Of a DNA stretch of 64,000 nt, positions 1 to 64,000 are shown piece after piece. The notes below the pieces were generated by a model, which had not been told where the DNA came from, ran no database searches, and saw nothing but the letters and a program-made list of their open reading frames with translations. Both the position numbers and the translations under genes were made by a program. Location of the stretch: the sequence record LR756501.1; one strand, 5' to 3'. How positions within the stretch are numbered: the first letter of the stretch is position 1; each line of letters starts with the position of its first letter.

Positions 1-551
1 TTCATTTGCTGTTTAATACCGTAAGGATTAGCTAATCTCAATATAACATATGGAATTCCAAAATTCCTGTGATATATTTCTAAATATCTTTCAGACGTTA
101 ATTTATGCGTTCCATATATAGATGTTGGGACTGTAGCGTATTCCTCATTAACCATAACATCAACCTTACCGTAAACTAATCTTGAACTAGTGAAGAAAAC
201 AAGAATATTAGGGTTTATTTTCTTAATACTTTCAAGTATGTTTAATGTGGAAACAGAATTAACGTCAGCGTCTTCATATACCATATTCAAACTATCAATA
301 TAACTAACTTGAGCAGCAAAATGAAAAACAACATCTATATCTTTAATTAGTTCATTCAATAATTCCTTATTTCTAACGTCTCCTTTAACAACTTTAATAT
401 TATCTTTATTAGCGTCGTGTAAATTAAATTCGTTACCCCCGTAAAGAGGATTCAAATTATCTATTATAGTAACTTTATTATCTGTGTTAGAAAGAATTGT
501 AGCTAGGTTTGAACCTATAAAACCTAAACCTCCTGTTATTAATACTCTCAT
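1..551 (-). CDS. NAD-dependent epimerase/dehydratase (SDR), partial, runs off window edge
   Basis: Manual translation MRVLITGGLGFIGSNLA (GxxGxxG), TSSRLVYG, YGTHK (YxxxK); absent from ORF track because it is open-ended. Confidence 0.9.
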   Translation of the reverse strand, partial: MRVLITGGLGFIGSNLATILSNTDNKVTIIDNLNPLYGGNEFNLHDANKDNIKVVKGDVRNKELLNELIKDIDVVFHFAAQVSYIDSLNMVYEDADVNSVSTLNILESIKKINPNILVFFTSSRLVYGKVDVMVNEEYATVPTSIYGTHKLTSERYLEIYHRNFGIPYVILRLANPYGIKQQM

Positions 552-565
552 TAAATTTCATTTTT

Positions 566-1246
566 TTATCCTGGTATATTATGTTGAATAAAAGGTAATA
601 TCGAAAAAATAGATACCGTCTTAATATCATATTTTAATTTCAAATTAGTTAAAACAGATTGATCTGCCCTGTTATCACCACAATATTCTACGTGATTTTC
701 GTTAATATTATTCTTGGTTAAAATATTTTCGTTTCTACAAAACATTAACCATTCCTCAACAAATTTAATAGTTTCATCAGTTTTCTTAAATCCTATAGCA
801 CCAGCCTCTAATTGATTGGCTTCCCAGTATTTAGGTTCGTCACACCCCATAAAAACGAAACAATCTTTAGTTGTCCAAGTTTTATTTGAATGAGTAGATT
901 GAACTAAAAAGAAGCCGTTGTTTTCTTCTATAATACTTAACAGAAAACCTTTTATGTTATGATGTAATATATCACCAACGTCCATATAAAAAAGAACGTC
1001 ACCGTATTCCATTTCCATTAATTTCTTGTGAATATAAAAAGGTTTCCAAAGACACCAACCAGCGTACCTTGTTTGGTCTAATATTCCCCTATTTTCTTCG
1101 TAAAATGGTTCTTTAATAAGAGTATCTCTATTATAAACAGTAACACTATCAAAAAATTTAACAGCACTATTTTTCGTTCTATTAGCTTCTCTTAAATATC
1201 TACTATCACCTTTATCATCGTAGTATGTTATAAAATTTGTAGTCAT
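566..1246 (-). CDS. putative nucleotide-diphospho-sugar transferase-like protein
   Basis: WCLWKP, YMDVGD and DQSVLT motifs resembling GT-A-like proteins; glycan-island context. Confidence 0.5.
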   Translation of the reverse strand: MTTNFITYYDDKGDSRYLREANRTKNSAVKFFDSVTVYNRDTLIKEPFYEENRGILDQTRYAGWCLWKPFYIHKKLMEMEYGDVLFYMDVGDILHHNIKGFLLSIIEENNGFFLVQSTHSNKTWTTKDCFVFMGCDEPKYWEANQLEAGAIGFKKTDETIKFVEEWLMFCRNENILTKNNINENHVEYCGDNRADQSVLTNLKLKYDIKTVSIFSILPFIQHNIPG

Positions 1247-1494
1247 TTCTTACCGTAGCTTTTTGTATCACCCTGTTTATAATTTTTGAATGATATTTTA
1301 CCTTTAGAAGCTTCAATCAACATTTCGTCTAACTCTTGTATTAAATCTGTTCTTTGCTGATTTAAGATATTTGTTTTTCTAGTGGCGTCAGCTATCTCAG
1401 CGTCATCTTTAGAGTCTCTTTTAATATCTTCGTATTTCCATATTTTGAGATTTACTATTGTGAGTTTGTCCACTAAATTTCCAAATGTTTCCAT
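1243..1494 (-). CDS. hypothetical coiled-coil protein (DUF4254-like)
   Basis: LVDKLTIVNLKIWKYED...LNQQRTDLIQELD pattern. Confidence 0.5.
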   Translation of the reverse strand: METFGNLVDKLTIVNLKIWKYEDIKRDSKDDAEIADATRKTNILNQQRTDLIQELDEMLIEASKGKISFKNYKQGDTKSYGKK

Positions 1495-1498
1495 CCAA

Positions 1499-2116
1499 TT
1501 AATCTTGTTTTTTAATATAAAAATCGTTCACAGCTAACCTCTGATCTTTAATGTAACCAAAACTGTTCATATAATCCTCTATATTCTTATCTTCATAATT
1601 GTTCTCAATTATAAATAATTTAGGTTGCCATTTATTAATATCAAACCCTTTTAAAACATCCAACTCTGTCCCCTCAGTATCTATACTTACAAAATCAATT
1701 GAATCATATTCATAATGATTTTCGATACAATAATCAAGAGTTCTTATATCACACGTAATAGGTATTATTTTTATATCAAATTGTGAATGCTCTTTTATTA
1801 ACCTATCATCAATCTTCAAACTACTAATGGCGTCTTCTATCTGATTATTTAAAACAACTATATTAAATGTGGCAAAATCCTCGTTATAATTAGATACAGC
1901 TAAATTTAAAGCGTTCTTTCTATTATTCTTTAAATTATTATAAAATTTAGGATTTGGCTCAACACACATGCAATACCAACCTTCCTGTTCAAAGTGTAAA
2001 GTATTATTGATAGATATACCATCAGTAGCTCCAACATCTATACAACCACCTATAAATCCATCTGGGAAGTATTTCTCTATAACCTTGTCCTCACCGTGCT
2101 GTCCGTAATAATTCAT
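1499..2116 (-). CDS. FkbM family SAM methyltransferase
   Basis: YYGQHGED, IDVGATDG, VEPNP, SIDTEGTELDVLKG. Confidence 0.9.
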   Translation of the reverse strand: MNYYGQHGEDKVIEKYFPDGFIGGCIDVGATDGISINNTLHFEQEGWYCMCVEPNPKFYNNLKNNRKNALNLAVSNYNEDFATFNIVVLNNQIEDAISSLKIDDRLIKEHSQFDIKIIPITCDIRTLDYCIENHYEYDSIDFVSIDTEGTELDVLKGFDINKWQPKLFIIENNYEDKNIEDYMNSFGYIKDQRLAVNDFYIKKQD

Positions 2117-2132
2117 TCTATATATTTATTTT

Positions 2133-2900
2133 TTAACTGGCGTAACAATATGTACAACAATGCCTACAAGTTTTAAATGTTCCTATATCAGCACTAGCAA
2201 TACAACCACACACTGGTCTCTGAGCCTTGTCCTTCTTCCTTGTTATCCATTTATTAGGACCACAAATCTGCTCAATTAACACTGGATCAATACATTTATT
2301 ATGTTCAATCCCATCTAAATCAATTACTTCAGCACAAGTTGCTAGTGTTAGTCCCCACACTTTATTAAGCTCTATAAGTTTTTGAGCTATAGATATTTTA
2401 GTTTGGTCGTCTATTTCTTGAAAATATTTAGCTAACTTTTTATATGGGTCTATATAACTAAAGACTAATTTATTAGTATATTGATATATTTGATCACCAA
2501 TATTTTTGATTCTTTTTATAATTTCTTCTTCACTTATATCGTCGTTAACTATAATAGGGTCGAATCTCCATATGACTTTTTCTTGTCCTATATCATTTGA
2601 TAAGTCTTTAAAAGTTTGTATTCTTTCTTCAAGTGACGGCACGTTAAGTTCGTACTCGGGATAATCGTTTAAAGTATATTGAAAATAATAATTAAAAGGT
2701 AGGTTCTTTATGTGTTTCATAAAGGGTCTTGGATTTTTAGTCCAGAAAACAGCGAAGTAAGTCTTATCAAAAGATACTTCGTAGCTCTGGTAAAAATTAG
2801 AAAGATCAATTTTACCATCTTTTAATTTTTGCATGAACCATTCTCCTCTAAAGGCTGGTATATCTTCTCTTCTACTTACTGATATTATGTTTGGTTCCAT
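2133..2900 (-). CDS. DUF1848 family protein (radical-SAM-like)
   Basis: IISVSRREDIPAF, VFWTKNP, WRFDPI, C-terminal CGC...DIG..TCRHCCTYCYA. Confidence 0.8.
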   Translation of the reverse strand: MEPNIISVSRREDIPAFRGEWFMQKLKDGKIDLSNFYQSYEVSFDKTYFAVFWTKNPRPFMKHIKNLPFNYYFQYTLNDYPEYELNVPSLEERIQTFKDLSNDIGQEKVIWRFDPIIVNDDISEEEIIKRIKNIGDQIYQYTNKLVFSYIDPYKKLAKYFQEIDDQTKISIAQKLIELNKVWGLTLATCAEVIDLDGIEHNKCIDPVLIEQICGPNKWITRKKDKAQRPVCGCIASADIGTFKTCRHCCTYCYAS

Positions 2901-3910
2901 TATATGTTTGTTATCCTGAATTTTCTTTTGTACATTTCTAAATCATCTATATAAACATTATATTTAAGTTTATCATTTTTATCGTAACATTTTATAGTAA
3001 ATTTATCTGATTTTATTTCTATTGGAAAAGATTTCCATTGCTCTTTATTTAAAGAAGTTTCGTATTTAGATACTTCTTTATTATCGTATTCTATATAAAT
3101 TGTCCATTTATTTTTCATATTATAATCCCAACAAAATAAGTGAGGCACTTCCCCTTTATAAAATATACCAACGTCTTCGTTATAAGCCGCGCTTTTAAGT
3201 CTTTTCGATAAATCTGATCTATCCTCACTAACAAAAGTGTGACCACAATGAGTAACGTGTTTAATTATTAAATTATCAGCGTTTCTACGAACCTGATAAT
3301 TCATATAAAGATCGTAATGGCAATATAAACCCAACATCTTTAAATCAAATAAAAACTCGTCCTTACTATTCATATTAATAAAGAAATTATCTAAAAACCA
3401 CCTAATATCCACGTACCAATAAAAACAACTAGCACAGAAAGTGTGTATTTCAAAATAACCCTTTTTATTTTCTGATTTTACTAATTCAGATATTTTCTTT
3501 AATTCAATTAATTCGTTCTCATATACGTCAAAGTCAGCAGTAAAATAATAAGAATGTGTATATCCTAATTCATTAGCCAACTTATAAACATTATAAACAG
3601 CCTTACAAAAAGTATATGAAATATCATCGACGACAAAAAGAAAAGGACTTACTTGCGTGTTTCCATCTATAAACCTTTTATCAGTATGCAACGATATTTT
3701 GTCGTGAAAAATATCGTCGAAATTAACTAATTGATCGTCACCATCGTATAGAAAATATTTAACTTTTTTCTGTACTTCTGTTGGTATAGGAGAATGACTA
3801 ACAAGTATTATATCCAATCCCATTTTAGAAATAGAATCTATGCATCGATTAAGTATATACTCGTCTGTATAATCTTGAACAAAATATTGTAGAATAACGC
3901 ATTCTTTCAT
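2900..3910 (-). CDS. hypothetical protein (glycan island)
   Basis: 336-aa ORF, co-oriented and overlapping neighbours. Confidence 0.55.
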   Translation of the reverse strand: MKECVILQYFVQDYTDEYILNRCIDSISKMGLDIILVSHSPIPTEVQKKVKYFLYDGDDQLVNFDDIFHDKISLHTDKRFIDGNTQVSPFLFVVDDISYTFCKAVYNVYKLANELGYTHSYYFTADFDVYENELIELKKISELVKSENKKGYFEIHTFCASCFYWYVDIRWFLDNFFINMNSKDEFLFDLKMLGLYCHYDLYMNYQVRRNADNLIIKHVTHCGHTFVSEDRSDLSKRLKSAAYNEDVGIFYKGEVPHLFCWDYNMKNKWTIYIEYDNKEVSKYETSLNKEQWKSFPIEIKSDKFTIKCYDKNDKLKYNVYIDDLEMYKRKFRITNI

Positions 3911-3925
3911 CGTCTATTTTAATTT

Positions 3926-4084
3926 TTATTCCCAGTAAAATCCAGGACAACCTTCCTCTTCTTTCATATAATTCCAATCATCGTCCCAATAATAATGTGC
4001 TTCATTACAATTAGGACAATCCCCAGAATCATATTCGTCCACTTCAAATATGTGATGGCATTTTGGACATTCTATTTTACTCAT
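3926..4084 (-). CDS. small zinc-ribbon protein (52 aa, not in ORF track)
   Basis: Manual translation MSKIECPKCHHIFEVDEYDSGDCPNCNEAHYYWDDDW...; two CxxC; ATGA overlap with upstream ORF stop. Confidence 0.65.
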   Translation of the reverse strand: MSKIECPKCHHIFEVDEYDSGDCPNCNEAHYYWDDDWNYMKEEEGCPGFYWE

Positions 4085-4269
4085 TTGTTATATTTAATTT
4101 CGTCTTCTTCACTAAAATACATAGCCACACCGTCTTTAAATATTCCTATAATCTGGTAATTTTCGTCTGTTATAAGTTCTTTTTTTACAGATGGTCCGTA
4201 ACCTACGATATCTCTATCTCCTATTTGTTCCAATAATCTTTTAACTATTGGTAATTGTTCATTTTCCAT
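4081..4269 (-). CDS. hypothetical protein
   Basis: 62-aa ORF coupled to neighbours. Confidence 0.5.
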   Translation of the reverse strand: MENEQLPIVKRLLEQIGDRDIVGYGPSVKKELITDENYQIIGIFKDGVAMYFSEEDEIKYNK

Positions 4270-5485
4270 AACTCACCACTTCAAATTTTGGGCAAGGAAC
4301 AATAAATTTTCCACCGCCTATCAAATAATCTTTTTCTCTTTCTTTAAACTCGTTAATGAAATGCCAAGGTAGAATAAGTAAATAATCAGGTTTAGCGTGT
4401 CTCATTTCTTCTTCCGAATAAATTGGTATATTAGTGCCACTTGTCTTTAATCCCCATTTATAAGTGCTTCTTTCAGCTATTCCATCTATTAAAGTTTCAT
4501 CTAAACCAAAATATTGTAGAGTAGTGTTACCTTTTGTACTTGCTCCGTAACCCCAAACAGTTTTACCGTTGGCTTTAGCTTCTTTAATGAAGCTAATAGT
4601 TTGTGTTTTCAACTCATTTATTCTATTAAAGAAATCTGACCAAGTTTCCTCACTATCTAATTTCAAAGTCTTCTCGTATTCTAATAAAGAGTCAACTCTA
4701 AAATTAGCAACGTCTCTATAAGGTTGTGTGTAAAAATTATTCTCTTGTCCTTTTTTCTTTATAAAGACTCTGAAACTACCACCATTAATATCATTTAAGG
4801 TACAATCAACTACACTAAAACCGTTACGTTCAAGTATCTTTTTAATATTAAAAAGTGAGTAATAATAGATATGTTCGTGACAAATATTATCAAAAGCTAA
4901 TTGTTTAATCATCAGTGGAGTATAACTCATTTGCATAACTAGTAAACCATCGTCGTCCAGAACTTTATAAACGTCTTGTAGAAAAGGATCTGGTTTATCT
5001 AAATCATAAAACATCGCTATAATAGATATAACTTTGGCTTTCATTTTACCAAATTTAGATTTACTATAACTATCGTAATTGAAATAATCTTGAACTATAC
5101 AGTCTGCTTTCTTTTCAGATTCTTCTTTATAAGAATCGTCACAAGGATCAACTCCTACTTTGATTATATTCTTTGGCATGAATTCAAACATCGTGCCGTC
5201 GTTACAAGCTATATCTAGCCAAATATCATTTTCTTTTAATTTATGAACCTTTAATATAGATTCTACTACATTTTTAAGTTCGTCACGCATTGTTTGATTG
5301 ATACCACTTCTGTACCAGTATTTACCGTACATTGCGTCCATTGGAGCTGGTTTTTCTAATCTAACAGCACCAGTTTCTTCTTCCAGCATTAATTTAAGTT
5401 CGTGAGGTTTAGTAAAAAATTTAAGACTATTTGAAGGAATAAAGTCTGATACGTTTAACTTACCAAGCGTAAAAAGTTCTTTCAT
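4259..5485 (-). CDS. NDP-hexose C-methyltransferase-like protein (Methyltransf_13/14 type)
   Basis: YWYRSGINQTM, LDIACNDGT, FDNICHEHIYYY, NGGS, GYGASTKGNT, YLLILPWHF. Confidence 0.85.
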   Translation of the reverse strand: MKELFTLGKLNVSDFIPSNSLKFFTKPHELKLMLEEETGAVRLEKPAPMDAMYGKYWYRSGINQTMRDELKNVVESILKVHKLKENDIWLDIACNDGTMFEFMPKNIIKVGVDPCDDSYKEESEKKADCIVQDYFNYDSYSKSKFGKMKAKVISIIAMFYDLDKPDPFLQDVYKVLDDDGLLVMQMSYTPLMIKQLAFDNICHEHIYYYSLFNIKKILERNGFSVVDCTLNDINGGSFRVFIKKKGQENNFYTQPYRDVANFRVDSLLEYEKTLKLDSEETWSDFFNRINELKTQTISFIKEAKANGKTVWGYGASTKGNTTLQYFGLDETLIDGIAERSTYKWGLKTSGTNIPIYSEEEMRHAKPDYLLILPWHFINEFKEREKDYLIGGGKFIVPCPKFEVVSYGK

Positions 5486-5532
5486 CGTTATATGATTGTT
5501 TTTTAGAATATACTAGAAAAAGAAAGGTTTGT

Positions 5533-6138
5533 TTAGGAATTGAATTTAAAATTTATCCTTTTACCACTATTTGTTCCAGTGTGTGGAAACGTTGCCACGT
5601 AGTTATATCTGATTACACAAGAAGGCCACACTATCGTTGATTTACCCATTCTTTGTTCTCTTGTTGTAGATACATTCCTATTATTATCTTCTATCACAAA
5701 AGTACAAGGTAAATCGTAACCATCTACAAATCTTACAGCTTCGTAAAAATGCCCTTCGTCCTCTGCTCCGTCACCCAAGAAACACCAAACTTTTTGATCT
5801 GAATTTTTCATCTTTAAACCGTAAGCTATACCTGCTGCTATACAAGGACCACCAGCTACAATAGAAGTAGATAAGAAATTTAACTCTTTGTCGAAAATAA
5901 ACATACTCTTACCCCTTTTAATATCTTCTTTTAATTTAACTGGATCACCACCAGAAAGTAAATAATGATAATGAGTTCTATGAGTTGATATTTTATAATC
6001 AGTCTCTTTGATGTTTTTAAATATATTTATTAATTCATCTTCGTTTCCACCGCATATATGTAAAAGATAAGGTACGTCGCCGTTCTCAAACATTTCTATG
6101 ACTTCATTTTCGAAATTAATTAGATCTTCTTTATTCAT
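5533..6138 (-). CDS. TPP-dependent enzyme, E1-alpha-like subunit
   Basis: LHICGGNE, STHRTHYH, GDGAEDEG...NN TPP motif; start moved to MNKEDL to avoid overlap. Confidence 0.85.
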   Translation of the reverse strand: MNKEDLINFENEVIEMFENGDVPYLLHICGGNEDELINIFKNIKETDYKISTHRTHYHYLLSGGDPVKLKEDIKRGKSMFIFDKELNFLSTSIVAGGPCIAAGIAYGLKMKNSDQKVWCFLGDGAEDEGHFYEAVRFVDGYDLPCTFVIEDNNRNVSTTREQRMGKSTIVWPSCVIRYNYVATFPHTGTNSGKRINFKFNS

Positions 6139-6151
6139 ATTTATATTTATT

Positions 6152-7204
6152 TTATACAAAATTATCACCGTAAACATTTATTAAATCCCTTATAATAATG
6201 TTTTTATTATCGTTCGAACATTGATGATTACAATGAACTACAGGATCAAATGTTTTAAAATATTCATTTATTTCTTTACTAAACCACATATCTTTAAAAG
6301 ACTGATTATTTATATTCCCTATTACACCGTCCTCCGAATAAGCTTTATTGTGGCAATTATAAACAATTCCGTCCGCACCAATTACAGGTATTATCTGCAT
6401 AACGTAACATTTATGATAAGATCTTTTAGTGGCATCTGGTGTTATTTTATAACTATCATATATCATATAACTATCTTCTTGTAAATCATTTCTTGCTCTA
6501 TCTATTGAGTTAAGCACCACGTCTTTAATATCTTTATGGTACTCCATAAAGTCAGGTGTCCACATAGGAGATAGTCTTATATTATCTATTCCAAGATTTT
6601 TAAAGAACTCACAGGCTTCGTATATAGTGTCGTGATTTATTTTTGTTATTATATAATTTAATGTTATCTCACATTCTTTCTTTTTATTTTTAACAAAGTC
6701 TTTTATATTTTCCACAATTTCAAAAAAGAATTTCTCTTTTATTCCTCTTGATTCACTAAACAATTTACTATTAAAATAATCAACTGATACTCTTACCCAT
6801 TTACTATCGTAAAATTCTTCAGCTATTTCACCTTTTAATAATTGTCCGTTTGTTATAATAGATAAATCAATTCCATTTTCTTTTGTCTTTCTTATTATAT
6901 CTAATATATTTGGGTGCATTAGTGGTTCACCACCACCCGAGTAAGTTATAGCCTTAACTCCCATATCTTTAAAATCGTCAAGGATTTCAAACATTTTATC
7001 CTTACTTAATATATCTTTCTTATCCATTGTTTCGTGCATATTAGAAAAATCACTATTATATACACAAAAGAAACATTTATGGCAACATCTATTTATAGGT
7101 TTTACTCTTACATATATAGGTGGTTTCACTATATCATCTTTCATTGAGAATAATTTCTCGGGAAACCAAACTATTTTCTTATCGTCGTATTTATTAGAAG
7201 TCAC
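6152..7204 (-). CDS. radical SAM/SPASM domain protein
   Basis: CCHKCFFC (CxxxCxxC), SGGGEP, C-terminal Cys-rich SPASM-like segment. Confidence 0.9.
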   Translation of the reverse strand: MTSNKYDDKKIVWFPEKLFSMKDDIVKPPIYVRVKPINRCCHKCFFCVYNSDFSNMHETMDKKDILSKDKMFEILDDFKDMGVKAITYSGGGEPLMHPNILDIIRKTKENGIDLSIITNGQLLKGEIAEEFYDSKWVRVSVDYFNSKLFSESRGIKEKFFFEIVENIKDFVKNKKKECEITLNYIITKINHDTIYEACEFFKNLGIDNIRLSPMWTPDFMEYHKDIKDVVLNSIDRARNDLQEDSYMIYDSYKITPDATKRSYHKCYVMQIIPVIGADGIVYNCHNKAYSEDGVIGNINNQSFKDMWFSKEINEYFKTFDPVVHCNHQCSNDNKNIIIRDLINVYGDNFV

Positions 7205-7220
7205 ATCGTATTATTATTTT

Positions 7221-7751
7221 TTAGAATTCAATATCATATAAATCTAACTCTTCTACTATCATAACACTATCGTTATAACTAGATGCCATTTTGTAACAAT
7301 CAATTAATTCACTTGCTGTTCTAGGTCTTAAAATAGGAAAAGATACTAATTCTTTCATAGCTTCTGTGAAGTCTTGTGTATGAGTAGGGCCAGTTAAAAA
7401 TGGTGATAATCTTCTACCTATACAAGTTCTTATTATAACTTTTGGTTTATATTGGTTTTCTGATATGATTTTAAATTTATCAAGGTGATTAACGATAGCG
7501 TCTAAAGCGTTTAGGATGAAATCGAATCTTTCCACGAATAAAACTGGTTTATATCCTTCTATGGATAAACCCACTGATAATCCAGCCATTAGATTTTCGG
7601 CTAAAGGAGTTTCTATAAGTTGTTCTGTATTTATTGTAGATAGTGTGCCACCAGCTTTACCACCGTATTTGATACCGTAACCAAGGAACAATGTTTTGTT
7701 GTCTTTGGCTAGTAATTCCATTGATTCTATAATTGCTTGTTTATATTTCAT
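7221..7751 (-). CDS. TPP-dependent enzyme, E1-beta/transketolase pyrimidine-binding subunit
   Basis: IETPLAENLMAGLSVGLSIEGYKPV, GPTHTQD. Confidence 0.85.
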   Translation of the reverse strand: MKYKQAIIESMELLAKDNKTLFLGYGIKYGGKAGGTLSTINTEQLIETPLAENLMAGLSVGLSIEGYKPVLFVERFDFILNALDAIVNHLDKFKIISENQYKPKVIIRTCIGRRLSPFLTGPTHTQDFTEAMKELVSFPILRPRTASELIDCYKMASSYNDSVMIVEELDLYDIEF

Positions 7752-8398
7752 AATATAATATATTCGTTTTTATTACTATAATGAGGTATTTCGTTACTTG
7801 GGTTCCATCTTGAGGATCTGTGAACGAAAACCTTTTTTCCTTTAATAACTGAGTCAATCATAAATAGAAAACTACTTTCTATACAATGTATCTCATCAGC
7901 TTTTTCTATTAACGTTAAATAATCAAATATGTTTTCTGTTAAACCAATTCTAGGTGAAACGGAATTAATTTTGTATTGACTCGGTATAGGAAATCTATTA
8001 TCATCGTGTATAAAATTATAATTACCAGTTATATTATATTCGTTATAAATTGTTTTTTCTTTTTCTATATCTCTTTCTATTTTAAATAGATCCCACCTAT
8101 TTTCAAACGGTAAACCAATTTCTTCGTAAAATCCTTTATCAAAAGTATTACCACCGTAAAATAGCTTATCAAATCCAATCTTTAAAACATTTTCTGTATA
8201 TTTCTCAGCGTCTTGATCGTAGCCCTCTATTAAATTAACGTTCTTTAAATCTCTGTACATGAAACTCACACTCTTGTAATTATGAGGTTTTACAAAATTA
8301 TGTACCACGTCATATTCATTAGCGTAATGTCTGACGATGCCATGGCAAATTAAATGGTCACCTAGTCCCATATGATGATAGATGTAAAGTTCTCTCAT
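7748..8398 (-). CDS. hypothetical protein, possible glycosyltransferase
   Basis: HHMGLGDHLIC N-terminus, IHCIESSF C-terminus, GT-B-like pattern. Confidence 0.45.
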   Translation of the reverse strand: MRELYIYHHMGLGDHLICHGIVRHYANEYDVVHNFVKPHNYKSVSFMYRDLKNVNLIEGYDQDAEKYTENVLKIGFDKLFYGGNTFDKGFYEEIGLPFENRWDLFKIERDIEKEKTIYNEYNITGNYNFIHDDNRFPIPSQYKINSVSPRIGLTENIFDYLTLIEKADEIHCIESSFLFMIDSVIKGKKVFVHRSSRWNPSNEIPHYSNKNEYIIL

Positions 8399-8952
8399 AG
8401 ATTATTATTGATTAATATACCTAAACCGTTAGAATTAGGATAATTATAAAATTCTAAATTATATTTATTAGATAAATCTTCACATACTTTATAAACTTCA
8501 GCGAAAGATATAGTGTCGTGAAATATAGTAACTCTGGAATGTTGAGTACACCACTCTCCACATTTATAAGTGTGATCGTAATTATGAACAATATCAACGT
8601 GTATTAAATCATAAATATCATTATTATCTTTTATAAAATCTTGATAATCAGATTCAATGAGTTGAATATTTTTATAATCCTTTAATAGATCTTTAGTTTT
8701 TTCGTAATGATTTTCTTTGAGGTAAGAGTTAACGTCACCAGTGAATGTATCAACACCCGTAACTGTTTCGAAGTAATTAGATATAGCTGACGTAGAGTAC
8801 CCCCACTCGACACCGAATTCTAGAGCTTTATTTTGTTTAATATTGAATCTATCAATAATATCTTTAAGTATAGTTGGTATGTCGCACCAGGCTGATGGCA
8901 TATCAGTCATTACTCTTGGATTTTCTCTTTTTGTAGGTATATAAGTTATCAT
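8395..8952 (-). CDS. class I SAM methyltransferase (Methyltransf_24-like)
   Basis: LEFGVEWGYS, DLIHVDIVHNY, IFHD. Confidence 0.8.
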   Translation of the reverse strand: MITYIPTKRENPRVMTDMPSAWCDIPTILKDIIDRFNIKQNKALEFGVEWGYSTSAISNYFETVTGVDTFTGDVNSYLKENHYEKTKDLLKDYKNIQLIESDYQDFIKDNNDIYDLIHVDIVHNYDHTYKCGEWCTQHSRVTIFHDTISFAEVYKVCEDLSNKYNLEFYNYPNSNGLGILINNNL

Positions 8953-8956
8953 ATTA

Positions 8957-10180
8957 TTAAATTATTTTTATTTCAGGTAAGAGGATAATATATTTTCCTT
9001 TATATCCGTATTCGTTTAATGATTTCATTATGTAATCAGCAAAATTATGTGCTAGTATGAGTATGTAGTCTATATCGTAGAATTTGACTATCGATCTATC
9101 TATTATTTTAATTCCCGTTCCTGGTATATATTTATTCTGTTTTAAAACTGTATCATCTATAACATATTGAATATCATTATAATCTAAATTTAAAGTATTT
9201 AAGAAAATGCAACCTTTGGCTGCGGCACCAAAACCAAATAGATTACCGTCAAGATTTTTCAGAACCTTTCTACATTTATCTAAATGTTCTTCAACTTTAA
9301 TATACCAATTCTTGTAGTAATCTACGTCATATTTCTTTTCCTTTTCTAAATATGGTTGAATGGTATGATCTGGTTCTCTTTTTGATTCTTTTTTAGCTAT
9401 TATCAATCTTAAAGAACCACCGTGTATAAAGTGTTCAGATATATTAATTATCTTCAATTTGTTATTTTCGAAGAATTGTTTAAGTGGTGTAACTAAATAA
9501 TAATAAATGTGTTCGTGATAAACTTGATCAAATTGATCAGTCTCCATAGTATATGCCCAGTAGGGAAACTCTAAACACCAAATGCCTTCGTCATCTAATA
9601 AATTTGTAATACCTTTTACGAAACTTTTTATATCGTACAGGTGTTGAAATACATTAGTAGATATTATTAATTTCGCTTTCTTATCAATATTCTTGTATGT
9701 ATTTTCGCCAAAATATTCAACTCTGGTGTTAATACCTTTATTCATAGATATAAGTGATATATTCTTAGCCGGGTCTATATTTATCTTTTCGCAAATAGGT
9801 AAATTCATTTCTTTACTTATTTCGTTGAATGCTAATAATAAAGTACCGTCGTTTCCACCAATATCTATACATAAATCGTCTTTTTTAATATTTATGAAAT
9901 CTTGTAGATATAAATACATTTTTTTACAATGAAAGAAATACGGTTTATTTGTACTTGATCTGAATGTGTAGTTCTCAAACATTTCATCTGGATCTATAAC
10001 AACATCAAGTACGCTAAGATTTGATTCTTCAAATAAAGAAACTGATAGTGGATATCTCTTGACGTCCAAAGATTGTTCAAATGTATCAGTTAAATTATTA
10101 ACCAACGGCATTTCTCCAAGGTCAAAATATTTTAACTTTTTCGTGGTATTAGTTATAGGGCATATATTATTATTTATCAT
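8957..10180 (-). CDS. NDP-hexose C-methyltransferase-like protein, second paralog
   Basis: DLGEMPLVN, IDIGGNDGTLL, FDQVYHEHIYYY, HGGS, FGAAAKG. Confidence 0.85.
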   Translation of the reverse strand: MINNNICPITNTTKKLKYFDLGEMPLVNNLTDTFEQSLDVKRYPLSVSLFEESNLSVLDVVIDPDEMFENYTFRSSTNKPYFFHCKKMYLYLQDFINIKKDDLCIDIGGNDGTLLLAFNEISKEMNLPICEKINIDPAKNISLISMNKGINTRVEYFGENTYKNIDKKAKLIISTNVFQHLYDIKSFVKGITNLLDDEGIWCLEFPYWAYTMETDQFDQVYHEHIYYYLVTPLKQFFENNKLKIINISEHFIHGGSLRLIIAKKESKREPDHTIQPYLEKEKKYDVDYYKNWYIKVEEHLDKCRKVLKNLDGNLFGFGAAAKGCIFLNTLNLDYNDIQYVIDDTVLKQNKYIPGTGIKIIDRSIVKFYDIDYILILAHNFADYIMKSLNEYGYKGKYIILLPEIKII

Positions 10181-11642
10181 AATTATAATATTCGTTTATA
10201 GTAATATTGTTTAAGTAATTTTCTGGTTCGGTATATACAACAAACCTATTATGCTCTTCTTCCTTAATTGGTAAAGGGTATAGACAAACAGCTTTATGTT
10301 TTATTCTTCCTATCCACATTTCAGCGTTCATTCTATCTACACCAAATGAAAAAGGATCTGGTAATTTTTTTAAAAAATCAGAACTAGCCCACCAGAAATT
10401 ACCAGAATAATGTTGAGGACTCCATTTATTGTTATAATTACAACCAGCCAAATCACTACCATTATTAAGATGTTCAACACATTTTAACCAGTGTTCAATT
10501 GTGAAATGTTCCATTATATTTCTCCAATTTTCAACGTTCTTATAAGAATAATTGCCTACATAAAGACCAAAAGCGAAATTCTCTACGTCAGCGTCGTTAA
10601 CCCTAGTACACCCTTTTGTATGAAAATAGAGGTAATTACCGTCGTGGTTTAAGGCGTGTTGATGAAGTTTTTGAAGAGTGAATAATTCAAAAGTGTTACT
10701 ATTATCGTAATATATTTCGGTAGCGTATTTACTTATGATTTCCATATTATCGTTATCTATTTTATAAGTACCGTTATAATTATCCATTATAGTAACATAT
10801 AATTCAGATATATCTAATAATCCACTATTCTTTAATTTTTTCAATTGATCACTTACTATATCATTTATTTTATCGTAAAGATATATATGATAAAATATGT
10901 ATTTCTTTTTTCTAAATTTTTCGTAAACAGATTTCATTTCATCTGGTTTTATATAATGAAATGATATAGGATTTTTAAGATGACCCACGTTATCTATTTC
11001 CAGTCCTCCGTACTTTATACCTTCTTGAATATTATATTCATCGTAAAAAGAAGGATTTTGCGAATACATACCTAAAACATTAGTAGCATCAACGTTAGTA
11101 TATTTTTTAACAATATAAGCTATAGCTATATCCGCCCAATCGTAAGAAACATTTGAAAAATAAGTAGTTGGATTAGTTATATTTCTCCAATGTGCATTAA
11201 ACTCATCTATCTTTGGATATATTTTTTTCATTAAAGAATTACTCATGAAAAAACTGGCACCACCTGAAAATATTACAGTTTCTATTTTATCTATTATTAT
11301 TTTATCACGAACTTGACTTATTATAACATCTTCATTTCTATCAAAATTTTTTAAAGCATCTAAAAGACTGTCTTTGAATATTATATGATCACAACCTATC
11401 ATACAGTACCAATCAAATTCTGGACTAGCTTCAAACATTCTTTTCATCCCCAACTGTTGTTTCATGAAAGCACTACTATAATCTTCCCCTATACCTTCCA
11501 GTCTTATTAGATTTTCGTCTTGTTTATCGCCACCGAAAAAGAAAACATTATCAAAGTCTTTTGTCCAAGTGTTCTTACAAGCCATAAAGCGTTGTTTGAG
11601 ATTTATAGAAGTCATTATACCTATCGCTATATTATCTTTCAT
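10170..11642 (-). CDS. two-domain putative glycosyltransferase (fringe/GT31-like N-domain plus YFHTKG domain)
   Basis: TW..DF, SGGASF, DIAIA, ISFHY in N-domain; YLYFHTKG and HYSGNFWWA in C-domain. Confidence 0.6.
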   Translation of the reverse strand: MKDNIAIGIMTSINLKQRFMACKNTWTKDFDNVFFFGGDKQDENLIRLEGIGEDYSSAFMKQQLGMKRMFEASPEFDWYCMIGCDHIIFKDSLLDALKNFDRNEDVIISQVRDKIIIDKIETVIFSGGASFFMSNSLMKKIYPKIDEFNAHWRNITNPTTYFSNVSYDWADIAIAYIVKKYTNVDATNVLGMYSQNPSFYDEYNIQEGIKYGGLEIDNVGHLKNPISFHYIKPDEMKSVYEKFRKKKYIFYHIYLYDKINDIVSDQLKKLKNSGLLDISELYVTIMDNYNGTYKIDNDNMEIISKYATEIYYDNSNTFELFTLQKLHQHALNHDGNYLYFHTKGCTRVNDADVENFAFGLYVGNYSYKNVENWRNIMEHFTIEHWLKCVEHLNNGSDLAGCNYNNKWSPQHYSGNFWWASSDFLKKLPDPFSFGVDRMNAEMWIGRIKHKAVCLYPLPIKEEEHNRFVVYTEPENYLNNITINEYYNYDK

Positions 11643-12319
11643 CTAACTTCCTTTCTATTCACCCACTCTTGGTATTGGTGGTACCTGTTTTCGTTTTCGT
11701 CGTATATTTCACCTACGAATTTATAATCTTCCATCGGTGTAGGAAAAGGTTTAGAATATGGATGTGTTATCCATACAGAATCATGAGCCAACATATCATC
11801 TTTATATTTCTCAAAAATAACATTCCCTAAAAAATCTAAATCACCAAATTTATTAAATAAATCTAATTTCTTGTTTACCAACCATTTATTAATTTCATTA
11901 GATATATTGAAATCTTCATTTATTTTCAGACCGAACATGCCGCCGTTAACTTTATGTTCGTGGTGTGGATGATCTCTTAATATATGAAATGACTTATCTG
12001 ATTCAATCCACTCGTCCACTGCTAGTTTTTCTCTCATTGATAATCTACTATCTACGTCTCTACTAATAAATCTTTCAACACCGTAATGTGGTGTAAACCT
12101 CCAAAACATGCCTGGCATTGTACTATTTTCCATATTTATTAATTCAGCGTTATTGAATCTTTCGTATTCTTTGATCATAAAGTCTGGTACAGTACTATTA
12201 TAATAAACGTAAACTATCCAACCAGGATAAATTTTATCTGATAATTCCAAATTTCTTAATAATCCTGTTGTGTATTTAGGATCGGATCCGTATATGCTAA
12301 AACTTATAACTTTTTTCAT
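11639..12319 (-). CDS. conserved glycan-cluster protein (GT-A-like)
   Basis: KKVISFSIYG, MFWRF, FISRDVDSRLS.RE, HILRDHPHH. Confidence 0.55.
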   Translation of the reverse strand: MKKVISFSIYGSDPKYTTGLLRNLELSDKIYPGWIVYVYYNSTVPDFMIKEYERFNNAELINMENSTMPGMFWRFTPHYGVERFISRDVDSRLSMREKLAVDEWIESDKSFHILRDHPHHEHKVNGGMFGLKINEDFNISNEINKWLVNKKLDLFNKFGDLDFLGNVIFEKYKDDMLAHDSVWITHPYSKPFPTPMEDYKFVGEIYDENENRYHQYQEWVNRKEVR

Positions 12320-12984
12320 AATTTCTCAATTGTATTTGGTATTATACCAGCACCGTATAATTCTCTATTTTTAAACCATATAGCTCTATCTCCACCGTAC
12401 TCTATACATCTCTTTTCTGTTCTCACTTCCATAACTTTTATATTATGAGCGTTAACCACTTTATAACCAAATATTAAACAACGTGTCGCCATATCGTGGT
12501 CACATTCGTAGTATTTGAATTGACTATCGTACATTCCAATCTTTCTAAATATTTCCTTTCTATAAATACCAAAATTCATACAGTCGTGAAAACATATCCA
12601 TTGATTTTCGTAAGATTTATCTGCGTATTCTTCTAGTGTACCTCTGTTCCAATCGAATATATAAACGTCGTTACCGTCATTAAGCATGTTAATAACGTCG
12701 TCCCATTCGTTTATTAAGAGCACGTCATCGTTCCATTGAACTATCCATTCGTGTTTTGCTGCCTTTATTCCAATATTCATAAAACTAGGATAGGTGGATC
12801 TCCCGCCAATTTCAATGAAATTTATTCTTTCGTTATTTAGACTCTTAACGTATTCAATTGTTCCGTCAGTTGAACCTCCGTCTAATAGTACTAATTCTAT
12901 TTTATCAGATCTATCTATTGTGTTCTTAATAACCTCTTTGAGTAGGTCAAGTCTATTTAGAGTGCCTGTGACTATACTTAACAT
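12316..12984 (-). CDS. glycosyltransferase family 2
   Basis: LVLLDGGSTDGT, NIGIK.AK, QWNDD, IGMYD..F.YYECD. Confidence 0.85.
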   Translation of the reverse strand: MLSIVTGTLNRLDLLKEVIKNTIDRSDKIELVLLDGGSTDGTIEYVKSLNNERINFIEIGGRSTYPSFMNIGIKAAKHEWIVQWNDDVLLINEWDDVINMLNDGNDVYIFDWNRGTLEEYADKSYENQWICFHDCMNFGIYRKEIFRKIGMYDSQFKYYECDHDMATRCLIFGYKVVNAHNIKVMEVRTEKRCIEYGGDRAIWFKNRELYGAGIIPNTIEKL

Positions 12985-12988
12985 AATT

Positions 12989-15900
12989 TTATTTTCTTTT
13001 TATTAACATGCCTTGATAGTTAAATTGTCTTCCGTATAGTGTAAAGCTATCTCTAAAGAATCTCAAGTTCATTTTATCTGAAGCGTCACTATCAAATATT
13101 AATCTATTATTATGGTATATTTGGAATGGTAGATTTCCTTTAACAAAGTCTTCACATATATCTTGATTACTCTTTACATAATCAATTTGTGGTCTTGATG
13201 TAGGGGACACAACAACTTGTGGTTTAGGTGTTTCTTTACTAATAATATTAGGTAAAGACATATCATTTTTAAAATGTTTATCAACCTCTGGATTAGTTTT
13301 ATTGATATTTTCTTCACTGGCGTCTGATATAGTATTCCAAGTTTTAATAAAAGTTGGCATAAAGATATAGCCTTTAAATTCTTTCAATATATCGTCGTGA
13401 AAATAATTATCTATTGGTTTTTCTTCATCTTTTGTTATCCCAATAATCTTTTCAAATAATTTATTCTTATTATTCAAAATCATAGCACAACACATATAAG
13501 CTTCACTCACTTTATAAATATAATTCCCAACAAATATTGGCATTTTACAACTACTAAAATGGGCACCTAAATACATTATATCCCAATCTTTCGGAACGTT
13601 CTCAGAATAATGTTCAAACCTTTTGTTAAAATCGTCACAAAATACTATATCGTCTTCAAATATAGCAATCTTATCGTAACCCATTCTCAAAGCGTCTTTT
13701 ACGACTCCAACGTGACTCCTCAGAGTGGCTATTTGAGAAGATTTGAGATCGTCTCCTAAATTTTTACCATCTACAGCGTTGAACCTTTTAAAAGATATAC
13801 TTATTTTATCAAATTCGTCGTTCATGTGATTTAATCTATCTTCTCTTCTTTTAAGATTTATAAGATAAACGTTATCAACGAATTTATTTAATTTGGATAA
13901 AGAACTAAACGTTGTTGTTTTTGGTGTTATTTTTTTCTCATTTCTTTCTACTACACCTTCAAAAATAACCTTTTTAGTTTTTGTTTCTTCTCTCAATTTT
14001 GAACTTTGTACAAATACGTAAGGTCTTCTAACTCTGTTACTTTCTTTATCTTCGTGTGATACACCGTATGTTCTAACATCTGAAAAATGATAGTGATAAA
14101 TTTTAACATCTTTAGATGGATTGGATATTTTATATCCAGCTTTTTGGAATTCGTGAGCAATTGCGTTATCACATCCTGGCATTCCCATTTTAAAATCGCC
14201 GTCTAATTTCCCCATATTACCTAAGAATATCCAGGCGTCTTGACTACATTCTATGTCGTAATGTTCTGTTTTAAATGGTTGTAAGTTTGTTATATTCCAT
14301 CTTGAAAGACAATATACGTCGTCGTGAGTTATATTATTTAAAATTAATTCTATATTTTCTTCATCTATATAACAATCTGAATTTAATAATATATTTAAAT
14401 CGTCTTGTTTCGTATTAAAATTAACAATATTGAATAAATCCCCAAAAGTGGGCTGTATATTAAATAAATTAACTTTTATCATTTTAGAATTAGATGATTT
14501 ATATTCATCCGAACATAGAAGATATATTCTATCTACTTTTTCATTGGAAATTAATTTATTTAAACAATATTCTATTTCTTTGCTTCTTTTTTCTGTCTGT
14601 GCTTGAAAATAATTAAAATAAACGTTCACCTTTAACTTCTTATTACTGTTTTTATTATCAGATGATACTATTTCATTTTCACTTTTTAAATAACTACCAT
14701 TAATCATTCTACCACCTTGAACGTTACCAACAAATAAGTTACCGTCTTTAAATTTATGAAAATAAATATCTTCGTTCTTTCTTTTTAAGAAAGCTAAATT
14801 CTTATTCCCAGACGATTCTAATATTATATTAAATAAATCTATTTTAGCTTTAACCCCAATTGACCAATTAGCGTGAAAAGCTTTAATGTTTTTAGGTATA
14901 TTGCTGAACAATTCACCGTCCCACACTTTCCCACCGTTAATCATACTAATATTAAATATATCGTTAGATAATAACTTGTATTTAATTAAATCATTATTTA
15001 ATCTCATAGCTGTTTGATCTTCAGGATATTCATCGTATTTCCTCATACATTCTTCTATAAAATGTAAAGACGAATTATTTGCTCTCATTATAAAAAATCC
15101 AGCGCAGAGATCATCTATATCTCTTTGAAAAGCGGCGTCGTAATCCCCCAGTTCGTATTTTAATTGTTCTATTGATTTGTCTAAGAATATAACGTCAGCG
15201 TCTGCGAAAACAAAACATTCTCCCCAGCATTCTTTTATTGTTTGAAGTATAAATTCTAATTTCTTGAACATGGAATCTTTCCAACCATTATCCATGAAAT
15301 TTCCACCACCAATTTGTTCGTATTTTTCTGGTATTAGATCGTATTCGTTTATAGTATCAACTGACGGTTTTAAATAATCTTTATATAAGATACCGTGCGA
15401 ATCTGAGTAAAATGTTAATAATCTTGGTTTTTCATTTTTCAATCTCAGAAATATTTTTTTACACATACCATCTAATGAGAAGTATTCGTCATAAATTTCT
15501 GATATTTTAGATCTCATATAATTTATTCTCTCTTGTGAAATATTATCAATAATATCTTTTAAATGCCCTAATTCGTCAGCGTGTACTAAAACACATATAT
15601 CAGCCCAATTTATCTCTTTAGTATAAGGAAGCCATAGGGTATCATACACGTAAACTGGTATAGATCCTAATTGCATAGATTCATATAAACGAAAACTAGT
15701 AGGACCGTCACCCCTTGGGCATAAGGTGAATACTGATCTTTCAGTTACGTCAATGAATTTTTTCTCTTTTTCGATAGATATTTCTGGTGACCACTTGAAC
15801 ATATCGTAGTAATAATTTTCGTCACCTTCTAATTTTTTCTGTAATTCTCTTCTTAGTAAATGTGTATCTGAACCAATAAAAGAACAAAATACGTCCCTTT

Positions 15901-16357
15901 TTCTATTGGTCTTAGGTTTTTTTATTTTTGAACATATAAGAGGTATAGGTATATAATTGTTACTTTTATGTTTTTGATATATTTTTCCACTACCACTAAA
16001 TACTAAAGTGTTTTTAGGTAATATTTCTTCAGGAGCTCTTTCGTGTTGGCAAATTGTAAAATATTTTAAATCTGGATCTAAACCATTCAGAAATACTTGC
16101 AACTCTTCGTCTCTCACTATATTATTATATATGTTTGTCCAGTATATAGGTAAATATATTCTATCAGACTCTAATTTATTTTTAATGAAATAATTAAAGA
16201 AATATTCCTCCATGTAATAACCCTCGTGGTATGGTGGATAAGTAGGATATTTTGGTACAGGTCTAAATCTTTCCGTAGATTTAATTATTTTTTTCTGGTA
16301 ATTATTCATTTCTAAATATTTATTTTTTATTTTTGTTAAGTATCCAGCTGCTCCCAT
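12989..16357 (-). CDS. multidomain glycosyltransferase (exostosin/GT47-like + nucleotide-diphospho-sugar transferase + unknown + GT25-like)
   Basis: SVFTLCPRGDGPTSFRLYESMQLGSIPV; FADADVIF...CAGFF...EDQ...FHANW; YLINLKRREDR...FNAVDG...IFEDD; true start may be 16309. Confidence 0.75.
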   Translation of the reverse strand: MGAAGYLTKIKNKYLEMNNYQKKIIKSTERFRPVPKYPTYPPYHEGYYMEEYFFNYFIKNKLESDRIYLPIYWTNIYNNIVRDEELQVFLNGLDPDLKYFTICQHERAPEEILPKNTLVFSGSGKIYQKHKSNNYIPIPLICSKIKKPKTNRKRDVFCSFIGSDTHLLRRELQKKLEGDENYYYDMFKWSPEISIEKEKKFIDVTERSVFTLCPRGDGPTSFRLYESMQLGSIPVYVYDTLWLPYTKEINWADICVLVHADELGHLKDIIDNISQERINYMRSKISEIYDEYFSLDGMCKKIFLRLKNEKPRLLTFYSDSHGILYKDYLKPSVDTINEYDLIPEKYEQIGGGNFMDNGWKDSMFKKLEFILQTIKECWGECFVFADADVIFLDKSIEQLKYELGDYDAAFQRDIDDLCAGFFIMRANNSSLHFIEECMRKYDEYPEDQTAMRLNNDLIKYKLLSNDIFNISMINGGKVWDGELFSNIPKNIKAFHANWSIGVKAKIDLFNIILESSGNKNLAFLKRKNEDIYFHKFKDGNLFVGNVQGGRMINGSYLKSENEIVSSDNKNSNKKLKVNVYFNYFQAQTEKRSKEIEYCLNKLISNEKVDRIYLLCSDEYKSSNSKMIKVNLFNIQPTFGDLFNIVNFNTKQDDLNILLNSDCYIDEENIELILNNITHDDVYCLSRWNITNLQPFKTEHYDIECSQDAWIFLGNMGKLDGDFKMGMPGCDNAIAHEFQKAGYKISNPSKDVKIYHYHFSDVRTYGVSHEDKESNRVRRPYVFVQSSKLREETKTKKVIFEGVVERNEKKITPKTTTFSSLSKLNKFVDNVYLINLKRREDRLNHMNDEFDKISISFKRFNAVDGKNLGDDLKSSQIATLRSHVGVVKDALRMGYDKIAIFEDDIVFCDDFNKRFEHYSENVPKDWDIMYLGAHFSSCKMPIFVGNYIYKVSEAYMCCAMILNNKNKLFEKIIGITKDEEKPIDNYFHDDILKEFKGYIFMPTFIKTWNTISDASEENINKTNPEVDKHFKNDMSLPNIISKETPKPQVVVSPTSRPQIDYVKSNQDICEDFVKGNLPFQIYHNNRLIFDSDASDKMNLRFFRDSFTLYGRQFNYQGMLIKRK

Positions 16358-16865
16358 TTCTAATTATATTTTCTTTACCGAAAAATTCGTCAACAGCTTT
16401 AATCACACCAGGAAAAGCTTCAATGTAATCGTGCCCTGCTATAATTCCGTTTTGTTTTAATTTTGGGTACCACCAAGTAATATCATTCTTAATGCCTTCA
16501 TATTCGTGGTCAGCGTCAATGAAAATAAAATCTAAAGAGGAGTCTTCGTAATTTTTAACTATCTCCTTTGAGAAACCTCTTATTGGATTGATAATGTGTT
16601 TAATAGGTTCTATATTCTTTAAATATTCTTCGTACACATTAACGCTTACGTTATCTAAATTCCAATTAAAATCCCATTTATCAATAGAATCAAATTTTAT
16701 TTGTTTGCCAGAATTTATAATCTCAACAGCCATGTATATAGTTGAGCAACCAAAAAAAGATCCTAATTCAACGAAATGTGAATTGCTAGGAAAATGATTT
16801 ACCATTTCTGTGTAAACGTTTTCAAAATTGAAAAACCCAAATATATTTTTATAATAATGTTCCAT
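16320..16865 (-). CDS. class I SAM methyltransferase (Methyltransf_24-like)
   Basis: VELGSFFGCS, FIFIDADHEY, GGII-like NGIIAGHDY. Confidence 0.85.
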   Translation of the reverse strand: MEHYYKNIFGFFNFENVYTEMVNHFPSNSHFVELGSFFGCSTIYMAVEIINSGKQIKFDSIDKWDFNWNLDNVSVNVYEEYLKNIEPIKHIINPIRGFSKEIVKNYEDSSLDFIFIDADHEYEGIKNDITWWYPKLKQNGIIAGHDYIEAFPGVIKAVDEFFGKENIIRNGSSWILNKNKK

Positions 16866-16873
16866 AATTGTTA

Positions 16874-17662
16874 TTATTTTTTAATTAATTCTTTTATTGT
16901 ATTACTCCATCTTGAAGTAAAAATAGGATTATTCACATGATATTGTTCTATAAGTTTTTTAGAGCTCGTGTGCTCAACTATTTTTTTTAGTTTATAATCA
17001 AATTTACTATGAATGAGATCTAAACCTAAGATAATATTTTTTAAATTATATTTAGTTTTACATATCAAAGAATATTCCATTTCTTCATATGATCCTATAT
17101 TGTATATCTCATCAAAATATCCCACTAAATCTATTAATTTTCTATGGAAAATAATTGGTCCGATATTTAATATATTTCTTTCGAAGAATTCCCCAGATGA
17201 TATTATTTTACCTCCAATTGGATTAATAGATGAACCTCCTGAAAATTTAGAACTGATCATATCTATATAATTATTACCATTTTCAATTCCATTAAATCCA
17301 TCACGACAACCAATCAATCCTAATTCTTCTTTATATACGTCATGAATTTTAATAATGTTATCTAAAAAATTAACATCTTTTAACACCATATCGTCTTGAA
17401 ATATTATTAAATAGTCAGTATCAAATTCTTTCATTAATATATTATTGGTCCTTAATTGAAATAAATTATCTGTGTGAATTTTCCTGATATTACCCTTTAA
17501 ATTAATAGACAATTGATCAAATATTTCTTCTGAATTATCTGTACATCCATCAAATATAAAAATATAATTTGTTGGTATTTTTATATTTTCAATTAATCCA
17601 TTAATGATCTCGTCTATCATATGAGATTTGTTGTGTATTGGATAACCTATTGTAAATTTCAT
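16874..17662 (-). CDS. glycosyltransferase family 2
   Basis: IFDGCTDNS, IIFQDD, VGYFDE. Confidence 0.8.
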   Translation of the reverse strand: MKFTIGYPIHNKSHMIDEIINGLIENIKIPTNYIFIFDGCTDNSEEIFDQLSINLKGNIRKIHTDNLFQLRTNNILMKEFDTDYLIIFQDDMVLKDVNFLDNIIKIHDVYKEELGLIGCRDGFNGIENGNNYIDMISSKFSGGSSINPIGGKIISSGEFFERNILNIGPIIFHRKLIDLVGYFDEIYNIGSYEEMEYSLICKTKYNLKNIILGLDLIHSKFDYKLKKIVEHTSSKKLIEQYHVNNPIFTSRWSNTIKELIKK

Positions 17663-17672
17663 GTTTCAAATG

Positions 17673-18251
17673 TTATTTTTTTATAAAAAAAGCATTGTAA
17701 TAAGAGTACACATTCAAATCTAGATTGTTATTATTACAATATTCATCTACACATAGTTTAACCCCAGGAAAACTGGGATGATCGTAATCGTGAAAACAAA
17801 TTAAACCACCTGTTTTCACTTTAGGAAACCAAATATCTATCTCCTCTTTTAATTGCCCGTATTCGTGTGTATTAACTGGTGTAGAAGAATCTATATAAAT
17901 ACAATCAAAAAAATTATCATCAAATTCTTTATATACTACTAAACTAGAACCTAGTATAAAGTTAAACCTTTTACCAAATTCTTTTTCTAACTGTGCAAAT
18001 CTATCTGGACTTTGAACATAAATATCTAAACTGTAAACAGTAGAATTATCAAATTCATTTAATATTAAATCAGATAATCCTCCTAATCCACATCCGATTT
18101 CAATAAAATTAAAATCTTTACTTTTATCTATATACTTATCTATAATCGTACACACAGGCAAACCAGATGATGTATGATTCCAATATTTATAGATATAATC
18201 TTTTACGGTTGATTTTTTAAAAGTGTAATCGTCATTATGTTTAATTATCAT
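17673..18251 (-). CDS. class I SAM methyltransferase (Methyltransf_24-like)
   Basis: IEIGCGLGG, CIYID, GGLICFHDY. Confidence 0.85.
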   Translation of the reverse strand: MIIKHNDDYTFKKSTVKDYIYKYWNHTSSGLPVCTIIDKYIDKSKDFNFIEIGCGLGGLSDLILNEFDNSTVYSLDIYVQSPDRFAQLEKEFGKRFNFILGSSLVVYKEFDDNFFDCIYIDSSTPVNTHEYGQLKEEIDIWFPKVKTGGLICFHDYDHPSFPGVKLCVDEYCNNNNLDLNVYSYYNAFFIKK

Positions 18252-18262
18252 GGTGTTTGTTT

Positions 18263-19654
18263 TTATTTTTTGTAGAAAACGTAAAATTGATGATCAGATT
18301 TATCTTCACCCGATGAAAATATTACGTTGTTTTTCTGGCAACATATTATATTATCTAGTAAATACTTCAATTTTTCTTCACCCACTAGTGATACAATTCT
18401 ATTATCTATATTCTTAATGTAATCTTTCTTGTAACCTATTTTCAAAAAACAATTGAAATATTCGTACCACATATCTTCTATTATATATATACCTCCACTA
18501 TTCAAATGTGGAAACACATTAAATAAACTAACTATCTGATCATCCAATAAATGACTACCATCGTCTATAACAAAATCAAAACTGACTGGGTTTGAAATGA
18601 AAAAATTCTCTATCTGATCCTGTTTACCTTGATCGACTATGAATATTTCAATTTTATCATCGTTCATATGTCTTAAATCTAAAATGTCCCATCCGTAGAT
18701 TTTAGAATTTTCAAAATATTCTTTCCACATTTTTAATGACTCCCCGTTAAATACACCTATTTCAAGCATATTCATATTTTTAATATTTTTCATATCCCTC
18801 AATATCATATCGTAAAACGGAACGTAATTATGACCGTACGGATGTTTAAATGACTTATCTGTTTGATATTTACTAGCAACGTTCTCTAATTCTTTCATCT
18901 CTTTTTCTTTATTTTTTAATAGATTATTATATTTACAATAAATATATATTGGAGCGTCAATAATCATAGATTTATTCAAATTAAACAGCACGTCCATACA
19001 AAATTCGTAATCTTCAGCCCCTTTATAACTTACATCATCCCAATTTGGTGAATAAGATAATTCTTTTCTATCTTTCCACGAAATTGTATCTAAAACCTCT
19101 CTCTTTACAGCTAAAGGTCCACAAATAGCGTTAAATTTTGTAAATTCACTACCGTAAGAATTAGTTTGACCCAAACAATCCATTATATTATTATTTGGAA
19201 AATATTTTTTATAAATGGTATCTGAATGTATTATATTTATTTTATCTAATTCAATCTCTTTAAAATCAATTATAATATCATTAAAAGACATAACCCCAGA
19301 ATGATTCAAATGTGAAATATCGTAATTTTCGAAAAAATATTTAATTATCTCTACTCTTCTAGGGTGAGGAACGTCATCAGAATCTTGATATATGATTATA
19401 TCACCTTTGCAATAGTTCTTAGCCAATTGTCTGTTAGGACCAGGATTTAAAGATTCATTCTTTATAATGATAACATCATATTCTTTTTCTATATTATTTA
19501 TAATATCTATTGTTTCTTTATCACACGATTTATAATCTGATATAGAAATAATAATTTCATCTGGTTGTACTCTTCCAATTCTTGTATATCTCAATATTCT
19601 GGTCAAATACTTAATATGAAAAGGTGTAGTGGGTATAAATATCGACGTCGTCAT
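18263..19654 (-). CDS. GT2-like glycosyltransferase fused to SAM methyltransferase
   Basis: N-domain IIYQDSDD.PHP.R; C-domain TDK..HPYGH, LEIGVFNGES, VIDDGSH, GGIYIIED. Confidence 0.75.
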   Translation of the reverse strand: MTTSIFIPTTPFHIKYLTRILRYTRIGRVQPDEIIISISDYKSCDKETIDIINNIEKEYDVIIIKNESLNPGPNRQLAKNYCKGDIIIYQDSDDVPHPRRVEIIKYFFENYDISHLNHSGVMSFNDIIIDFKEIELDKINIIHSDTIYKKYFPNNNIMDCLGQTNSYGSEFTKFNAICGPLAVKREVLDTISWKDRKELSYSPNWDDVSYKGAEDYEFCMDVLFNLNKSMIIDAPIYIYCKYNNLLKNKEKEMKELENVASKYQTDKSFKHPYGHNYVPFYDMILRDMKNIKNMNMLEIGVFNGESLKMWKEYFENSKIYGWDILDLRHMNDDKIEIFIVDQGKQDQIENFFISNPVSFDFVIDDGSHLLDDQIVSLFNVFPHLNSGGIYIIEDMWYEYFNCFLKIGYKKDYIKNIDNRIVSLVGEEKLKYLLDNIICCQKNNVIFSSGEDKSDHQFYVFYKK

Positions 19655-20469
19655 AAATTACTTAAATATTTTTCGTACATGTAATCCTCAGCAATCATAT
19701 AATTTTTAGCAACTTCGAAATTCTTCCTAGCGTACTCTAATTTTAAATTATACAACTCAGGACTTATTCCGTTCACTATATTTTTCAATTCGTTCACATT
19801 ATTAAATACCAACATTCCCCTTTCGTCAAAATAATTTCCAATAGACGGACAACCCCAATAAATAGGAATTGTCCCTGTTGCAAAACAATCAATCAACTTC
19901 TCTGTGAAATAATAATCCTTCTTTGTGTTCTCAACCACAATAGAAAACATATAATCCTTTAAACCATCTAACTTTTCAGGTAAATCATTAAACCCTCTGC
20001 CGTAAAGATCACATTTTATTTGCCCATTTCTAATTTCGTTCACGATATTATTACGTAGAGCGTGTCCATCTGTCCAATTCTTGTTAGAAGCTATGATAGA
20101 TATTAATTTAGTTTTAGGATAAATATATTGCTCTTCTGGTCTTATCCAACAACCACCTGTGGGTAGAAATTTGAATTTACTATCCATTTCTAATAAATCT
20201 CTATTGTTAGTGAATATTATATCAAATGCTTTATAGTTAGTTTTTATCCACTCGTGCTGGTAAGCACTAACTGCTGGGGATTCGAGTAACCAAGCTATTT
20301 TTGTTTTAACTCTATTGTTAACTCTTGGTAAAGAACCATCTGTATATATGGCTATATCTTCGTTTCCAACTATAAGATTTCTGTTCCATTTAATATATTT
20401 AGATTGCTGAATAGCAGTGCTATAATCACCGTGAGCGAATAATATATCGTCTATTTTTATTGGTACCAT
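19651..20469 (-). CDS. GT10 (fucosyltransferase-like) glycosyltransferase
   Basis: YMFSIVVEN...YFTEKLIDCFATGTIPIYWG. Confidence 0.8.
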   Translation of the reverse strand: MVPIKIDDILFAHGDYSTAIQQSKYIKWNRNLIVGNEDIAIYTDGSLPRVNNRVKTKIAWLLESPAVSAYQHEWIKTNYKAFDIIFTNNRDLLEMDSKFKFLPTGGCWIRPEEQYIYPKTKLISIIASNKNWTDGHALRNNIVNEIRNGQIKCDLYGRGFNDLPEKLDGLKDYMFSIVVENTKKDYYFTEKLIDCFATGTIPIYWGCPSIGNYFDERGMLVFNNVNELKNIVNGISPELYNLKLEYARKNFEVAKNYMIAEDYMYEKYLSNL

Positions 20470-20567
20470 AAATTCTTTTGATTTTATTTATATATAACAT
20501 TGAACTAGGTCGTTGTTTAAAATTGGGAACAAAAAATTAATATATACAGAAAAATATACAGCACATT

Positions 20568-21359
20568 ATGGTAAAAAATTTTGATAAATTCGTAAGAGAG
20601 GCGTTAGATAATCCTCAAGTTATAGCCAAACCTAAAGTAAAAGGTGGCCCTGATCCACGTAGATTCAATAGTATTATTGATTACACTTATCTTCGTGAAG
20701 ACGCTAACATAGATAAGATTGAAGAGATATGCCAACAGGCTAAAGAGAACGGATTTTATAGTGTTTGTATAAGACCTGATTTCGTATCATACGCTGTTAA
20801 TTTCTTAGAAGGAACAAATGTTAAAGTGTGTACTGTTATTTCTTTCCATAAAGGCGAAGACAAAACACAAGAAAAAGTTGTAGAAACACAAAAAGCTATA
20901 TCTAATGGTGCTGACGAGATTGATATGGTTATGAATTGGAAACTTTTACAGAAATGGTCAAAAGAATCAGACGACGAAAAGAAGAAAGACATGGAACAAA
21001 AGTTATTTGACGATATAAGAAAAGTAGCTGATGTATGCCACGGATCGGATAGTGTTGTATTAAAAGTTATTATTGAGTCTGGCGAATTGACTTTGGATCA
21101 AGTGAAAAAGGCTTGTGAACTTTGTACCAAGGCTGGTGTAGATTTTGTTAAGACTTCAACTGGTTACGCTACAAAAGGAGCTGAAATAGATAAAGTTAGA
21201 TTTATGAGAAGTATATTACCAGACCATATTAAAATTAAAGCCAGTGGTGGTGTAAGAACTTTACAAGATATAGAAGCCTATGTTAACGCTGGTGCCGATA
21301 GAGTAGGAACTTCCTCAAATCCAGCTATTATAGCAGTGGGACAACAAGGAGGTTACTGA
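20568..21359 (+). CDS. deoC: deoxyribose-phosphate aldolase with N-terminal extension
   Basis: IDYTYL, GADEIDMVMN, LKVIIESGEL, DFVKTSTG, IKASGGVR, RVGTSS. Confidence 0.95.
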   Translation: MVKNFDKFVREALDNPQVIAKPKVKGGPDPRRFNSIIDYTYLREDANIDKIEEICQQAKENGFYSVCIRPDFVSYAVNFLEGTNVKVCTVISFHKGEDKTQEKVVETQKAISNGADEIDMVMNWKLLQKWSKESDDEKKKDMEQKLFDDIRKVADVCHGSDSVVLKVIIESGELTLDQVKKACELCTKAGVDFVKTSTGYATKGAEIDKVRFMRSILPDHIKIKASGGVRTLQDIEAYVNAGADRVGTSSNPAIIAVGQQGGY

Positions 21360-21655
21360 TGATAAAGAAATTCCACACATATATAAAAGAAAACGTAGAT
21401 GACTTAGATCCATACGGTGAAGAGGATTGGAACGATCCTTCAGTACAAGATTTTGAAATAGGAGATAAAGTAGAATGTATAGATAGTCAAGGCACATATT
21501 TAGAACAAAATAAAGTTTATACTGTGAAATGGGTAGTTCAAAAAAGAGTACTGGTTGGCGGATATTTATATTTAGAAGACGAACCAATTGTAAATCTTGA
21601 TGGGCGTGTGATTTCAGAAATAGCGTATAAAATGAGAAGATTTAAAAAGACATGA
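21359..21655 (+). CDS. hypothetical protein (DPYGEEDW motif plus SH3/KOW-like domain)
   Basis: DLDPYGEEDWND, FEIGDKVECID. Confidence 0.6.
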   Translation: MIKKFHTYIKENVDDLDPYGEEDWNDPSVQDFEIGDKVECIDSQGTYLEQNKVYTVKWVVQKRVLVGGYLYLEDEPIVNLDGRVISEIAYKMRRFKKT

Positions 21656-21882
21656 TAAAAAGTTTTAACGAACATATAGGTTATCTCGAAGACGAGTACG
21701 ATCCCGAGGAAATTATGGAACTAGTAGGACTACCTAGTGGATTGTATTTTCAAATAAAAAGAAGAGAACACTCTAAGGTTCAACAACTTGTGAATTGGAG
21801 TGAAAGATTAAATTCTTATGTTTACAGGGATAAGGATTACACTAAAATATTATACCTATTAGATTTACCTTCAAAGGAATAA
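21652..21882 (+). CDS. hypothetical protein
   Basis: 76-aa ORF coupled to upstream gene. Confidence 0.55.
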   Translation: MIKSFNEHIGYLEDEYDPEEIMELVGLPSGLYFQIKRREHSKVQQLVNWSERLNSYVYRDKDYTKILYLLDLPSKE

Positions 21883-21936
21883 AAACGGATAAAAATATTT
21901 AATATATAGAGTATAAGTAATAAAAAATTATCAACA

Positions 21937-22758
21937 ATGACTAGAATAATTCAAACATTTACTGATTTTGGTAATAGAAAGTGGAAGGAAAGACTGCCAG
22001 GTGGCAAAGCCGCGGGTAAAGATCCAGATGAATTTGAAGAAGACGATCTTGCAATTGGTACTAAAGTCGAACGTGAACACTCTACAAATCCTGATATAGC
22101 TACAGAAATAGCTATGGACCACTTAGCTGAAGATCCAGAATATTACGATAAATTAGTAGCTTCTGGTATAGCAGATGAAGAAGACGCTGTAAATCTTTAT
22201 GATGAATTAAAGGGTATAAACAATAGAGAGAAAGCTAAAAAAGACATTGATACTTTTATGAATAGTGAAGATGACTATGATGAAGTTGATGACGATGAAG
22301 ACTACGAAGAGGACGAATTAGGAACAGACAAAGTTGATTACGATGAGGATGAGGACGAATTAATCTTCGACGAAGAAGAGCCAAAAAACAAAAGAGAAAT
22401 CATGGAAAAGAGTGTATTAAAAAACTATAAGTCTTTTTTAAAAGAAGCAGCTGAAGAACCAGTAGAACAACCAGTTGAACAACCAGTTGAACAACCTGTG
22501 GCAGATCCTGGTCCAGAAAGAAAATATTCGAAAGAAAATAAATATAAATTTCAGATTCCCTACGAAAAGAAAATAGCTGATAAACTTAATGAATATAACT
22601 TCATAGTTTACGTGCCCGAGGGAGAAAAGGGAGTTGAATCTCCTAAATTTATTATCATTGATATTCTCAATTTGAATTATTCTCTTATTGGTGAGGAAAA
22701 CCCAGATGTAAGACCTATCGATCCATCAAGATTGAAGAATATTCTTGAAAACTTATGA
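21937..22758 (+). CDS. acidic protein with DUF5661-like N-domain
   Basis: LPGGKAAG...GTKVEREH...EIAMDHLAEDPEYYDKL; D/E-rich linker; EQPV tandem repeats. Confidence 0.65.
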   Translation: MTRIIQTFTDFGNRKWKERLPGGKAAGKDPDEFEEDDLAIGTKVEREHSTNPDIATEIAMDHLAEDPEYYDKLVASGIADEEDAVNLYDELKGINNREKAKKDIDTFMNSEDDYDEVDDDEDYEEDELGTDKVDYDEDEDELIFDEEEPKNKREIMEKSVLKNYKSFLKEAAEEPVEQPVEQPVEQPVADPGPERKYSKENKYKFQIPYEKKIADKLNEYNFIVYVPEGEKGVESPKFIIIDILNLNYSLIGEENPDVRPIDPSRLKNILENL

Positions 22759-22799
22759 TGCTCTGTGAAGCCTCTTCATCGAACGTAACAGAGTGAAAG

Positions 22800-22832
22800 A
22801 AAAAACCCAGTCCCGAAAGGACTGGGTTTTTT
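22800..22832 (+). terminator. intrinsic terminator
   Basis: AAAAAACCCAGTCC-CGAAA-GGACTGGGTTTTTT. Confidence 0.85.
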
Positions 22833-22854
22833 AATATATAAAATAAAAACTTTC

Positions 22855-23619
22855 ATGGTAAACGAAAACGCTACTTTAATCTTATCAAAAGAATATCAAG
22901 ATAAGATGACTGATATACTAAATAGATATTTTTACGGTAAAATTGGTATAGAAATAGGTGGACCAAGTATGAGATATTTTAGTAATCCAAAAATGCACAT
23001 ATACGGCGATCAACTATGGCATATACCAGATGGAAAATCTGTGGCAAGATTAGATGGTGTAAATTTTGCTTCTTCAACAGTTTGGACAGGTAAAATAGAT
23101 ACTGAAAAAGGTTTTGTCGTAGAAGGTAAAAGATTAGGAAATCAATACATACTTGACGCTACTGACCTTTCATCTATAAAGGAAAAATATGATTTTGTAT
23201 TGTCTTGTAACAATATAGAACATATAGCAAATCCACTTAAAGCTGTAGAACAATGGTTATCAATTTTAAATGAAGGCGGAGCACTTGTAGTCATTGCACC
23301 TAATAAAGAATCTAATTTCGATCACAAAAGGGAAATTGTAAAATTCGAACATCTGATGGATGATTTTAAAAATGATATAAAAGAAGACGACCTATCACAT
23401 TTGGATGAAATATTAACTTTACACGACATGCAATTACACCCAGTTGAAAATTTTAGAGAAAGAAGTTTAAATAATTTCGAAAACAGGTGTCTTCATCAAC
23501 ACTGTTTCGATTTAAACATTTTAAAAAAAATATATGAAATGTTTGATCTAACAGTTATTTTCACTGCTGATATAGGATTAGATTTTATTATTATAGGCGT
23601 AAAAAAACCCACTCATTGA
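22855..23619 (+). CDS. class I SAM methyltransferase
   Basis: GIEIGGPS, YDFVLSCNNIEHIANPLKA, GGALVVIAP. Confidence 0.8.
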   Translation: MVNENATLILSKEYQDKMTDILNRYFYGKIGIEIGGPSMRYFSNPKMHIYGDQLWHIPDGKSVARLDGVNFASSTVWTGKIDTEKGFVVEGKRLGNQYILDATDLSSIKEKYDFVLSCNNIEHIANPLKAVEQWLSILNEGGALVVIAPNKESNFDHKREIVKFEHLMDDFKNDIKEDDLSHLDEILTLHDMQLHPVENFRERSLNNFENRCLHQHCFDLNILKKIYEMFDLTVIFTADIGLDFIIIGVKKPTH

Positions 23620-23630
23620 GTGGGTTTTTT
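23601..23630. terminator. bidirectional intrinsic terminator between convergent genes
   Basis: AAAAAAACCCACTCA-T-TGAGTGGGTTTTTT. Confidence 0.85.
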
Positions 23631-23686
23631 ATTTGATCAGGGAAACGTGGGATATTCTTCACCTAGGCTCGCGAGACCGTTCACCT

Positions 23687-23735
23687 TTTCAGGCTACACG
23701 TATTTGATCATTATATAGTAACTGCTGTGTATCTC
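23687..23735 (-). ncRNA. ACAGCA-stem element overlapping the DUF2828 stop codon
   Basis: AGATAC-ACAGCAG...GTGTAGCCTGAAA; TACAC/GTGTA pairing; degenerate member of the family. Confidence 0.5.
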
Positions 23736-25171
23736 TCACCGTCAATGACTTTCATCATCAATTCGTAAGGAGTTTCTTTCTTAGGTTCGACCTTTACTTC
23801 ATCTTGAATTTCTTCTCCCTGAAGAATAGCCTTCAAACCACTTGGGCTGAAACCCGATACAAGACCAACATTTTCGTCAAATGCTGATGCTGTTACTTTG
23901 TCCTCTGCTGCTCTAAGGTTCCAGAAGATGATTCTTGGAATCTTATATCCAGCTGCAGCGTAATGAGCTTTCATCATTTCGTAGGCGTTTGCGTTGTAGC
24001 AAGCTTTCGAAGGATCAAACTGCATATCTGATAAGATCAAGATTACTGTTGGCATTTCTGCTTCAGAAATTTTGTTCTCAATTGCTTTGTTAAGCAATAG
24101 TTCAAACGCTGCTTCAAGGTTTGTAGTCCCCTTCCATTCTACTCCTCTGATAGCACGAATCCTTTCGGCGATGCTACCTTGTAAGTACATCATCTTTGGA
24201 TGAGTATGGAAAGTCATGAAAGCGTCCTTGAAAATGCTTTCGTTTCTTTCAGAAATATAAAGACCAAGTGACCAACCCGCTCTCGCTGGTAATCCGCCAT
24301 AGAATTCCATAGAACCCGATGTATCAACCATTGGAAGCAACCTTTCGGTTGATCCTTCCATGTAGTTTGGCAACGAGTACCATTGTGCTTCAATAGCTAA
24401 ATTATCAAATTCTGTCCTAGCTCTTAGGAAAGCGTCGTAAAGTTGGTATGGGTAGATAGCGCTTGCGCACATCTTAGCAACACCACTCTTTACATTTGCG
24501 ATGTATTCTGCGAACCTCCCAGAATCTTTCTTGTAGAAAGCTTTTCTGTACTTGTTCATAGCTACAGAAGGAACGTGTTCGTAGTTAATGCCTTCAAATT
24601 GCTTTGCGCACATTAACTGCTCAACAGTCTGTGATAGCGATACTATCATCTTTCTGTAATCCTTTGGTGTTAAACCAAGAGCCTTACGAACGGTGTTCGC
24701 AACACTTCCCTTTCTTGGCAACCATTTTCCAAGCAGACCGTCTTTACTCTCTAAACCTTGTGCAATCAAAGGCATGTAAATGTCTTTGTTGAGGTGGAAC
24801 AAGTCGTCCCATCTTCCGTATTCTGGAATAAGGTTGATATTCTTTTTCAAATATCCGAGGTAATACTTTTCAAGATAGCTTAAACATACCCTGAAGAACT
24901 TACGTTCTCCAGCTCCACCACGTACGTCTCTCGTCCAGAACATAAGTTTAAGAGCGGTCAAAGGGTCTTCAGCCAAAGCTTTTTGGAACAATCCTTCAAT
25001 TTGGGCGTCTGTCCAATGACGGGCAGCACCTGCCATGAAATACATATCAACGCAAGCGTTTAAGCTGGTTGTGTTGGTTGGCATACCTTTCTCTGTGAAG
25101 GTATCATTTTGTCTTGCGCCATTTACTAATCTTGATGGTGATCCTGCTGGTTTTGTGATTCTGTTTGCCAT
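23711..25171 (-). CDS. DUF2828 family protein (TROVE/Ro60-like helical domain plus vWA)
   Basis: RDVRGGAGERK, EYGRWDDL, GKWLPR, VPSVAM, MIDAS VDTSGSM, LSDMQFD, IIFWNLR, VSGFSP. Confidence 0.9.
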   Translation of the reverse strand: MANRITKPAGSPSRLVNGARQNDTFTEKGMPTNTTSLNACVDMYFMAGAARHWTDAQIEGLFQKALAEDPLTALKLMFWTRDVRGGAGERKFFRVCLSYLEKYYLGYLKKNINLIPEYGRWDDLFHLNKDIYMPLIAQGLESKDGLLGKWLPRKGSVANTVRKALGLTPKDYRKMIVSLSQTVEQLMCAKQFEGINYEHVPSVAMNKYRKAFYKKDSGRFAEYIANVKSGVAKMCASAIYPYQLYDAFLRARTEFDNLAIEAQWYSLPNYMEGSTERLLPMVDTSGSMEFYGGLPARAGWSLGLYISERNESIFKDAFMTFHTHPKMMYLQGSIAERIRAIRGVEWKGTTNLEAAFELLLNKAIENKISEAEMPTVILILSDMQFDPSKACYNANAYEMMKAHYAAAGYKIPRIIFWNLRAAEDKVTASAFDENVGLVSGFSPSGLKAILQGEEIQDEVKVEPKKETPYELMMKVIDGERYTAVTI

Positions 25172-25188
25172 AATTTTTCGTTTTGTTT

Positions 25189-25225
25189 TTGCAGAAAACT
25201 CTGTTAAGTTTGCTGTTCGTTTTCT
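25189..25225 (-). ncRNA. ACAGCAA-stem element in the DUF2828 5' UTR
   Basis: AGAAAAC-GAACAGCAA-ACTTAACAGA-GTTTTCT-GCAAA; perfect 7-bp stem. Confidence 0.7.
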
Positions 25226-25386
25226 TCTAATTCTATTTCTTCATCTACCCAAAAGTATTTATCTCTGGGACAATAACCCTTTGATTTATACTTGGTTTCT
25301 ACTTCACTTTGGGCTTTTCTTTTACTATTTCTACCCTCCTGATAAACCTTATCTTTGTGGGTATATTTCCTATGAGTCTTAGCCAT
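25204..25386 (-). CDS. small basic hypothetical protein
   Basis: 60-aa K/R-rich ORF between rtcB and DUF2828. Confidence 0.6.
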   Translation of the reverse strand: MAKTHRKYTHKDKVYQEGRNSKRKAQSEVETKYKSKGYCPRDKYFWVDEEIELEENEQQT

Positions 25387-25387
25387 T

Positions 25388-26428
25388 TTAAATTTCTGTA
25401 AATTTAACTGTTACAATAGGTTTAGTTTGAGTTACTTTTTTAAGAAATGGTTGATCTTTTAAAAGAGTGTCTGTGCTTTTGTAAGCGAAGTCGAACTCTT
25501 GTAAGTAACCATTTGGGAATTTTCCATCTCTTCCCAACATTTCTACGAAATTTTGCTCATATATTTTCTTTTCTTTTTTCTTTAATGAGTGCCAGTGTTT
25601 CAGAGTATCAGTTCTGCTGAGTTTTCTCCCAGCTCCGTGTGCACACGACCAAAGGTTTTCACTCATATCAACCATCGGTTTTGGTGCCACTATTAAAGTT
25701 CCTCTAGTCATTGATAACGGAATAGCGACTTGAGTTCCATCTAATACTGTTGCTCCTTTTCTGTGAATAGCTTTCTTACCATCTACTGTGAAAACATTGT
25801 GAATTGAATCATTCACTTCGTAATTCACTTTATTGATATAACCATTGTGAATAAGGAATTCAAAAGTTTTTGTTACAAATTGTAATCTTCTTGATGTTCC
25901 AGAATTAACAACCTTTGAATATTTTTCATTTAATTCATCAGTCCACATTTCAATAGGTAAACTGTTTCCTTTTACTCCTTCATCAAAGTTGAAATCATCT
26001 ATCAATTTTAAGAAATATTGATACATATAAATTCCAAGATTTCTTGTCCCTGTGTGGCAGATAATATAAGTATAATCATCGTCACCGTCTTCAATTGAGA
26101 GGAAGTGATTTCCTCCACCAAGTCCTTCATCTGTGAATGTTTGACTTACTTTGTTAAATGCGTTATAGTGTTCAAATTTATTAAAAGGTTTTCTCCAAGC
26201 TTTTGAAGGGAATCTTAAAAACATAACACCACATCCAACGTCTTTACCTGTAACAAGAGGGAAGAATTTATCGGTTGAGGAAAATGTAACTCCAACAGGA
26301 ATAGCTCTCTCTGAACAGTAGTGAATATCAGGGAAAACGCAGATTTCGTCCATCTCATTTTCTGTTGCCAGTATGAGGTCGGTTGCGTTTTTTTCTATTT
26401 CGTCTTTATTACAAAAATACTTAATCAT
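25388..26428 (-). CDS. rtcB: RtcB family RNA 3'-phosphate/5'-OH ligase (compact)
   Basis: PDIH, GKDVGCG, GGGNHF, HTGTR, HN, HRKGAT, HGAGR. Confidence 0.9.
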   Translation of the reverse strand: MIKYFCNKDEIEKNATDLILATENEMDEICVFPDIHYCSERAIPVGVTFSSTDKFFPLVTGKDVGCGVMFLRFPSKAWRKPFNKFEHYNAFNKVSQTFTDEGLGGGNHFLSIEDGDDDYTYIICHTGTRNLGIYMYQYFLKLIDDFNFDEGVKGNSLPIEMWTDELNEKYSKVVNSGTSRRLQFVTKTFEFLIHNGYINKVNYEVNDSIHNVFTVDGKKAIHRKGATVLDGTQVAIPLSMTRGTLIVAPKPMVDMSENLWSCAHGAGRKLSRTDTLKHWHSLKKKEKKIYEQNFVEMLGRDGKFPNGYLQEFDFAYKSTDTLLKDQPFLKKVTQTKPIVTVKFTEI

Positions 26429-26438
26429 AGTACCCTCC

Positions 26439-26555
26439 TTACCCTTGTCTCTGTTTGAACTTAGGGTTCTTTTTACATATTACATACATAACACCGTGAC
26501 GTTTCACGATCTTACAATCTTCACTTCTTTTCTTAATTGATGCTCTTACTTTCAT
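26439..26555 (-). CDS. rpmJ: 50S ribosomal protein bL36
   Basis: [38 protein letters not shown] (38 aa); AGGAGGT SD just upstream of ATG 26555. Confidence 0.95.
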
Positions 26556-26566
26556 TTTATACCTCC

Positions 26567-26662
26567 TTAGAAAAATTTTGCGCCGTTTAATATTAAAATA
26601 ACTGTTATCACAATTACTATAATAACACCAACGCTCCACTGTCCTTTTTCTTTTTCGTTCAT
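26567..26662 (-). CDS. small single-pass membrane peptide (31 aa, not in ORF track)
   Basis: Manual translation [31 protein letters not shown]. Confidence 0.55.
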
Positions 26663-26664
26663 TT

Positions 26665-26856
26665 TTATTCTTTATCAAATGGTTTATACTCTTCCCATCC
26701 CATTAATTCGTGATGTTGTCTCATACAATCTTCCCAATCAATCCCCTCAATGGTTCTTATAATTTTAGCATCATCACCAACCCAAATTTTTGTGTTAGGA
26801 TCATTTTCTGTAACAACTGATACAGAAACTTTATCTTGCCAAACTTCTACTTTCAT
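26665..26856 (-). CDS. hypothetical protein
   Basis: 63-aa ORF in operon. Confidence 0.6.
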
Positions 26857-27149
26857 TCGTCTAAAATTTTAATAACTTTACCATATATTGCTTTGGTCCA
26901 TCCATTGATGCCACCGCGATTATTACCAATCAAAACTCCTCTTTTAGGATTGGTTGCTTTTACTAAGTGTGTGTAATAGTTACCTCTGACTTTACAGAAA
27001 ACTATATCACCATCTTTTACCTTAGTCCAGTCTGTCGGTTCTAATACGACAGGTTGCTTAGACTTTAGAATTGGTAACATCGAGTTACCTGCTTCCTTAG
27101 ATGTGATGGTTTCACCACTTAGTAATTTTTCAACCTTCCAATTTAACAT
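26853..27149 (-). CDS. S24/S26 peptidase-like small protein
   Basis: GNSMLPILKS, GDIVFCK, HLVK. Confidence 0.55.
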   Translation of the reverse strand: MLNWKVEKLLSGETITSKEAGNSMLPILKSKQPVVLEPTDWTKVKDGDIVFCKVRGNYYTHLVKATNPKRGVLIGNNRGGINGWTKAIYGKVIKILDE

Positions 27150-27247
27150 AATTTTAATCTCCTCTAAAACTTACAGTTTAAAAGATGTACAGGAATAACA
27201 ACATACGGAGATTTCGTGCCTGAAACGGCATTCATTAAAGAAAAAAA

Positions 27248-27302
27248 TCTCGGATTACGTTTGTTGCTGTTGCCTATAGCTTTTTATTGCTGTAAGTAAT
27301 CC
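27248..27302 (-). ncRNA. ACAGCAA-stem element with two motif copies
   Basis: GGATTAC-TTACAGCAA...CAACAGCAA...GTAATCC-GAGA; perfect 7-bp stem. Confidence 0.7.
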
Positions 27303-27313
27303 ATAAAAACTTT

Positions 27314-27349
27314 TCCAGGATACAGACCGTTTTTTCGAAAACGGTATCT
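27314..27349 (-). ncRNA. variant stem element lacking ACAGCAA
   Basis: AGATAC-CGTTTTCGAAAAAACG-GTCT-GTATCC-TGGAAA. Confidence 0.4.
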
Positions 27350-27384
27350 TAAAAATATTCACATTTTTTGTCTTTTGTGGAAAC

Positions 27385-27467
27385 CTAGGTGAACCTTAAA
27401 ACCACTTCGTAAGTATAGCCGGAGCTATTCTTTTTTCATATTTCTATGATTTGCTGTATGTAACCTT
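27385..27467 (-). ncRNA. ACAGCAA-stem element
   Basis: AGGTTAC-ATACAGCAA...GTTCACCT; imperfect stem. Confidence 0.55.
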
Positions 27468-27545
27468 CAAGTTTAATATTGTAGTATATAAATTATCTAT
27501 TAGTATTACGTATATATTTAGTCAAAAATGTCATTTTTTTCCATT

Positions 27546-27755
27546 TTAGTTGAAAGTCTTGAACAACTGACCACTTCTGTTGACTAAAACCACTTTACCA
27601 TTACTTAACTGAATCTGAACGGTTCCGTCGTCACCCATAAAATCAGCCCTAGTGGCGTCACCTTTGGTGTAGTAAGTAAAGGCTTTCTGCCCACTCATGT
27701 TGTAAAGGAAAACATTTCCTTCAACTAATCTAACGATTCCTACTGGATTTGCCAT
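27546..27755 (-). CDS. hypothetical protein
   Basis: 69-aa ORF. Confidence 0.55.
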   Translation of the reverse strand: MANPVGIVRLVEGNVFLYNMSGQKAFTYYTKGDATRADFMGDDGTVQIQLSNGKVVLVNRSGQLFKTFN

Positions 27756-27922
27756 TTTGTGTAAAGTTTAATAGATTTATATTAATCGATTTATAAAAAG
27801 TTTAAAAAATTATAAATAAAGCTACGATTATTCCTATTACTACGAATGATATAATTGTGGACTTCACAGAAGAAAACATTACATCACCAAGATTTTCTAT
27901 GATATGTGATATTATTTCCATA

Positions 27923-28180
27923 TTACCAAACGTTTTCAATATTTTTCCAAAAATCTTCAAATGATTCTTTTCCGTAAGTCCATTTGAAACCGTCTTTATG
28001 TCCTAAAAATGTTCCACCTGTGAAATCTCTGAATTTGGCAGACACATTATAAAAACAACCATTTATAACACGATCTCCAATTCTAATAAATATCTGAGTA
28101 ACCCCACCATCTGTGAATTCAACATAATAACCCATCTGTTTGAAAAAATCACCGACTACAATTCTTTTTTCTTTCCGCAT
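27923..28180 (-). CDS. hypothetical protein
   Basis: 85-aa ORF downstream of a TATCTTTG promoter. Confidence 0.55.
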   Translation of the reverse strand: MRKEKRIVVGDFFKQMGYYVEFTDGGVTQIFIRIGDRVINGCFYNVSAKFRDFTGGTFLGHKDGFKWTYGKESFEDFWKNIENVW

Positions 28181-28206
28181 GGTTTTTCATTTTTTAGTTT
28201 ACTATA

Positions 28207-28214
28207 CAAAGATA
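28207..28214 (-). promoter_or_regulatory. Bacteroidota sigma70-type -7 element TAnnTTTG (also 33189-33196, 35136-35143, 45912-45919, 50611-50618, 56933-56940)
   Basis: TATCTTTG/TATATTTG/TAAATTTG in intergenic DNA upstream of minus-strand genes. Confidence 0.65.
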
Positions 28215-28283
28215 CGACAAAATTCGTTAATAACAAAACTTATCTCATTAATTTTTCTATAATGAAAGTAAAAATAATTTTAA

Positions 28284-29486
<1,203 letters not shown>

Positions 29487-29725
29487 GAAAGCCATAACTC
29501 TTTTATGGTCCCAGCCGCGAATAAGTTTATAACAATATTCTTTAGATAAACCTTGTCTTAAACGAAAACGGTAAGCGTAGTATTTTAAAGGATTAAAGAA
29601 GATCCAACTTGTGATTTCCAGATTTGTTTTCATGTTTCTCATTTTTATGTGAATGTATTTGATGAAAATGCACAAATAAAAATATTGATGTGCAAAAGAT
29701 TAATATTAATAAAGTTTCTATCATA

Positions 29726-31078
29726 TTAGTAAATTAAATTATTGTTTCTATATCCACTAGATGTATTTAACCACCAGTCTTGATATTGTGTTCCGCTTGA
29801 TGTTACCCAATCTCTGAAATGTAAATAAGCATTTGATATATCTGCATTTTCAACTGGATAATTGAATGTGCCATAAATATCTAATCCCCAAGGTAAATTT
29901 GTCGCTGATTTATAATATTTTACACCTATTTGGGTATCGTCGTCTCCAGTTCTAAAAAATGAAGGATCAACTAGTTCTGTTGGTGTATAGTTAGGTAAAT
30001 GAACTTCGTGTCCTCTTACTCCACTTACTACGATAAATGGGTTCCAATTTTGAATACTCAACTCTTGTAAAGTAACAGTATTGACGTCAGAAAATTTAAT
30101 ATGAACGTTAAAAGTCTTCCAAGGACAACTTGGACCGCCTTTTATAGTATTCCACTCAGCCATAAACTTATGACTATCATCAAAGAGTATAAATGTCGCT
30201 TTTGTTGGATTTCCCGATTCAGTGCCATTTGAGTTAATACTATAACCAGTTTGATCTCCAACACCAGTTACACTAACAATTGAAGAAGGTGTTGTTGTTA
30301 ATTGAAAACCAAATCCGTTATGCATTCCAGCACCATTTGCCCTTACAACAAAAGTAGCATATATATCTTTCACTTTATGAGATTGTGTATAAGAAACAAT
30401 TTTAAATTTATATCCCATTACTAAATCATTCATATCGTAATCTCCGTAATTGGGCCAAAGGTCTTCAAATGCTAATGTTGAGGTATCAGAAGCTGGGTAA
30501 TAATTTATAGTAGTATCTGGCGGTGTTGGTGGAACGTAAACATTACAATTATTAGAAGGATCAGAAACATTAACTCCTGGAATTATGATGTTGTCTAACT
30601 GTCCTCTTGAATTACCAGCACCATTACTAGTCCATTGCCATTTCACTTTATGAATACCCGTTGTGATATTAACAAAACTTGTATGTGTTGGAGTGCTATT
30701 AGTATAAACACCTGTCCATAAAAGAGTTTGTACAGAACTTTGATTTACTATATAAACCTTCAATGTTCTTTGTCCATCAAATGATGGTACAGCGTGATCA
30801 AAAACTATATTACCTGCTGATAAATTTGTCCAAGGACTTTCTAAAACACAACTCGTTGTGGCTCCAAGATTATCTGTTTCCATTACAAAAGTACCGTTAA
30901 ATCCTTGATTTGCATTTGCCGTTACTTTAGTGCCAAAATATGTACTATTTGGACCTATACCCCAGCAGTGATTATAATAGTATAACCAATTACCGTCTTC
31001 AAAATTGTTTGTTACTGATTGGCCGAAACCAAATAAACTTACTAAACTTAATAAGGTTATTAATAATATCTTTTTCAT
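29726..31078 (-). CDS. exported LruC domain (DUF4842-like) protein
   Basis: Signal peptide; TLAFEDLWPNYGDYDMNDLV, HNGFG, GHEVHL, LPWGL. Confidence 0.85.
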   Translation of the reverse strand: MKKILLITLLSLVSLFGFGQSVTNNFEDGNWLYYYNHCWGIGPNSTYFGTKVTANANQGFNGTFVMETDNLGATTSCVLESPWTNLSAGNIVFDHAVPSFDGQRTLKVYIVNQSSVQTLLWTGVYTNSTPTHTSFVNITTGIHKVKWQWTSNGAGNSRGQLDNIIIPGVNVSDPSNNCNVYVPPTPPDTTINYYPASDTSTLAFEDLWPNYGDYDMNDLVMGYKFKIVSYTQSHKVKDIYATFVVRANGAGMHNGFGFQLTTTPSSIVSVTGVGDQTGYSINSNGTESGNPTKATFILFDDSHKFMAEWNTIKGGPSCPWKTFNVHIKFSDVNTVTLQELSIQNWNPFIVVSGVRGHEVHLPNYTPTELVDPSFFRTGDDDTQIGVKYYKSATNLPWGLDIYGTFNYPVENADISNAYLHFRDWVTSSGTQYQDWWLNTSSGYRNNNLIY

Positions 31079-31092
31079 GTTTTTATTTTTAT

Positions 31093-31470
31093 TTATTGTA
31101 TAATATAATCAAATGTTATTGTATTTGAAAGTAAATCAATTGATTGGATTTTACTACCGTAAACCAAAGTGACTTTGGTTTCTGTTGAAGGAACTGCAAA
31201 TTTTAAAGTGTAATCATTAGCCATAAATAATAAATCTTTGTAATATGTTGTATCACCAACAGATGATTTAACATAAAGAGTATTAATTATAGAAGGATTA
31301 ATGTCTTTCATTCCAACTATATTTAACGTAATTTCTTTTGACGTTTTCCAATCAAAAGTAGGACTAGCAACCAATTCCTTTGTAGTATTTGTATCTGGCT
31401 CAACAGTTTCAAATTTTCTACAAGAAGAAAACGATACTAACAATAAAATAATAAATAATAGTTTTTTCAT
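31093..31470 (-). CDS. lipoprotein
   Basis: MKKLLFIILLLVSFSSC lipobox; FDWKT motif. Confidence 0.75.
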   Translation of the reverse strand: MKKLLFIILLLVSFSSCRKFETVEPDTNTTKELVASPTFDWKTSKEITLNIVGMKDINPSIINTLYVKSSVGDTTYYKDLLFMANDYTLKFAVPSTETKVTLVYGSKIQSIDLLSNTITFDYIIQ

Positions 31471-31531
31471 TTCAACGTGTTTTAGTTTCTATTATATATT
31501 AATAGAATAACACGGAGTTTAGGGGCAAAAC

Positions 31532-31569
31532 AAAAACCTGGAATGTAACTATCTACATTCCAGGTTTTT
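31532..31569. terminator. intrinsic terminator
   Basis: AAAAACCTGGAATGTA-ACTATC-TACATTCCAGGTTTTT, 16-bp stem. Confidence 0.85.
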
Positions 31570-31622
31570 ATGTAAAGATTAATAAGTAAGTGCCACTACT
31601 AAGTTAGTAAGTGTGTCCTTTT

Positions 31623-32297
31623 TTAGAGTTTTAGTTTTTCTGATACCAGTATGAGTTTTTCAATATCTTGTTCACATTTAGCGATAATAGACTTCTTGTC
31701 TCCTTTGCCCCAGAAATATTCGTGAACATCAGTGCCTTCCATAATTTTTTTAGATATAGGAATATCTAATTCGTACAATACTTCGTCGAGGGATGAAGAT
31801 GTTTTACCTATACCTTTCCATATTTCTGATATATCAGTTATACTTATTTCCCACGGCTTAACGTTAACAAAATTAAGACAAAGAGGTACGTCAATTTCGT
31901 ATTTGTACATCTTTTTAATTATCCAAGGTAGATCAAACATTTTGATATTAAACCCACAAGGAACTCTTCTTGACTGACCAGCTCTATTAAAGACTTTGGC
32001 TATTCTTCTCATCATGACTTCTTCATCGTCTTCAACGATAGTCATTATTTTCTTGGCTTCGTCGTTGAACATTCCGAAAGACATACATATAATTTTACCA
32101 AATTCAGGTAATAGAGGAGCTTTGTCTATATAAAGTTCATCTATTGGTTTGTTCCAATCTGCGTCAAATCTTTTCATTGACTCACATTTCTTAATGAACA
32201 AATCATAACCTCTTTCATCATCTAATTTGAGATCAAATACAGATTGAGATTTAGAGGTTGTTTCTATATCAAAGAAAAAAAAGTTTTTATAACTCAT
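31623..32297 (-). CDS. PolB-related 3'-5' exonuclease (DnaQ-like)
   Basis: FFDIET, PEFGKIICMSFG, GFNIKMFDLP, CEQD. Confidence 0.85.
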   Translation of the reverse strand: MSYKNFFFFDIETTSKSQSVFDLKLDDERGYDLFIKKCESMKRFDADWNKPIDELYIDKAPLLPEFGKIICMSFGMFNDEAKKIMTIVEDDEEVMMRRIAKVFNRAGQSRRVPCGFNIKMFDLPWIIKKMYKYEIDVPLCLNFVNVKPWEISITDISEIWKGIGKTSSSLDEVLYELDIPISKKIMEGTDVHEYFWGKGDKKSIIAKCEQDIEKLILVSEKLKL

Positions 32298-32484
32298 ACG
32301 CTAGTTCCCAGTATTTATCTTCCACCATATCAATATAACATTCTTTACCTGTATCTACGAGAACATCACCATCCCCAAAGATATAGTCGTCAACAAACAT
32401 ATGATAAGGTAGATATTCTAAATTTCCTATCAAATTTTTACCAACGATTCTTACGTTACTTACGTCTATTCTTAACATTTCCAT
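32287..32484 (-). CDS. hypothetical protein
   Basis: 65-aa ORF. Confidence 0.5.
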   Translation of the reverse strand: MEMLRIDVSNVRIVGKNLIGNLEYLPYHMFVDDYIFGDGDVLVDTGKECYIDMVEDKYWELAYEL

Positions 32485-32487
32485 TAA

Positions 32488-33168
32488 TTAAAAATAAATT
32501 AATCTTGTTTGTTTATTTTTTATTATTTCTGTATATTCTTTCAAGGATAAAACACTGCAAGTTTTTTTAAACTTCATCATAATATCACTTACTAAATGCA
32601 CTATACTTCTAGCGAAAGGAGATTCTTCGTACCTATCCATAACGATTATGAAAGAATCTTTGCTATAATCGTAACAAATATCTGCGTTCTTAGAGTATTT
32701 GACTCTTATATCTCTTAATTTATCTTTGATATACTTACCAATCTTTTTAATACTTGGATTTATATTTGAATTTCTAAGATCAATAACCGCTATATTTTTC
32801 TTCTTATTCAGATATTCTTTAATCTTTTTTTGTACTTCCTGTTTATTAATAGGTGATTTTTCCCAACTCTTCTTTTTTAAATCATAAATCTCACCGTACC
32901 TGATCTCCTTTACAGCAATATCTCTACACTTATCCATGTGTTGTAGATATCTCAGAGTAATTATTAAATCCTCTTCATTTAAATTTTGGAGTTTCATGTT
33001 GAAAATACAAGAGCTGCGGGATATAATAGCTCTACCATCATTACTAATTTTACCCAATTTTCCTAAAGATGTATTAATCTTAAATTTGGCATTTTTCATC
33101 TTTACTGCAAGCTCCATAATAGCGTCAGTAATAGATTCTTTCTCAATGTGGTCAAAATTATACTTCAT
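32488..33168 (-). CDS. hypothetical protein
   Basis: 226-aa ORF downstream of a TATATTTG promoter. Confidence 0.55.
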   Translation of the reverse strand: MKYNFDHIEKESITDAIMELAVKMKNAKFKINTSLGKLGKISNDGRAIISRSSCIFNMKLQNLNEEDLIITLRYLQHMDKCRDIAVKEIRYGEIYDLKKKSWEKSPINKQEVQKKIKEYLNKKKNIAVIDLRNSNINPSIKKIGKYIKDKLRDIRVKYSKNADICYDYSKDSFIIVMDRYEESPFARSIVHLVSDIMMKFKKTCSVLSLKEYTEIIKNKQTRLIYF

Positions 33169-33220
33169 TTGGGCATTTTGTTGGTAAGCAAATATACCAC
33201 AAATTTTTATATAAATAAAA

Positions 33221-33592
33221 TTATTTTAAATATTTATTTAGAACATCCATAACCACTTCTCTATCAAATGGTTTACATAGAACGTCGTCAAATTGAAATT
33301 CTTTGGTCATGTCTATGTTTTCACATAACATTTTTTCACCTGTTTCTAATATGATAGGCATATTAGGTTTTATTCCTCTAATTTCGTTGGTAATGAGAAT
33401 ACCATTTTTATAAGGGAGTTTATAATCAACTAAAGCTATATCTATATTTTTAGTCTTAACTATATCAATGGCGTCTTCACCCGTTTTACTAACATAGATT
33501 TTCACCTTGGAACTTTTAAGAATTCCCTTGATTAATTTTATTATATCATCATCATCTTCAACCAGTAACAATACAACTTTCTTTTTTAACAT
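33221..33592 (-). CDS. single-domain response regulator (receiver)
   Basis: LLVEDD, LVDYKLP..NG, ILETG, LCKPF. Confidence 0.9.
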   Translation of the reverse strand: MLKKKVVLLLVEDDDDIIKLIKGILKSSKVKIYVSKTGEDAIDIVKTKNIDIALVDYKLPYKNGILITNEIRGIKPNMPIILETGEKMLCENIDMTKEFQFDDVLCKPFDREVVMDVLNKYLK

Positions 33593-33643
33593 ATACCTTT
33601 AGTTTTTTCTGGTATATATTAAAAAAGAAAATGTTAATTTTTA

Positions 33644-34195
33644 TTAGATATGAGCTGCTCCAAGATAACCGAAAACTCCAAAGACTTTTAATAGCCATAT
33701 TATTACGACTACTACTGCTACTATATTTACGATTTTTTTGATTTTGCCATCCATTGGGATGTAAGTGTTAACAAGCCATAATAGAAGACCTACTACGACC
33801 AATACGATGATAATTGTTAATATCGACATAATGTTTATCTTATATATCAATATAAGATAAACATTATGTCGATATTTTTTCACATATTTCAAATTCACAC
33901 CGTTACCAATTTTACCCCAATGTCTGATAGGTTCCTTAATCTTCACAAATCCTTTACTTAAAAGGTAGGGAAGAATTTTCTTATTTATCAAAGCAATATA
34001 AACAATTTCACCTGATTTAACTTCATCTTCCAAGAATTTTTCAAATAGAGTTTTAAAAATTCCTTTTCCTCTATGTGCTGAATCAGTATGACTGCCCATA
34101 AGTACGTGAACTCCATCATCATACATACGATACATCACGTAACCACGTCCATGAGGGTCAGTCATTTTGTCGTCAAAATAATTTACGTCTTCCAT
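33644..34195 (-). CDS. apparent fusion: GNAT-like protein plus small two-TM membrane protein (own ATG at 33829)
   Basis: HTDSAHRGKGIFKTL acetyl-CoA motif; C-terminal MSILTIIIVLVVVGLLLWLVNTYIPMDGKIKKI resembling Thivi_2564-type proteins; junction is a 27-bp palindrome. Confidence 0.6.
   Translation of the reverse strand: MEDVNYFDDKMTDPHGRGYVMYRMYDDGVHVLMGSHTDSAHRGKGIFKTLFEKFLEDEVKSGEIVYIALINKKILPYLLSKGFVKIKEPIRHWGKIGNGVNLKYVKKYRHNVYLILIYKINIMSILTIIIVLVVVGLLLWLVNTYIPMDGKIKKIVNIVAVVVVIIWLLKVFGVFGYLGAAHI
33819..33876. repeat. perfect 27-bp inverted repeat with 4-nt loop
   Basis: AATATCGACATAATGTTTATCTTATAT-atca-ATATAAGATAAACATTATGTCGATATT. Confidence 0.95.
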
Positions 34196-34201
34196 TTTAT
34201 T

Positions 34202-35119
34202 TTACATTAGTGTACTTTTATTTGGGTCCTGAATATCAATGGTTATAACTTTAACTTCAGGCAACTCCTTGAAAATATCAATTTTAATTTGTTCAAAATG
34301 ATCTTCTATATCATATCCAGTGGCGTCATCGTCTATATCTACTGATATAACAACTAGATATTTATTATTACCAATAGCCATAGTTTTAACAGCGTTAATA
34401 TGTTCAACTATATCGTATTCGTGAATGATACCCTTAATCTTAGCTCTTGATTCTCTTGGCATACTTTCACCTACAATAAGTTTTCTAATTTCGTTGGCTA
34501 GAGTGTGAGAAATAGATAATAACAATAATCCAACACAAATTGAACCAAAAGCGTCAAAAATTGGATTAAATAAAGATAATACAGTTGTAATAACAACAAC
34601 TATAAGACCAGCTAGAGCAGCAAAGTCTTCCAGAAGAACAACAATTAGATTAGTATCTGTTGAATTTCTAATACCGTGAAAGAAGTTTTCCTTTGAATTC
34701 TTTTTAAATTCTTTATAAGCTACAGAAAAAGATTTAGCTTCAATTCCTATTGATACCAATAATATTACAAATATCAAATATATATTATGTATTGGTTCAG
34801 GATTGTAAATCTTATGAATACCCTCATATATAGAGAAAATACCACCACCAACAAATAAAAGCCCAGCAACCAATAAAGCCCAATAAAAAGATTCCCTTTC
34901 GTGACCAAAAGGATGTGCTTCAGTTGGTTCTTTCTGAGATCTTTTATTACCAATTAAAAGAAATACCTGATTAAGAGTATCTGCTGCAGAATGTATAGAT
35001 TCAGCCATCATAGCAGCACTACTTGTTAACATCGCAGCAGTGAATTTTATCATAGCTATAAGAGCGTTACCACCTAAAGCGTAGAACACTGCCACCATTG
35101 AACCATTATTATTCGACAT
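34202..35119 (-). CDS. cation diffusion facilitator transporter
   Basis: AESIHSAADTLNQ, HPFGH, EDFAAL, FDAFGS; six TM segments. Confidence 0.92.
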   Translation of the reverse strand: MSNNNGSMVAVFYALGGNALIAMIKFTAAMLTSSAAMMAESIHSAADTLNQVFLLIGNKRSQKEPTEAHPFGHERESFYWALLVAGLLFVGGGIFSIYEGIHKIYNPEPIHNIYLIFVILLVSIGIEAKSFSVAYKEFKKNSKENFFHGIRNSTDTNLIVVLLEDFAALAGLIVVVITTVLSLFNPIFDAFGSICVGLLLLSISHTLANEIRKLIVGESMPRESRAKIKGIIHEYDIVEHINAVKTMAIGNNKYLVVISVDIDDDATGYDIEDHFEQIKIDIFKELPEVKVITIDIQDPNKSTLM

Positions 35120-35179
35120 TTTTCTATATTTTTTACAAATATAGTAATAATTTTTAAATGTAAAAAAATAAATTAAATA

Positions 35180-35449
35180 TTATTCATTCCAAATCTCTTC
35201 ACCATATGGATCTGATGGTGAAAAAACACGAACAGCTTCTTCGAAAGGATTATTCATTATTCCTCTACGAATCTCTTGATAAGGCGGCACTAGACTTGAA
35301 TAATCATAATCTAGACTTACAAATCCAGGATTAGGTTTTTGATCAAGAATCTTTCTACACCTATCACAAGCCAATGTTACGACAGGATCATGCGGATACC
35401 AGTCTTTTATAACATTTTTATGACCAAATATTGAACAAAGTAAATTCAT
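35180..35449 (-). CDS. hypothetical protein with C-terminal DPYGEEIW motif
   Basis: CSIFGH...CDRC; SDPYGEEIWNE. Confidence 0.6.
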   Translation of the reverse strand: MNLLCSIFGHKNVIKDWYPHDPVVTLACDRCRKILDQKPNPGFVSLDYDYSSLVPPYQEIRRGIMNNPFEEAVRVFSPSDPYGEEIWNE

Positions 35450-35450
35450 A

Positions 35451-37685
35451 TTATTTGTTTATAAATAATAACTGCCCGTCCTTTACATCTACAAAAATTG
35501 CGTTATCTTTCATAACCTTATCTTCTAACATTAGTCCAGAAAGCACATTGATAACCTTCTCCTGAATTACCCTTTTAACAGGTCTCGCCCCAAACTGAGG
35601 ATCATATCCCCACTCAGCAATCTGTTTCAAAGCTTCCTCAGAAGCATTCATATCTATACCATTCTTCTTTAACATCTTCATTATACCATTAAACTGCATC
35701 TTAACAATATCCAAGATTTCACTCTTAGTGAGTGGTTGAAAAACAATAGTCTCATCAATTCTATTAAGAAGTTCAGGCCTAATTGTTCTCCTTAACATCG
35801 CAATAACTTCTTCTTTCGTTTTCTTTATAACATCGTTCCTTGTTTCATCAGTCATTCCTTGCATGTTAGACTGAATAATATTTGAACCAAGATTAGAAGT
35901 CATTACTATAATAGTATTCTTAAAATCAACAAGATAACCTTTATTGTCTGTTAATCTACCATCATCTAATACCTGTAAAAGTGTATTAAAGACATCAGGA
36001 TGGGACTTCTCTATTTCATCAAGGAGAACTACACTATAAGGTTTTCTCTTCACTGCTTCAGTAAGTTGTCCACCTTCTTCATATCCAACGTAACCTGGAG
36101 CAGACCCAATAAGTTTACTAGCCGAACTCTTATCTTGATATTCAGACATATCAATTCTAACCATAGAATTTTCGTCGTTGAAAAGGAATTCAGCCAAAGC
36201 CTTAGCCAATTCCGTCTTTCCGACACCTGTGGTGCCAAGGAATATAAATGAACCGATAGGTTTCTTTGGATCTTGAAGTCCAGTTCTACTTCTACGAATA
36301 GCATCTGAAACTGCTTTAATAGCTTCATTCTGTCCAATAACCCTCTTGTGTAATTCTTTTTCAAGGTTTACAAGTCTTTCTTTTTCACTACCTTTTAATT
36401 TATTAACAGGAATTTGACTTACATCAGATACAACAATAGCAATTTGATCAGCGTCAACTACTTTTTCTTTTGCTTCAGCATCCAATTTTAATTTAGAAGA
36501 CGCTTCATCGAGAATATCAATAGCTTTATCAGGTAAAAACCTATTAGAAATATAACGTTTAGAAAGTTCAACTGCAGCAACCACAGCTTCATCTTTAATA
36601 GTTACTTTATGGAAAGTTTCATACTTGCCTTTCAGACCCATCAATATGGCAATGGCTTCATCAACTGTTGGTTCTTCGATGGTAACAGTTTGGAATCTAC
36701 GTTCGAATGATTTATCCTGCTCGAAATATTTATGGTATTCTTTGGTAGTGGTAGCACCAATAACTAACAACTCACCTCTTGATAAAAGAGGTTTAAGAAT
36801 ATCAGCACCATCCATCGAACCTTCACCACCATTAGTGCCAATGAGGCTATGAATCTCATCAATAAAAAGAATAATCTCACCGTTGGAAGCAATAATTTCG
36901 TTAAAAACGCCTTTAAGTCTTTCTTCGAATTCCCCTTTATATTTAGCACCAGATACAATATTTGTGAGGTCAAGTGAATAGATTTGTTTAGTTTTCAGAC
37001 TATCTGGAACGTCACCACTAACAATTTTATGTGCTATACCAAGAGCCACAGCAGTTTTACCAACTCCAGATTCACCTATGATAAGTGGATTGTTTTTGGT
37101 TCTCCTCGAAAGAATTTGGAGAATCCTTTTAATTTCATCGTCTCTTCCAATAACAGGATCGAGTTTACCAGCCTTTACTAATTCGTTAAGATTCCTTGTA
37201 TATTTATTGGCGGCGTTGATTGCTATATCAGCATCGGGTGAAGTGATTTTAGCGCCTTTTCTAAGATCTTCAAGTCCAGATTTAATCCCTTCAATTGTAA
37301 TCCCTTCTTTCACAAACTCTTTAGCTAAAACATCTGTTCCACCAAGAATACCCATAAGAATATGCTCAACCGATACAAACTCGTCGCCGTATTCAAGAGA
37401 ATAGGTAATAGCTCTATCTAAAGCCTGATTAGAATAAGGGGACAGGTGTTCTCTACTGATGAGATCTCTAGGATAATATTTTATAATATTATCAACTATT
37501 TTCATAAGGAGATCAACATCAACATTCATTTTCTTGAGAATGTATGGAGCAACATTATCGTCAACTAACATAATCCCTTTAAGGATATGTGAAGTTTCGA
37601 TAGATTTGTGTCCTTTAACCTGGGCAATCTCTCTAGCCTTTTGGATCGCGGTTTTTGCTTTAACTGTGAACTTTGTAAAATCCAT
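35451..37685 (-). CDS. clpB: ClpB-type Hsp100 chaperone lacking the M-domain
   Basis: Two Clp N repeats, LDPVIGRD, GESGVGKT, FLPDKAID, GTTGVGKTELAKALAEFLF, RIDMSEY, GARPVKR. Confidence 0.9.
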   Translation of the reverse strand: MDFTKFTVKAKTAIQKAREIAQVKGHKSIETSHILKGIMLVDDNVAPYILKKMNVDVDLLMKIVDNIIKYYPRDLISREHLSPYSNQALDRAITYSLEYGDEFVSVEHILMGILGGTDVLAKEFVKEGITIEGIKSGLEDLRKGAKITSPDADIAINAANKYTRNLNELVKAGKLDPVIGRDDEIKRILQILSRRTKNNPLIIGESGVGKTAVALGIAHKIVSGDVPDSLKTKQIYSLDLTNIVSGAKYKGEFEERLKGVFNEIIASNGEIILFIDEIHSLIGTNGGEGSMDGADILKPLLSRGELLVIGATTTKEYHKYFEQDKSFERRFQTVTIEEPTVDEAIAILMGLKGKYETFHKVTIKDEAVVAAVELSKRYISNRFLPDKAIDILDEASSKLKLDAEAKEKVVDADQIAIVVSDVSQIPVNKLKGSEKERLVNLEKELHKRVIGQNEAIKAVSDAIRRSRTGLQDPKKPIGSFIFLGTTGVGKTELAKALAEFLFNDENSMVRIDMSEYQDKSSASKLIGSAPGYVGYEEGGQLTEAVKRKPYSVVLLDEIEKSHPDVFNTLLQVLDDGRLTDNKGYLVDFKNTIIVMTSNLGSNIIQSNMQGMTDETRNDVIKKTKEEVIAMLRRTIRPELLNRIDETIVFQPLTKSEILDIVKMQFNGIMKMLKKNGIDMNASEEALKQIAEWGYDPQFGARPVKRVIQEKVINVLSGLMLEDKVMKDNAIFVDVKDGQLLFINK

Positions 37686-38527
37686 TATTTTTCTTTTAAA
37701 GTATCGTAATTACTATTACCAATTTTTGTCCAATTAAAATTCCTATTAAACTTGTCTTCTAGTGCCATCAATAACCTTGGAATATTTGCTTTATATAATC
37801 CAGCACAGTTTATACAACCACACTCAATTATCTTCCACTTATCATCAGTTAAACAAATATCCATTACAAAAGCGTCAGCCAACTGAAATACCTTTATCAT
37901 TTCGTTACAATAATCTATAGCCCCTTGATCAACAATATCACTATATCTTACAAAATAACCTTCTTTATAAAGAGAAGCTGTAGCTATCTTACCGTCAACG
38001 ATATAGAATCTAAATTCCTTTTGTATATTTTTGAGTCTACTAACTTGAATAAGTGTATCTTCACTAACTATGTTAGTTATTCCATTATCCTTATCACCTT
38101 TGGCGTTACGCAAGAGACGATCTCTTTCTTTTTCCCATTCCTGCATGGTATAAGGTCTTCCATTAAAAATCTTAGTGTCCAATACAGGCCTAACAAAGAA
38201 ATCACCGTTCCATTTAAAACTTTCGGATATTCTGTATATTCTTGAGTCATAATTCAATAAGTTTTCTTTGTAATATTCTTTATAAACATTAAAATCGTGA
38301 TTAGGCGTCATAAGAATTCCAGGGTACCAACCGTACTTTGGAGCAAGTCTTGCCATCTTAAGCGCACCAAAACAAAATACATTTTTTTCTTTTGTCTCAA
38401 ATTCAAAATCATCCACAAATGGAATAAGTTTAACAATCTCGTAATTAAGATCGAATCTTTCCAAGGCGTGAATAAGATCGTCCCACTCGTCTTCTCTGTA
38501 TAATCTTTCTTGTACTATGTAATACAT
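37685..38527 (-). CDS. ATP-grasp domain protein (DUF4343/R2K-like)
   Basis: FFVRP..DTK.F.G, KEFRFYIVDG, FVMDIC, IIECGCINCAGLY. Confidence 0.8.
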   Translation of the reverse strand: MYYIVQERLYREDEWDDLIHALERFDLNYEIVKLIPFVDDFEFETKEKNVFCFGALKMARLAPKYGWYPGILMTPNHDFNVYKEYYKENLLNYDSRIYRISESFKWNGDFFVRPVLDTKIFNGRPYTMQEWEKERDRLLRNAKGDKDNGITNIVSEDTLIQVSRLKNIQKEFRFYIVDGKIATASLYKEGYFVRYSDIVDQGAIDYCNEMIKVFQLADAFVMDICLTDDKWKIIECGCINCAGLYKANIPRLLMALEDKFNRNFNWTKIGNSNYDTLKEK

Positions 38528-38850
38528 AATTTTATTTTTCCCACTATATTTTTATTAAAGGAATCTAATTGATCCGCTCTAATCCAAAATTCATTATCAT
38601 CTTTACCACCAACGTTGTGAGGATCAATGTGATGAATAACTAAATACATATTATCAATTTCAAACTCTACTATAAAACCTTCTCCGTAAGCATTTACATT
38701 CCATTCGTTTATCTTTTTGGCGTAAGAAAGACTGAGAACAGGATAAAAGATTGGTTGATCTGGTAAACGTGGCGGAAATTGGGTCCAATCACTTGATATG
38801 ATAAGATCCAATTCTGCTTTATTTACTGGTCTATAAAGAGTTGTGTTCAT
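38515..38850 (-). CDS. conserved hypothetical protein (TTLYRPV...FPPRLPDQPIFYPV family)
   Basis: Recognisable family motif; function unknown. Confidence 0.7.
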   Translation of the reverse strand: MNTTLYRPVNKAELDLIISSDWTQFPPRLPDQPIFYPVLSLSYAKKINEWNVNAYGEGFIVEFEIDNMYLVIHHIDPHNVGGKDDNEFWIRADQLDSFNKNIVGKIKLCIT

Positions 38851-39188
38851 TCTTGATTTATACCATATTTATTCTGTTCTCTAATAGCTATTTTACATTT
38901 TCGTCTCAAGGAAGCTGAACCACCAAATATATCACTTAAAAGAAAATACATATATGGTAATCTTTTTTCTACTTGCTTTATATAAATATTAACTTTACGG
39001 AAATCATCGAGTTCTGGACATTGTTTTCTAACATATCCTGGTATCACTTCATATTTTCCAAATTCATTTAATTTGTAACCACTAGTCTGTGACCACATTA
39101 CAACGTCATTACATAAAACTTCTTGTTTTATTCTGAGTTTTCTATGTAGTTTTATATCATCAATAATTTTCATGTTGTTCATCTTCAA
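38847..39188 (-). CDS. hypothetical protein
   Basis: 113-aa ORF. Confidence 0.5.
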   Translation of the reverse strand: MKMNNMKIIDDIKLHRKLRIKQEVLCNDVVMWSQTSGYKLNEFGKYEVIPGYVRKQCPELDDFRKVNIYIKQVEKRLPYMYFLLSDIFGGSASLRRKCKIAIREQNKYGINQE

Positions 39189-39335
39189 TAGAAATAGATA
39201 TAGTATAATATTTTATATCATTTGGAGAACCGAAATTCACACATCCTCCTACATTGGTTTCACCCAGTACAACCTTCTTATCGTCGGGTAAATCCTTTAT
39301 GAGATCTTTAATCTCTTTTATTGTTGAAACTCTAT

Positions 39336-39899
39336 TCATACGTTCTCAATTAATAATCTTCTTTGAATAATCAAATCTGCCAATTCCCTTACAAAATCAA
39401 GATTGGAAATAGAAAGAGCCATCGGAATAATATACTGTTCAGTCTGATCAAGATATTGTGCTATCTTACCAGATGTATGTGTATCTAAGTGCATATCAGT
39501 AAGATTACTGATTCTATCAGCACATTTCAAAATTTTAGCCCTCTCTGAACCAGTTTCTAAAATTCTTTTAAGATAGTCAGCCTTAGGCTCTTCTTTACTT
39601 TTAGATACTTCTTTCACCAAATCGATAACTGCCTGACCGTCACCATCTAAATTACGAATAGCATCCATTTGCTCCAATCCCCAATCTTCAAAGAGGTCGT
39701 GAAGTAAAGACGCTTTAAGTAAAACAGAATCATCGAAGTACTTGTAGTCTAACAAGATACCTAATGTTGCGAATTGGTGTCTGAATTGATTTCCACCACA
39801 TTTACGCTTCACGCCAATAAGGGTTGTTGCCTTAATGATGTAAGGAGCTAATACGAATTTGTCGAAAAATTGGTCCATATCTTTTGGATTTAAACTCAA
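39336..39899 (-). CDS. stand-alone HD-domain hydrolase, SpoT/Mesh1 (p)ppGpp hydrolase-like
   Basis: R..G.QFRH, ASLLHDLFED, LVKEVSK, KCADRISNL. Confidence 0.8.
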   Translation of the reverse strand: MSLNPKDMDQFFDKFVLAPYIIKATTLIGVKRKCGGNQFRHQFATLGILLDYKYFDDSVLLKASLLHDLFEDWGLEQMDAIRNLDGDGQAVIDLVKEVSKSKEEPKADYLKRILETGSERAKILKCADRISNLTDMHLDTHTSGKIAQYLDQTEQYIIPMALSISNLDFVRELADLIIQRRLLIENV

Positions 39900-39927
39900 A
39901 GGTAAGAAAAATTCTTCAAATAAAAAA

Positions 39928-40287
39928 TTATAAATTTAAAATATAATTGAAATAAAGCCTATCGTAATGACCGTTTTCTTTATTCTTAATTATTCTTTTT
40001 CTTACGGTATTTTCGAAATCTTTAAGGAGAGGTTCTGGTATCTTTATATTCTTTCTTTCGAAATCTTCTAATATGTCTTTCATCCTGAACTCACCATCTC
40101 CTATACCTTCACTCCACATTTTTACGTGGAGTCCCCAGCTTTTCTTTCCTATTATAACTCCTTTGAATATATTTGGTTGATTGGTAATTGTATCTTTTTT
40201 ACCGTTTTCAAAGTCTTTAAAACATTCTTTCGAACTTTTCCCTTTTGGATCACTGTGAACAATAACATCACACCCACAGAAATCCAA
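39928..40287 (-). CDS. hypothetical protein
   Basis: 119-aa ORF. Confidence 0.5.
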   Translation of the reverse strand: MDFCGCDVIVHSDPKGKSSKECFKDFENGKKDTITNQPNIFKGVIIGKKSWGLHVKMWSEGIGDGEFRMKDILEDFERKNIKIPEPLLKDFENTVRKRIIKNKENGHYDRLYFNYILNL

Positions 40288-40379
40288 TAACTTGGATCTG
40301 TAGGATTTTAAAAAGAATTCAAATACTTCATTGAATCCTTTTGAATATTTTGTGCTTTTGGCATATAATTACCCTTTCT

Positions 40380-40703
40380 TTATTTTTTTAAATTATCATT
40401 CGGATCTTCTTCACCGTCCCAAATCAAATTATCTGATGAAATAGGACCATACATACTCTCACATTTTATACCAACATAACCCATCCATTTGAGATTTAGT
40501 ATTTTAGTCATTCCTTCCTTTTGTAAGTAAATGACTCCTCTATCAACATCTTTAAATGTAAGTGGTTCTCTATCAATATAATCTATTGTAGTTTTTGTAT
40601 CATCTTCGTCAATATAAGATGTAATATCAGCAGATGAAGGAATACCAAGTATAGTCCTTGTTATTCTATTATTCTTCAGGTCTTTGAATAGTACCGTTTT
40701 CAT
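40380..40703 (-). CDS. hypothetical protein
   Basis: 107-aa ORF. Confidence 0.5.
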   Translation of the reverse strand: MKTVLFKDLKNNRITRTILGIPSSADITSYIDEDDTKTTIDYIDREPLTFKDVDRGVIYLQKEGMTKILNLKWMGYVGIKCESMYGPISSDNLIWDGEEDPNDNLKK

Positions 40704-40837
40704 TTTGTTTCTGTTTCAAATATTTTTTAACTTTCTTTCTAAATGACGCACTTGGCCAACCGTTTACATCAGCGTGGTTTTTAAATCTTTTCACCATTTC
40801 GAATAACAGTTCACTATCAATATCTTCCTGTTTCATT

Positions 40838-41398
40838 TTACTTATTTTTAGTTAACTTAATTAATTCACTCATAAATGGCATTTTTTTCAATTTATCTCT
40901 ATATTTTCTTATTTGAAAATGATGCCAAACACCTATCGATAAAGCCCATCTATATTCTGAATCTTCAAAATATTTTGTTAGATTGCCACTTGTCTTTAAT
41001 TTATCGTTAAACTCGTTGATGATAATTCCACCTTTTTCGTAATTATCGACTAGTGTTACCCAATCTTTTACTTGTCTTCCTGTTACTGGACTTATGACGT
41101 AATTGAATTCTTCGACTGTTTCTAAATCTTCTTCTACTATTGTTTTATCGTAGAAAGGAAGAGCTGCACCGTGTAAATATTCAGAGTAAGATTTAATTCT
41201 CTTATCTGTAATGGTTTCGTCTTTTTGAACTTCGATAATGAAAGCAAAGAGTTCTTTAAAGGGAATCTCTTCACTCTCATCGTCGAATCTTTTATCTAGA
41301 ATAGATGCGTAATTTTCAAGTTTTAAGATTAAATCAGCTTCATATTCTGTGCTACCTTGTGATATAAGGTATTCTCTTTTGTTTGTGTTGTAATTCAT
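40838..41398 (-). CDS. hypothetical protein
   Basis: 186-aa ORF. Confidence 0.55.
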   Translation of the reverse strand: MNYNTNKREYLISQGSTEYEADLILKLENYASILDKRFDDESEEIPFKELFAFIIEVQKDETITDKRIKSYSEYLHGAALPFYDKTIVEEDLETVEEFNYVISPVTGRQVKDWVTLVDNYEKGGIIINEFNDKLKTSGNLTKYFEDSEYRWALSIGVWHHFQIRKYRDKLKKMPFMSELIKLTKNK

Positions 41399-41404
41399 CT
41401 TGTT

Positions 41405-42085
41405 TTAATTTAAAAGTTCTAACTTACCTTTTTGTATATCTTTCCATCTACAAGATTTTCCTGTAATATGGTCAGTTATTATATCATCTTTTATACGATA
41501 AGTTCGTCTTTTATTTCCTCTTCCAAATGTTCCAACTTGATCGTTTCTTCTATCTTCAACTTTATTATAGTGTTTTTCTTCTTCTATTTTTTTAAGTTTT
41601 TCAGATAGCCTTTTATAAGCAAGTTCCTCATTTTTAGCTTGGTACCTTGTCTCTTCACATCTTACCATTATACCTGTTGGTTTATGAGTAAGTACGACAC
41701 ATGAGTGGATTCTATTTACATTTTGTCCACCTTTGCCTCTACTACATGTATAGGTTTTTGATATTTCGTCAAGATTTAAGTTGAAATTTACTTTGTCTTC
41801 TGGGTTCATTATCGCCACTTTGACGATACTTGTTTGAGTTCTACCGTTTCTCTCTGTTGGGGGTACTCTTATGAAGCAGTGTGATCCACTTTCGTTTGCG
41901 TAAAATTTGTTTACGCTATCACCTTCTATTCATATCGAAGCAAAACCGTCTTTGACTTCAACTACTCTTCAATTGAAATTTTGGTTTTTTGCTGATCTGA
42001 TATAAATATCCATAAGATCTACCACTAATAGTTTTGAATCATTACCTCCCTCGGAAGCCATGATTTCGATTTGAATCTTTTTCAT
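41405..42085 (-). CDS. RF1-like peptide chain release factor (domain-1-less) with two in-frame UGA codons (41969-41971, 41930-41932)
   Basis: Single frame MKKIQIEIMASEGGNDSK...NFN*RVVEVKDGFASI*IEGD...ESGSHCFIRVPPTERNGRTQTS...SRGKGGQNVN...RTY; ORF track shows only the last 137 aa. Confidence 0.85.
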
Positions 42086-42110
42086 TTTATTTATTTTTAT
42101 TTTTTATTAA

Positions 42111-42329
42111 TTAATTACAGGCGTTCCAGCCATTTCTATCTAATTTCTTTAACATTTTATAAGTGTTATCATCCACTATATCTAATTCGCTGTAAGTTGT
42201 TTTACTACTAATTACAACAAATCCTTTCTTCTTCTTTGCTCCTGAATGTTCCACACAAGTCTCAGCGTTTGGTAACGCCTTAATTCTGCCTTCTGGAATT
42301 TCTTCACCGCAAACTTTACAATACTTCAT
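42111..42329 (-). CDS. TraR/DksA C4-type zinc finger protein
   Basis: YCKVCGEEIPEGRIKALPNAETCVEH. Confidence 0.8.
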   Translation of the reverse strand: MKYCKVCGEEIPEGRIKALPNAETCVEHSGAKKKKGFVVISSKTTYSELDIVDDNTYKMLKKLDRNGWNACN

Positions 42330-42351
42330 TAATTCAATTATTTATTTTTTG

Positions 42352-42424
42352 AGCCGGTGAGAGGACTTGAACCTCCAACATCTACTTTACGAAAGTAACG
42401 TTCTCCCAATTGAACTACACCGGC
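42352..42424 (-). tRNA. tRNA-Thr(CGT), isolated from the array
   Basis: Full cloverleaf: GCCGGTG/CACCGGC, loop TT-CGT-AA, TTCAAGT. Confidence 0.93.
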
Positions 42425-42431
42425 TTAATTC

Positions 42432-42770
42432 TTAGAAATCAATATTAAGATAATCACCGAACCATCTACTCTTCTTAACCACTTTTATAATTGGTTTCTC
42501 CATCCATTGTTTTCTGTTTTTAGAAACCAATTTCCAGCTTGGGTGACGAACTTTTTTTGGAGATGGTGTCCAAATAGTCAAATTTGGACTTGGTGAATAT
42601 CTCCAGAATTTTAAAGTCCCGTAGGATTTTCTTTCGTCATTTTCTCCTCTGTGATAACCACAACGTGAACAGTGAATCTCACCTTTTTGTTCGAGATAAA
42701 TCTTTCTTGAACGGTTATAGACATATCTGTTATCAGTAATGTCCATTTCTACTTTACATTTGTAACTCAT
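42432..42770 (-). CDS. hypothetical protein
   Basis: 112-aa ORF, CSRCGYHRGEN...PSWKLVSK.RKQW. Confidence 0.6.
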   Translation of the reverse strand: MSYKCKVEMDITDNRYVYNRSRKIYLEQKGEIHCSRCGYHRGENDERKSYGTLKFWRYSPSPNLTIWTPSPKKVRHPSWKLVSKNRKQWMEKPIIKVVKKSRWFGDYLNIDF

Positions 42771-42854
42771 AGGTTTTTCGATTAGTTTTTAATACTTACC
42801 GAAAAACCTCTCCTTTCTTATTCATAACTGTATATATTTTATTTTAAAGTTATA

Positions 42855-43760
42855 TTACATCCATTTCTTAAATTTGAAATACGAAAACATTCCAATTATC
42901 ATAGCTAACATTAAACCACCTAGATACATATAAAATTGATCGTGATCCTGAAAAGGTATTTTAATATTCATACCGTAAAGATTAGCTAAGAACGATATAG
43001 GTAACAAAATTGAAGATACTAAAGCTAAAATCTTCATCACTTCATTCGTCTTATTCACCTGCAAAGAGTCAAATGTTGTGCTGTAACCTTTAATAAGTTC
43101 ACCAGCGTCTTCAACAGTGTCCCATATATTCTGGTAATAGTCATGTATATTACCCCAATAATTTCCCATATCTTCAGCAAATCCTCTAATCGCCCCATTA
43201 GTTAGTTTACTAAAAATAGCCAACTGTGGTTTGAACATTGTATTCATCACAATAACATTTTTTCTAGTAATACTAATATGTTCAATTATCTTTTCAGCTC
43301 TTTTACCAAAGATAGATTTACCACATTTATCAACCTCTTCGTCAATCCTATCAACTAATTGCTGAGTAGCCTTCATAACTTTATCAAGTAAAGTATAGAG
43401 AAGCATATCAGAACTTGTTACTACCATTCTTTTATCAGGTGTTAAGGATTTTTCCTTATCAAATTCTTGAGTAAACAACCAATGTGTTTTACCAATAGTT
43501 ACAAGAAAATTGTTACCCCAAAATATTTTTACCTCTTTAATATCTACTACTGTTCCAGATTTATCTATATACGGAAAATGTAAATTTAAGAAGTAGTAAC
43601 CGTCATATGTATCAACCTTCGGATGAAGACTATTTGTTTTACAGTCTTCCATAGCAAGAGGGTGAAAATTATAAGCGTCTTTTATTTCTGTAAATTCTGC
43701 GTTAGTTGGTTTAACAAGATGTTCCCACGTAACACCGCCATAGTTTATTCTTCCAATCAT
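42855..43760 (-). CDS. corA: CorA family Mg2+/Co2+ transporter
   Basis: FHPLAMED, PKVD.Y, NEVMKIL, LYGMN, two C-terminal TM helices. Confidence 0.92.
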   Translation of the reverse strand: MIGRINYGGVTWEHLVKPTNAEFTEIKDAYNFHPLAMEDCKTNSLHPKVDTYDGYYFLNLHFPYIDKSGTVVDIKEVKIFWGNNFLVTIGKTHWLFTQEFDKEKSLTPDKRMVVTSSDMLLYTLLDKVMKATQQLVDRIDEEVDKCGKSIFGKRAEKIIEHISITRKNVIVMNTMFKPQLAIFSKLTNGAIRGFAEDMGNYWGNIHDYYQNIWDTVEDAGELIKGYSTTFDSLQVNKTNEVMKILALVSSILLPISFLANLYGMNIKIPFQDHDQFYMYLGGLMLAMIIGMFSYFKFKKWM

Positions 43761-43769
43761 ATCTTTTTA

Positions 43770-44306
43770 TTAATGTTTAAGTGGTCTATGATAATTTGGT
43801 GCTGGCGATGGATGATCTTTTTTTATTATTCTATTAACTCCCTCTATAATAAATAAAGTGTTTTTAAATCTATCGTTTCCTGATTCACCGAATGCTGCTA
43901 ATGTAGAATACCATTTATGATTTAATTCATTCGAATATTTAACTAAACATACAATAGTATCGTCTTTTCTAGCTGATGGACACATAGATGAAGCTAATAA
44001 ATAGTCTGGTTCAGGAGTTGGAAAAGATGTGCTTTTAGCTCTTAAATAAAATACAGTTTCTTCACCGTGTCTGCCCTCCAATTTATAGACTTCATTTGTA
44101 ACTAACATCTTCACGTTAATTTCTCTAATGTTTTCATATTTCATCTTATCATGAAAAGCACAAGTGGTCATCATTGTAGAAAACATCAAAAACATGAAAC
44201 TTAACATTATCACAGGAAAGAAATCTCTTCTCTTTTTGGGCACCACAGGAGGAGCGTCGTTCCAATCCTCTTCCCCGTAGGGATCTATAACTTTTTTATT
44301 ATCCAT
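43770..44306 (-). CDS. membrane-anchored hypothetical protein with N-terminal DPYGEEDW motif
   Basis: IDPYGEEDWND then hydrophobic segment. Confidence 0.6.
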   Translation of the reverse strand: MDNKKVIDPYGEEDWNDAPPVVPKKRRDFFPVIMLSFMFLMFSTMMTTCAFHDKMKYENIREINVKMLVTNEVYKLEGRHGEETVFYLRAKSTSFPTPEPDYLLASSMCPSARKDDTIVCLVKYSNELNHKWYSTLAAFGESGNDRFKNTLFIIEGVNRIIKKDHPSPAPNYHRPLKH

Positions 44307-44529
44307 ATATGCTATATCCTTGAATAATATAAACTTTTACTGGTAAAGGGTTTACTTTTTTAGTATTAAACCATCTATTACGACCATTGACCCTATCAAT
44401 CAATAATTGTTTAGTTAAATAAACACCCTTGTAAAATTCAAAAGCTTGTTGTTCAGTTTCAAATTCTGGAACCACATCAACATATTTACTAAGACCTAGA
44501 TATACGTTCTTTATTTTCATTATACTCAA
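44299..44529 (-). CDS. hypothetical protein
   Basis: 76-aa ORF. Confidence 0.5.
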   Translation of the reverse strand: MSIMKIKNVYLGLSKYVDVVPEFETEQQAFEFYKGVYLTKQLLIDRVNGRNRWFNTKKVNPLPVKVYIIQGYSIYG

Positions 44530-44683
44530 TAAACTGCTGTTCCCTAATCTTATATTGAAGTCCTTTCATTTCACTAAGAACTTCTTCCAAATAGTCGAAA
44601 TCCATCGCGTAATGATCACCGATGAATTTCATTTGGAATATCACTTCCTTGCATAAAGCCTCATACCTGTCAAATATATCCAT
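44489..44683 (-). CDS. hypothetical protein
   Basis: 64-aa ORF. Confidence 0.45.
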   Translation of the reverse strand: MDIFDRYEALCKEVIFQMKFIGDHYAMDFDYLEEVLSEMKGLQYKIREQQFIEYNENKERISRS

Positions 44684-45497
44684 AATTTATGTAATTTAGA
44701 AATTTTTGTATTTCTTTTTCTAAATATTCTTTATTCACTTCATTTATTGGATTCTTCCATTTTATCCTATAAACCTTTATTCCAACATCTTCTAACAATT
44801 TATCCCTCACTATGTCCTTTTCTTTTCTATCTTTGTAAGAGTGTTGTTTACCATCAATTTCCAAATCAATTTTCTTATCCTCGAAATAAAAGTCTAAAAA
44901 ATAATTACTTATATCATTTAATCCCAAATCCCTTTTACTTATTACAAAGTTTTGTTTGTATTCCAATTTGTTATTTTTCAATACTTCAATGAAAAACTTT
45001 TCTGGGTATGATATTATATTCCTACTTGTCCAACCTTTATGTGTTCCGTTTCTGACTTTTTCTTTAACATTCAAACTTAGATTTTTTTTCATTCCTAATT
45101 TTGAACAAATATCACTACAATATTCTTGTTGTGATAATTTTCCATTTTCAATTCTTGTAACTATAAAAACATCGCCACACTCTTTACAATTTCTTTTATA
45201 TTCTTTAAGTGCTTTTTTGCCTCCTCTATCTATTCTTTTTAAACTTAAACTTGTTTTTGATTTTTGTTCATCAGTGATTATTCTATTTTTATTATTATAA
45301 GAAGCCGAACAAGAACTAGAACAAAATTTATTTTTTCTTTTATCGTAAGGCAATGAATTATTACAATTCAAACATAAATTGGGGTTATTATTATATTTTT
45401 CAACCCTTTTGTTTTTAATTTCTTGTATTTTTCTATTACCCAATACAGAAGCTTTTTTAGCATTTTCTATATGATATTCAGATCCAATATAATTCAT
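44670..45497 (-). CDS. freestanding endonuclease, DUF559/Vsr-like PD-(D/E)XK with Cys-rich zinc modules (putative homing endonuclease)
   Basis: CLNC...FCSSSC, CKEC...YCSDIC; SYPEK, YFLDF, IDLEIDGKQH, RD..L...G.KV.RI.W. Confidence 0.8.
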   Translation of the reverse strand: MNYIGSEYHIENAKKASVLGNRKIQEIKNKRVEKYNNNPNLCLNCNNSLPYDKRKNKFCSSSCSASYNNKNRIITDEQKSKTSLSLKRIDRGGKKALKEYKRNCKECGDVFIVTRIENGKLSQQEYCSDICSKLGMKKNLSLNVKEKVRNGTHKGWTSRNIISYPEKFFIEVLKNNKLEYKQNFVISKRDLGLNDISNYFLDFYFEDKKIDLEIDGKQHSYKDRKEKDIVRDKLLEDVGIKVYRIKWKNPINEVNKEYLEKEIQKFLNYINYGYI

Positions 45498-45565
45498 ATA
45501 AACTTTTATATTTATATATAAACATAAAAAAGTCAGTTTTTTCTGTTTTGAACCTAAATCCTTGT

Positions 45566-45634
45566 AGCAGATGTCGGACTTGAACCGCTACCCTTGCTCC
45601 CAAAGCAAGTATGTTACCATTACACCACATCCGC
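45566..45634 (-). tRNA. tRNA-Pro(TGG), T-arm one base short
   Basis: GCGGATG/CATCTGC, CTTGC-TT-TGG-GA-GCAAG. Confidence 0.7.
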
Positions 45635-45642
45635 TGTTTTTG

Positions 45643-45715
45643 TGACCCCAGTTGGATTCAAACCAACGACTTTCACTTTAGAAGAGTGACACTCTATTCG
45701 CTGAGTTATGAGGCC
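45643..45715 (-). tRNA. tRNA-Arg(TCT)
   Basis: Full cloverleaf, TCACT-CT-TCT-AA-AGTGA. Confidence 0.92.
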
Positions 45716-45801
45716 GTTATTATTCTATAAATATATATAAATTAAGCGTTACACTATTTCGACAATCATTTGGCTTTTACCCACACACCCCTTTTTGAGT
45801 A

Positions 45802-45868
45802 GGGCGGAGAAAGATTCGGACTTTCATTTCCTTGCTAGTGAGGCAGGCTGGGTTTCCATTATCCAACT
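45802..45868 (-). pseudogene. degenerate tRNA-Val(CAC)-like remnant
   Basis: D, anticodon (CT-CAC-TA) and T arms recognisable; acceptor strands do not pair. Confidence 0.3.
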
Positions 45869-45965
45869 TGATTTAGCGTCATTTCCTTTCTTTAATTTTA
45901 GTTTCTTATTACAAATATACGACAAAGTTTTAATATAAAAAAATCAATTTTGATTTATTATTTTG

Positions 45966-46042
45966 TGACCCAGAGGGGATTCGAACCCATATTTTCATCC
46001 GTTATGCACGTGGAGTTTAGAAGACTCTGCCATTACAGGGCC
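45966..46042 (-). ncRNA. atypical tRNA-Arg(TCT)-like RNA: no D-arm, long variable insert
   Basis: GGCCCTG/CTGGGTC acceptor, GAGT-CT-TCT-AA-ACTC, about 22-nt insert, TTCGAAT T-loop. Confidence 0.6.
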
Positions 46043-46045
46043 ATA

Positions 46046-46115
46046 TACAGAATGCTTTTTTTCTACAAATTACAAGTTTGTTGCTTATTAAAGCTTTTGG
46101 TTGCTGTGAGCATTC
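46046..46115 (-). ncRNA. ACAGCAA-stem element
   Basis: GAATGC-TCACAGCAA...GCATTC-TGTA. Confidence 0.7.
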
Positions 46116-46117
46116 AT

Positions 46118-46202
46118 TGGAGCGGCTAGTGAGAATCGAACTCACATCCTCGGTTTGGAAGACCGACATAATCTGCTTTTGGCTCCATTATACGATAGCC
46201 GC
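46118..46202 (-). tRNA. tRNA-Gly(TCC) with about 12-nt D-loop insertion
   Basis: GCGGCTA/TAGCCGC-T-CCA, TCGGT-CT-TCC-AA-ACCGA. Confidence 0.8.
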
Positions 46203-46323
46203 GTAAGTTGGGCGTTCTCTTTTATCCTTCGTCTGTTGGAGCACTAAGTAAAATCCTAATGGCAACACGTTGATGGGAAGGGCGAGAACATTGATGGTTT
46301 CACCTATTATACCAACCACCCTG

Positions 46324-46422
46324 AGCGAAGAAAAGGATTCGAACCTTTGACTACCCACCAAATTCATCTGCACTTAAACAGTATGGCTGATCATGGCAAT
46401 TTTCCCACTAAACTACCTCCGC
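46324..46422 (-). ncRNA. tRNA-like RNA with 33-nt expanded anticodon loop
   Basis: Acceptor GCGGAGG/TCTTCGC, D and T arms normal, TGCCA/TGGTG enclosing 33 nt. Confidence 0.65.
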
Positions 46423-46430
46423 AATATTTG

Positions 46431-46502
46431 AGCGAATAGTGGGACTCAAACCCACGACCCTTTGCTTGGGAAGCAAATATTCTATCACTGAACTATACTC
46501 GC
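46431..46502 (-). tRNA. tRNA-Gly(CCC)
   Basis: Full cloverleaf, TTTGC-TT-CCC-AA-GCAAA, U73. Confidence 0.92.
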
Positions 46503-46506
46503 AATG

Positions 46507-46578
46507 AGCGAAAGAAGGGAATCGAACCCTCATATCCAGCTTGGAAGGCTGGAGTAATAGCCTTTATACTACTTTCGC
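46507..46578 (-). tRNA. tRNA-Gly(TCC)
   Basis: Full cloverleaf, CCAGC-CT-TCC-AA-GCTGG. Confidence 0.92.
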
Positions 46579-46582
46579 ATTG

Positions 46583-46654
46583 AGCAAGAGATGAGAATCG
46601 AACTCACATCCTCGGCTTGGCAAGCCGACGTACTAACCATTGTACTACTCCTGC
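46583..46654 (-). tRNA. tRNA-Gly(GCC)
   Basis: Full cloverleaf, TCGGC-TT-GCC-AA-GCCGA. Confidence 0.93.
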
Positions 46655-46658
46655 GTGT

Positions 46659-46717
46659 TACAGAATACTTTTTATTCACTTTTTGGAAGAAAGTTTTTTA
46701 TTTGCTGTAAGTATTCT
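46659..46717 (-). ncRNA. ACAGCAA-stem element
   Basis: AGAATAC-TTACAGCAA...GTATTCT-GTAA; perfect 7-bp stem. Confidence 0.7.
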
Positions 46718-46721
46718 TTGT

Positions 46722-46809
46722 TTTCAGATTACTATGTTGTGACGATTTGAACGCCTTAGAACAATTTTCAGTTGTTTTGTTTACCTTTTGGTTTTGCTGT
46801 GAGTAATCT
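46722..46809 (-). ncRNA. ACAGCAA-stem element
   Basis: AGATTAC-TCACAGCAA...GTAATCT-GAAAA; perfect 7-bp stem. Confidence 0.7.
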
Positions 46810-46813
46810 ATTT

Positions 46814-47002
46814 TTACCATTTTAAGTTTGCCGCCTTAAATCTTTTTTCGAAATCAGTAAAAGTGAACCAATTGTTACAATCTATACCGCCTTCTTTTTT
46901 CTTTTTAATATGAACACAAATCGAATTTGACGTCATATCCACGATGGTACATGTACTGCCATCTAAATCTGTAATTATCTGACCTATTCCATAATTTTCC
47001 AT
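46814..47002 (-). CDS. hypothetical protein within the tRNA array
   Basis: 62-aa ORF. Confidence 0.55.
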   Translation of the reverse strand: MENYGIGQIITDLDGSTCTIVDMTSNSICVHIKKKKEGGIDCNNWFTFTDFEKRFKAANLKW

Positions 47003-47021
47003 GACGTCTATTTTTTAATAT

Positions 47022-47237
47022 TTATTTTACTGGTTTATCTGGTAATGGCATCCAATGAGTGATTCCCATATTTGTCCAACCTTTTGTTGGTCCATCTAAA
47101 TTATCACCAAAATATATAGCCACCATAATACCTATTGTAGATGGACTATAAGCCAAAACGTGCTCACAAGTTTTCCAAGTTTTTCCTATTTGTGATTCTG
47201 GTAAAGCCTCTTCTATTGAAATCCATTTTGTTTCCAT
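47022..47237 (-). CDS. DUF551-like phage protein
   Basis: WISIEEALPE...ITHWMPLPDKP. Confidence 0.75.
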   Translation of the reverse strand: METKWISIEEALPESQIGKTWKTCEHVLAYSPSTIGIMVAIYFGDNLDGPTKGWTNMGITHWMPLPDKPVK

Positions 47238-47252
47238 GACTATTAATTTTAG

Positions 47253-47327
47253 TGGAGATGGCCGGGTTCGAACCGGCTACCTTTTGCCTGCCAGGCAAAC
47301 GCTCTCAACCTACTGAGCTACATCCCC
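47253..47327 (-). tRNA. tRNA-Ala(GGC)
   Basis: Full cloverleaf, G3:U70, A73. Confidence 0.93.
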
Positions 47328-47404
47328 ATAGTCCTGCGTGTTACCATTAATCACTACCGACCCCTGAGGGGCCAGGTGGGGATCGAACCCACATCTCAGG
47401 ATTT
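47328..47404 (-). ncRNA. circularly permuted tRNA (3' half before 5' half, break in anticodon loop)
   Basis: AAA-TCCTG-AGAT-GTGGG-TTCGATC-CCCAC-CTGGCCCC-TCA-GGGGTCGG-TA-GTG-ATTAATGGTAA-CAC-G-CAGGA-CTAT. Confidence 0.75.
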
Positions 47405-47479
47405 TGGTGGAAAGAATGAGATTCGAAATCATACCGCCCCAGCATCCACCGGGGTCTTCTAACATTAAACTACCTTCCC
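47405..47479 (-). ncRNA. tRNA-like RNA with non-canonical anticodon loop
   Basis: GGGAAGG/TCTTTCC-A-CCA, CCCCGG-TGGATG-CTGGGG arm. Confidence 0.55.
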
Positions 47480-48355
47480 ATATAAATTCTTCAACTCTAA
47501 TATATCGATGAACTTATTTACTGTTTCTTTATAATATTTACCATGTCTTTCATCGAAATCTTCGATTCTTTTTTCTAATTCTTCTAAGGTTATTGAACAA
47601 TCATCACATTTACTTTGATTATTCCTATTTACAATCAATTCACAATTTGCGGGATGAGCTAATAATAATGGGCTTATTAATCTTCGAAATCCCTCTCTTA
47701 CTGAAAACATGTGATCTCTACTAACACCATTTACATTATTTCCTCTGTTTTTTGCGCTATACCACCCATATTTTTCAACTAATTTAAAATCAAATTCATA
47801 ATCCTTTAATGAAAACTTAAATCCTGATAAATCATGATACATTTTATAATCTGACATATTTTTTAAATAATATTCTTTCTTACATTTTGCATTACAATAT
47901 GTTCTATTTCTAAATTTATATTCTAATATTTCATTACAATTTAAACATTTATTAGGGTTATCATAATATATTGATTTCTCTTTTAAATATAAGTCTTTTT
48001 TATCAAATAAGAAATTCTTATAGGCTGAATCAATTAAAGCATTTCTACCTTCATCAGTTAAATTGTATTTTGTTCCTTTTCTTTTTTTGTTATTAATAAT
48101 AGCTGAGCATTTATGACTACAAAAATTACCATTGTCTTGTATTTTATCGTATGGTATAATACTTTCACAATTTTTACAAATCTTTGGACTAGATAAATAT
48201 ATTACTTCATTCTCATATCTTTTTTGTTTGAATGTTTCTTTTACCTTATCATAATTTCTAATATATTTATTAACATAAATATTTCTACATTTCAATGAAC
48301 AATAAATATTTTTACCATTGGTTTCATTTTCACATTCAAGATTTTTACACTTCAT
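47465..48355 (-). CDS. HNH-like endonuclease with Cys-rich zinc modules (putative homing endonuclease)
   Basis: Three CxxC...(Y/F)CxxxC repeats; SRDHMFSV...HPANCELI...N..K. Confidence 0.75.
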   Translation of the reverse strand: MKCKNLECENETNGKNIYCSLKCRNIYVNKYIRNYDKVKETFKQKRYENEVIYLSSPKICKNCESIIPYDKIQDNGNFCSHKCSAIINNKKRKGTKYNLTDEGRNALIDSAYKNFLFDKKDLYLKEKSIYYDNPNKCLNCNEILEYKFRNRTYCNAKCKKEYYLKNMSDYKMYHDLSGFKFSLKDYEFDFKLVEKYGWYSAKNRGNNVNGVSRDHMFSVREGFRRLISPLLLAHPANCELIVNRNNQSKCDDCSITLEELEKRIEDFDERHGKYYKETVNKFIDILELKNLYGKVV

Positions 48356-48432
48356 TTTTATTTATTTATTTTCTATTATATATCAAATAAATAAAGTGGA
48401 GTTTTTCCATAATGAAACCTGTTTTAAAATAG

Positions 48433-48507
48433 TGGAGCGTGCGATATTCGAAATCGCCTGATATCAACATTGCAAGTGTTGTGACCACCCTAGCAGTCCC
48501 ACGCCCC
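48433..48507 (-). tRNA. tRNA-Ala(TGC)
   Basis: GGGGCGT/ACGCTCC, G3:U70, CAACA-CT-TGC-AA-TGTTG. Confidence 0.88.
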
Positions 48508-48513
48508 ATTGTG

Positions 48514-48588
48514 TGTTCCTCACAGGAATCGAACCTGCAACCTTCTCCACGTCAAGGAGATGCTCTGAGCCAATTGAGCTAAAGGAAC
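48514..48588 (-). tRNA. tRNA-Val(GAC)
   Basis: Full cloverleaf, TCTCC-TT-GAC-GT-GGAGA. Confidence 0.92.
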
Positions 48589-48594
48589 ATTTTG

Positions 48595-48679
48595 TAGGAC
48601 TACCCAGATTCGAACTGGGATTATACTTCGCGTCTCCACTTTGTAGGAGTGGGATGTTTAACCGTTACACCATAGTCCT
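48595..48679 (-). tRNA. tRNA-Val(TAC) with C33 and long variable region
   Basis: AGGACTA/TAGTCCT, CCACT-CC-TAC-AA-AGTGG, 16-nt variable region. Confidence 0.75.
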
Positions 48680-48742
48680 ATATTTGAATTTCTATATATC
48701 CTTCCTGTACGAGGCTTATGAAATTCTAACAGTTTCCCCTTG

Positions 48743-48815
48743 AGCCGAAGGTGGGTAACGATCCCACTACCTTGTCCTTACCAAGGACACGCTCTACCAT
48801 CTGAGCTACTACGGC
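48743..48815 (-). tRNA. tRNA-Thr(GGT)
   Basis: Full cloverleaf, TGTCC-TT-GGT-AA-GGACA. Confidence 0.9.
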
Positions 48816-48818
48816 ATT

Positions 48819-48906
48819 TGGAGCCTGGTGTAGGATTCAAACCTACGAGGGGCCGAAGCCCTCCTGATTACAAGTCAGGTCGAATCGATCACTATCGGAA
48901 CCAGGC
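48819..48906 (-). tRNA. tRNA-Thr(TGT) with long variable arm
   Basis: GCCTGGT/ACCAGGC-T-CCA, CCTGA-CT-TGT-AA-TCAGG, GGGC-TTCG-GCCC arm. Confidence 0.82.
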
Positions 48907-49029
48907 ATACGGTGGGACAACGTTTTATATTTTAAACTACCGGCTCGCAAATTGAGTTTTACTGATTATCTATTTTATCAGGCTCAACCTTTGAGCGGGG
49001 TGGGCGTTTCACCCACATCAAAGCCCCCG

Positions 49030-49101
49030 AGCCGATGGAGGGATTTGAACCCCCGACAGGTAGTTTACAAAACTACTACTCTACCCCTGAGTTACATCGG
49101 C
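49030..49101 (-). tRNA. tRNA-Thr(TGT)
   Basis: Full cloverleaf, GTAGT-TT-TGT-AA-ACTAC. Confidence 0.93.
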
Positions 49102-49198
49102 ATTTGGCAATAAAGTGTGAGACAATTTGAAGAACCTTGTTGTTTGAACATCTCACTACCTTTATTGCCGGTGGGTATTTTACGTTCAAAGAACTAAT

Positions 49199-49304
49199 TG
49201 GTGAATGAAACGGGGTTTACACCCGCACGTGGAGATTATCAAGTCATTTCTATATCCACGCCAGTCTTGCTTGCCTGGTGCGTCTTTTGTTTCCGCCACT
49301 CATT
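49199..49304 (-). ncRNA. Leu-type tRNA-like RNA with aberrant anticodon loop and very long variable arm
   Basis: GCG-GAAACAAAAGA-CGC D-arm, CCAG/CTGG with 10-nt loop, CGTGGA/TCCACG arm, encoded ACCA. Confidence 0.55.
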
Positions 49305-49306
49305 TG

Positions 49307-49417
49307 AGCCTGCAGTAGGACTTGAACCTACCTTTCTAATCCTTAAAAAACCTCACATCGTGCCTAGGACTTCAGAACCGGTTTAAGATTAGATTTGTCT
49401 GCCACTCGACCTCAGGC
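49307..49417 (-). ncRNA. tRNA-like RNA with greatly extended anticodon hairpin
   Basis: GCCTG/CAGGC acceptor, GTC/GAC D-arm, TCTAATC/GATTAGA enclosing about 45 nt, GTAGG-TTCAAGT-CCTAC. Confidence 0.65.
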
Positions 49418-49422
49418 ATTTG

Positions 49423-49524
49423 TGGACTTGATGAGAATTGAACTCACTTGGGATGCCTCCCTTTTCCTAACCCTGCTCGGACCCCACCGATCAATGCTTT
49501 CGACAACATTACACAAACAAGCCC
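49423..49524 (-). ncRNA. tRNA-like RNA with Ala identity (G3:U70, A73) and no canonical anticodon loop
   Basis: GGGCTTG/CAAGTCC-A, TCGG-TGGGGT-CCGA, GGGA-GGCA-TCCC, normal T-arm. Confidence 0.55.
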
Positions 49525-49533
49525 ATTTTATTG

Positions 49534-49605
49534 TGACCCCAACAGAAATCGAATCTGTATTGTATGTTTAGGAAACATATTTCCTATCCGTTGGAAGATG
49601 GGGCC
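49534..49605 (-). tRNA. tRNA-Arg(CCT)
   Basis: Full cloverleaf, TATGT-TT-CCT-AA-ACATA. Confidence 0.9.
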
Positions 49606-49609
49606 GTAT

Positions 49610-49704
49610 GATATGGCAAGAGACCTTTACTCTGCTTCCCTGGGCAAGCCTTTCGAGCTGCCCCGGGTGGGATTCGAACCCAAATTTAACGATATTGCCA
49701 TATC
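49610..49704 (-). ncRNA. YrlA/Y-RNA-like permuted tRNA mimic
   Basis: 10-bp closing stem GATATGGCAA/TTGCCATATC enclosing T-arm TGGG-TTCGAAT-CCCA, loop-closed acceptor-like stem, D-like hairpin. Confidence 0.65.
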
Positions 49705-49708
49705 TTTG

Positions 49709-49777
49709 TGGATCTTCGGGATTTGAACCCGCCCTTTTGTTTGCGAGACAAACGTGCCTCCCTTACACTTTAGACCC
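49709..49777 (-). tRNA. tRNA-Ala(CGC), slightly degenerate
   Basis: G3:U70, TTTGT-CT-CGC-AA-ACAAA. Confidence 0.75.
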
Positions 49778-49845
49778 ATATTTTATGAGTCCTTGGCATC
49801 CCTTCTTTTATCTCGAGAACTAAAGAAAGGCACTTCCGGACCCTG

Positions 49846-50010
49846 TGGAGTAAGTGGGATTCGAACCCACACCGCTGAAGACTAGTAACTCGCTTCCCTT
49901 GCTCATTCTTTTTTCACCACCTCAACATAAGGTCGCTATAGGTGCATCCGCAATTCGTCATTCAATCAGGTTATCGTTGCCTGTACAGACCGCCACTCTG
50001 TTGTTACCCC
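49846..50010 (-). ncRNA. 165-nt Ala-acceptor RNA, possible mini-tmRNA
   Basis: GGGGTAA/TTACTCC-A (G3:U70), T-arm GTGGG-TTCGAAT-CCCAC, about 130-nt insert containing GGC AAC GAT AAC CTG ATT GAA TGA. Confidence 0.5.
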
Positions 50011-50016
50011 AATTTG

Positions 50017-50103
50017 TCTAAGTGAGAGGACTCGAACCTCCAGAGTTATATTAACACTCGCTTCCAAGGCGAGATCGCTATCCAATTACGGGCTTACACC
50101 TAG
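50017..50103 (-). tRNA. tRNA-Pro(TGG) with long variable arm
   Basis: CTAGGTG/CACTTAG-A (C1-G72, A73), CTCGC-CT-TGG-AA-GCGAG, GTTA-ATA-TAAC arm. Confidence 0.82.
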
Positions 50104-50109
50104 ATATAG

Positions 50110-50183
50110 TGACCCTAGAAGGATTCAAACCTTCAGCCTCTTGATTCGTAGTCAAGTGCGCTATTCAGTTGCGCCATAGGGCC
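50110..50183 (-). tRNA. tRNA-Arg(ACG)
   Basis: Full cloverleaf, CTTGA-CT-ACG-AA-TCAAG. Confidence 0.93.
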
Positions 50184-50189
50184 AATTTG

Positions 50190-50262
50190 TGCCCCCGAAA
50201 GGATTTGAACCTTTATCGCAGATTCCGAAGATCTGAATTCTCTTCCGTTGAACTACGGAGGC
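50190..50262 (-). tRNA. tRNA-Arg(TCG)
   Basis: Full cloverleaf, CAGAT-CT-TCG-GA-ATCTG. Confidence 0.92.
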
Positions 50263-50279
50263 TATGGCTTTATTTCAAG

Positions 50280-50291
50280 ATGTCAAAGAAC
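50280..50291 (-). promoter_or_regulatory. rrn-type boxA antitermination site (second copy 49184-49194)
   Basis: GTTCTTTGACAT 18 nt before the first tRNA; GTTCTTTGAAC mid-array. Confidence 0.6.
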
Positions 50292-50324
50292 TAAAAATAT
50301 TTGAAAAGAACAAAAAACCCTTAT

Positions 50325-50359
50325 AAAACAAAACACCCAAAAACTTTCGCCTTTGGGTG
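50325..50359 (-). terminator. attenuator terminator of the tRNA operon leader
   Basis: CACCCAAA-GGCGAAAGTT-TTTGGGTG followed by TTTTGTTTT. Confidence 0.8.
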
Positions 50360-50407
50360 TGGGTGCCAGTCTAAATTTTCTGGCTTATGTTGAGGTATAA
50401 GGGGGCT

Positions 50408-50536
50408 TTATCCATTCATACCTTCAAACCCACACCCTGCTGGCACACATGTGCCGGTGCCTGTTCCCGTGCCGCGTCTAAACGCTACTGCGGGGGCTGG
50501 TGTAAATTTTACAGATATGTTTGAATTGAATAACAT
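50408..50536 (-). CDS. 42-aa attenuator leader peptide (not in ORF track)
   Basis: AGGAG SD; MLFNSNISVKFTPAPAVAFRRGTGTGTGTCVPAGCGFEGMNG; codons 34-37 (GGGTGTGGGT) are the exact complement of the terminator 5' side (ACCCACACCC). Confidence 0.8.
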   Translation of the reverse strand: MLFNSNISVKFTPAPAVAFRRGTGTGTGTCVPAGCGFEGMNG

Positions 50537-50665
50537 ATTAATTTTCTCCTTTTTGTTTAGTTATATATTCATGGAAAAAAGTCATTTTTTTCCATTTTTA
50601 ATTTGTATTACAAATTTACGCTAAAGTTTGCGATTAAAAAAATTATTTGATGATTATTTTTAAAA

Positions 50666-51076
50666 TTACCTTGTATATTTCATATCCCACTCCCCATCAT
50701 CCAACCAAAGAGTGATCAATTCTTCGTGTCCTGTAAAAGTTACTGATCCTCTTTTTGCATTAAGTTGATAACCACCTGGTTCGTAAATCGAAATAAGAAA
50801 TGCTACTTCTCCGTCCTTATATATTGTATAACCAAATTCGTACGCGTATTTCTGATCATCCTTTTTTATATAAGTATCACAGATGAAATATTCATTTCCA
50901 TTAAATTCAAATGTATCACCGTGTTTGAGATCTTTAGCTGCTTGATATGTGCCGTTATAATGATCATCATCAACTTCCATATTAACAAATACAACACCCT
51001 TGTCTTTAATTTCATCTAACGTGAAATTAACTTTACGATTTTCAGTCATTTCGCTAACCTTTAATATTTTTGCCAT
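50666..51076 (-). CDS. hypothetical protein
   Basis: 136-aa ORF. Confidence 0.55.
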   Translation of the reverse strand: MAKILKVSEMTENRKVNFTLDEIKDKGVVFVNMEVDDDHYNGTYQAAKDLKHGDTFEFNGNEYFICDTYIKKDDQKYAYEFGYTIYKDGEVAFLISIYEPGGYQLNAKRGSVTFTGHEELITLWLDDGEWDMKYTR

Positions 51077-51162
51077 ATTTTTATGTTTTTATGTTTATAT
51101 ATTACAAAAATAAACATAATTTTCGAAATAAAAAATTAATATATAAAGAAAAAACTATTTCA

Positions 51163-51981
51163 ATGAGAGTATTAAAATTCAACGAGTACGATAAAATAAA
51201 CGAAGAAGAAGGTTGGAAAACTAACATTCTTGTGGGTTTATTATCTGTGTTAGGTGTACAAGCCATGGGACACAACGTCAAAGACGATAGACATTTAACT
51301 GCACATACACACCTTGAAAATACAGCAAAAAGTTATATTAAACAAGGATGGAATCTTGATTCTACACAAGTAGAAACAATTTTTAGTAAAGTTAAAGTCG
51401 AAAAACCAGATACTATGATAATGGTAAAAAGACTAAAAATTGATAAAAATCAATATTTTGAATCAGGTAAATTCTCTCTCAATCAAATAGTTAAAGATAG
51501 CATCAGTAGTACTATGAATGAAATAGCTGATAGTACTGGTGTGATAACAAATATAGAAATAACATCATCAACAGATAAACAAGGTCTTTCTACAAACTTA
51601 CAAAAACTATTAAAAGACCTCGGATATACACCTGATAACCAAGGTCTTTCAAAAGCAAGAGCTGCTGGTATTAAAGGATATTTAAAGAGTTTAGGTGTAG
51701 ATGAGTCTTTGATAAGTACACAAGAAAAATTTGAGCAAGGTGATAATGAAATTGATCAATCTGCCAGATTTGTTAGTGTTGATATATATTATATGATAAC
51801 ATCTAAACCTTTACCACCAGAGGATATACCAACTACAACTACAAAAAAGACTTTTTACTTATCAAAAGACGTGAGTTATAAACACCAACATATTAGAGGT
51901 AAATTCAAAGAAACGAAGAAATTAGGACCTATTAAAAGTTTTAGTAATATTAAAGCTTATAAATGTTCGTCATTTAAGTAA
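51163..51981 (+). CDS. exported protein with OmpA-C-like domain
   Basis: Hydrophobic segment then FESGKFSL...STDKQ...NQGLSKARA..IK.YL...ARFV; start moved to MRVLKF. Confidence 0.55.
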   Translation: MRVLKFNEYDKINEEEGWKTNILVGLLSVLGVQAMGHNVKDDRHLTAHTHLENTAKSYIKQGWNLDSTQVETIFSKVKVEKPDTMIMVKRLKIDKNQYFESGKFSLNQIVKDSISSTMNEIADSTGVITNIEITSSTDKQGLSTNLQKLLKDLGYTPDNQGLSKARAAGIKGYLKSLGVDESLISTQEKFEQGDNEIDQSARFVSVDIYYMITSKPLPPEDIPTTTTKKTFYLSKDVSYKHQHIRGKFKETKKLGPIKSFSNIKAYKCSSFK

Positions 51982-52509
51982 CTTCTTTTCTACTAAACAG
52001 AAAGTGGAAATAACAATATGATCTTTAATAAGAGTACATCCCCCACCGTAATTTGACTCTGGTGATAATATAGCTTTGTTGTGTCCTTCCGAACTTTTCC
52101 AACAATCTAAGATGAATGTAGCCAATTTATCGTATTCTTCGTTTTTTAAAGTGTAAGTACTGAACATTAAAACTTCTAAAGTCCAATCCTTTTTGTTTCC
52201 ACCGTAATAAACATACCTATCGTCAGAATTTCTAAAGATAGAAGAATCTTCACCGTGTCCAATAGTTCCTTTGTTCTTTAAAGTTGACTCTGAATATAAA
52301 TCGTGATGTTTTGATTCTTTGTAGGCGATAGAATCCCATTTAAGTTCCTTTAAGTTTTTAGAAACTCTGTACTCGTTGATTTTAACAAATAAGATGGAAT
52401 CTAATTTAGATACAAATCTACTATCTCCGTTAAATAACATAGGAAATTTATCTACTCTTTGGGCAAGAGAAGACATTGAAATCAAAAGAAATAGGATTAA
52501 AAATCTCAT
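51970..52509 (-). CDS. exported CAP/SCP domain protein
   Basis: Signal peptide; INEYRVSKNLKEL, H, WKSSEGHNKAIL. Confidence 0.8.
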   Translation of the reverse strand: MRFLILFLLISMSSLAQRVDKFPMLFNGDSRFVSKLDSILFVKINEYRVSKNLKELKWDSIAYKESKHHDLYSESTLKNKGTIGHGEDSSIFRNSDDRYVYYGGNKKDWTLEVLMFSTYTLKNEEYDKLATFILDCWKSSEGHNKAILSPESNYGGGCTLIKDHIVISTFCLVEKKLLK

Positions 52510-52561
52510 GACTATTTTATATTACAAAACGAATATAATAATTTTTTCTGTAATAAAAAAA

Positions 52562-52900
52562 TTAAAATACCCAATGTTCTACTTTATGATCATGCTCGGC
52601 ACATTCACCGTCTTCACTACGTTTAGTCATGTCCAAACATATTTCACACCACGCTACTTTACCACTCTTCACATCTAATTCTAATTGAGTAGGTGGAAAG
52701 TATTTATCTCTCAGATCTTTATACAGTTCTGGTAAAGAGTCTTTGATTGATTCAGCGTAGACTCTTATGGCTTTTTTACTGGCACGAACATGATTAGGCT
52801 CACCCCATTCGTCCAATCTGAGTACAAAGTACTCAGATTGAGGATCGAGAGGTTCACCATTTGTCTTTTGTAAATTATATTTCTGGTATAATCCTGGCAT
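52562..52900 (-). CDS. hypothetical protein
   Basis: GLYQKY...YFVLRLD...A..A...YA motif seen in phage proteins. Confidence 0.6.
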   Translation of the reverse strand: MPGLYQKYNLQKTNGEPLDPQSEYFVLRLDEWGEPNHVRASKKAIRVYAESIKDSLPELYKDLRDKYFPPTQLELDVKSGKVAWCEICLDMTKRSEDGECAEHDHKVEHWVF

Positions 52901-52901
52901 C

Positions 52902-53255
52902 TTATTCAGATTTTAAAGTGAGTTTATAACCTTTGCCTTTTTTCTTGGCTGAGAATTTCTTTGATTTCTTAACTTTGAATTTCTTTGCTAATCCAGCGAT
53001 TGAGAGTATATCACCTTTACGTGGTTTAGATTTAGGACCAAAGAGAGCTTTGAAATCGTCTTTGTTAACTGCAATCTTCATTTCATTAAGTTCTTCAGCG
53101 ATAGAGATTTCATTCACAAGAACATTGATTTTGTATTCAGTTGGAGTAACAGAAACCTGATCAACGTGTTCGGATAATGTTTCAACTTTTTCAACTTCTA
53201 CTTCTTCTGGTTTAATCGTGTAAACCGCTTCTTTTATTGAGTACAACTTTTTCAT
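52902..53255 (-). CDS. hypothetical protein
   Basis: 117-aa ORF. Confidence 0.55.
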   Translation of the reverse strand: MKKLYSIKEAVYTIKPEEVEVEKVETLSEHVDQVSVTPTEYKINVLVNEISIAEELNEMKIAVNKDDFKALFGPKSKPRKGDILSIAGLAKKFKVKKSKKFSAKKKGKGYKLTLKSE

Positions 53256-53299
53256 AATTTTTTGTTTTAATGTTTATATTTATATTAAAATTTTAACAA

Positions 53300-53593
53300 T
53301 TAGTTTTCAACTATTCCACTTTTTTCGAAATCTTCACTAAATATCTCATATTCAGAGTTCATAGTTTCAACTATAATACTTTTCTTATGGGTCAACCCGT
53401 TTTTCATTTTACCAAATCTCATAGATTGGATTTTGGTTGTACCGAATATGGGTAATCCATTTTCGTCTAATACATTAAGATTTTTTCCTAAAGTTGGTGA
53501 TTTGAGTATATAACCATATATCATTCTATCCTTGTGCCAATATCCCTTATCAACGTGAACAGAATTATTTATTCTTACTGCTACTTTTTCCAT
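53300..53593 (-). CDS. hypothetical protein
   Basis: 97-aa ORF. Confidence 0.55.
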   Translation of the reverse strand: MEKVAVRINNSVHVDKGYWHKDRMIYGYILKSPTLGKNLNVLDENGLPIFGTTKIQSMRFGKMKNGLTHKKSIIVETMNSEYEIFSEDFEKSGIVEN

Positions 53594-53595
53594 TA

Positions 53596-53904
53596 TTAAC
53601 GATTTAACCTTATTAATTTATCTTCTTTCATGGCCTTACGTATCCAACGCATAAGAGTAACAGCCTTGTATTCTACTTGAATATAAGTATCTTTCCACTC
53701 GTTCACGTCAGTGCAATCAATTGGTAATTGATATAAAGCACCGTCAACATCTATATTGTAATAGATTATTCCGTTACATATATGACTAATTTTAGCAGTA
53801 CCTTTAACGATATCTACCAAAGAATGTTCTCCACTCTTTTCTTCTACTTTTTTACTAGATGAAAAATACGTTCCTCTTCTAGCTTCAGTTATTCCATCCG
53901 ACAT
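53596..53904 (-). CDS. hypothetical protein
   Basis: Start moved to MSDGIT because the upstream 'MGDFGPPFF' is the terminator sequence. Confidence 0.6.
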   Translation of the reverse strand: MSDGITEARRGTYFSSSKKVEEKSGEHSLVDIVKGTAKISHICNGIIYYNIDVDGALYQLPIDCTDVNEWKDTYIQVEYKAVTLMRWIRKAMKEDKLIRLNR

Positions 53905-53922
53905 ATATTTCGATTTTTTTAT

Positions 53923-53946
53923 AAAAAACGGGGGACCGAAGTCCCC
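53923..53946 (-). terminator. intrinsic terminator
   Basis: GGGGAC-TTCG-GTCCCC-CGTTTTTT. Confidence 0.85.
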
Positions 53947-53955
53947 CATTTCGAT

Positions 53956-54603
53956 TTACCTCTTATCAGCGTCTTTGTACTCTTGATTTAAATCAATTGA
54001 ATCAATCTCAGCCTTACTCTTAGACATTCTAAATTTAGTGGCGTAATTGCTAGCAGCCATATAAGCTGTGTTAACACCCCTCGCGTCAGCTTCCCAAGTT
54101 ACTGTGTTAAACTTATTAAGTCCAATCTTTCCACCTTCTTCCATAGCATCTTGATTAGCACCAAGATAGATGAAGTTCCAACCTTTCTTTTCGCGTTTGG
54201 AAATCATTTCAAAAACCTGAGCTCTGTTAAATTCAGTGCTTCTATTTTCTTTACCGTCAGTAACGATAACGAATAGAACTTTACCAGGTCTCATTTCTTC
54301 GGGAAGGGCTTTAATTTTAGCTTTTACTTCCTTAATGGTTAGACCCATGGCGTCGTAAAGACGAGTGTAAGTTTTTGGGATGTAGTTGTTTGCGTCGAGT
54401 AACGGAGTATCGTGAATTGATACATTTTCGTAAACTCTTTCAATTTTTGTGTTGAATTTCACAAGGGTGCAATTTGCTTCCCCTTCTACTTTTCTTTGTT
54501 CTCTTACAAATTCATTGCGAGCACCGATTGTGTCGCTTTTAATGTCGTTCATTGATCCTGATTCGTCCAATACTTCGACAATCCATGTTAGATTCTCATT
54601 CAT
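53956..54603 (-). CDS. stand-alone vWA domain protein
   Basis: VLDESGSM MIDAS, T.LYDAMG, VIVTDG.EN.S.EF, FIYLGANQDA. Confidence 0.88.
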   Translation of the reverse strand: MNENLTWIVEVLDESGSMNDIKSDTIGARNEFVREQRKVEGEANCTLVKFNTKIERVYENVSIHDTPLLDANNYIPKTYTRLYDAMGLTIKEVKAKIKALPEEMRPGKVLFVIVTDGKENRSTEFNRAQVFEMISKREKKGWNFIYLGANQDAMEEGGKIGLNKFNTVTWEADARGVNTAYMAASNYATKFRMSKSKAEIDSIDLNQEYKDADKR

Positions 54604-54740
54604 AGTTTCCTCCTTTTTTAATTTTTTATTTTTGTGTTACTAATTTCTTCATTGTTCTTCACAATTCTAAAGTGATAATCACTCGAAATTAATATCGACC
54701 AAAAGTAACCTTATATATTAATAACTTATTGGTCAAATGT

Positions 54741-55331
54741 TTAATTTTTATTTAAATACCTTTTTATTTTATATAATGTGGTTGGTGTTAATCCCACGTA
54801 ATTATCTGTTTGAAAAAAATGTTGTACTTGATCCAACAACATATCTGAGTCATCGTCTATAATTACATAGTTATCATATTTATTTACCTTAAGCCAATCT
54901 TCAATTTCCTCACCTCTTAAACGCTTCCTATCACCAGTAATACCAACAAAGACATCGTCTTCGAATCCTAATAAGGCGAAAGCTTTTTTCCACCATTCTT
55001 CGTTTTTATAACCAAAATGATGTTTCCAACAAGATGAAATACAAATCTTTGAATCTGTTTCCTTTACCAATTCAATAATCCATCCCCATCTAATTGGATC
55101 AGTTTCTTCTTTTAATCTGTTGAATTTATATTGAAATGTTTGACTTCTCTTAGGTGGTTTATAATTAGCCAATGAAACTGATTTATATTTAAATCCGTTA
55201 AAAACCCACTTCACTTTTGATTTAATCCACCAATAGTAAGTAGAGGGTTTAAGCCATCTTTTCTTATGTCTTTCCCTGTAAAATAACTCAGAGTTTAATA
55301 CTCCATCTATGTCTAGAAATATTACGTTCAT
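54741..55331 (-). CDS. HAD phosphatase, Swiss-Army-Knife RNA-repair-like family
   Basis: IFLDIDGVLN, ICISSCWK, RGEEI..WL, YVIIDDDSDML. Confidence 0.85.
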   Translation of the reverse strand: MNVIFLDIDGVLNSELFYRERHKKRWLKPSTYYWWIKSKVKWVFNGFKYKSVSLANYKPPKRSQTFQYKFNRLKEETDPIRWGWIIELVKETDSKICISSCWKHHFGYKNEEWWKKAFALLGFEDDVFVGITGDRKRLRGEEIEDWLKVNKYDNYVIIDDDSDMLLDQVQHFFQTDNYVGLTPTTLYKIKRYLNKN

Positions 55332-55334
55332 AAA

Positions 55335-56096
55335 TTAATTTTTAATCCAACTACTTGATAATGTTAAACATTGTTCTACTTTAAATAAATCAAACAGCTT
55401 GTCGTTCACTGACCTAACATGAGTTTCCATATCAATCCAAGTTTCAATATTACTTGTTTTAGCGTCAATAAGTTTTATCTGATCTTCTATATTATTTGGA
55501 GAAATTCCACCAGCGTATCCGCATTTGATTCCCTTCAAAGGATCTGGCCATTCATTTGGTAAAATACCAACTCCACCCGATGTATCAAATAAGGCAGAAC
55601 AATTAACACCAGCATCGTGTGCTAGCTGAACAATTCTGTTATTCACATCATCATATTGGAAAATGAATTCTTTTTCAGGATATTTTAAAAGTAAATCTAT
55701 CATTGCATTTACATTAAAATCGTGCGTCATTGCGTGAAAATTGATTTGAACTCTATCAAATATATTCCACACATCTTTCAAATCCTGCATTGCAATATCC
55801 TTACCTTGGGACAATTCTCTAACGTAGAATCCACATAAATGACAGGATAATTTTAAATCATATTCCCTTTTAACATCCGCCAACTCTTTTATCCAACTAA
55901 GTCTTGGATATCTAGGCACACCGAAATTCTTCCTTGATACAAGAATACCCCATTCAACAAATGGATATTTCATACTCAATGGTACTAATTGTTTCACATC
56001 TATGCTGTTATCAGCACCTGTAATTGTAACTACTTTTATCATAAATTCATATTTAAAAACATACCTGTAAAAAATGCTACTAACCACAAAGCCCAA
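55335..56096 (-). CDS. TIM-barrel protein (PRAI-like, phage type)
   Basis: VTITGAD, FVEWGIL, RVQINFH, LFDTSGGVG, GYAGGI.P.N, WIDMET.VR. Confidence 0.7.
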   Translation of the reverse strand: MGFVVSSIFYRYVFKYEFMIKVVTITGADNSIDVKQLVPLSMKYPFVEWGILVSRKNFGVPRYPRLSWIKELADVKREYDLKLSCHLCGFYVRELSQGKDIAMQDLKDVWNIFDRVQINFHAMTHDFNVNAMIDLLLKYPEKEFIFQYDDVNNRIVQLAHDAGVNCSALFDTSGGVGILPNEWPDPLKGIKCGYAGGISPNNIEDQIKLIDAKTSNIETWIDMETHVRSVNDKLFDLFKVEQCLTLSSSWIKN

Positions 56097-56401
56097 GCGT
56101 AAACTGAAAACTTTGTAAAATAAACTTCGTACTTAGGATATTTCTTAGCGAAGAGAGCCCACATCAAATGTAAAAACATTATAACTAATGCTCCATATCC
56201 TGTAATAGAATGAATACCAAATTCAAATCTGTGTTTGGCAACATAGAACATAATAGATGTTCCAATCAAATCACAAAGAAATCCACCAGCAAAAGTAAAA
56301 ACAATCCAATTTAAAAGATGTTTCTTTCCCAATTCTTTCCAGACAGCAATTGTATATAAATTGAGAGCCAAAAATATAAATACTAATCCTATTTTAATCA
56401 T
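56039..56401 (-). CDS. HsmA-like four-TM membrane protein
   Basis: LYTIAVW.E...GFLCDLIGT..M...HSITG..AL..M..H..WA. Confidence 0.65.
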   Translation of the reverse strand: MIKIGLVFIFLALNLYTIAVWKELGKKHLLNWIVFTFAGGFLCDLIGTSIMFYVAKHRFEFGIHSITGYGALVIMFLHLMWALFAKKYPKYEVYFTKFSVYAWALWLVAFFTGMFLNMNL

Positions 56402-56703
56402 TAGTTGTTCATTTTTTCAATCCACTTATTTAATTTTCTCTCTATCTCTTTCTTGAGATCTTCTTTAGTTATATTTAACTCAGATGCCATAGCTATATTA
56501 ACTAAAAAAACGTCTGCTAACTCTTCAATGACGTGTTCTTTCTTTAACTCTTTATATTTACAACCTTTGGCTCCTGTATAAGATAGGACTGCTTGTGATA
56601 GTTCACCTATTTCTTCTACATATTTAAGAGTCAATTCCTGTAAGGTTTTCCCGCCCTTTTTAGATATTTCAAAAATTTCGTCTATTAACTTATCTGTCTC
56701 CAT
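56401..56703 (-). CDS. MazG-like nucleotide pyrophosphohydrolase
   Basis: EEIGELSQAV...IEELADV. Confidence 0.85.
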   Translation of the reverse strand: METDKLIDEIFEISKKGGKTLQELTLKYVEEIGELSQAVLSYTGAKGCKYKELKKEHVIEELADVFLVNIAMASELNITKEDLKKEIERKLNKWIEKMNN

Positions 56704-56890
56704 CTTTTATCAGTTTTCCTTTTTTATACCATCTTGTTCTAATTTCGTCTTGATGATAATCCCAAACATAACAATAATCTGGCGGATCAATGGAGTCTTG
56801 TGGCACCAATTTATCGTGTCTTTTACACATATCAACTCCCCATTTGGTCTTTTTCCTGTGATTGCATAGATCACATCTGTACCTTGCCAT
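56690..56890 (-). CDS. small Cys-rich hypothetical protein
   Basis: CDLC...C...YC. Confidence 0.5.
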   Translation of the reverse strand: MARYRCDLCNHRKKTKWGVDMCKRHDKLVPQDSIDPPDYCYVWDYHQDEIRTRWYKKGKLIKDGDR

Positions 56891-56963
56891 CTTTAAAAAA
56901 TATCATTATAATTAAAACTATATTCCTTAATGCAAATATAAATATAAAAATCTAAATAAAAAA

Positions 56964-57779
56964 ATGGATACCAATAAAATTTATTACGGTGACGCAATGG
57001 ATTTATCTAAACTCTTACCAGATAATTTTGTCGATCTTACAGTTACATCTCCTCCTTACGCCGATATCAAAAATTACGGTAAGAAAATAAATACCCTATC
57101 ACCTAGACATTACAATGAATGGTTTATTCCATTAGCTGTAGAAATTGGTAGATCATTAAAAGACACGGGTTCATTTATACTAAATATCAACGATAAAGTT
57201 GTTAACGGATTTCGTGATCTCTATGTATTTGAATTAGTAACTAGAATCTGTAATGAAACTGATTTAAAACTTTACGATAGATATATATGGCACAAGAAAA
57301 ACGCAATGCCTGTTAGTGGAGACAGATTAAATGACTGGATGGAATACGTTTTCCACTTTACCAAAAATAGTAAAATTAAATCTAATATAGATAGAGTTCG
57401 TGAACCATACGCTGAAAGCACTATTAAAAGATATAAATCCCCAGTTGCCTTTAATAAGAAAGTAAACGATCACGGTATAACAAGTATTGGTGATAAGAAA
57501 ATGGTTATACAAAACCCACTCGGTAAGAAACCATCTACTGTTATGAGATTTAATAACGCTGGCGTACTTAAAGGTGGCACCGCTGGTAAACATCCTGCCC
57601 CATTTCACCCAGACCTTCCAGAGTTTTTCATTAAATGGTTAACAAACGAAGGCGACATAGTGCTTGACCCTTTCATGGGTAGTGGCACTGTTGCTGAAGT
57701 CTGTAAATCAATGGATAGAAAGTATATTGGATTTGAGCTTAATGAGAGTTACAAAGAACTCATAGATCAAAGAGTATAA
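56964..57779 (+). CDS. orphan N4-C/N6-A DNA methyltransferase (beta class)
   Basis: VTSPPY, HPAPF, VLDPFMGSGT, YIGFELN; no cognate restriction endonuclease adjacent. Confidence 0.93.
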   Translation: MDTNKIYYGDAMDLSKLLPDNFVDLTVTSPPYADIKNYGKKINTLSPRHYNEWFIPLAVEIGRSLKDTGSFILNINDKVVNGFRDLYVFELVTRICNETDLKLYDRYIWHKKNAMPVSGDRLNDWMEYVFHFTKNSKIKSNIDRVREPYAESTIKRYKSPVAFNKKVNDHGITSIGDKKMVIQNPLGKKPSTVMRFNNAGVLKGGTAGKHPAPFHPDLPEFFIKWLTNEGDIVLDPFMGSGTVAEVCKSMDRKYIGFELNESYKELIDQRV

Positions 57780-58021
57780 ATTTCTACGTTTTCAGATAAA
57801 CTTAAAATTATTTCTCTGCCTTCTTTTGTTTCTATATTTGTTTGATAATCAGTAAAATAAAACCCTATTGTTTTAATTTCTGTATCGAAATAGTCGTAAT
57901 GCCAATTTTTTTCGTTTATAATTAAATGTCCAAAGAATTTGTATTTCTTATCAAATTCAAATAGGTTCATGTAAGATTTGAAACCTTCTTGTTTAATATA
58001 ATCTAATGGTTTAAAAATCAT
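57767..58021 (-). CDS. hypothetical protein
   Basis: 84-aa ORF. Confidence 0.5.
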   Translation of the reverse strand: MIFKPLDYIKQEGFKSYMNLFEFDKKYKFFGHLIINEKNWHYDYFDTEIKTIGFYFTDYQTNIETKEGREIILSLSENVEIYTL

Positions 58022-58115
58022 TTATATTTATTTGTTCTAGTTGTTGCTACTGATTTTATTTCTGATTTTTCTCTTAATATCCAGGGAGTGTCTTGATTTA
58101 TCCACTTTGTAGTTA

Positions 58116-59642
58116 CTATATCATCCTTTTCCCCTTCCAAATCTTCTGAAAAAATTTCGTTTTTTTTTCAACCACTGGTTCGATGATTTCTTCTTCTATT
58201 ATATTAACAGGTTCTTCAATTGTTTGTTCCTCTGGTAGAGGTTCTTCAACGACTTGTTCCTCAATTGTTTCAGTTACAGGTCTTTTGATTATTATATCTT
58301 GTATATCGGGATCGTCTTCGAAAAAATCTAAATATTTTACTGCTTCAACTTCTTCGTTTTTTACGCATCTTAATTCACTTAGATTGGCGTAATCTGGATC
58401 AAGTTCTTTAATTCCAACTTCTTCGAATCTAATTACTACTCTACTTTTATCTAAATTGGATTTAACTATTATTCCTTTACCAAAAGAATTATGATATACT
58501 TTTAATCCATCAAATATATTGGATTTATCAAGGTCTATCTTTTTTTCTGAGTAACCATCCTGGCAATCCTCGAGAGAATATTCGTTTTTTTTTGTGTCCT
58601 GCTCTTCCTCAGTTTCTTCAATCTCTTCTACTTCACTGTCTTCTTCGTCCTCATATACTCTTAAAAAAGAAGGAGTTCGTCTTATTTGTTCAGGAACAGG
58701 TTTTACTTCAGGCTTCTCTTCAGGAACAACCTCTTCTTCGACAGGTTCTTCTTCTTTCTTTTTTCTAAAGAAAGGAAGCTTTGGTAATTTTATCCTTTCG
58801 TCTTTCAATGGTGTATCACTTTTATCCATCATAGTTAATTGGTTCACACCAATAAGTAATGAAATTGCCATTGGATCGAACACAAAGATGATTAAAAGAA
58901 CAAGTATGTTTACAACTTTGTTCATAGCCATACCAGTTAAATCTGATAAATATTTTAAAGGGCCAACTTCACTTGAAACATCTGATGCTTTATATTCTAC
59001 GATTTTTTGATCCCAAAAAGCTATAGAGTCGTTAACAACATTAGCTTGTTTCATCTTTTCTGTTATATCACCGTTAAGAATCTTAATTTGCTCGTCCGAA
59101 CCAGATATTTGATTTTCAGTTCTTCTAGCACTTGATACATATTTATCATTATATAACGTAGTTAAACGTTTTTCTTGTTGATCCCTAACACCAGATAATG
59201 TGTTTATACGTTTGTTACTACTTTCAATTGTTTGATTTATTCTACCTAACTGATTTACAAATAAAGTTCTTTTGTTTTCAGCAATTCTAATTTGTGAATC
59301 TCTTATTTCTATTTTATTAGCGGATTTCTGGTAAGCACTCGTTAAAAATCCATATATACCTATTGAAGTTAATAACATTATAAATACAACCCCAAAAACA
59401 TAATAAGCCCTAAAAGCCTTAGCAATAACAGTCCAATATCTGTACACATAAGACACGGCTACTAATTTAGAGAACTCAAGCACTGATGCAAGTATTACAA
59501 TACCTATACCAGCTCCATAGAAGAGCTTGGCTAGACCAAATATAGAAAAGTATGCTGCTGTACCAGCTAAAGATAATGAACTAATTGTGAGTAATATAAT
59601 GAAAAACCAATTTCTTTTCACTTCTTGATTATTTTTAGTCAT
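58116..59642 (-). CDS. membrane protein with three N-terminal TMs, coiled coil and acidic tail
   Basis: AAYFSIFGLAKLF, LEFSKLV, GIYGFLTSAYQ, EVGPLKYL, IFVFDPMA. Confidence 0.7.
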   Translation of the reverse strand: MTKNNQEVKRNWFFIILLTISSLSLAGTAAYFSIFGLAKLFYGAGIGIVILASVLEFSKLVAVSYVYRYWTVIAKAFRAYYVFGVVFIMLLTSIGIYGFLTSAYQKSANKIEIRDSQIRIAENKRTLFVNQLGRINQTIESSNKRINTLSGVRDQQEKRLTTLYNDKYVSSARRTENQISGSDEQIKILNGDITEKMKQANVVNDSIAFWDQKIVEYKASDVSSEVGPLKYLSDLTGMAMNKVVNILVLLIIFVFDPMAISLLIGVNQLTMMDKSDTPLKDERIKLPKLPFFRKKKEEEPVEEEVVPEEKPEVKPVPEQIRRTPSFLRVYEDEEDSEVEEIEETEEEQDTKKNEYSLEDCQDGYSEKKIDLDKSNIFDGLKVYHNSFGKGIIVKSNLDKSRVVIRFEEVGIKELDPDYANLSELRCVKNEEVEAVKYLDFFEDDPDIQDIIIKRPVTETIEEQVVEEPLPEEQTIEEPVNIIEEEIIEPVVEKKTKFFQKIWKGKRMI

Positions 59643-59685
59643 ATATATTAAAATTTAAATGCCGTTTTTGGGAAAATCACCGAAA

Positions 59686-60354
59686 CTACTGTTGTTCCTT
59701 CTTCTTCTTAATAATTTCATCCCTGATCTCAGAGGCCTTCTCGTATTCCTCTTCATCTATTGCGTCTCGAAGAAGATCATTTAACTCATTCAGACTGAAA
59801 CCGTTGAGCTTATTTTTATCAGCGATAACTTGTTTACCGTCTTTTATGTCGTAGTATTTCTGGACTATGGTATCTACTTTAGTAAGAACGTCGTCGTAAA
59901 TATAGATAGGGTACCCTAATCTTACCGATAAAGAGAGAGCATCAGCGGTTCGTAGTTCTACTTTTTCTTTCTTACTCTTTAAGTATGTGAGTAATATATC
60001 GTTTTTAAAATCTTCTATAAGAATTTCGTCAAACTTTACCTTATGGTCTATCATAACTTCTTTGAATACGTCGTAGACAAGAGGAACGATGGGAAGTATT
60101 TTTTCTACTTCAATGGCTATGGCTTGGGCTTCGAAATAGTTAATGACTACTGGAATTTTTCTACCTCCGCCTTCTTCGCCTAATACCACAACGTATAGAG
60201 TTTGGTCGCCACTTTTAGTATAGGATATGCCAAGTATATCTAGTTTCACTTTTTTAGTAGGAATTATCTTTTTCCTCCATATCCATTTTTTAAATGATAG
60301 TAAAATGTCTTTAATTCTGTCTGTTGTTCTCTCTGAAAAATTCTTTATAATCAT
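59686..60354 (-). CDS. bifunctional nuclease (DUF151) family protein with UVR domain
   Basis: VLGEE...IPVVI...EAQAIA, RTADAL.L..R, L..AI..EEYEKA..IRDEI. Confidence 0.88.
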   Translation of the reverse strand: MIIKNFSERTTDRIKDILLSFKKWIWRKKIIPTKKVKLDILGISYTKSGDQTLYVVVLGEEGGGRKIPVVINYFEAQAIAIEVEKILPIVPLVYDVFKEVMIDHKVKFDEILIEDFKNDILLTYLKSKKEKVELRTADALSLSVRLGYPIYIYDDVLTKVDTIVQKYYDIKDGKQVIADKNKLNGFSLNELNDLLRDAIDEEEYEKASEIRDEIIKKKKEQQ

Positions 60355-60429
60355 ATCAACGATTTTATATTTTAAAATAGTTTTTGTTTTTATTTTTTAA
60401 TATATATAAAAAACAAAAAGACCAAACCT

Positions 60430-63400
60430 TTGATGAAAAAGTTAAATGAATTATTTGATATTCCAAATCCTTTTAAAGATCCAAAGAAGAAAGAAATAGA
60501 AGGTCATATGAAAAAGCTTGGCATCAAAAGCTCTGATTATACCATTAATAAAGACTATACAGTAGATTTAAATGGAGACGTATCCATTTTAGTGAGGAAT
60601 GTTGAAGAATGTCCTGTTGTTTTTAACGTGGCACACGGTAATTTAATTTGGCATTACGCTGGTTTAAAGAGCATGAAAAATTTACCAAAAATTGTTAAAG
60701 GTAACTTCACTGTGGCAAATAATAAATTAACAACTCTTGAAGGGTCACAAACAACAATAGTTACTGGTACTTTTAATTGCAGTGGTAATAAATTGAAGAA
60801 TTTAAAAGGTAGTCCAATGAAATGTGGTGGTTTCATAGCCATGATGTGCGGACTAGAATCCTTAGAGGGGTCACCAGAAGAAGTGTACGGTGATTTTATA
60901 GTTGTTAATAATAAATTAACATCATTGGAAGGTAGTCCGAATAAGGTTGGTGGACAATACGATTGTAGTGATAATAAATTAGAAAATTTAACTGGTATAA
61001 CTCCACTATGTAAAAAAGTAAGATATGTTGGTAATACGATAGGTTCAATAAAACCAGTAGAAACTAAAAAAGAGAAAGATAAAGAAGATGCTCAATTACA
61101 TTTAGAATTAGACGACTGGAAAGAAGGCGATAAAATTCTATACGTTAAACAAGGTAGTAAATTCAATAACATGGTAGGTGTTATAAGAACAATAGACGAA
61201 CCAACTGCCACGGAAACAGAAAAAGTATATAATATATTCTTTAGTGTTATAGATAATAAAGAGTTAGAAAAAGACGGTGGTGTTCAAGGTAAAGCTAAAT
61301 ATTTGAGAAAATATATAGATAAATTTGAAGTTGATGATGAAGTAATTTATACAAATCAAAATAGTAAATACAAGGGATATAAAGGTAAAATAGAATCAGT
61401 AACTATACCAGAAGAGACAGATGGTGAAATACAATATAAAGTCCAATTCATGTACGATGAAAATCCTGGTATTATTGATATTGTGAGCGCTGGTAATAAA
61501 AATAAAACATTTGTTAATGTTGGAAAAATAAAAGGGGAGGATTTACAAAGAATTCTTAAAGACGAAACTAAAAAAGAAGAAAATAAAATAGTTAAGCATA
61601 TTGATAATAAATTTAAAGCAGGACAAAACGCTTATTTCATGGGTAGAAAAGTTACACTTTTAAAATTGACTAGTCCACAACATTGGTTAGTTAAAGATTT
61701 TGGAAGCACAACAGGTCAAAATGATTTTGGTGTACATTACGATCAACTTGTTCCTCTTGAAAAAGAAACCAAACCAGTAGAAAAATTTGGTTACGGTGAT
61801 AAAATTACATTTTTAGACCCAGGTGGCGAATACGACGAATGTAAAGGTAGAGTCACCTATGTTGGTAATAGAATTTCTAGTCACGGTTTTTCACAAATCA
61901 TTGATGTGGAAATAATTAATAAAAATGGAATAAAACAACCATTAATGAATGTGAGTCCAAACAAACTGGAAAGAGACGGTCCGCCTTCACGTCCCGCAAT
62001 TGATACAGCGTGGGAAAAACCTGATCCAAAGAAAACTGGTAAAGCTGATAAATTTAAAAAGGGGGATAAAATAATTTACGTTTCCAGAAAAGAAGACGAA
62101 AAAAATAAAGACCTACACCTTTGTAAAGGAGAAGTAACTTTTCTAAATCTAGCTACCAACTATTCACTAGAAAAGGAAACAACTTACGATGTTAAATTTC
62201 CTAAACAACCAGGTGTTCCAAACGAAAAATCTGTTTATTTTATTCCATCTAGAAACCTTCAAATAAACGATAATAAATACGTAGAAGGAGATAAAGTCAT
62301 ATACATAAACGACGACGACGCCGATCTAAGCGGTAAAGTTGGTATTGTTACAAAAATAGAAAAAGGTAAAAAAGGAAATACCCATACCATCACTTTCAAT
62401 AGTAACGGTACAATAGTTACTGTATCTGGTTGTATATCAGATGAAATGACGAAATTTATTAAACCAATAGGTACAGAAGTTGGTCTTAATGACGATATAA
62501 TTTATACTAAACCAGATAGTAAACACTTTGGATGTAAAGGGGTTGTTTTATCACTTAACTTAAATGATGAAAAACCTTTTGAGATTGAAATTAAATCCAA
62601 AGAGGGTAAAATGGTTAAGATAAAAACTAAAGATGAAAATTTAGAATTTTTAACACCAGCTAGAATATTTAAAAAAGGAGATAAAATTAGATATACAAAC
62701 CCAGATAGTACTAGCGACGGATTGATAGGTGAAATTAGTAGTGTTACTGAAGCTCCACAAATCGCTGGTGAAAAACAAAAACCACCAAGAAGTTATAATA
62801 TAGTTTTGAAAAATGATAAAGGTCACACTATTTATTTAACCACATTTGCTGATAATCTTATTCTACTTGAAGAAGCTTCCGATAGCGGCGAATTTAAATT
62901 CGGTCAGGCTGTTAAATATATTAATCCAGATAGTAAATACGAATGGGCTAAAACAGGTAGAGTTGGTGAATTTCAAGGTGATAGAATAAAAGACGGTAAA
63001 AAGGAATTGATTGTTAAATTTGACGATGATTTGGTTTCATTCTTGAAGTTATACGTAGATCCAGAATTTGTCTTCCCTACAAAGGAACCTATACCTAAAA
63101 AAGCGGTTACCACTTCAGCTTATACTTCACCAGCTTATTCATCTGGTTATACTGCACCAGCAAAGAAAAAGAAAAAGAAAGAAGTAGAACCACCAAGGAA
63201 ACCTGTACTAGTTTATAATAGAAGAAATGTAGCTAGAAAAGCCTATAAACCAAAAGATCCAAACGCGGTTGAACCAGAACCAGTAAAGAAAACTGTTGAT
63301 GAATTAGAAGTTGGTGATAATGTAATCGTTAAAGATTCAGTTACTAAGGAAATAATTGGTAAAGAAGGCAGAGTGCAGAAACTTCCATATAACAAATACG

Positions 63401-63474
63401 GTAGATACGAAATTTACGTCAATAGACAAACTTATTGGTTGGATAAAAATCAAATAGAAGTTGCCGACGAATGA
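60430..63474 (+). CDS. large repeat protein: LRR-like (LxSLEGSP) N-region plus about 10 KOW/SH3-like modules
   Basis: NKLTTLEGS/NKLKNLKGSP/NKLTSLEGSP; repeated FKKGDKIIY-type starts. Confidence 0.7.
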   Translation: MMKKLNELFDIPNPFKDPKKKEIEGHMKKLGIKSSDYTINKDYTVDLNGDVSILVRNVEECPVVFNVAHGNLIWHYAGLKSMKNLPKIVKGNFTVANNKLTTLEGSQTTIVTGTFNCSGNKLKNLKGSPMKCGGFIAMMCGLESLEGSPEEVYGDFIVVNNKLTSLEGSPNKVGGQYDCSDNKLENLTGITPLCKKVRYVGNTIGSIKPVETKKEKDKEDAQLHLELDDWKEGDKILYVKQGSKFNNMVGVIRTIDEPTATETEKVYNIFFSVIDNKELEKDGGVQGKAKYLRKYIDKFEVDDEVIYTNQNSKYKGYKGKIESVTIPEETDGEIQYKVQFMYDENPGIIDIVSAGNKNKTFVNVGKIKGEDLQRILKDETKKEENKIVKHIDNKFKAGQNAYFMGRKVTLLKLTSPQHWLVKDFGSTTGQNDFGVHYDQLVPLEKETKPVEKFGYGDKITFLDPGGEYDECKGRVTYVGNRISSHGFSQIIDVEIINKNGIKQPLMNVSPNKLERDGPPSRPAIDTAWEKPDPKKTGKADKFKKGDKIIYVSRKEDEKNKDLHLCKGEVTFLNLATNYSLEKETTYDVKFPKQPGVPNEKSVYFIPSRNLQINDNKYVEGDKVIYINDDDADLSGKVGIVTKIEKGKKGNTHTITFNSNGTIVTVSGCISDEMTKFIKPIGTEVGLNDDIIYTKPDSKHFGCKGVVLSLNLNDEKPFEIEIKSKEGKMVKIKTKDENLEFLTPARIFKKGDKIRYTNPDSTSDGLIGEISSVTEAPQIAGEKQKPPRSYNIVLKNDKGHTIYLTTFADNLILLEEASDSGEFKFGQAVKYINPDSKYEWAKTGRVGEFQGDRIKDGKKELIVKFDDDLVSFLKLYVDPEFVFPTKEPIPKKAVTTSAYTSPAYSSGYTAPAKKKKKKEVEPPRKPVLVYNRRNVARKAYKPKDPNAVEPEPVKKTVDELEVGDNVIVKDSVTKEIIGKEGRVQKLPYNKYGRYEIYVNRQTYWLDKNQIEVADE

Positions 63475-64000
63475 TAACTAATTATACTAATTATATTAAT
63501 GAGTTTAAATCTGAGGATATTAAACTAATTCTTGATGATCTTCAAGATTACTTTACTATTGGTTTTGAAATAGAATTAGAATTTAAAGGTAAAATAAAAG
63601 ATCTAAAATTCGTTCCAAAAAACGAATCACATATAATGTACCCTTCTATTAAAAATAGAAAAATTCTTAACGACTTTAAAATTTGTTTTCCAACCTTTTA
63701 CAATAAATATAAAGATAAAATTATTTTTCACGAAGATGAAACCCTATTATACGGAGTTGAAATAATCAATACACCTTTCACTAACCTAGAAGAAGCACTG
63801 AATTATATTTTAGATTTCTTCGAATCTTACGAAACACAAGATAGATGGGGATTTAATGATAGGACATCTATTCACGTTAACATTGGATCTAAAGGCAAGA
63901 AATGGAATCTCACTAAAGGTATCATTATGATTTCAGATCAATCTAAAGGTGGATTTGTTTACAAAGGGATTGAAGATAGACTTGTTAACTGGTGTGGTTC
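63471..64000 (+). CDS. putative amidoligase (Amidoligase_2-like), partial, runs off window edge
   Basis: Manual translation MITNYTNYINEFK...IGFEIELE...HEDETL..GVEI...RTSIHVNIG. Confidence 0.6.
   Translation, partial: MITNYTNYINEFKSEDIKLILDDLQDYFTIGFEIELEFKGKIKDLKFVPKNESHIMYPSIKNRKILNDFKICFPTFYNKYKDKIIFHEDETLLYGVEIINTPFTNLEEALNYILDFFESYETQDRWGFNDRTSIHVNIGSKGKKWNLTKGIIMISDQSKGGFVYKGIEDRLVNWCG

What the first reader, a model, noticed from the sequence alone, without database searches (positions are those of the whole stretch)
47328..47404. Exact circularly permuted tRNA wedged with zero spacers between two tRNA-like genes
Seen: the 3' half (AAA-TCCTG, variable loop, T-arm, CTGGCCCC) precedes the 5' half (GGGGTCGG, U8-A9, D-arm, CAGGA-CTAT), with the 8-bp acceptor helix capped by a TCA triloop. 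It starts right after the CCA of the 47405-47479 RNA and ends at G1 of tRNA-Ala. Joining its ends gives an exact 7-nt anticodon loop (CUAU|AAA). The extra G-C pair resembles the G-1:C73 identity of tRNA-His. Established: permuted tRNA genes occur in some algae and archaea, and YrlA RNAs are permuted tRNA mimics. Inference: either a substrate for circularisation and re-opening, or a non-chargeable 'pre-nicked' decoy for anticodon nucleases or tRNA sensors. Caveat: RNase P/Z ends (3'-OH, 5'-P) are the wrong chemistry for RtcB.
Basis: partly seen in the sequence, partly recalled or inferred. Interest (0 to 1): 0.8.

Follow-up and report, generated by a model that had tools for sequence, protein, structure and literature searches.

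The report
Permuted tRNA-shaped RNA in phage array
A 735-kb bacteriophage carries, inside its tRNA gene array, a conserved gene for a small RNA built like a tRNA with its halves swapped and both working ends missing, most likely a tRNA mimic of the bacterial Y-RNA kind rather than a tRNA that decodes.

Summary
On the minus strand, 47404-47328 reads closing stem, T arm, hairpin-capped acceptor helix, D arm, closing stem. ARAGORN finds nothing there as linear DNA and a tRNA only when the 77 nt are treated as a circle.

It is a real gene. Seven further copies in related huge-phage contigs keep the same permuted order. All 154 scored base-pair cells pair, and 15 of 20 pairs show changes on both sides.

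Four details behind the circularisation idea are not conserved:
- the exact 7-nt loop on joining the ends;
- the upstream CCA;
- the G-1:C73 pair;
- "zero spacers", because the flanks follow the array's ordinary 4-6-nt spacer pattern.

The acceptor cap varies from a UCA or UUCG loop to a 91-nt insert.

Rfam's YrlA model aligns to the T arm, acceptor hairpin and D arm, but far below threshold, and the Ro-binding motif is absent. The same window encodes an RtcB-family ligase directly followed by a protein whose predicted fold matches Ro60.

Best reading: a non-decoding, YrlA-like tRNA mimic released by ordinary tRNA processing. This is a new variant of a known kind.

The parts
47328..47404 (-). 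Permuted tRNA-like RNA unit P1 as delimited by the finding. The core from closing stem to closing stem is 47401-47332. The flanks AAA (47404-47402) and CTAT (47331-47328) read as ordinary inter-unit spacers.
   Evidence: fold. (covariance model: 94.8-112 bits here, homologues in 7 other loci). (covariation). (spacer pattern).
47397..47401 (-). 5' strand (TCCTG) of the closing stem. It pairs with 47336-47332 (CAGGA) and takes the place of a tRNA's anticodon stem, but is open-ended.
   Evidence: All 5 pairs of this helix change on both sides among the 8 homologues, with 100% of cells paired.
47376..47392 (-). T arm: GTGGG, loop TTCGATC, CCCAC.
   Evidence: Two of 5 pairs covary and 3 are invariant.
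47357..47375 (-). Acceptor-like helix of 8 bp (CTGGCCCC / GGGGTCGG) closed by a UCA triloop at 47367-47365.
   Evidence: All 7 modelled pairs covary. In homologues the cap is UUCG (L010, L016, L033), 17 nt (L004), 43 nt (L006) or 91 nt (L030).
47338..47354 (-). D arm: 3-bp stem GTG/CAC with an 11-nt loop carrying GG. It is preceded by TA, the equivalents of U8 and A9.
47408..47479 (-). Upstream non-canonical tRNA-like gene, followed by CCA at 47407-47405. Its 3' processing would set the 5' end of P1.
   Evidence: Rfam tRNA 33.6 bits. ARAGORN does not call it in the window. Homologues are called Ser(gga), Phe(gaa) or a 4-base anticodon.
47253..47327 (-). tRNA-Ala(GGC). An RNase P cut at its G1 would set the 3' end of P1 (inferred).
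49610..49704 (-). Second permuted tRNA-like unit P2. It has a 10-bp perfect closing stem (GATATGGCAA / TTGCCATATC), a T arm, an acceptor helix capped by a 14-nt mini-hairpin and a D-arm-like hairpin. Four-nt spacers flank it on both sides.
   Evidence: The MFE fold reproduces it with z = -4.1. It scores only weakly with model R2 (15.6 bits). A partial homologue lies in L006.
23714..25171 (-). Ro60-like protein of 486 aa (Pfam DUF2828 + DUF7788), with a predicted TROVE-ring plus vWA fold. It is the candidate protein partner.
   Evidence: Pfam. AlphaFold2 pLDDT 90.2. The top 11 Foldseek PDB hits are all Ro60 or TROVE, probability 1.00.
25391..26428 (-). RtcB-family RNA ligase ORF of 346 aa, directly upstream of the Ro60-like gene on the same strand. 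It matches RtcB profile positions 150-425 of 426.
   Evidence: E 3.4e-25. Gene order.

Best explanation
P1 is a functional gene for a small non-decoding RNA that mimics the body of a tRNA.

Shown:
- It is a circular permutation of the cloverleaf.
- Its own 5' and 3' ends pair into a 5-6-bp stem where a tRNA has its anticodon stem.
- Its acceptor helix is closed by a hairpin cap.
- The T arm, the D arm with its GG, and the U8-A9 equivalents that make the tRNA elbow are kept.
- This architecture is conserved, with compensatory changes, in related huge phages.
- It always sits as one unit of a tRNA array.

Inferred:
- It is transcribed with the array and released by the enzymes that free its neighbours. 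RNase P cutting at G1 of tRNA-Ala would make its 3' end. Maturation of the 3' end of the upstream tRNA-like RNA would make its 5' end.
- It has no anticodon loop and no free CCA end, so it can be neither charged nor decoded.
- It therefore acts like the tRNA-like domain of bacterial YrlA (Y RNA). Most likely it is the RNA partner, or a regulator, of the phage's own Ro60-like ring protein, which is encoded next to an RtcB ligase in the same window. That would be a phage version of the Rsr / Y RNA / RtcB RNA-repair and quality-control module.
- Such a module could serve to keep the phage's large tRNA set working, or to occupy host factors that recognise tRNA shape.
For: Fold and permutation.

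Conservation:
- Model R2 finds eight copies that overlap no ordinary tRNA: window, L004, L005, L030, L006, L010 (the same contig as L017), L016 and L033 (also present in L034 and L035).
- Their neighbouring 296-aa protein is only 49-75% identical to the window's.
- 154 of 154 cells pair and 15 of 20 pairs have double changes. Slid controls give 35-47% paired.

Not a tRNA precursor:
- Flanks are not conserved, there is no intrinsic anticodon, and the caps are tight or hugely variable.
- The phage has normal Tyr and His tRNAs.
- No close parent exists among the phage's 59 tRNAs.

YrlA likeness:
- RF02553 aligns to the T arm, acceptor hairpin and D arm in the same order.
- Chen et al. 2014 describe this domain and its handling by tRNA enzymes (PMC4201824).

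Partner candidate:
- An RtcB-family ORF is followed by a protein with a Ro60-like fold.
- Phage Ro60 proteins bind phage-encoded Y-like RNAs (PMC12135203).
- A subset of jumbo phages has a TROVE protein with a tRNA-like partner (PMC7824862).
Against: - The Rfam YrlA score is 16.8 bits against a gathering score of 69.
- No copy has the GNCGAAN0-1G motif thought to bind Rsr.
- The closing stem is only 5-6 bp.
- The Ro60-like gene lies about 22 kb away, not within 4 kb. No Y-like RNA was found beside it.
- The Ro60-like protein is not hit by Pfam TROVE among the families listed, nor by PDB sequence search. The likeness is by predicted fold only, with TM-scores of 0.44-0.60.
- RtcB adjacency is not seen in one relative, L110.
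- Co-occurrence of the RNA and the Ro60-like gene across phages was not measured.
- No expression or binding data exist.
- The covariation alignment was fitted to the model and has only 8 rows, about 6 of them independent.
Confidence: 0.5

Rival explanations
1. A stand-alone decoy or sponge with no Ro60-like partner. The tRNA-shaped body, which can be neither cut in an anticodon loop nor charged, soaks up a host protein that reads tRNA shape. Candidates are a tRNA-directed defence nuclease, or a processing or modification enzyme.
For: - Both functional ends are missing while the elbow elements are conserved.
- The unit sits among phage tRNAs, which are themselves thought to offset tRNA-targeting defences (Al-Shayeb 2020, PMC7162821).
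- No Ro-binding motif is present.
- The Ro60-like gene is 22 kb away.
Against: - No target is identifiable from sequence.
- The acceptor-stem sequence is not conserved between lineages, so no single tRNA species is imitated.
- A Ro60-like/RtcB pair in the same window offers a more specific partner.
Confidence: 0.2
2. A two-piece tRNA-like RNA. RNase P cuts the acceptor cap at G1, and the 3' strand is trimmed and given CCA, as happens to Mycobacterium smegmatis YrlA. The result is two base-paired pieces with a real acceptor end.
For: - The 7-8-bp acceptor helix is the main RNase P determinant. M. smegmatis YrlA, with 7 bp, is cut and CCA-tailed in vivo (PMC4201824).
- Cap length and sequence are unconstrained, from 3 to 91 nt, as expected of a removable linker.
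- G3:U70 occurs in L004, L030 and L033.
Against: - The window copy has a 3-nt loop on an 8-bp stem. L010, L016 and L033 have UUCG tetraloops. These look built to stay closed.
- No acceptor identity is conserved.
- The long caps fold as extensions of the helix.
Confidence: 0.12
3. A processing or stability element. The tRNA-like fold serves as punctuation for cutting the long array transcript, or protects the 3' end of the upstream mRNA. In L004 and L030 it follows the stop codon of the 296-aa ORF.
For: - The position is directly after the ORF stop in L004, L005 and L030.
- The spacer pattern is the same as for tRNAs.
Against: - Ordinary tRNAs already punctuate the array.
- In the window, L006, L010 and L016 the unit lies between two tRNA genes, where it adds nothing.
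- RNase P has no free 5' leader to cut at a capped acceptor.
Confidence: 0.1
4. A true permuted tRNA gene. The ends are ligated by RtcB or the phage's ATP-dependent RNA ligase to make a 7-nt anticodon loop (CUAUAAA, anticodon AUA). The cap is then opened to give a working tRNA.
For: - In the window alone, the flanks left after CCA and before G1 add up to exactly 7 nt.
- The phage encodes two RtcB homologues and one PF09414 RNA ligase.
Against: - Loop length and sequence are not conserved in any homologue, and the CCA is missing in L006.
- The 'anticodon' depends on where one cuts.
- An A34 Tyr anticodon is not known in nature (own knowledge).
- A normal tRNA-Tyr(GTA) is present.
- Tight UCA and UUCG caps argue against re-opening.
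- No splicing-endonuclease pathway is known in bacteria (own knowledge).
Confidence: 0.04
5. A decayed remnant of two tandem tRNA copies, or a chance arrangement, with no function.
For: - Tandem tRNAs with 3-5-nt spacers are common in this array.
- Tandem tRNAs give similar model hits, up to 39.8 bits.
Against: - No relative has two intact copies at this place.
- The permuted unit itself is conserved, with compensatory changes in all four helices.
- No parent tRNA exists in the genome.
Confidence: 0.02

Closest known systems
YrlA, the bacterial and phage Y RNA-like RNA (Rfam RF02553; Chen et al. 2014, PMC4201824)
   Same: - The same permuted topology: variable region, T arm, acceptor-like stem-loop, D arm, closed by pairing of the RNA's two ends.
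- tRNA elbow nucleotides are kept.
- A Ro60-type protein and RtcB are encoded in the same genome.
[quoted passage not shown]
   Different: - Far below the family's score threshold (16.8 against 69 bits).
- No GNCGAAN0-1G motif and no long Ro-binding stem; only a 5-6-bp closing stem.
- Encoded as a unit inside a tRNA array, about 22 kb from the Ro60-like gene instead of within 4 kb.
- The Ro60-like protein is a divergent DUF2828/DUF7788 form.
Yrl1 and Yrl2 of Thermus phage phiLo with phage Ro60 (PMC12135203)
   Same: A phage-encoded Ro60-fold protein with phage-encoded small RNAs. PDB entries 9kop and 9l5y are among the top fold matches of the window protein.
   Different: The phiLo RNAs lie just upstream of the Ro60 gene. 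They are stem-bulge-stem RNAs with a CGAA motif, and the paper does not describe them as tRNA-like.
Circularly permuted tRNA genes of Cyanidioschyzon merolae, some green algae and Thermofilum (own knowledge; reviewed in PMC3400036)
   Same: The 3' half is encoded before the 5' half, with a linker between the acceptor strands.
   Different: - Those genes yield real tRNAs through a circular intermediate made by the splicing endonuclease and ligase.
- Their joined ends restore a proper loop.
- Here the joined loop is not conserved, the caps are tight hairpins, and the host is a bacterium.
Two-piece (permuted) tmRNA genes of alpha-proteobacteria, cyanobacteria and others (own knowledge; Rfam clan CL00001)
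   Same: The gene order places the T arm and acceptor 3' strand before the acceptor 5' strand, with an intervening segment of variable length.
   Different: - No tag reading frame or pseudoknots.
- No conserved G3:U70 in the window copy.
- Only an 11-bit local T-arm hit to tmRNA.
Stable RNAs C and D (species 1 and 2) of the phage T4 tRNA cluster (own knowledge)
   Same: Small stable RNAs of unknown function, co-transcribed and co-processed with phage tRNAs.
   Different: As far as I know they are not permuted cloverleaves. No sequence comparison was made here.

Membership tests
YrlA (RF02553) | tRNA-like domain in the order T arm, acceptor-like stem-loop, D arm, closed by the RNA's own ends | tested here: met
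   The Rfam alignment covers model positions 28-81 in that order. Own model and covariation.
YrlA (RF02553) | Reaches the Rfam gathering score | tested here: not met
   16.8 bits against 69. No YrlA hit at gathering threshold anywhere in the window.
YrlA (RF02553) | GNCGAAN0-1G motif near the 5' end (presumed Rsr contact; PMC4201824) | tested here: not met
   Absent from all 8 P1-type copies and from P2, including 30-nt flanks.
YrlA (RF02553) | Encoded within about 4 kb of a Ro60/Rsr gene on the same strand | tested here: not met
   The Ro60-like gene (23714-25171) is on the same strand but about 22 kb away. ORFs around P1 and in relatives' loci show no TROVE or DUF2828 hit.
YrlA (RF02553) | Genome encodes a Ro60 orthologue | tested here: inconclusive
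   Ro60-like by predicted fold. Pfam assigns DUF2828/DUF7788, not TROVE. PDB sequence search found nothing.
YrlA (RF02553) | Bound by Ro60/Rsr in vivo | not testable with these tools
   Needs RNA-protein data.
Permuted tRNA gene (matured to a working tRNA) | 3' half encoded upstream of the 5' half | tested here: met
Permuted tRNA gene (matured to a working tRNA) | Joining the ends restores a canonical, conserved 7-nt anticodon loop | tested here: not met
   True only for the window copy, and only under one choice of ends. The flanks differ in L006, L010, L016, L004, L030 and L033. The anticodon shifts with the cut.
Permuted tRNA gene (matured to a working tRNA) | Circular RNA intermediate and a re-opened acceptor end with CCA | not testable with these tools
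   Needs RNA end and junction data.
Canonical tRNA (RF00005) | Linear cloverleaf detected by tRNA finders | tested here: not met
   ARAGORN linear search: 0 genes. Rfam gives only a truncated 18.3-bit hit.
Two-piece (permuted) tmRNA | Alanine identity (G3:U70), a tag reading frame, and a hit to a tmRNA model | tested here: not met
   The window copy has G3-C70. Only an 11-bit local T-arm match to RF00023. ARAGORN tmRNA search of the genome pieces called none.

The most novel reading that the evidence does not exclude
Huge phages make a minimal Y RNA: a bare tRNA-body mimic with no known Ro-binding motif. It is produced by the tRNA-processing machinery from their own tRNA operons. It would either dock a divergent Ro60-like ring (DUF2828/DUF7788) and RtcB onto damaged tRNAs, or blunt host defences that recognise tRNA shape. 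That would tie Y-RNA biology directly to the phage-host conflict over tRNAs, and would give a function to a very large uncharacterised protein family (more than 7,000 homologues among the 8,000 candidates scored).
Probability: 0.3. Interest if true: 0.85.

Novelty: new variant of a known kind. Interest (0 to 1): 0.66.

Why it matters
- tRNA finders and Rfam thresholds miss these units, so the non-coding content of huge-phage tRNA arrays is under-described. The source paper called tRNAs with tRNAscan-SE only (PMC7162821).
- A conserved, permuted, endless tRNA body in a tRNA operon, together with a Ro60-fold protein next to RtcB, suggests that phage Y-RNA-type ribonucleoproteins are more widespread and more varied than the few cases known.
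- It offers a compact natural system for asking what the tRNA-like domain of Y RNAs is for. That question has been open since the domain was described in 2014.
- It also gives a concrete structural hypothesis for Pfam DUF2828/DUF7788.

Tried and rejected
- An exact or near-exact DNA pattern of the P1 core in IMG/VR gave 0 hits.
- The 296-aa neighbour protein searched in IMG/VR gave no relatives.
- Doubling 240-nt tiles and running ARAGORN with introns, to find other permuted units, flagged only the P1 locus and with an odd parse, so its sensitivity is doubtful.
- Hand-written structural scans were either too strict (they missed P2) or too noisy in this AT-rich DNA. They were replaced by covariance models.
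- Model hits below about 40 bits are mostly junctions of tandem tRNAs, the false positive Chen et al. warned of. I removed them by overlap with ARAGORN calls.
- L069, L072, L029, L051 and L036 hits were inspected and not accepted as members.
- The supplement of the YrlA paper is not held.
- The supplements of the huge-phage paper are truncated GenBank files, so they could not answer whether this genome has Ro60.
- PDB sequence search and NCBIfam gave nothing for the DUF2828 protein.
- The Rfam search around the RtcB/Ro60-like genes found only terminator-like hairpins.
- The rest of the genome, read as 15 separate pieces that were never joined, holds no further unit above 27 bits.
- The Pfam family lists for three of the four ORF batches were cut at 25 rows, so a weak TROVE hit elsewhere cannot be excluded.

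Full report
**Source and setting**

The window is identical to positions 317,061-381,060 of LR756501.1. This is the 735,411-bp 'uncultured phage' of Al-Shayeb et al. 2020, placed in the Mahaphage clade with a predicted Bacteroidetes host (PMC7162821). It is AT-rich, about 30% G+C. It carries a minus-strand array of at least 16 ARAGORN tRNAs between 42.3 and 50.3 kb, plus several weaker tRNA-like hits.

**The observation**

On the minus strand, 47404-47328 reads as follows:
- AAA
- TCCTG
- AGAT
- GTGGG-TTCGATC-CCCAC
- CTGGCCCC
- TCA
- GGGGTCGG
- TA
- a 3-bp D arm with an 11-nt loop containing GG
- G
- CAGGA
- CTAT

ARAGORN finds no gene in these 77 nt as linear DNA. With circular topology it finds a tRNA across the origin. 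RNAfold's minimum-energy and centroid structures are the same permuted cloverleaf.

A sliding 77-nt circular scan of the whole window, both strands, produced origin-crossing calls only within the tRNA array. The arrangement is therefore not something this DNA throws up by chance.

**It is a conserved gene, not a relic**

The neighbouring 296-aa ORF (47468-48355, minus strand) has hundreds of homologues. I fetched their contigs. They are tRNA arrays of related phages with partly conserved gene order.

I built a covariance model from P1 alone (R1) and rebuilt it from four hits (R2). Searching 94 sources with R2 and removing every hit that overlaps ordinary tRNAs left eight clear copies:

| Locus | Coordinates | Note |
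|---|---|---|
| window | 47404-47328 | the finding |
| L006 | 5037-5150 | same place, just before tRNA-Ala(GGC) |
| L004 | 4876-4967 | between the ORF's stop codon and the odd tRNA-like gene |
| L005 | 1144-1235 | as L004 |
| L030 | 1433-1596 | as L004 |
| L010 | 4285-4360 | just after tRNA-Ala(GGC) |
| L016 | 1982-2057 | as L010 |
| L033 | 5569-5646 | |

On their alignment, all 154 base-pair cells are standard pairs. Fifteen of 20 pairs have changes on both sides, including every pair of the closing stem and of the acceptor helix. Sliding the partners by 1-3 columns drops pairing to 35-47%.

Examples:
- Closing stem: TCCTG/CAGGA (window), CACACC/GGTGTG (L006), CTCTGC/GTAGAG (L004), GTCTG/CAGAC (L010).
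- Acceptor, written 5' strand / 3' strand: GGGTCGG/CTGGCCC, GTCGAA/TTCGAC, GGGTAGG/TCTATCC, TAATCAG/TTGATTA.

Caveats: the alignment was fitted to the model and has only about six independent rows.

Neither half of P1 has a close parent among the phage's 59 tRNAs.

**What is not conserved**

Each detail that suggested a tRNA waiting to be circularised fails in the relatives.
- *CCA.* The CCA after the upstream tRNA-like gene is missing in L006, where the discriminator A is followed by CGAAA.
- *Flank lengths.* The flanks that would make the loop are 5 + 4 nt in L006 and 3 + 6 (or 4 + 7) nt in L010. In L004 and L030 the unit follows a stop codon rather than a tRNA.
- *Spacer pattern.* Across 547 tRNAs in these loci the base before G1 is T in 387. 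Common leaders are AAAT, ATAT, TAAT, CAAT and CCAT, and trailers begin with C followed by A's. P1's CCAAAA and CTAT are ordinary spacers, not 'zero spacers'.
- *Anticodon.* ARAGORN's anticodon for P1 changes with the cut: caa, aaa, ata, atg.
- *Eighth acceptor pair.* The G-1:C73 'His-like' pair is just the closing pair of the triloop. L010 and L016 close with U(UUCG)G. L033 closes with C(UUCG)G on 7 bp. The other copies have 17-, 43- and 91-nt caps.
- *Decoding need.* The phage has a normal tRNA-Tyr(GTA) and two tRNA-His(GTG) elsewhere, so no decoding gap needs filling.

**What it resembles**

On a short stretch, Rfam's YrlA model (RF02553) aligns its positions 28-81, which are the T arm, acceptor-like hairpin and D arm, to 47395-47338 in that order. 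The score is only 16.8 bits against a gathering score of 69.

Chen et al. 2014 define YrlA by three features (PMC4201824):
- this tRNA-like domain;
- a GNCGAAN0-1G motif near the 5' end;
- a position within 4 kb of the Ro60 (rsr) gene.

They also showed that the 7-bp-acceptor YrlA of M. smegmatis is cut by RNase P and CCA-tailed in vivo. They warned that tandem tRNAs give false positives, which I saw too: such hits scored up to 39.8 bits.

None of the eight copies, nor P2, has the motif.

**Genome context**

I read the rest of the record as 15 separate pieces, never joined. No further unit scores above 27 bits.

Pfam scans of 146 ORFs of 330-720 aa found the following:
- one ATP-dependent RNA ligase (PF09414 with a PHA02142 OB domain, record 181,543-182,568, between other tRNA arrays);
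- two RtcB homologues;
- a DUF2828 + DUF7788 protein.

One RtcB-family ORF (window 25391-26428, minus strand) lies directly upstream of the DUF2828/DUF7788 protein (23714-25171, minus strand).

An AlphaFold2 model of that protein, built with 40 homologues, has pLDDT 90.2. Its eleven best PDB matches are all Ro60 or TROVE structures. They include frog and human Ro60 complexes and the Ro60 of Thermus phage phiLo, at probability 1.00 over about 485-556 aligned columns and TM-scores of 0.44-0.60. The next matches are vWA domains only.

So the window holds a Ro60-fold protein next to RtcB, the gene pairing that surrounds YrlA in bacteria. Phage Ro60 proteins are known to bind phage-encoded Y-like RNAs (PMC12135203). 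[quoted passage not shown]

Points against:
- The gene is about 22 kb from P1.
- No Y-like RNA lies beside it.
- One relative lacks the RtcB neighbour.
- The likeness is by predicted fold only.

**Mechanism**

Shown: a conserved RNA fold that keeps the tRNA elbow (T loop, D-loop GG, U8-A9 equivalents) and the acceptor/T coaxial helix. It has a capped acceptor end and an open-ended 5-6-bp stem in place of the anticodon arm. It is placed as a unit in a tRNA operon with tRNA-type spacers.

Inferred: release by RNase P at the next tRNA's G1 and by 3' maturation of the previous unit; an L-shaped fold; action as a tRNA mimic.

I commit to the YrlA-type reading, with the Ro60-like protein as the most likely partner (confidence 0.5). 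The broader claim, that this is a non-decoding tRNA mimic and not a tRNA precursor, I hold at about 0.8.

Rivals, in order of confidence:
1. Partner-independent decoy
2. Two-piece RNA after RNase P and CCA addition; plausible for the long-capped copies, unlikely for UCA and UUCG caps
3. Processing or stability element
4. True permuted tRNA
5. Relic

**Novelty**

I found no paper describing permuted tRNA-like units in phage tRNA arrays. The source paper used tRNAscan-SE and ARAGORN, which do not see them.

It is best filed as a new variant of a known kind. It works like the tRNA-like domain of YrlA but fails three of the family's defining tests.

Noticed in passing
window 49610-49704 (-): A second permuted tRNA-like unit (P2) lies between a weak tRNA-Ala(CGC)-like gene and tRNA-Arg(CCT). 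It has a perfect 10-bp closing stem, a T arm, an acceptor helix capped by a mini-hairpin whose loop holds CGAA, and a D-like hairpin. MFE z = -4.1. It scores only 15.6 bits with the P1 model, so it is probably a separate subfamily. L006 2775-2880 shares its 5' part.
   Followed up: partly
window 23714-26428 (-): An RtcB-family ORF (25391-26428) is directly followed by a DUF2828/DUF7788 protein (23714-25171) whose predicted fold matches Ro60 (TROVE ring plus vWA). The DUF2828 family is very large: 7,129 of the 8,000 candidates scored were homologues. As far as I could find, it is uncharacterised.
   Followed up: yes
window 47408-47479 (-); L004 4968-5041; L006 4961-5035; L030 1599-1671: An odd tRNA-like gene with a conserved non-canonical anticodon region (GGTGGATGCT between CCCC and GGGG) lies next to the permuted unit in four lineages. 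ARAGORN calls it Ser(gga), Phe(gaa) or a 4-base anticodon (ggat), and does not call it at all in the window. The 296-aa ORF overlaps its first 15 nt.
   Followed up: partly
window ~49856-50010 (-) and 49420-49524 (-); L007 ~3410-3590: Two long tRNA-like RNAs, about 155 and 105 nt, have a normal acceptor stem with G3:U70, a normal T arm, and a large insert where the D and anticodon arms would be. The second gets an 18-bit Rfam tmRNA hit. They could be mini-tmRNA-like RNAs or tRNA-Ala derivatives with inserts. The first has a homologue in L007.
   Followed up: no
window ~50012-50098 (-), 46324-46422 (-), 46127-46192 (-), 45966-46042 (-): Further non-standard tRNA-like genes were missed by ARAGORN. 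One is class-II-like with loop CTTGGAA. One is a 99-nt tRNA with an insert (Rfam 38.6 bits). Two are weak hits of 30.7 and 22.5 bits.
   Followed up: no
window 47468-48355 (-): A 296-aa cysteine-rich protein with no Pfam hit has 465 homologues. Every one of its loci that I checked with ARAGORN sits inside a phage tRNA array. Some homologues carry a faint DUF2116 zinc-ribbon hit. Invariant columns include R-D-H and H-P-x-N-C. It may be a nuclease or a nucleic-acid-binding protein tied to tRNA arrays.
   Followed up: partly
LR756501.1 record 690585-690738 (outside the window; locus L107): Two tandem tRNAs carry anticodon CUA (amber suppressors). This hints that TAG may be read through in part of this phage's genes. 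If so, ORF calls that treat TAG as a stop may be split.
   Followed up: no
LR756501.1 record 181543-182568 (outside the window; L097 37543-38568, -): An ATP-dependent RNA ligase (PF09414 plus a PHA02142 OB domain) lies between the other tRNA arrays, at 170-174 kb and 186-188 kb. A second RtcB homologue (E 2.9e-54) lies somewhere in record 427-621 kb and was not located.
   Followed up: partly
all tRNA arrays in the window and loci L001-L093: The spacers follow a strict pattern: the discriminator is followed by C, then an A-rich run, with T at -1 before the next G1 (387 of 547). A few tRNAs encode a full CCA, for example tRNA-Thr(TGT) at 48906-48819.
   Followed up: yes
L006 2880-3000: Inside what looks like the P2 homologue of a related phage there is a short stretch that would encode an HNH-type motif. 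It may be a remnant of a homing endonuclease inserted in the array.
   Followed up: no

What the first reader, a model, noticed from the sequence alone, without database searches (positions are those of the whole stretch)
49610..49704. YrlA-type Y RNA candidate inside the tRNA array
Seen: a perfect 10-bp terminal stem encloses, in order, a T-arm with TTCGAAT loop, a GC-rich acceptor-like stem closed by a loop (GGGCAG...CTTGCCC) and a D-like hairpin. Established: this T, closed-acceptor, D order is the YrlA architecture. Inference: it is a second class of ligand for the DUF2828/Ro60-like protein. The terminal stem lacks the canonical Ro-binding signature as far as I can see, consistent with a divergent partner.
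Basis: partly seen in the sequence, partly recalled or inferred. Interest (0 to 1): 0.7.

Follow-up and report, generated by a model that had tools for sequence, protein, structure and literature searches.

The report
Rearranged tRNA-like RNA in phage tRNA operon
The flagged 95-base stretch is a real, tRNA-derived RNA fold with its parts in "permuted" order, sitting like a cassette between two tRNA genes of a 735-kb phage. It does not pass the tests for the known YrlA family, and better YrlA-like candidates lie a few kilobases away.

Summary
The structure is real. On the minus strand, 49704→49610 folds into a 9-10 bp closing stem, a 13-nt linker, a T arm, a capped acceptor-like hairpin and a D-like hairpin (z = -3.6; 0 of 3000 flank shuffles reproduce it). 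It lies 4 nt from a tRNA on each side, in the tRNA operon of uncultured huge phage LR756501.

The topology is YrlA-like, but membership is not supported. There is no Rfam YrlA hit even in a 123-nt search. The GNCGAA motif is absent. The Ro-like gene is 24.4 kb away. The element scores only 15.5 bits against a model of phage YrlA-like modules, which is the level of ordinary tRNA-tRNA junctions.

It occurs intact only here. One sister lineage has a weakened T stem, another lacks the D arm and closing strand, and two lack it altogether.

The DUF2828 protein does have a Ro60 fold. Its genes in 13 loci are flanked by RNAs with a different signature (stem-ACAGCAA…stem-CUG), which this element lacks.

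A second element at 47332-47401 is a much better YrlA-type module: YrlA is its top Rfam family, and it has independent, covarying homologues.

Best reading: a lineage-restricted, tRNA-derived mimic with an unproven partner. Debris from homing-endonuclease turnover is the main rival.

The parts
49696..49704 (-). E1 closing stem, 5' strand GAUAUGGCA (a 10th pair with A49695 is possible). It is also half of a local palindrome, GAUAU-GGCA-AUAUC.
   Evidence: MFE fold. The 24 nt from the spacer bases (AAA) through the stem and the start of the linker match L263 at 96% (23/24), and the segment is likewise conserved in L129/L115/L260.
49683..49695 (-). E1 13-nt unpaired 'variable-region' linker AUAUCGUUAAAUU
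   Evidence: It carries 2 of the 4 differences from the sister lineage.
49668..49682 (-). E1 T arm UGGG-UUCGAAU-CCCA (4 bp, 7-nt T loop, G53:C61 equivalent)
   Evidence: The 24 nt UGGGUUCGAAUCCCACCCGGGGCA are identical to the genuine 3' end (T arm + acceptor 3' strand + A73) of ordinary phage tRNA-Leu/Lys genes.
49638..49667 (-). E1 capped acceptor-like hairpin (AS): CCC.GGGCA.GCU-CGAAA-GGC.U.UGCCC.A.GGG. In tRNA numbering this is acceptor strand 66-72 + A73, a 13-nt cap, then G1-G7.
   Evidence: Pairing, including the G.A mismatch, is kept through changes on both strands in L263: GGC.G.GGGGUG ... CACCCC.A.GCC.
49634..49637 (-). E1 4-nt linker AAGC (tRNA and YrlA-like modules have 2 nt, UA/UG)
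49619..49633 (-). E1 D-like hairpin AGAG-UAAAGGU-CUCU. GG is in the loop, but there is no A14/A21 equivalent.
   Evidence: No counterpart in L263, where the sequence runs into an HNH-endonuclease remnant.
49610..49618 (-). E1 closing stem, 3' strand UGCCAUAUC
   Evidence: Identical in L129/L115/L260. In L263 there is only a 7-bp partial partner, UUGUCAU, inside the HNH remnant.
49709..49777 (-). Upstream neighbour, tRNA-Ala(CGC) with G3:U70. Its 3' processing would set the 5' end of E1.
   Evidence: Rfam tRNA 39.3 bits. 4-nt spacer CAAA.
49533..49605 (-). Downstream neighbour, tRNA-Arg(CCU). RNase P cleavage at its 5' end would set the 3' end of E1.
   Evidence: ARAGORN and Rfam. 4-nt spacer AUAC.
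47332..47401 (-). E2, a second and better permuted tRNA-like module: UCCUG | AGAU | GUGGG-UUCGAUC-CCCAC | CUGGCCC-CUCAG-GGGUCGG | UA | GUG-AUUAAUGGUAA-CAC | G | CAGGA
   Evidence: Its top Rfam family is YrlA: 16.8 bits, E 0.17, model positions 28-81. It scores 77 bits with model R1. Homologues not used for training: L257 x4, L265, L266.
23711..25171 (-). DUF2828 + DUF7788 (vWA) protein, 486 aa, Ro60-like fold
   Evidence: Pfam; AlphaFold2 and Foldseek

Best explanation
E1 (49704->49610, minus strand) is a tRNA-derived, circularly permuted tRNA-like RNA gene that is restricted to one small phage lineage.

Its T arm and acceptor stem are those of an ordinary tRNA. The acceptor ends (A73 and G1) are joined by a 13-nt cap, and the anticodon arm is replaced by a 9-10 bp helix formed by the RNA's own ends.

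Inferred mechanism: E1 is transcribed as part of the tRNA operon. It is released as a species of about 95-103 nt when RNase P and the 3'-processing enzymes cut the two flanking tRNAs, 4 nt away on each side. It folds into a tRNA-shaped body that can neither be charged (no free CCA end) nor decode (no anticodon). Any activity it has must therefore come from being bound by a protein that recognises tRNA shape. That is the logic of the YrlA tRNA-like domain.

E1 resembles YrlA in how it would work, but it is not a demonstrable member of the YrlA family or of the phage E2-type module family. It carries neither the Ro60 motif nor the signature of the DUF2828-linked RNAs. The DUF2828 Ro-like protein is thus one possible partner, not the indicated one. 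Its patchy conservation suggests an accessory, young or decaying element rather than a core part of the system.
For: SHOWN:
- The fold and its non-randomness.
- Same strand as the tRNAs and 4-nt spacing to both neighbours.
- No promoter-like or terminator-like site next to it on the minus strand. A strong terminator (50360-50333) lies just upstream of the array.
- The T arm plus acceptor 3' strand are identical over 24 nt to real phage tRNA 3' ends whose 5' ends are GCCCUGG/GCCCCAG. E1 has GCCCAGG.
- The AS helix is kept between the window and L263 through coordinated changes on both strands, with the G.A mismatch retained.
- T-stem pairing differs as 3 bp in L263 (AGG/CCU), 2 bp in L129/L115/L260 (AGG/CCC) and 4 bp in the window (UGGG/CCCA). 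The window's four clustered changes at 49681-49689 restore pairs opposite an unchanged 3' strand.
- The architecture class is real and recurrent in this phage clade and elsewhere: the E2-type modules.

INFERRED: co-transcription, excision by flanking tRNA processing, the L-shaped fold, and protein binding.
Against: - No expression data exist.
- Only three lineages carry any part of E1, and only the window has it with all four helices intact.
- L257 and L264 lack it at the syntenic place.
- In L263 the D arm and closing strand are replaced by an HNH-endonuclease remnant.
- Local divergence between the window and L129 is so low (0 differences over 158 nt, 49680-49523) that the identity of the closing stem, D arm and AS there says nothing about selection.
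- The D-like hairpin lacks the U8/A14/A21 equivalents and has a 4-nt linker, so a tRNA-like elbow is not assured.
- E1 gets no significant score from either the YrlA model or the E2 model.
Confidence: 0.45

Rival explanations
1. One reading: E1 is a bona fide YrlA-type Y RNA, a second class of ligand of the phage's DUF2828/Ro60-like protein. The closing stem tethers the protein and the tRNA-like body acts as the effector domain.
For: - The V-T-AS-D topology is correct.
- The DUF2828 protein has a Ro60 fold.
- DUF2828 genes sit beside YrlA-like RNAs and tRNA arrays in other phages.
- A phage Ro60 has been shown to bind phage-encoded Y-like RNAs (PMC12135203).
- The Rfam YrlA model also misses the Felixounavirus module, so its silence is not decisive.
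Against: - No YrlA hit at E<=10 in 123 nt, whereas E2 in the same window does get YrlA as its top family.
- No GNCGAA motif.
- E1 is 24.4 kb from the gene.
- It lacks the stem-ACAGCAA...CUG signature found 1-4 times beside every one of the 13 DUF2828 genes, including this one at 25225-25193.
- It scores 15.5 bits against the phage module model, equal to the tRNA-junction background.
- It is not conserved in relatives that keep the tRNA array; whether those phages carry a DUF2828 gene could not be checked on the fragments held.
Confidence: 0.2
2. E1 is non-functional debris. It would be a tRNA 3' half (T arm + acceptor strand) left behind by homing-endonuclease insertion and deletion cycles in the array, whose remaining sequence happens to fold back. 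The 'D arm' and closing strand would not be homologous to tRNA parts.
For: - The array is full of endonuclease-type ORFs (DUF559 at 44670-45497; the Zn-ribbon ORF at 47465-48355) and of degenerate tRNA-like pieces.
- In L257 a 227-aa ORF, and in L263 its C-terminal remnant (..LLCPNCHSLTSTYGGSNRGKGRSS..), occupies the place of E1's 3' third.
- E1's closing strand UUGCCAUAUCAU resembles UUGUCAU-UCAU inside that remnant.
- E1 is absent in two lineages and has a weakened T stem in a third.
Against: - A perfect 9-10 bp closing stem plus an 11-pair capped AS is not expected from decay: 0 of 3000 shuffles.
- AS pairing and T-stem pairing are maintained or restored through changes on both strands across lineages.
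- The exact 4-nt spacing to both tRNAs is that of a cassette.
- The similarity to the HNH remnant is short (10 of 12 with one gap) and could be chance.
Confidence: 0.25
3. E1 is a permuted, split-tRNA-like precursor. RNase P cuts 5' of G1 in the AS cap and the 3' side is trimmed to A73 and given CCA, as happens to M. smegmatis YrlA. The product would be a two-piece, anticodon-less molecule with a chargeable acceptor end.
For: - The AS contains a complete 7-bp acceptor stem (GCCCAGG/CCGGGGC, one mismatch) plus A73, stacked on a T arm. This is the minimal RNase P substrate shape.
- M. smegmatis YrlA has a 7-bp AS and is cleaved by RNase P and CCA-tailed (PMC4201824).
Against: - The cap forms its own 3-bp stem, leaving no single-stranded leader.
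- There is no anticodon loop and no BHB-type motif at the termini.
- In L263 the cap is a 37-nt insert of unrelated sequence.
- No data on processing exist.
Confidence: 0.07

Closest known systems
YrlA (Rfam RF02553), the tRNA-mimicking bacterial/phage Y RNA bound by Ro60/Rsr (Chen et al. 2014, PMC4201824)
   Same: - The order is 5' stem, variable region, T arm, capped acceptor-like stem-loop, D arm, 3' stem.
- It has a UUCGAAU-type T loop and GG in the D loop.
- It has no anticodon and no free acceptor end.
- It occurs in a genome that encodes a Ro60-fold protein.
   Different: - No covariance-model match.
- No GNCGAAN0-1G motif.
- 24.4 kb from the Ro-like gene instead of 4 kb or less.
- That gene is DUF2828, not a TROVE-family orthologue.
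- 4-nt rather than 2-nt linker before the D arm.
- The D loop lacks A14/A21 equivalents.
- The T stem has 4 bp.
- The AS is 30 nt long with a G.A mismatch.
- It is embedded as a cassette in a tRNA operon.
E2-type free-standing or embedded tRNA-like modules of phages, defined here (window 47332-47401; L129, L257 x4, L265, L266, L008, L140; Felixounavirus HY02; Mycobacterium phage JoeDirt)
   Same: Same topology, same strand and same cassette-like placement in the same tRNA array. One member (L257:8938-9022) also has a long AS.
   Different: - E2-type modules share UAGU..AAUGGUA..AC D arms, a 4-nt variable region, a 5-bp T stem and a 5-6 bp closing stem, and score 29-77 bits with model R1.
- E1 scores 15.5 bits and shares only the T loop.
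Yrl1/Yrl2 of Thermus phage phiLo, bound by its Ro60 (PMC12135203)
   Same: Phage-encoded structured RNAs proposed or shown to partner a phage Ro60-fold protein.
   Different: They lie directly upstream of the Ro60 gene and carry a CGAA motif in a stem-bulge-stem. No tRNA-like domain is described for them.
Circularly permuted tRNA genes of the red alga Cyanidioschyzon merolae (from my own knowledge; not tested here)
   Same: The 3' half (T arm, acceptor 3' strand) lies upstream of the 5' half (acceptor 5' strand, D arm), with the acceptor ends joined by an intervening sequence.
   Different: Those genes regenerate a complete anticodon arm after circularisation at a bulge-helix-bulge motif. E1 has no anticodon-loop nucleotides and no such motif.

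Membership tests
YrlA (RF02553) | Order V - T arm - capped acceptor-like stem-loop - D arm, enclosed by pairing of the 5' and 3' ends | tested here: met
   MFE fold; descriptor search; order of the family from PMC4201824 and from the Rfam structure line
YrlA (RF02553) | Match to the Rfam covariance model (gathering score 69 bits) | tested here: not met
   No hit at E<=10 in 1.1 kb, E<=1 in 31 kb or E<=10 in 123 nt. Controls: JoeDirt 39.8 bits full length; E2 16.8 bits as top family. The model also misses the Felixounavirus module, so it is not fully sensitive.
YrlA (RF02553) | GNCGAAN0-1G motif near the 5' end (presumed Ro60 contact) | tested here: not met
   The 5' 26 nt are GAUAUGGCAAUAUCGUUAAAUUUGGG, with no match. 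The only CGAA is in the AS cap, preceded by CU.
YrlA (RF02553) | Encoded within about 4 kb of, and on the same strand as, the Ro60 orthologue | tested here: not met
   Same strand, but 24,439 nt separate 49610 from 25171.
YrlA (RF02553) | tRNA-type invariant nucleotides allowing tertiary pairs (T54-A58, G53:C61, G18/G19 with the T loop, U8:A14, A21, Levitt pair) | tested here: inconclusive
   The T loop UUCGAAU, G:C closing pair, D-loop GG and a possible A15:U48 are present. There is no U8/A14/A21 equivalent, the linker is 4 nt, and position 49:65 is U.C (reading).
YrlA (RF02553) | T and D arms are the most conserved parts among relatives | tested here: not met
   The T-stem 5' strand is the only variable part between the window and L129. 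The D arm is absent in L263. The element is absent in L257 and L264.
YrlA (RF02553) | Bound by Ro60/Rsr in vivo | not testable with these tools
   Needs pull-down or gel shift.
   E1 scores 15.5 bits. tRNA-tRNA junctions and partial tRNA-like pieces score about 12-41 bits. Members not used in training score 29-54 bits, and E2 scores 77.
   E1 has AUGGCAAU inside its stem, and its 3' end is ...AUAUC-AUAC. Window hits are elsewhere: 46810-46725, 46717-46662, 46115-46050, 27303-27251, 25225-25193.
Canonical tRNA | Cloverleaf with an anticodon arm and a free acceptor end; detected by ARAGORN or Rfam tRNA | tested here: not met
   Not called. Only a 12.1-bit partial match to the T arm plus acceptor 3' strand.
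Circularly permuted tRNA gene | 3' half upstream of the 5' half, with the acceptor ends joined by an intervening sequence | tested here: met
   ...CCGGGGC-A73-[GCUCGAAAGGCUU]-G1CCCAGG...
Circularly permuted tRNA gene | Termini that regenerate an anticodon stem-loop (bulge-helix-bulge or equivalent) | tested here: not met
   The termini form a blunt 9-10 bp helix with 4-nt tails shared with the neighbouring tRNAs. There is no anticodon-loop sequence.

The most novel reading that the evidence does not exclude
DUF2828 proteins may define a second, phage-wide Ro-like ribonucleoprotein system with its own RNA signature (stem-ACAGCAA...stem-CUG). Its tRNA-like effector modules would be either embedded in those RNAs (Felixounavirus, mycobacteriophage cluster L) or, in huge phages, dispersed as free-standing cassettes inside the tRNA operon. 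E1 would then be a free-standing member with a long acceptor cap that binds through its tRNA-shaped body. It might be opened by RNase P to expose a chargeable acceptor end.
Probability: 0.15. Interest if true: 0.75.

Novelty: new variant of a known kind. Interest (0 to 1): 0.5.

Why it matters
If E1 is functional, it shows that phage tRNA operons carry non-decoding tRNA mimics as cassettes that borrow the host's tRNA-processing enzymes for their own maturation.

The follow-up is more useful than E1 itself. It turned up a testable system:
- a Ro60-fold protein family (over 7000 database relatives; 709 phage genome records);
- a conserved companion-RNA signature beside every gene copy examined;
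- a family of YrlA-like tRNA-shaped modules.

Together these make the unresolved question of what the tRNA-like domain of Y RNAs does approachable in laboratory phages such as Felix O1-like coliphages and Mycobacterium smegmatis phages.

Tried and rejected
- Exact or degenerate DNA patterns from E1. The T arm plus acceptor strand hit 114 ordinary tRNAs. Longer E1-specific patterns hit only L115.
- The single metagenome scan returned L129 plus an unrelated termite-gut element.
- The 16-mer of the 5' stem, scanned in viral and GTDB genomes, gave only chance hits with no T arm nearby.
- The search for related loci with the array-internal Zn-ribbon protein in IMG/VR found nothing.
- My structural descriptor and model R1 both pick up junctions between adjacent tRNAs. 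This is the known YrlA false positive named in PMC4201824. L058, L047, L032, L022, L063, L050 and the L151/L195 pair were rejected on that ground after checking ARAGORN calls and encoded CCA ends.
- Sequence-level PDB searches with the DUF2828 protein or a 7-sequence profile were not significant (TROVE proteins at E 0.12). Only the fold comparison was decisive.
- MAFFT alignments of the modules were structurally off by one in the AS, so an N-padded hand alignment was used.
- I considered E1 as an intron-containing or long-variable-arm tRNA, or as part of a larger tRNA with its neighbours. I rejected this because both neighbours are complete tRNAs.
- I considered a Bacteroidota-type promoter (TAnnTTTG) in the linker. 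I rejected it because the motif is absent in the sister lineage.

Full report
SOURCE AND SETTING

The window is identical to positions ~317-381 kb of LR756501.1/LR756503.1, an uncultured 735,411-bp phage. All tRNA genes of the window lie on the minus strand between 42.3 and 50.3 kb. ARAGORN finds 16 and Rfam adds 4 weaker ones. A strong terminator-like hairpin (50360-50333, minus strand) ends the upstream gene just before the array. No promoter-like or terminator-like site lies next to the candidate on that strand.

THE OBSERVATION

Read on the minus strand, 49704->49610 is:
GAUAUGGCA(A) | AUAUCGUUAAAUU | UGGG-UUCGAAU-CCCA | CCC.GGGCAGCU-CGAAA-GGC.UGCCC.GGG | AAGC | AGAG-UAAAGGU-CUCU | UGCCAUAUC.

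RNAfold returns exactly this structure: -36 kcal/mol, z = -3.6. I held the T arm fixed and shuffled the flanks 3000 times. Thirty-two shuffles met a loose descriptor, three had a closing stem of 7 bp or more, and none reached a closing stem of 9 bp together with an acceptor-like hairpin of 10 bp. The element lies 4 nt from tRNA-Ala(CGC) upstream and 4 nt from tRNA-Arg(CCU) downstream.

Three qualifications apply. The 10th closing pair competes with the 4th D-stem pair. The T stem has 4 pairs. GAUAU-GGCA-AUAUC at the 5' end can form a rival local hairpin.

WHAT IT IS MADE OF

The 24 nt UGGGUUCGAAUCCCACCCGGGGCA are identical to the true 3' ends (T arm, acceptor strand, A73, then CCA) of ordinary phage tRNA-Leu and tRNA-Lys genes. 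Those genes have 5' ends GCCCUGG, GCCCCAG or GCCUCGG. E1 continues, after a 13-nt cap, with GCCCAGG. The T arm and 'closed acceptor' are therefore a genuine tRNA acceptor/T domain whose two ends have been joined. The anticodon arm is replaced by the closing helix. This is a circular permutation of a tRNA body, which is also how the YrlA tRNA-like domain is built (PMC4201824).

IS IT YrlA?

Rfam holds the family (RF02553, 114 positions, gathering score 69 bits).
- Positive control: in Mycobacterium phage JoeDirt a full-length YrlA match (39.8 bits, E 2e-5) lies 125 nt downstream of the DUF2828-type 'Ro-like RNA binding protein' gene.
- E1 gives no YrlA match at E<=10 in 1.1 kb, at E<=1 in 31 kb, or at E<=10 in 123 nt. 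Its best hit is a 12-bit partial tRNA.
- The GNCGAAN0-1G motif is absent.
- The Ro-like gene is 24.4 kb away, on the same strand.

A caveat: the Rfam model also misses the Felixounavirus module described below, so its silence alone is not decisive.

A BETTER CANDIDATE NEXT DOOR

Folding the gaps of the array revealed a second permuted element, E2, at 47401->47332:
UCCUG | AGAU | GUGGG-UUCGAUC-CCCAC | CUGGCCC-CUCAG-GGGUCGG | UA | GUG-AUUAAUGGUAA-CAC | G | CAGGA.
It also sits 4-6 nt from its tRNA neighbours.

Evidence for E2:
- In a 91-nt search its top Rfam family is YrlA (16.8 bits, E 0.17), aligned to model positions 28-81, the T-AS-D module.
- The sister phage (L129/L260) has a 69%-identical copy with changes on both sides of pairs in all four helices. 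That copy has moved relative to the neighbouring tRNA.
- The same architecture is the core of the JoeDirt YrlA. It also occurs in IMG/VR contigs L008 and L140, and in Escherichia phage HY02 (Felixounavirus) about 0.9 kb downstream of its DUF2828 gene, inside its tRNA array.
- A hand-made alignment of six modules shows 96.7% of cells paired and 16 of 21 pairs with double changes, against about 50% paired when partners are slid. Several of these sequences were found with stem filters, so the count is partly circular.
- Model R1 built from that alignment then found members it had not seen: four in L257 (41-54 bits, one with a 16-nt AS insert), one in L265 (48 bits) and one in L266 (29 bits).

E1 scores 15.5 bits with R1. 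That is the level of junctions between ordinary adjacent tRNAs, which are the family's known false positives. E1 is therefore not a recognisable member of this module family either.

THE PROTEIN AND ITS USUAL RNAs

ORF 23711-25171 (minus strand) matches Pfam DUF2828 and DUF7788/vWA. It has over 7000 database relatives and occurs in 709 phage records. Sequence searches of the PDB are not significant. An AlphaFold2 model, however, is confident (pLDDT 90.7, pTM 0.90). Its seven best Foldseek PDB matches are all full-length Ro60/TROVE structures: 9kop, 2i91 (TM 0.60), 1yvr, 9l5y (Thermus phage phiLo Ro60) and 9nfa, with E from 1e-7 to 8e-6. 'Ro60-like' is supported at the level of fold.

Reading the flanks of DUF2828 genes in other phages showed a recurrent RNA signature. 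A 7-10 bp 5' strand, often beginning AGR, is followed within 1-3 nt by CAGCAA, usually as ACAGCAA. The complementary strand lies 30-200 nt downstream and is usually followed by CUG.

A scan found 37 such sites in 33.3 kb of same-strand flanks of 13 DUF2828 genes. That is 1.11 per kb, at least one at every gene and usually 2-4 in tandem. Over all sequence held the rate was 0.084 per kb, and in shuffled sequence 0.031 per kb. Some of these RNAs enclose tRNA-like modules (HY02, JoeDirt, L106, L140).

In the window the signature occurs 22 nt upstream of the DUF2828 start codon (25225-25193) and at 27303-27251. It also occurs three times inside the tRNA array: 46810-46725 (which holds a T-arm-like hairpin), 46717-46662 and 46115-46050. 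E1 does not have it: the 5' side reads AUGGCAAU inside the stem, and the 3' end is ...AUAUC-AUAC.

By association, the ACAGCAA-stem RNAs are the indicated partners of the protein. E1 is not indicated. It is not excluded either, since nothing is known of how the protein recognises RNA.

CONSERVATION OF E1

Relatives were reached through DNA patterns and neighbouring proteins.
- L115, L129 and L260 come from three samples and represent one lineage. Their E1 is identical to the window's except at 49681-49689, where UUAAAUUUGGG becomes UAAAAUAAGG. That leaves only two G:C pairs in the T stem.
- Around E1 the two genomes are almost identical, with 0 differences over 158 nt. Identity of the other helices is therefore uninformative. 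By contrast, tRNA-Arg(UCG) and tRNA-Arg(ACG) 500 nt away differ at 9 positions each, and in tRNA-Arg(ACG) the anticodon and T stems show compensatory changes.
- L263 is a more distant relative. It keeps the 5' strand and linker (23 of 24 nt matched) and a T arm AGG-UUCGAAU-CCU (3 pairs). It keeps the AS as GGC.G.GGGGUG...CACCCC.A.GCC, in which both strands are changed, pairing and the G.A mismatch are kept, and there is a 37-nt apical insert. After AAGAAGAG it runs into the C-terminal remnant of an HNH-type endonuclease ORF. It has no D arm and only a 7-bp partial partner for the closing strand.
- L257 and L264 have the array but no E1. L257 has the full 227-aa ORF at that place.

Taking L263 as the outgroup (inference from protein identities), the 5' strand AAGG is ancestral. 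The window's four clustered changes then restore pairing opposite the CCCA strand. That speaks for some selection on the T stem, or for gene conversion from a tRNA.

Overall the T arm plus capped acceptor helix is the maintained core. The D-like hairpin and closing stem are seen in only two close lineages.

MECHANISM

Shown: the fold, its tRNA origin, its strand, its spacing and its patchy distribution.

Inferred: E1 is co-transcribed with the tRNAs and freed by RNase P and 3' processing of its neighbours. It forms a tRNA-shaped RNA that cannot be charged or decode, so it can act only as a ligand or decoy for a protein that recognises tRNA shape. That protein could be the Ro-like protein, a host tRNA enzyme, or a tRNA-targeting defence factor.

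I put 0.45 on a functional or recently functional mimic with an unidentified partner.

NOVELTY

Phage Ro60 proteins with Y-like RNAs are known (PMC4201824; PMC12135203). So is the idea that jumbo phages carry ROT/TROVE proteins with a tRNA-like partner (PMC7824862). E1 is a new variant of that kind at most.

I found no paper on DUF2828-linked RNAs: five unrelated hits for 'DUF2828' and none for 'Ro-like'/phage/Y RNA. The ACAGCAA signature gets no significant Rfam match. Its best hit is a sub-threshold match to a Dictyostelium family (37.1 bits against a gathering score of 41.5), which I take to be fortuitous. That part may be new and deserves its own follow-up.

Noticed in passing
window 47332-47401 (-): E2 is a compact permuted tRNA-like module (5-bp closing stem, 4-nt V, 5-bp T stem, 7-8 bp capped acceptor, UA, D arm). 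Its top Rfam family is YrlA. Covarying homologues occur in L129/L260, L257 (four copies, three in tandem between two tRNA-Ala genes), L265, L266, L008 and L140, in Felixounavirus HY02 and in Mycobacterium phage JoeDirt.
   Followed up: yes
window (-) 46810-46725, 46717-46662, 46115-46050, 27303-27251, 25225-25193; also L135-L138, L106, L151, L155, L184, L195, L212, L224, L173: A family of stem-loop RNAs: a 5' stem strand, then (N)ACAGCAA, then the 3' stem strand followed by CUG. One to four copies lie beside every DUF2828 gene examined (1.11 per kb against 0.084 per kb overall), and three lie in this tRNA array. There is no significant Rfam match; the best is a sub-threshold hit to 'Dicty_Class_I_RNA' (37.1 bits) that looks fortuitous. 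These are likely the cognate RNAs of the Ro-like DUF2828 protein.
   Followed up: partly
window 23635-23710 (-), then terminator 23604-23632: Between the DUF2828 stop codon and a strong intrinsic terminator lies a ~75-nt stretch closed by UGAUCA...UGAUCA. The 115-nt stretch folded, terminator included, gave z = -4.1. Its function is unknown.
   Followed up: no
window 49846-50007 (-), 50017-50103 (-), 49420-49524 (-), 49305-49414 (-): Four oversized tRNA-like genes that ARAGORN does not call. One is ~160 nt with acceptor GGGGUAA/UUACUCC plus a T arm. One is 87 nt with a UGG anticodon loop and a long variable arm. One is 105 nt with a weak tmRNA-type hit. One is 110 nt. At least the first three match relatives (L129, L257). 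They may be intron-containing or otherwise unusual tRNAs.
   Followed up: no
window 47408-47479 (-): A class-I-shaped tRNA with anticodon loop GUGGAUG (GGA, a Ser codon reader, without the long variable arm of tRNA-Ser). ARAGORN calls its L265 homologue tRNA-Ser(gga). It travels with E2 in relatives.
   Followed up: no
window 44670-45497 (-), 47465-48355 (-); L257:6120-6803; L263:3895-4075: Endonuclease-type ORFs (DUF559, Zn-ribbon/HNH-like) and their remnants are interspersed in the tRNA array and differ between relatives. They probably drive the array's rearrangements. The 296-aa Zn-ribbon protein has 465 database relatives, some on contigs up to 711 kb long.
   Followed up: partly
L137 (Listeria phage LMTA-148) 3466-4017: A ROOL RNA match (90 bits, just under the gathering score) lies ~1 kb upstream of the DUF2828 gene. 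Three ACAGCAA-stem RNAs, tRNAs, and RtcB and RNA-ligase genes are nearby, forming an RNA-repair neighbourhood.
   Followed up: no
L106:9697-9791: An ACAGCAA-stem RNA whose interior is a tRNA body in the other permutation (D arm, anticodon arm, T arm, with the acceptor stem replaced by the signature stem). It recalls the orientation described for Deinococcus Yrn1.
   Followed up: no
L116-L134 (termite-gut metagenome contigs): A conserved ~45-nt sequence ending GUUGUCAAGUAAAGGUCUCUGCGAC follows a tRNA 3' end on more than a dozen contigs. It is unrelated to E1 and may be an integration-site or element boundary.
   Followed up: no
window 49448-49726 (+): A 92-aa TTG-start ORF on the opposite strand overlaps E1 and two tRNA genes. 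It is almost certainly spurious.
   Followed up: no

Follow-up and report, generated by a model that had tools for sequence, protein, structure and literature searches.

Phage tRNA arrays have been explained by codon-usage compensation, or by the replacement of host tRNAs that are lost in infection or to anticodon nucleases. The locus described here raises the question of what a short open reading frame (ORF) and a terminator are doing directly in front of such an array. The window (the whole stretch of DNA that was analysed, 64,000 nucleotides) is part of the 735-kb uncultured phage LR756503.1, whose host is only predicted (Bacteroidetes; PMC7162821). A whole-genome tRNA map shows about 59 tRNA genes sorted into arrays by amino acid, and the window array (Arr6) holds tRNAs for Arg, Thr, Val, Ala, Gly and Pro. 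An earlier note on this DNA had read the ORF as the leader peptide of an attenuator with array-matched codons, and this is supported by four paralogues in the same genome, each of which has a core made of its own array's amino acids. As judged from its sequence, the element is very probably a ribosome-mediated transcription attenuator with feedback on tRNA supply. At least five paralogues of this kind, the window's included, occur in the 735-kb phage, each lying between a putative phage promoter and one tRNA array. The features of the locus, in the direction of transcription, are as follows:

50561..50594, minus strand: phage promoter-like motif, consisting of the inverted repeat TGGAAAAAAATGACTTTTTTCCA, 2 nt, and then AATATATAA
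50546..50550, minus strand: AGGAG, 9 nt 5′ of the leader ATG
50408..50536, minus strand: leader ORF, 42 codons plus TAA, peptide MLFNSNISVKFTPAPAVAFRRGTGTGTGTCVPAGCGFEGMNG
50499..50509, minus strand: segment 1, AAATTTACACC, possible anti-antiterminator by pairing with segment 2
50435..50503, minus strand: putative sensing core, codons 12-34, TPAPAVAFRRGTGTGTGTCVPAG
50428..50437, minus strand: segment 2, GGGTGTGGGT, codons 34-37, 5′ strand of the predicted antiterminator
50365..50423, minus strand: two-hairpin spacer (AGGTAT..ATACCT; GCCAG..CTGGC) separating segments 2 and 3, includes the stop codon
50355..50364, minus strand: segment 3, ACCCACACCC, perfect complement of segment 2
50323..50360, minus strand: predicted intrinsic terminator with T-rich tail (segments 3:4)
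50271..50312, minus strand: two boxA-like motifs, TGTTCTTTTCAAA (50312-50300) and GTTCTTTGACATCTTGAAATA (50291-50271)
50262-50189, minus strand: first tRNA, Arg-tcg
45564..50262, minus strand: tRNA array most plausibly under attenuator control, 15 standard tRNA calls (Arg/Thr/Val/Ala/Gly/Pro)

The leader ORF lies downstream of the promoter motif (50594-50561) and upstream of the first tRNA (50262), an order that is the same in the four paralogues. The ORF, the complement, the terminator, the boxA-like motif and the first tRNA all lie where the earlier note had placed them, or within one base of it. The promoter-like motif is likewise found upstream of the array 1-4 leaders and of several protein genes in this genome. 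It is kept in lineages B, C and D, as well as in those leaders of relatives that are linked to L7/L12, and may well function as a promoter. The possibility of a further promoter, 3′ of the terminator and 5′ of the first tRNA, was rejected, as the phage motif was not found there. The AGGAG upstream of the leader, which had been read as a Shine-Dalgarno sequence, is indeed found at 50550-50546 and is conserved in lineages A-D, but it is absent from all four paralogous leaders and is therefore peculiar to the window leader.

The codons of the leader match the array closely. In the window, ARAGORN finds 16 tRNAs at 42351-50262 (minus strand) for exactly six amino acids (Thr, Pro, Ala, Val, Arg and Gly), and 21 of the 23 codons in the core (codons 12-34) specify one of these six, as had been noticed at the outset. 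The own-set run RRGTGTGTGT has a P of about 2.5e-5 against the amino-acid usage of the window's long ORFs, and 25 of 41 residues in the leader belong to the array's set (binomial P 4e-6). As for the GC-rich codons in an AT-rich genome that had been noted, GC3 is 0.48 in the core vs 0.23 in genes. Less complete is the match at the level of single codons, where a cognate tRNA in the window had been claimed for each Thr, Ala and Gly codon used: tRNA-Ala(cgc), cognate to GCG, has no standard ARAGORN call in the window, but a relaxed call places it at 49708-49778, at the same place as an Rfam tRNA match of 39.3 bits. The tRNA for ACG, tRNA-Thr(cgt), is present 8 kb off, amid protein genes and downstream of an internal promoter motif, and it likely falls outside the transcription unit of the window array. 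The putatively governed array (45564..50262, minus strand), which also holds extra tRNA-like RNAs and three interspersed ORFs, would end downstream at the next promoter motif (45542-45526). The Gly/Thr/Cys-rich core had also brought up the idea of a modified-peptide precursor, which was dropped, there being no adjacent modifying enzymes and the paralogue cores being quite different.

Folding recovers the 1:2, 2:3 and 3:4 geometry that the earlier note had described. Segment 2 is a perfect 10-nt complement of segment 3, which has 6 nt in common with the 5′ arm of the terminator, and GGGTGTGGGT and ACCCACACCC occur as sole exact copies within the window. The 2:3 duplex has an energy of -26.1 kcal/mol vs -14.4 +/- 3.0 for shuffled upstream sequence, with 1 of 500 shuffles as good, and the minimum free energy (MFE) of 50560-50300 (minus strand) is -83.6 kcal/mol (z -4.3). 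The terminator has a 12-bp stem (ACACCCAAAGGC/GTTTTTGGGTGT, with some G-U pairs) and a GAAA loop (-17.4 kcal/mol); a terminator scan places the hairpin at 50360-50333 (12 pairs, loop of 4), followed by TTTGTTTTAT. The two forms of the window leader are close in energy, a fold of 241 nt giving 2:3 and a fold of 261 nt giving 1:2 plus the terminator.

Downstream of the terminator lies the boxA-like GTTCTTTGACA (50291-50281), and such a motif is also found 3′ of the terminators of arrays 1-4. Compared with the gamma-proteobacterial consensus GYTCTTTAANA (PMC5725501), which may not be that of the host, GTTCTTTGACA and GTTCTTTGAAA have one mismatch each and the Arr3 copy GTTCTTTAACA is a perfect match. 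At two mismatches, GTTCTTTGACA is no commoner in the window than by chance, so that what speaks for it is that it recurs at one and the same position in each of the five modules; on the same count, of not being over-represented in the window, it was rejected as a general promoter. Nus factors may bind at these boxA-like motifs, as their sequence suggests.

All five large arrays (5/5) share one module, in which a promoter motif, a short ORF, a terminator and a boxA-like motif follow each other, and a copy of the antiterminator sits in the 3′ end of the short ORF. Upstream of Arr5 and of both tRNA(cta) genes, a check found no leader. Among 39 hairpin-plus-T-run sites genome-wide, a promoter motif upstream combined with a boxA-like motif downstream is seen in tRNA leaders only. 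The four paralogous leaders and their arrays are:

Arr1 (tRNAs Glu, Ile-tat, Met, Gln): leader MNFRIINMIQEQMQQIQNLIGGTISY, core IINMIQEQMQQIQ
Arr2 (tRNAs Asp, Tyr, Ile-gat, Asn, Cys): leader MKNMVRKYNDYCINDKLKMLIG, core YNDYCIND
Arr3 (five tRNAs, all Leu): leader MNNILHINLLNSLCLLGIKLIG, seven Leu codons covering all six synonyms
Arr4 (tRNAs Lys, Trp, Ser, Phe, His): leader of 31 aa MLQTSKHSKHFSSSSKWFTTFGVETDLLCVS, core SKHSKHFSSSSKWF

When each leader is scored against each array, the true assignment reaches 72, a value that no other of the 120 permutations attains (mean 30.2). Four leaders have own-set runs of 10, 8, 14 and 10 residues (P 1e-5, 7e-4, <5e-6 and 2.5e-5), and in the Leu leader 7 of 21 residues are Leu (P 7e-4), with use of all six Leu codons (P 0.0035). 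At the codon level the match is imperfect: the Arr4 leader contains TCT, TCA, TCC, AGT and AGC while standard ARAGORN gives only Ser-cga there (a relaxed run adds Ser-gga), and the ATT codons of the Arr1 leader are read by Ile-gat, which is an Arr2 tRNA. The conserved N-termini MLFNSNIS and MKNMV hint at some constraint outside the attenuation model.

The structural part of the module recurs as well. Every leader has a complement to the 5′ arm of its terminator, at codons 34-37 in the window leader and at codons 18-25 in the others, so that segment 2 lies within or at the end of every ORF; the segment 2/segment 3 pairs of the five leaders are CTGATTGG/CCAATCAG (twice), TGATTGGGT/ACCCAATCA, TTCGGGGTT/AACCCCGAA and GGGTGTGGGT/ACCCACACCC. 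Against shuffles, the five 2:3 duplex energies have P values of 0.04, 0.52, 0.01, 0.000 and 0.002; Arr2-type helices are short (7-8 bp) and individually no better than shuffles (P 0.4-0.5). In folding of nascent RNA through segment 3, the 2:3 helix forms in four of five leaders, and in the fifth too once the ORF is masked; at full length, four leaders have the terminator form as their MFE structure. In 12 leaders the hairpins are T-tailed, with energies between -12.5 and -23.0 kcal/mol. Segment 1, with its 1:2 pairing, is present in the window and Leu leaders only, and folding gave no 1:2 pairing in the leaders of Arr1, Arr2 and Arr4.

Relatives of the phage offer a further line of evidence. 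In lineage B the leader peptide is identical, and 3 of about 400 positions differ in 50250-50649 (two substitutions and a 1-base length difference), vs about 10% in the flanks and the first two tRNAs. In lineages C and D the leader has homologues that are 36 and 39 aa long; their indels measure 3 and 6 nt, and changes fall on third codon positions more often than expected (11 of 20 and 13 of 23; P 0.035 and 0.017). In both, TTT to TTC turns a G-U pair of segment 1 into G-C (as seen by eye), and the terminator stem is kept with A-T to G-C changes on both arms. The spacer between segments 2 and 3 (50365..50423) is nearly invariant in lineages A-D. Further relatives were reached via the phage L7/L12 gene, and here the check set beforehand, that of leader codon content against array anticodons in related phages, found that composition switches with array content. 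For instance, a leader with YNINDCIYND precedes Ile/Cys/Asp/Asn/Tyr, one with QNIQNMIINQI precedes Asn/Met/Gln(/Ile), one with LYYLYLYLY precedes a Tyr+Leu array, and a Leu-rich leader stands before a Leu array in a relative. With measured amino-acid background frequencies, 13 of 14 leaders score best with an array set of their own class (169 own-set hits vs 64.9 expected).

The arms of antiterminator and terminator also co-vary across lineages. More specifically, CTGATTGG/CCAATCAG/TGATTGGG becomes CCGATTGG/CCAATCGG/CG(G/A)TTGGG in relatives and CTGATAGG/CCTAATCAG/GATAGGGGG in another lineage, and the Leu leader of L178 has compensating changes to GGATTGGGT/ACCCAATCC. In a six-sequence alignment, 97.9% of antiterminator cells pair, vs 5-56% when the partner is slid, and 85% of terminator cells do. 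Some relatives speak against the model: the most distant (L181 and L182) have a leader-like ORF and a terminator before L7/L12, with neither tRNAs nor 2:3 pairing, and in L180 the leader ORF reads on in another frame. The Caulobacter phage CcrColossus, an outgroup, has terminators before its arrays and no matching leader. In LR745208.1, an unrelated 485-kb phage, short Thr-rich and Ala/Pro-rich ORFs lie directly 5′ of tRNA-Thr and tRNA-Pro/Ala genes, which hints at a possible repeated origin of the principle. Other searches of viral contigs gave little: no relatives of the upstream 136-aa protein, no match to the Arr1/Arr3 terminator pattern, 70 unrelated chance matches and one true relative for the 15-mer CTGGCACCCACACCC, and one relative plus one GC-rich chance match for the gapped 2:3 pattern. 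The VWA-like neighbour protein gave 80 loci, with only L082 related and seven others that were checked lacking tRNAs.

From these parts a mechanism can be proposed. Transcription would begin just 3′ of the AATATATA box, and a ribosome, keeping in step with the polymerase, would translate the leader ORF, in the middle of which stand the codons that the downstream-encoded tRNAs read. Where decoding is fast, the ribosome would reach the 3′ end of the ORF and cover segment 2 or stand inside the 2-3 loop; with segment 2 unavailable, 3:4 would pair, the U-tailed terminator would form and the array would be left untranscribed. In the Arr1, Arr4 and window leaders the stop codon lies 6-9 codons past segment 2, so that blocking 2:3 would need a ribosome inside the loop and not direct masking. 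Where any of the tested aminoacyl-tRNAs is scarce, the ribosome would stall in the core and leave segment 2 free to pair with the emerging segment 3. With no terminator formed, RNA polymerase would read on past the boxA-like motif, where it would probably gain Nus-type processivity, and would transcribe the tRNAs. Overall, each group of tRNAs would limit its own synthesis by negative feedback, and the phage would most likely make more tRNAs only when its ribosomes run short. If translation fails altogether the default would be ON: as segment 1 is found only in the window and Leu leaders, an untranslated leader would read through, unlike in classical superattenuation.

Several other readings of the locus have to be weighed against this attenuator. 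A GC-rich structured stretch in an AT-rich genome may yield Gly/Ala/Pro/Arg-rich frames by composition alone, and the 100-nt bin 50400-50499 has 60% GC (the genome about 30%), with plus-strand ORFs of 45 and 57 codons spanning the same patch; an open frame by itself therefore proves nothing, and the case rests on the paralogues and relatives. There, AT-rich leaders with the cores SKHSKHFSSSSKWF, YNDYCIND, IINMIQEQMQQIQ and LYYLYLYLY precede matching arrays, and permutation and run statistics are unexplained by composition, so that for practical purposes the paralogous leaders refute chance as an explanation, its probability being negligible. Nor is it probable, although the chance is somewhat greater, that the short ORFs encode functional small peptides, the hairpin being their own terminator and the arrays having promoters of their own. 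Conserved N-termini, synonymous changes and the annotation of the 42-aa ORF by gene callers in public assemblies would fit such peptides, but the promoter motif lies 5′ of the ORFs and none was found between terminator and first tRNA, and a plain terminator needs no complement within an ORF. Further, the residues of Arr2-type leaders are shuffled within the array's set (KYNDYCIND, YNINDCIYND, CKYNDYSIND), which means that composition is conserved and not sequence; this composition switches with array content, and segment 2 explains why LIG is conserved at the C-terminus. A shade less probable still is an untranslated leader, with triplets or structured RNA read directly by tRNAs or a protein (T-box-like or protein-mediated antitermination). 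It would suit this reading that, in the window leader, conservation is higher in the spacer between segments 2 and 3 than in the ORF, and that the GC-rich patch is open in several frames. Yet the matching triplets are always in one frame between ATG and stop, the indels within the ORF come in multiples of three, and changes are commonest at third positions. These leaders have runs of 8-14 cognate codons, which are the signature of ribosome sensing, whereas a T-box uses one specifier codon. No Rfam family, T-box included, matched 50300-50650 at E up to 1, nor did any match the lineage D leader.

What remains to be weighed is the physiological trigger of the attenuator. With the same architecture, the leaders may sense an ordinary balance of supply and demand and not a loss of tRNAs caused by defence, a reading to which we give a little under an even chance. 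The signals could be a codon mismatch between AT-rich phage and host, the demand of late expression, or starvation that leaves tRNAs uncharged, and the attenuators would be housekeeping governors or infection-stage timers. It is established for the trp, his and leu attenuators that a stalled ribosome cannot distinguish a missing from an uncharged tRNA, and this blindness favours the balance reading: the circuit would read decoding speed, to which depletion is indistinguishable from demand or amino-acid starvation. Moreover, rare and common codons are both sampled (six Leu codons; the GC3 of the core), which fits a test of every isoacceptor and not of one nuclease target, and one leader would also govern a ribosomal L7/L12 gene. 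No counter-evidence was found; the trigger alone, which sequence cannot decide, separates this reading from the version in the earlier note. More tentatively, and with a distinctly lower probability, a huge-phage clade may run a modular governor of tRNA supply, with groups sorted by amino acid, each leader test-translating its own codons and limiting tRNAs being re-supplied, as a fail-safe ON counter-measure to host tRNA-cleaving defences and host shut-off.

Should the attenuator be confirmed, a feedback loop would be closed directly on the decoding molecules, in a virus and in at least five parallel channels. The model explains the grouping of phage tRNAs by amino acid, and the correspondence of leader core and array content provides a sequence-only rule by which other genomes can be searched for such regulators. 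Transcript data could then test when, and for what reason, large phages express their tRNAs, and the leaders may offer compact natural sensors for the availability of defined tRNA sets. In a full-text literature search no prior description was found of a regulatory logic for phage tRNA arrays or of leader-peptide attenuation of any tRNA genes, in line with the earlier note, which knew of no attenuator for a phage tRNA operon.

Leader-peptide attenuation is a textbook mechanism. Apart from amino-acid biosynthesis, to our knowledge only a few other protein-coding genes have been linked with it, and no tRNA genes. The trp, his, leu, thr, ilv and phe attenuators of enterobacteria are alike in having a leader ORF rich in regulatory codons and an intrinsic terminator with a strand-sharing antiterminator set by ribosome position; the thr and ilv leaders are also alike in mixing several amino acids (multivalent). 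Their 1:2 pairing has a counterpart in the window leader, while most phage copies are without segment 1, which would make read-through the untranslated default. Unlike attenuators of biosynthetic operons, the phage module would regulate tRNA genes (plus one L7/L12 gene), closing the loop on the decoding molecule; it occurs in at least five copies, the full set of tRNAs being divided up correspondingly, and has a boxA-like motif 3′ of the terminator. In pheST, attenuation at the pheM leader controls phenylalanyl-tRNA synthetase. Here too the controlled gene belongs to the translation apparatus and the leader peptide contains cognate codons, but the gene is for a synthetase and not for tRNAs, a single amino acid is covered, and the genome is cellular. 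T-box riboswitches share the terminator/antiterminator switch on tRNA state upstream of translation-related genes; in them the tRNA itself is bound at a single specifier codon and no ribosome takes part, in contrast to the in-frame codon runs of the phage leaders. The rrn-type boxA/Nus antitermination likewise has its motif at the start of a long structured-RNA operon, whereas the phage motif comes after the attenuator and before the tRNA arrays, with putative NusB/NusE binding. Finally, large tRNA sets are shared with other large phages (up to 67 tRNAs per genome are reported for huge phages; Al-Shayeb et al., PMC7162821), but here their expression appears to be conditional on need.

The window exactly matches 317061-381060 of LR756503.1 (also LR756501.1), an unannotated record of 735,411 bp from an uncultured phage, and contains zero N. 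This 735-kb genome was assigned by Al-Shayeb et al. 2020 to the Mahaphage clade, with a predicted Bacteroidetes host (PMC7162821). When the whole record was taken in 50-kb pieces and each was run through ARAGORN, 59 tRNAs were found genome-wide, nearly all on the same strand and in arrays sorted by amino acid.

tRNA arrays of LR756503.1 (ARAGORN calls)
Arr1: Glu, Ile(tat), Met, Gln
Arr2: Asp, Tyr, Ile(gat), Asn, Cys
Arr3: five Leu
Arr4: Lys, Trp, Ser, Phe, His
Arr5 (small): Pro(ggg) and two odd calls
Arr6 (in the window): Arg, Thr, Val, Ala, Gly, Pro

Two neighbouring tRNA genes with anticodon cta, of the amber-suppressor type and labelled Pyl by ARAGORN, lie on the plus strand at LR756503.1 690585-690738 (L175:40585-40738). 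Further odd calls occur at L166:4243-4333 and L166:28902-29090; one of them has the four-base anticodon ttac, which on an intron reading becomes tta, a stop-codon reader. Arr5 holds two near-identical tRNA-like genes with a two-base anticodon call.

Every element of the leader that the earlier note had proposed upstream of Arr6 could be placed on the minus strand:

50550-50546, minus strand: AGGAG
50536-50408, minus strand: leader ORF, 42 codons (ORF call)
50437-50428, minus strand: segment 2, GGGTGTGGGT, the 5' strand of the antiterminator, inside the ORF
50364-50355, minus strand: segment 3, ACCCACACCC, exact complement of GGGTGTGGGT
50360-50333, minus strand: terminator of 12 bp, then a T-rich tail (terminator scan)
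50291-50281, minus strand: boxA-like motif GTTCTTTGACA
50262-50189, minus strand: tRNA-Arg(tcg), first of the array (ARAGORN)

The claimed match between core codons and array also holds, since 21 of the 23 residues in codons 12-34 are Arg, Thr, Val, Ala, Gly or Pro, the only amino acids served by the 16 ARAGORN tRNAs of the window. Folding of the leader, which the same note had proposed as a check, gives for 50560-50300 (z = -4.3) the terminator together with a pairing of segment 2 to AAAUUUACACC in the 5' part of the ORF (codons 10-13 plus the last base of codon 9; the 1:2 pairing), while a slightly shorter fold prefers segments 2 and 3 (2:3), so that these alternatives differ little in energy. 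Taken alone, the window ORF could have been a by-product of base composition, because the patch at 50400-50499 is GC-rich (60%, against ~30% genome-wide) and open in further frames; GC3 is 0.48 in the core, against 0.23 in genes.

The same architecture recurs 5' of Arr1, Arr3 and Arr4, and of an L7/L12-like gene heading Arr2. Each module consists, in order, of an inverted repeat A6-7 NGAC T5-8 followed by AATATATA, a short ORF, a U-tailed hairpin and GTTCTT(T/A)(G/A)A; inspection of Arr5 and of the tRNA(cta) pair found the module at neither locus. All five leader ORFs stop at TAA or TGA, and each core spells out what its own array serves.

Paralogous leader peptides
Arr1: MNFRIINMIQEQMQQIQNLIGGTISY
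Arr2: MKNMVRKYNDYCINDKLKMLIG
Arr3: MNNILHINLLNSLCLLGIKLIG
Arr4: MLQTSKHSKHFSSSSKWFTTFGVETDLLCVS

When leader residues are tabulated against array sets (5 x 5), the true assignment reaches a score of 72, better than any other of the 120 permutations (mean 30.2). Against a background of amino-acid frequencies measured in 48 long window ORFs, P for the longest own-set runs (10, 8, 14 and 10 residues) is 1e-5, 7e-4, <5e-6 and 2.5e-5. In the Leu leader, 7 of 21 residues are Leu (P 7e-4), and all six synonymous codons occur (P 0.0035 given codon usage in genes). At codon level, under simple wobble rules, the diagonal is again top with the one exception of the Leu leader, which has 8 codons readable by Arr2 and 7 by its own array. 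Mismatches at this level concern Ser codons in the Arr4 leader and ATT codons in the Arr1 leader, along with tRNA-Thr(cgt), whose gene is placed outside the probable transcription unit. Relaxed ARAGORN settings yield extra tRNA candidates, mostly inside each array's set.

Within the window's array, GC-rich stretches between called tRNAs (49100-50110 and 45800-47480, minus strand) contain tRNA-like RNAs missed by standard ARAGORN:

50016-50103, minus strand: Pro(tgg), long extra arm (relaxed ARAGORN)
49708-49778, minus strand: Ala(cgc) (relaxed ARAGORN; Rfam also scores tRNA)
46118-46202, minus strand: Thr(tgt) (relaxed ARAGORN)
45799-45869, minus strand: Val(cac) (relaxed ARAGORN)

Rfam gives weak tRNA matches in some of these stretches and a sub-threshold tmRNA match at 49420-49524. 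Protein ORFs within the array (47465-48355, 47022-47237 and 44670-45497, minus strand) look like mobile or selfish inserts; the array proteins include a Cys-rich one of 296 aa, DUF551 and DUF559 (Pfam marks), and their positions vary among lineages.

Conservation of the window leader was followed through three related lineages. Lineage B (L001, L004-L007), ~90% identical overall, differs from the window at only three of the 400 positions 50250-50649, against ~10% divergence in the flanking genes and first two tRNAs. Lineage C, the sole homologue returned by a protein search with the leader peptide, has a leader of 36 aa (MLFNSNISTSFTPTAPVVRRGTGTGTSVPAGCGFVV), and lineage D, reached by neighbour-gene search, one of 39 aa (MLFNSNISANFTPTAPAAMRRGTGTGTGTVVPVGCGIVV). 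Most differences of C and D from the window leader are at the third position of a codon (11/20 and 13/23; P 0.035 and 0.017), and indels are of 3 and 6 nt. Segment 3 is invariant, as is segment 2 except for its final base in D; the spacer between them is near-invariant, and the terminator stem stays paired, an A-T pair being replaced by G-C with changes in both arms. Lineages C and D also have a conserved, GC-rich structured RNA of ~150 nt between terminator and first tRNA (L009:10228-10392 and L082:13025-13185), flanked on both sides by boxA-like motifs and missing from the window's lineage; its RNAalifold energy is -37.8 kcal/mol, two of its pairs are compensatory, and no Rfam family matches it.

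Every leader ORF has, towards its 3' end, a stretch complementary to the 5' arm of the terminator, which is why three leaders end in LIG. The segment 2 / segment 3 pairs are CTGATTGG / CCAATCAG for Arr1 and Arr2, TGATTGGGT / ACCCAATCA for Arr3 and TTCGGGGTT / AACCCCGAA for Arr4, beside GGGTGTGGGT / ACCCACACCC in the window. Among the five paralogues there are three unrelated arm sequences, each complementary within itself, and this lends independent support to alternative pairing. Against shuffled upstream sequence, the 2:3 duplexes of the five leaders have P of 0.04, 0.52, 0.01, 0.000 and 0.002; the helices are short in Arr2-type leaders. Nascent RNA ending at segment 3 adopts the 2:3 fold in four of five leaders, and does so in the fifth if the ORF is kept from pairing; when segment 4, the terminator's 3' arm, is included, the terminator has the lowest energy in the Arr1-4 leaders. 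Segment 1 is missing from most leaders.

A phage-encoded ribosomal L7/L12 homologue (PF16320 and PF00542) lies between the Arr2 leader and its tRNAs (L165:37959-38330, minus strand; LR756503.1 187959-188330) and is therefore apparently governed by the Arr2 attenuator too. It has ~40 phage relatives at 56-82% identity, the next standing at 39% after a gap, and seven loci from these relatives (L177-L183) were examined.

Leader cores and arrays at L7/L12-linked loci
L177: YNINDCIYND; Ile, Cys, Asp, Asn, Tyr (and Lys, Val)
L178: YNDYCIND; Tyr, Cys, Asp, Asn
L183: CKYNDYSIND; Lys, Ile, Cys, Asn, Tyr
L179, L180: QNIQNMIINQI; Asn, Met, Gln (L180 also Ile)
L178, second array: YLNLLDLLLEY; four tRNA-Leu
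L179, second array: LYYLYLYLY; mixed Tyr and Leu tRNAs

The earlier note had made the tracking of array anticodons by leader content in related phages its test, and such tracking is seen: with measured backgrounds, the own-class array set scores best for 13 of 14 leaders, and own-set residues total 169 where 64.9 would be expected. Only the Arr1 leader departs from this, scoring slightly higher with the near-identical set Ile/Asn/Met/Gln. Arr2-type leaders carry substitutions at all codon positions, yet within the amino-acid set, as would be expected of regulatory codons and not of a peptide with its own function. The arms change together as well, segments 2 / 3 / 4 going from CTGATTGG / CCAATCAG / TGATTGGG to CCGATTGG / CCAATCGG / CG(G/A)TTGGG in L179 and L180 and to CTGATAGG / CCTAATCAG / GATAGGGGG in L183, with GGATTGGGT / ACCCAATCC as the counterpart of segments 2 / 3 in the L178 Leu leader. 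In a six-sequence alignment, 97.9% of antiterminator cells are paired, against 5-56% with the partner slid, and one pair is altered on both sides; the terminator has 85% paired and two such pairs, counts that are modest because the lineages are so few.

The QNIM-type leader of L180 (L180:3759-3900) has one extra base relative to L179, which could reflect true variation or faulty assembly, and its ORF of 54 codons crosses the terminator region in another frame. In the most distant relatives (L181:3773-3900 and L182:4765-4880), a leader-like ORF ending FNGKIPIG and a terminator precede L7/L12, the 3' portion of that ORF is a copy, not a complement, of the 5' terminator arm, and inspection found no tRNAs nearby. 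An EF-G-like gene lies 3' of the array in L178 and L183.

The module's upstream motif also stands 5' of protein genes and is for that reason a general promoter-like element of the phage, outside the sensor. Copies of the form A5-7 (A/C)TGAC (A/T)T4-5, a few bases, (A/T)ATATATA before protein-coding genes (window 45526-45542, minus strand; L163:26365, L166:43426, L167:34930, L168:44600) look like a general promoter class. No copy lies between terminator and array at any module, and among 39 hairpin-plus-T-run sites genome-wide the 5' motif and the 3' GTTCTT motif are combined only at tRNA leaders. The Arr3 copy of the latter, GTTCTTTAACA, matches exactly the gamma-proteobacterial boxA consensus GYTCTTTAANA (PMC5725501); the window and Arr2 copies are one position off. 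We infer that this putative boxA may provide Nus-type processivity for long structured arrays.

As far as sequence can tell, the best-supported reading is ribosome-mediated attenuation, by which each tRNA group's supply would feed back on its own array. Between 3 and 13 nt separate the end of the core from segment 2, so a ribosome stalled on most core codons would, assuming the usual footprint size, leave segment 2 free, and one running on would cover it or come to lie between segments 2 and 3; in three leaders the stop codon is well past segment 2.

Full-text searches, whose coverage is incomplete so that this is absence of evidence, turned up no account of tRNA genes, phage or cellular, under the control of an attenuator or leader peptide, and the stem 'attenuat' does not occur in the paper on this genome (PMC7162821). 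In an unrelated 485-kb phage of 55% GC (LR745208.1), a short ORF MRFFTTTRTRTAGLTRKG directly precedes three tRNA-Thr genes (L184:14758-14842) and another, MNLSTHSTNTAPAATAACVVACVGPAAPPAA, precedes tRNA-Pro and tRNA-Ala (L184:28564-28710). Both have a TTGACA..TATACT box upstream and neither has a clear U-tailed terminator; they may have arisen separately as an analogue, or may reflect GC-rich composition. We rate the attenuation mechanism itself as classical, and as new its use on tRNA genes, in a virus and in several parallel channels.
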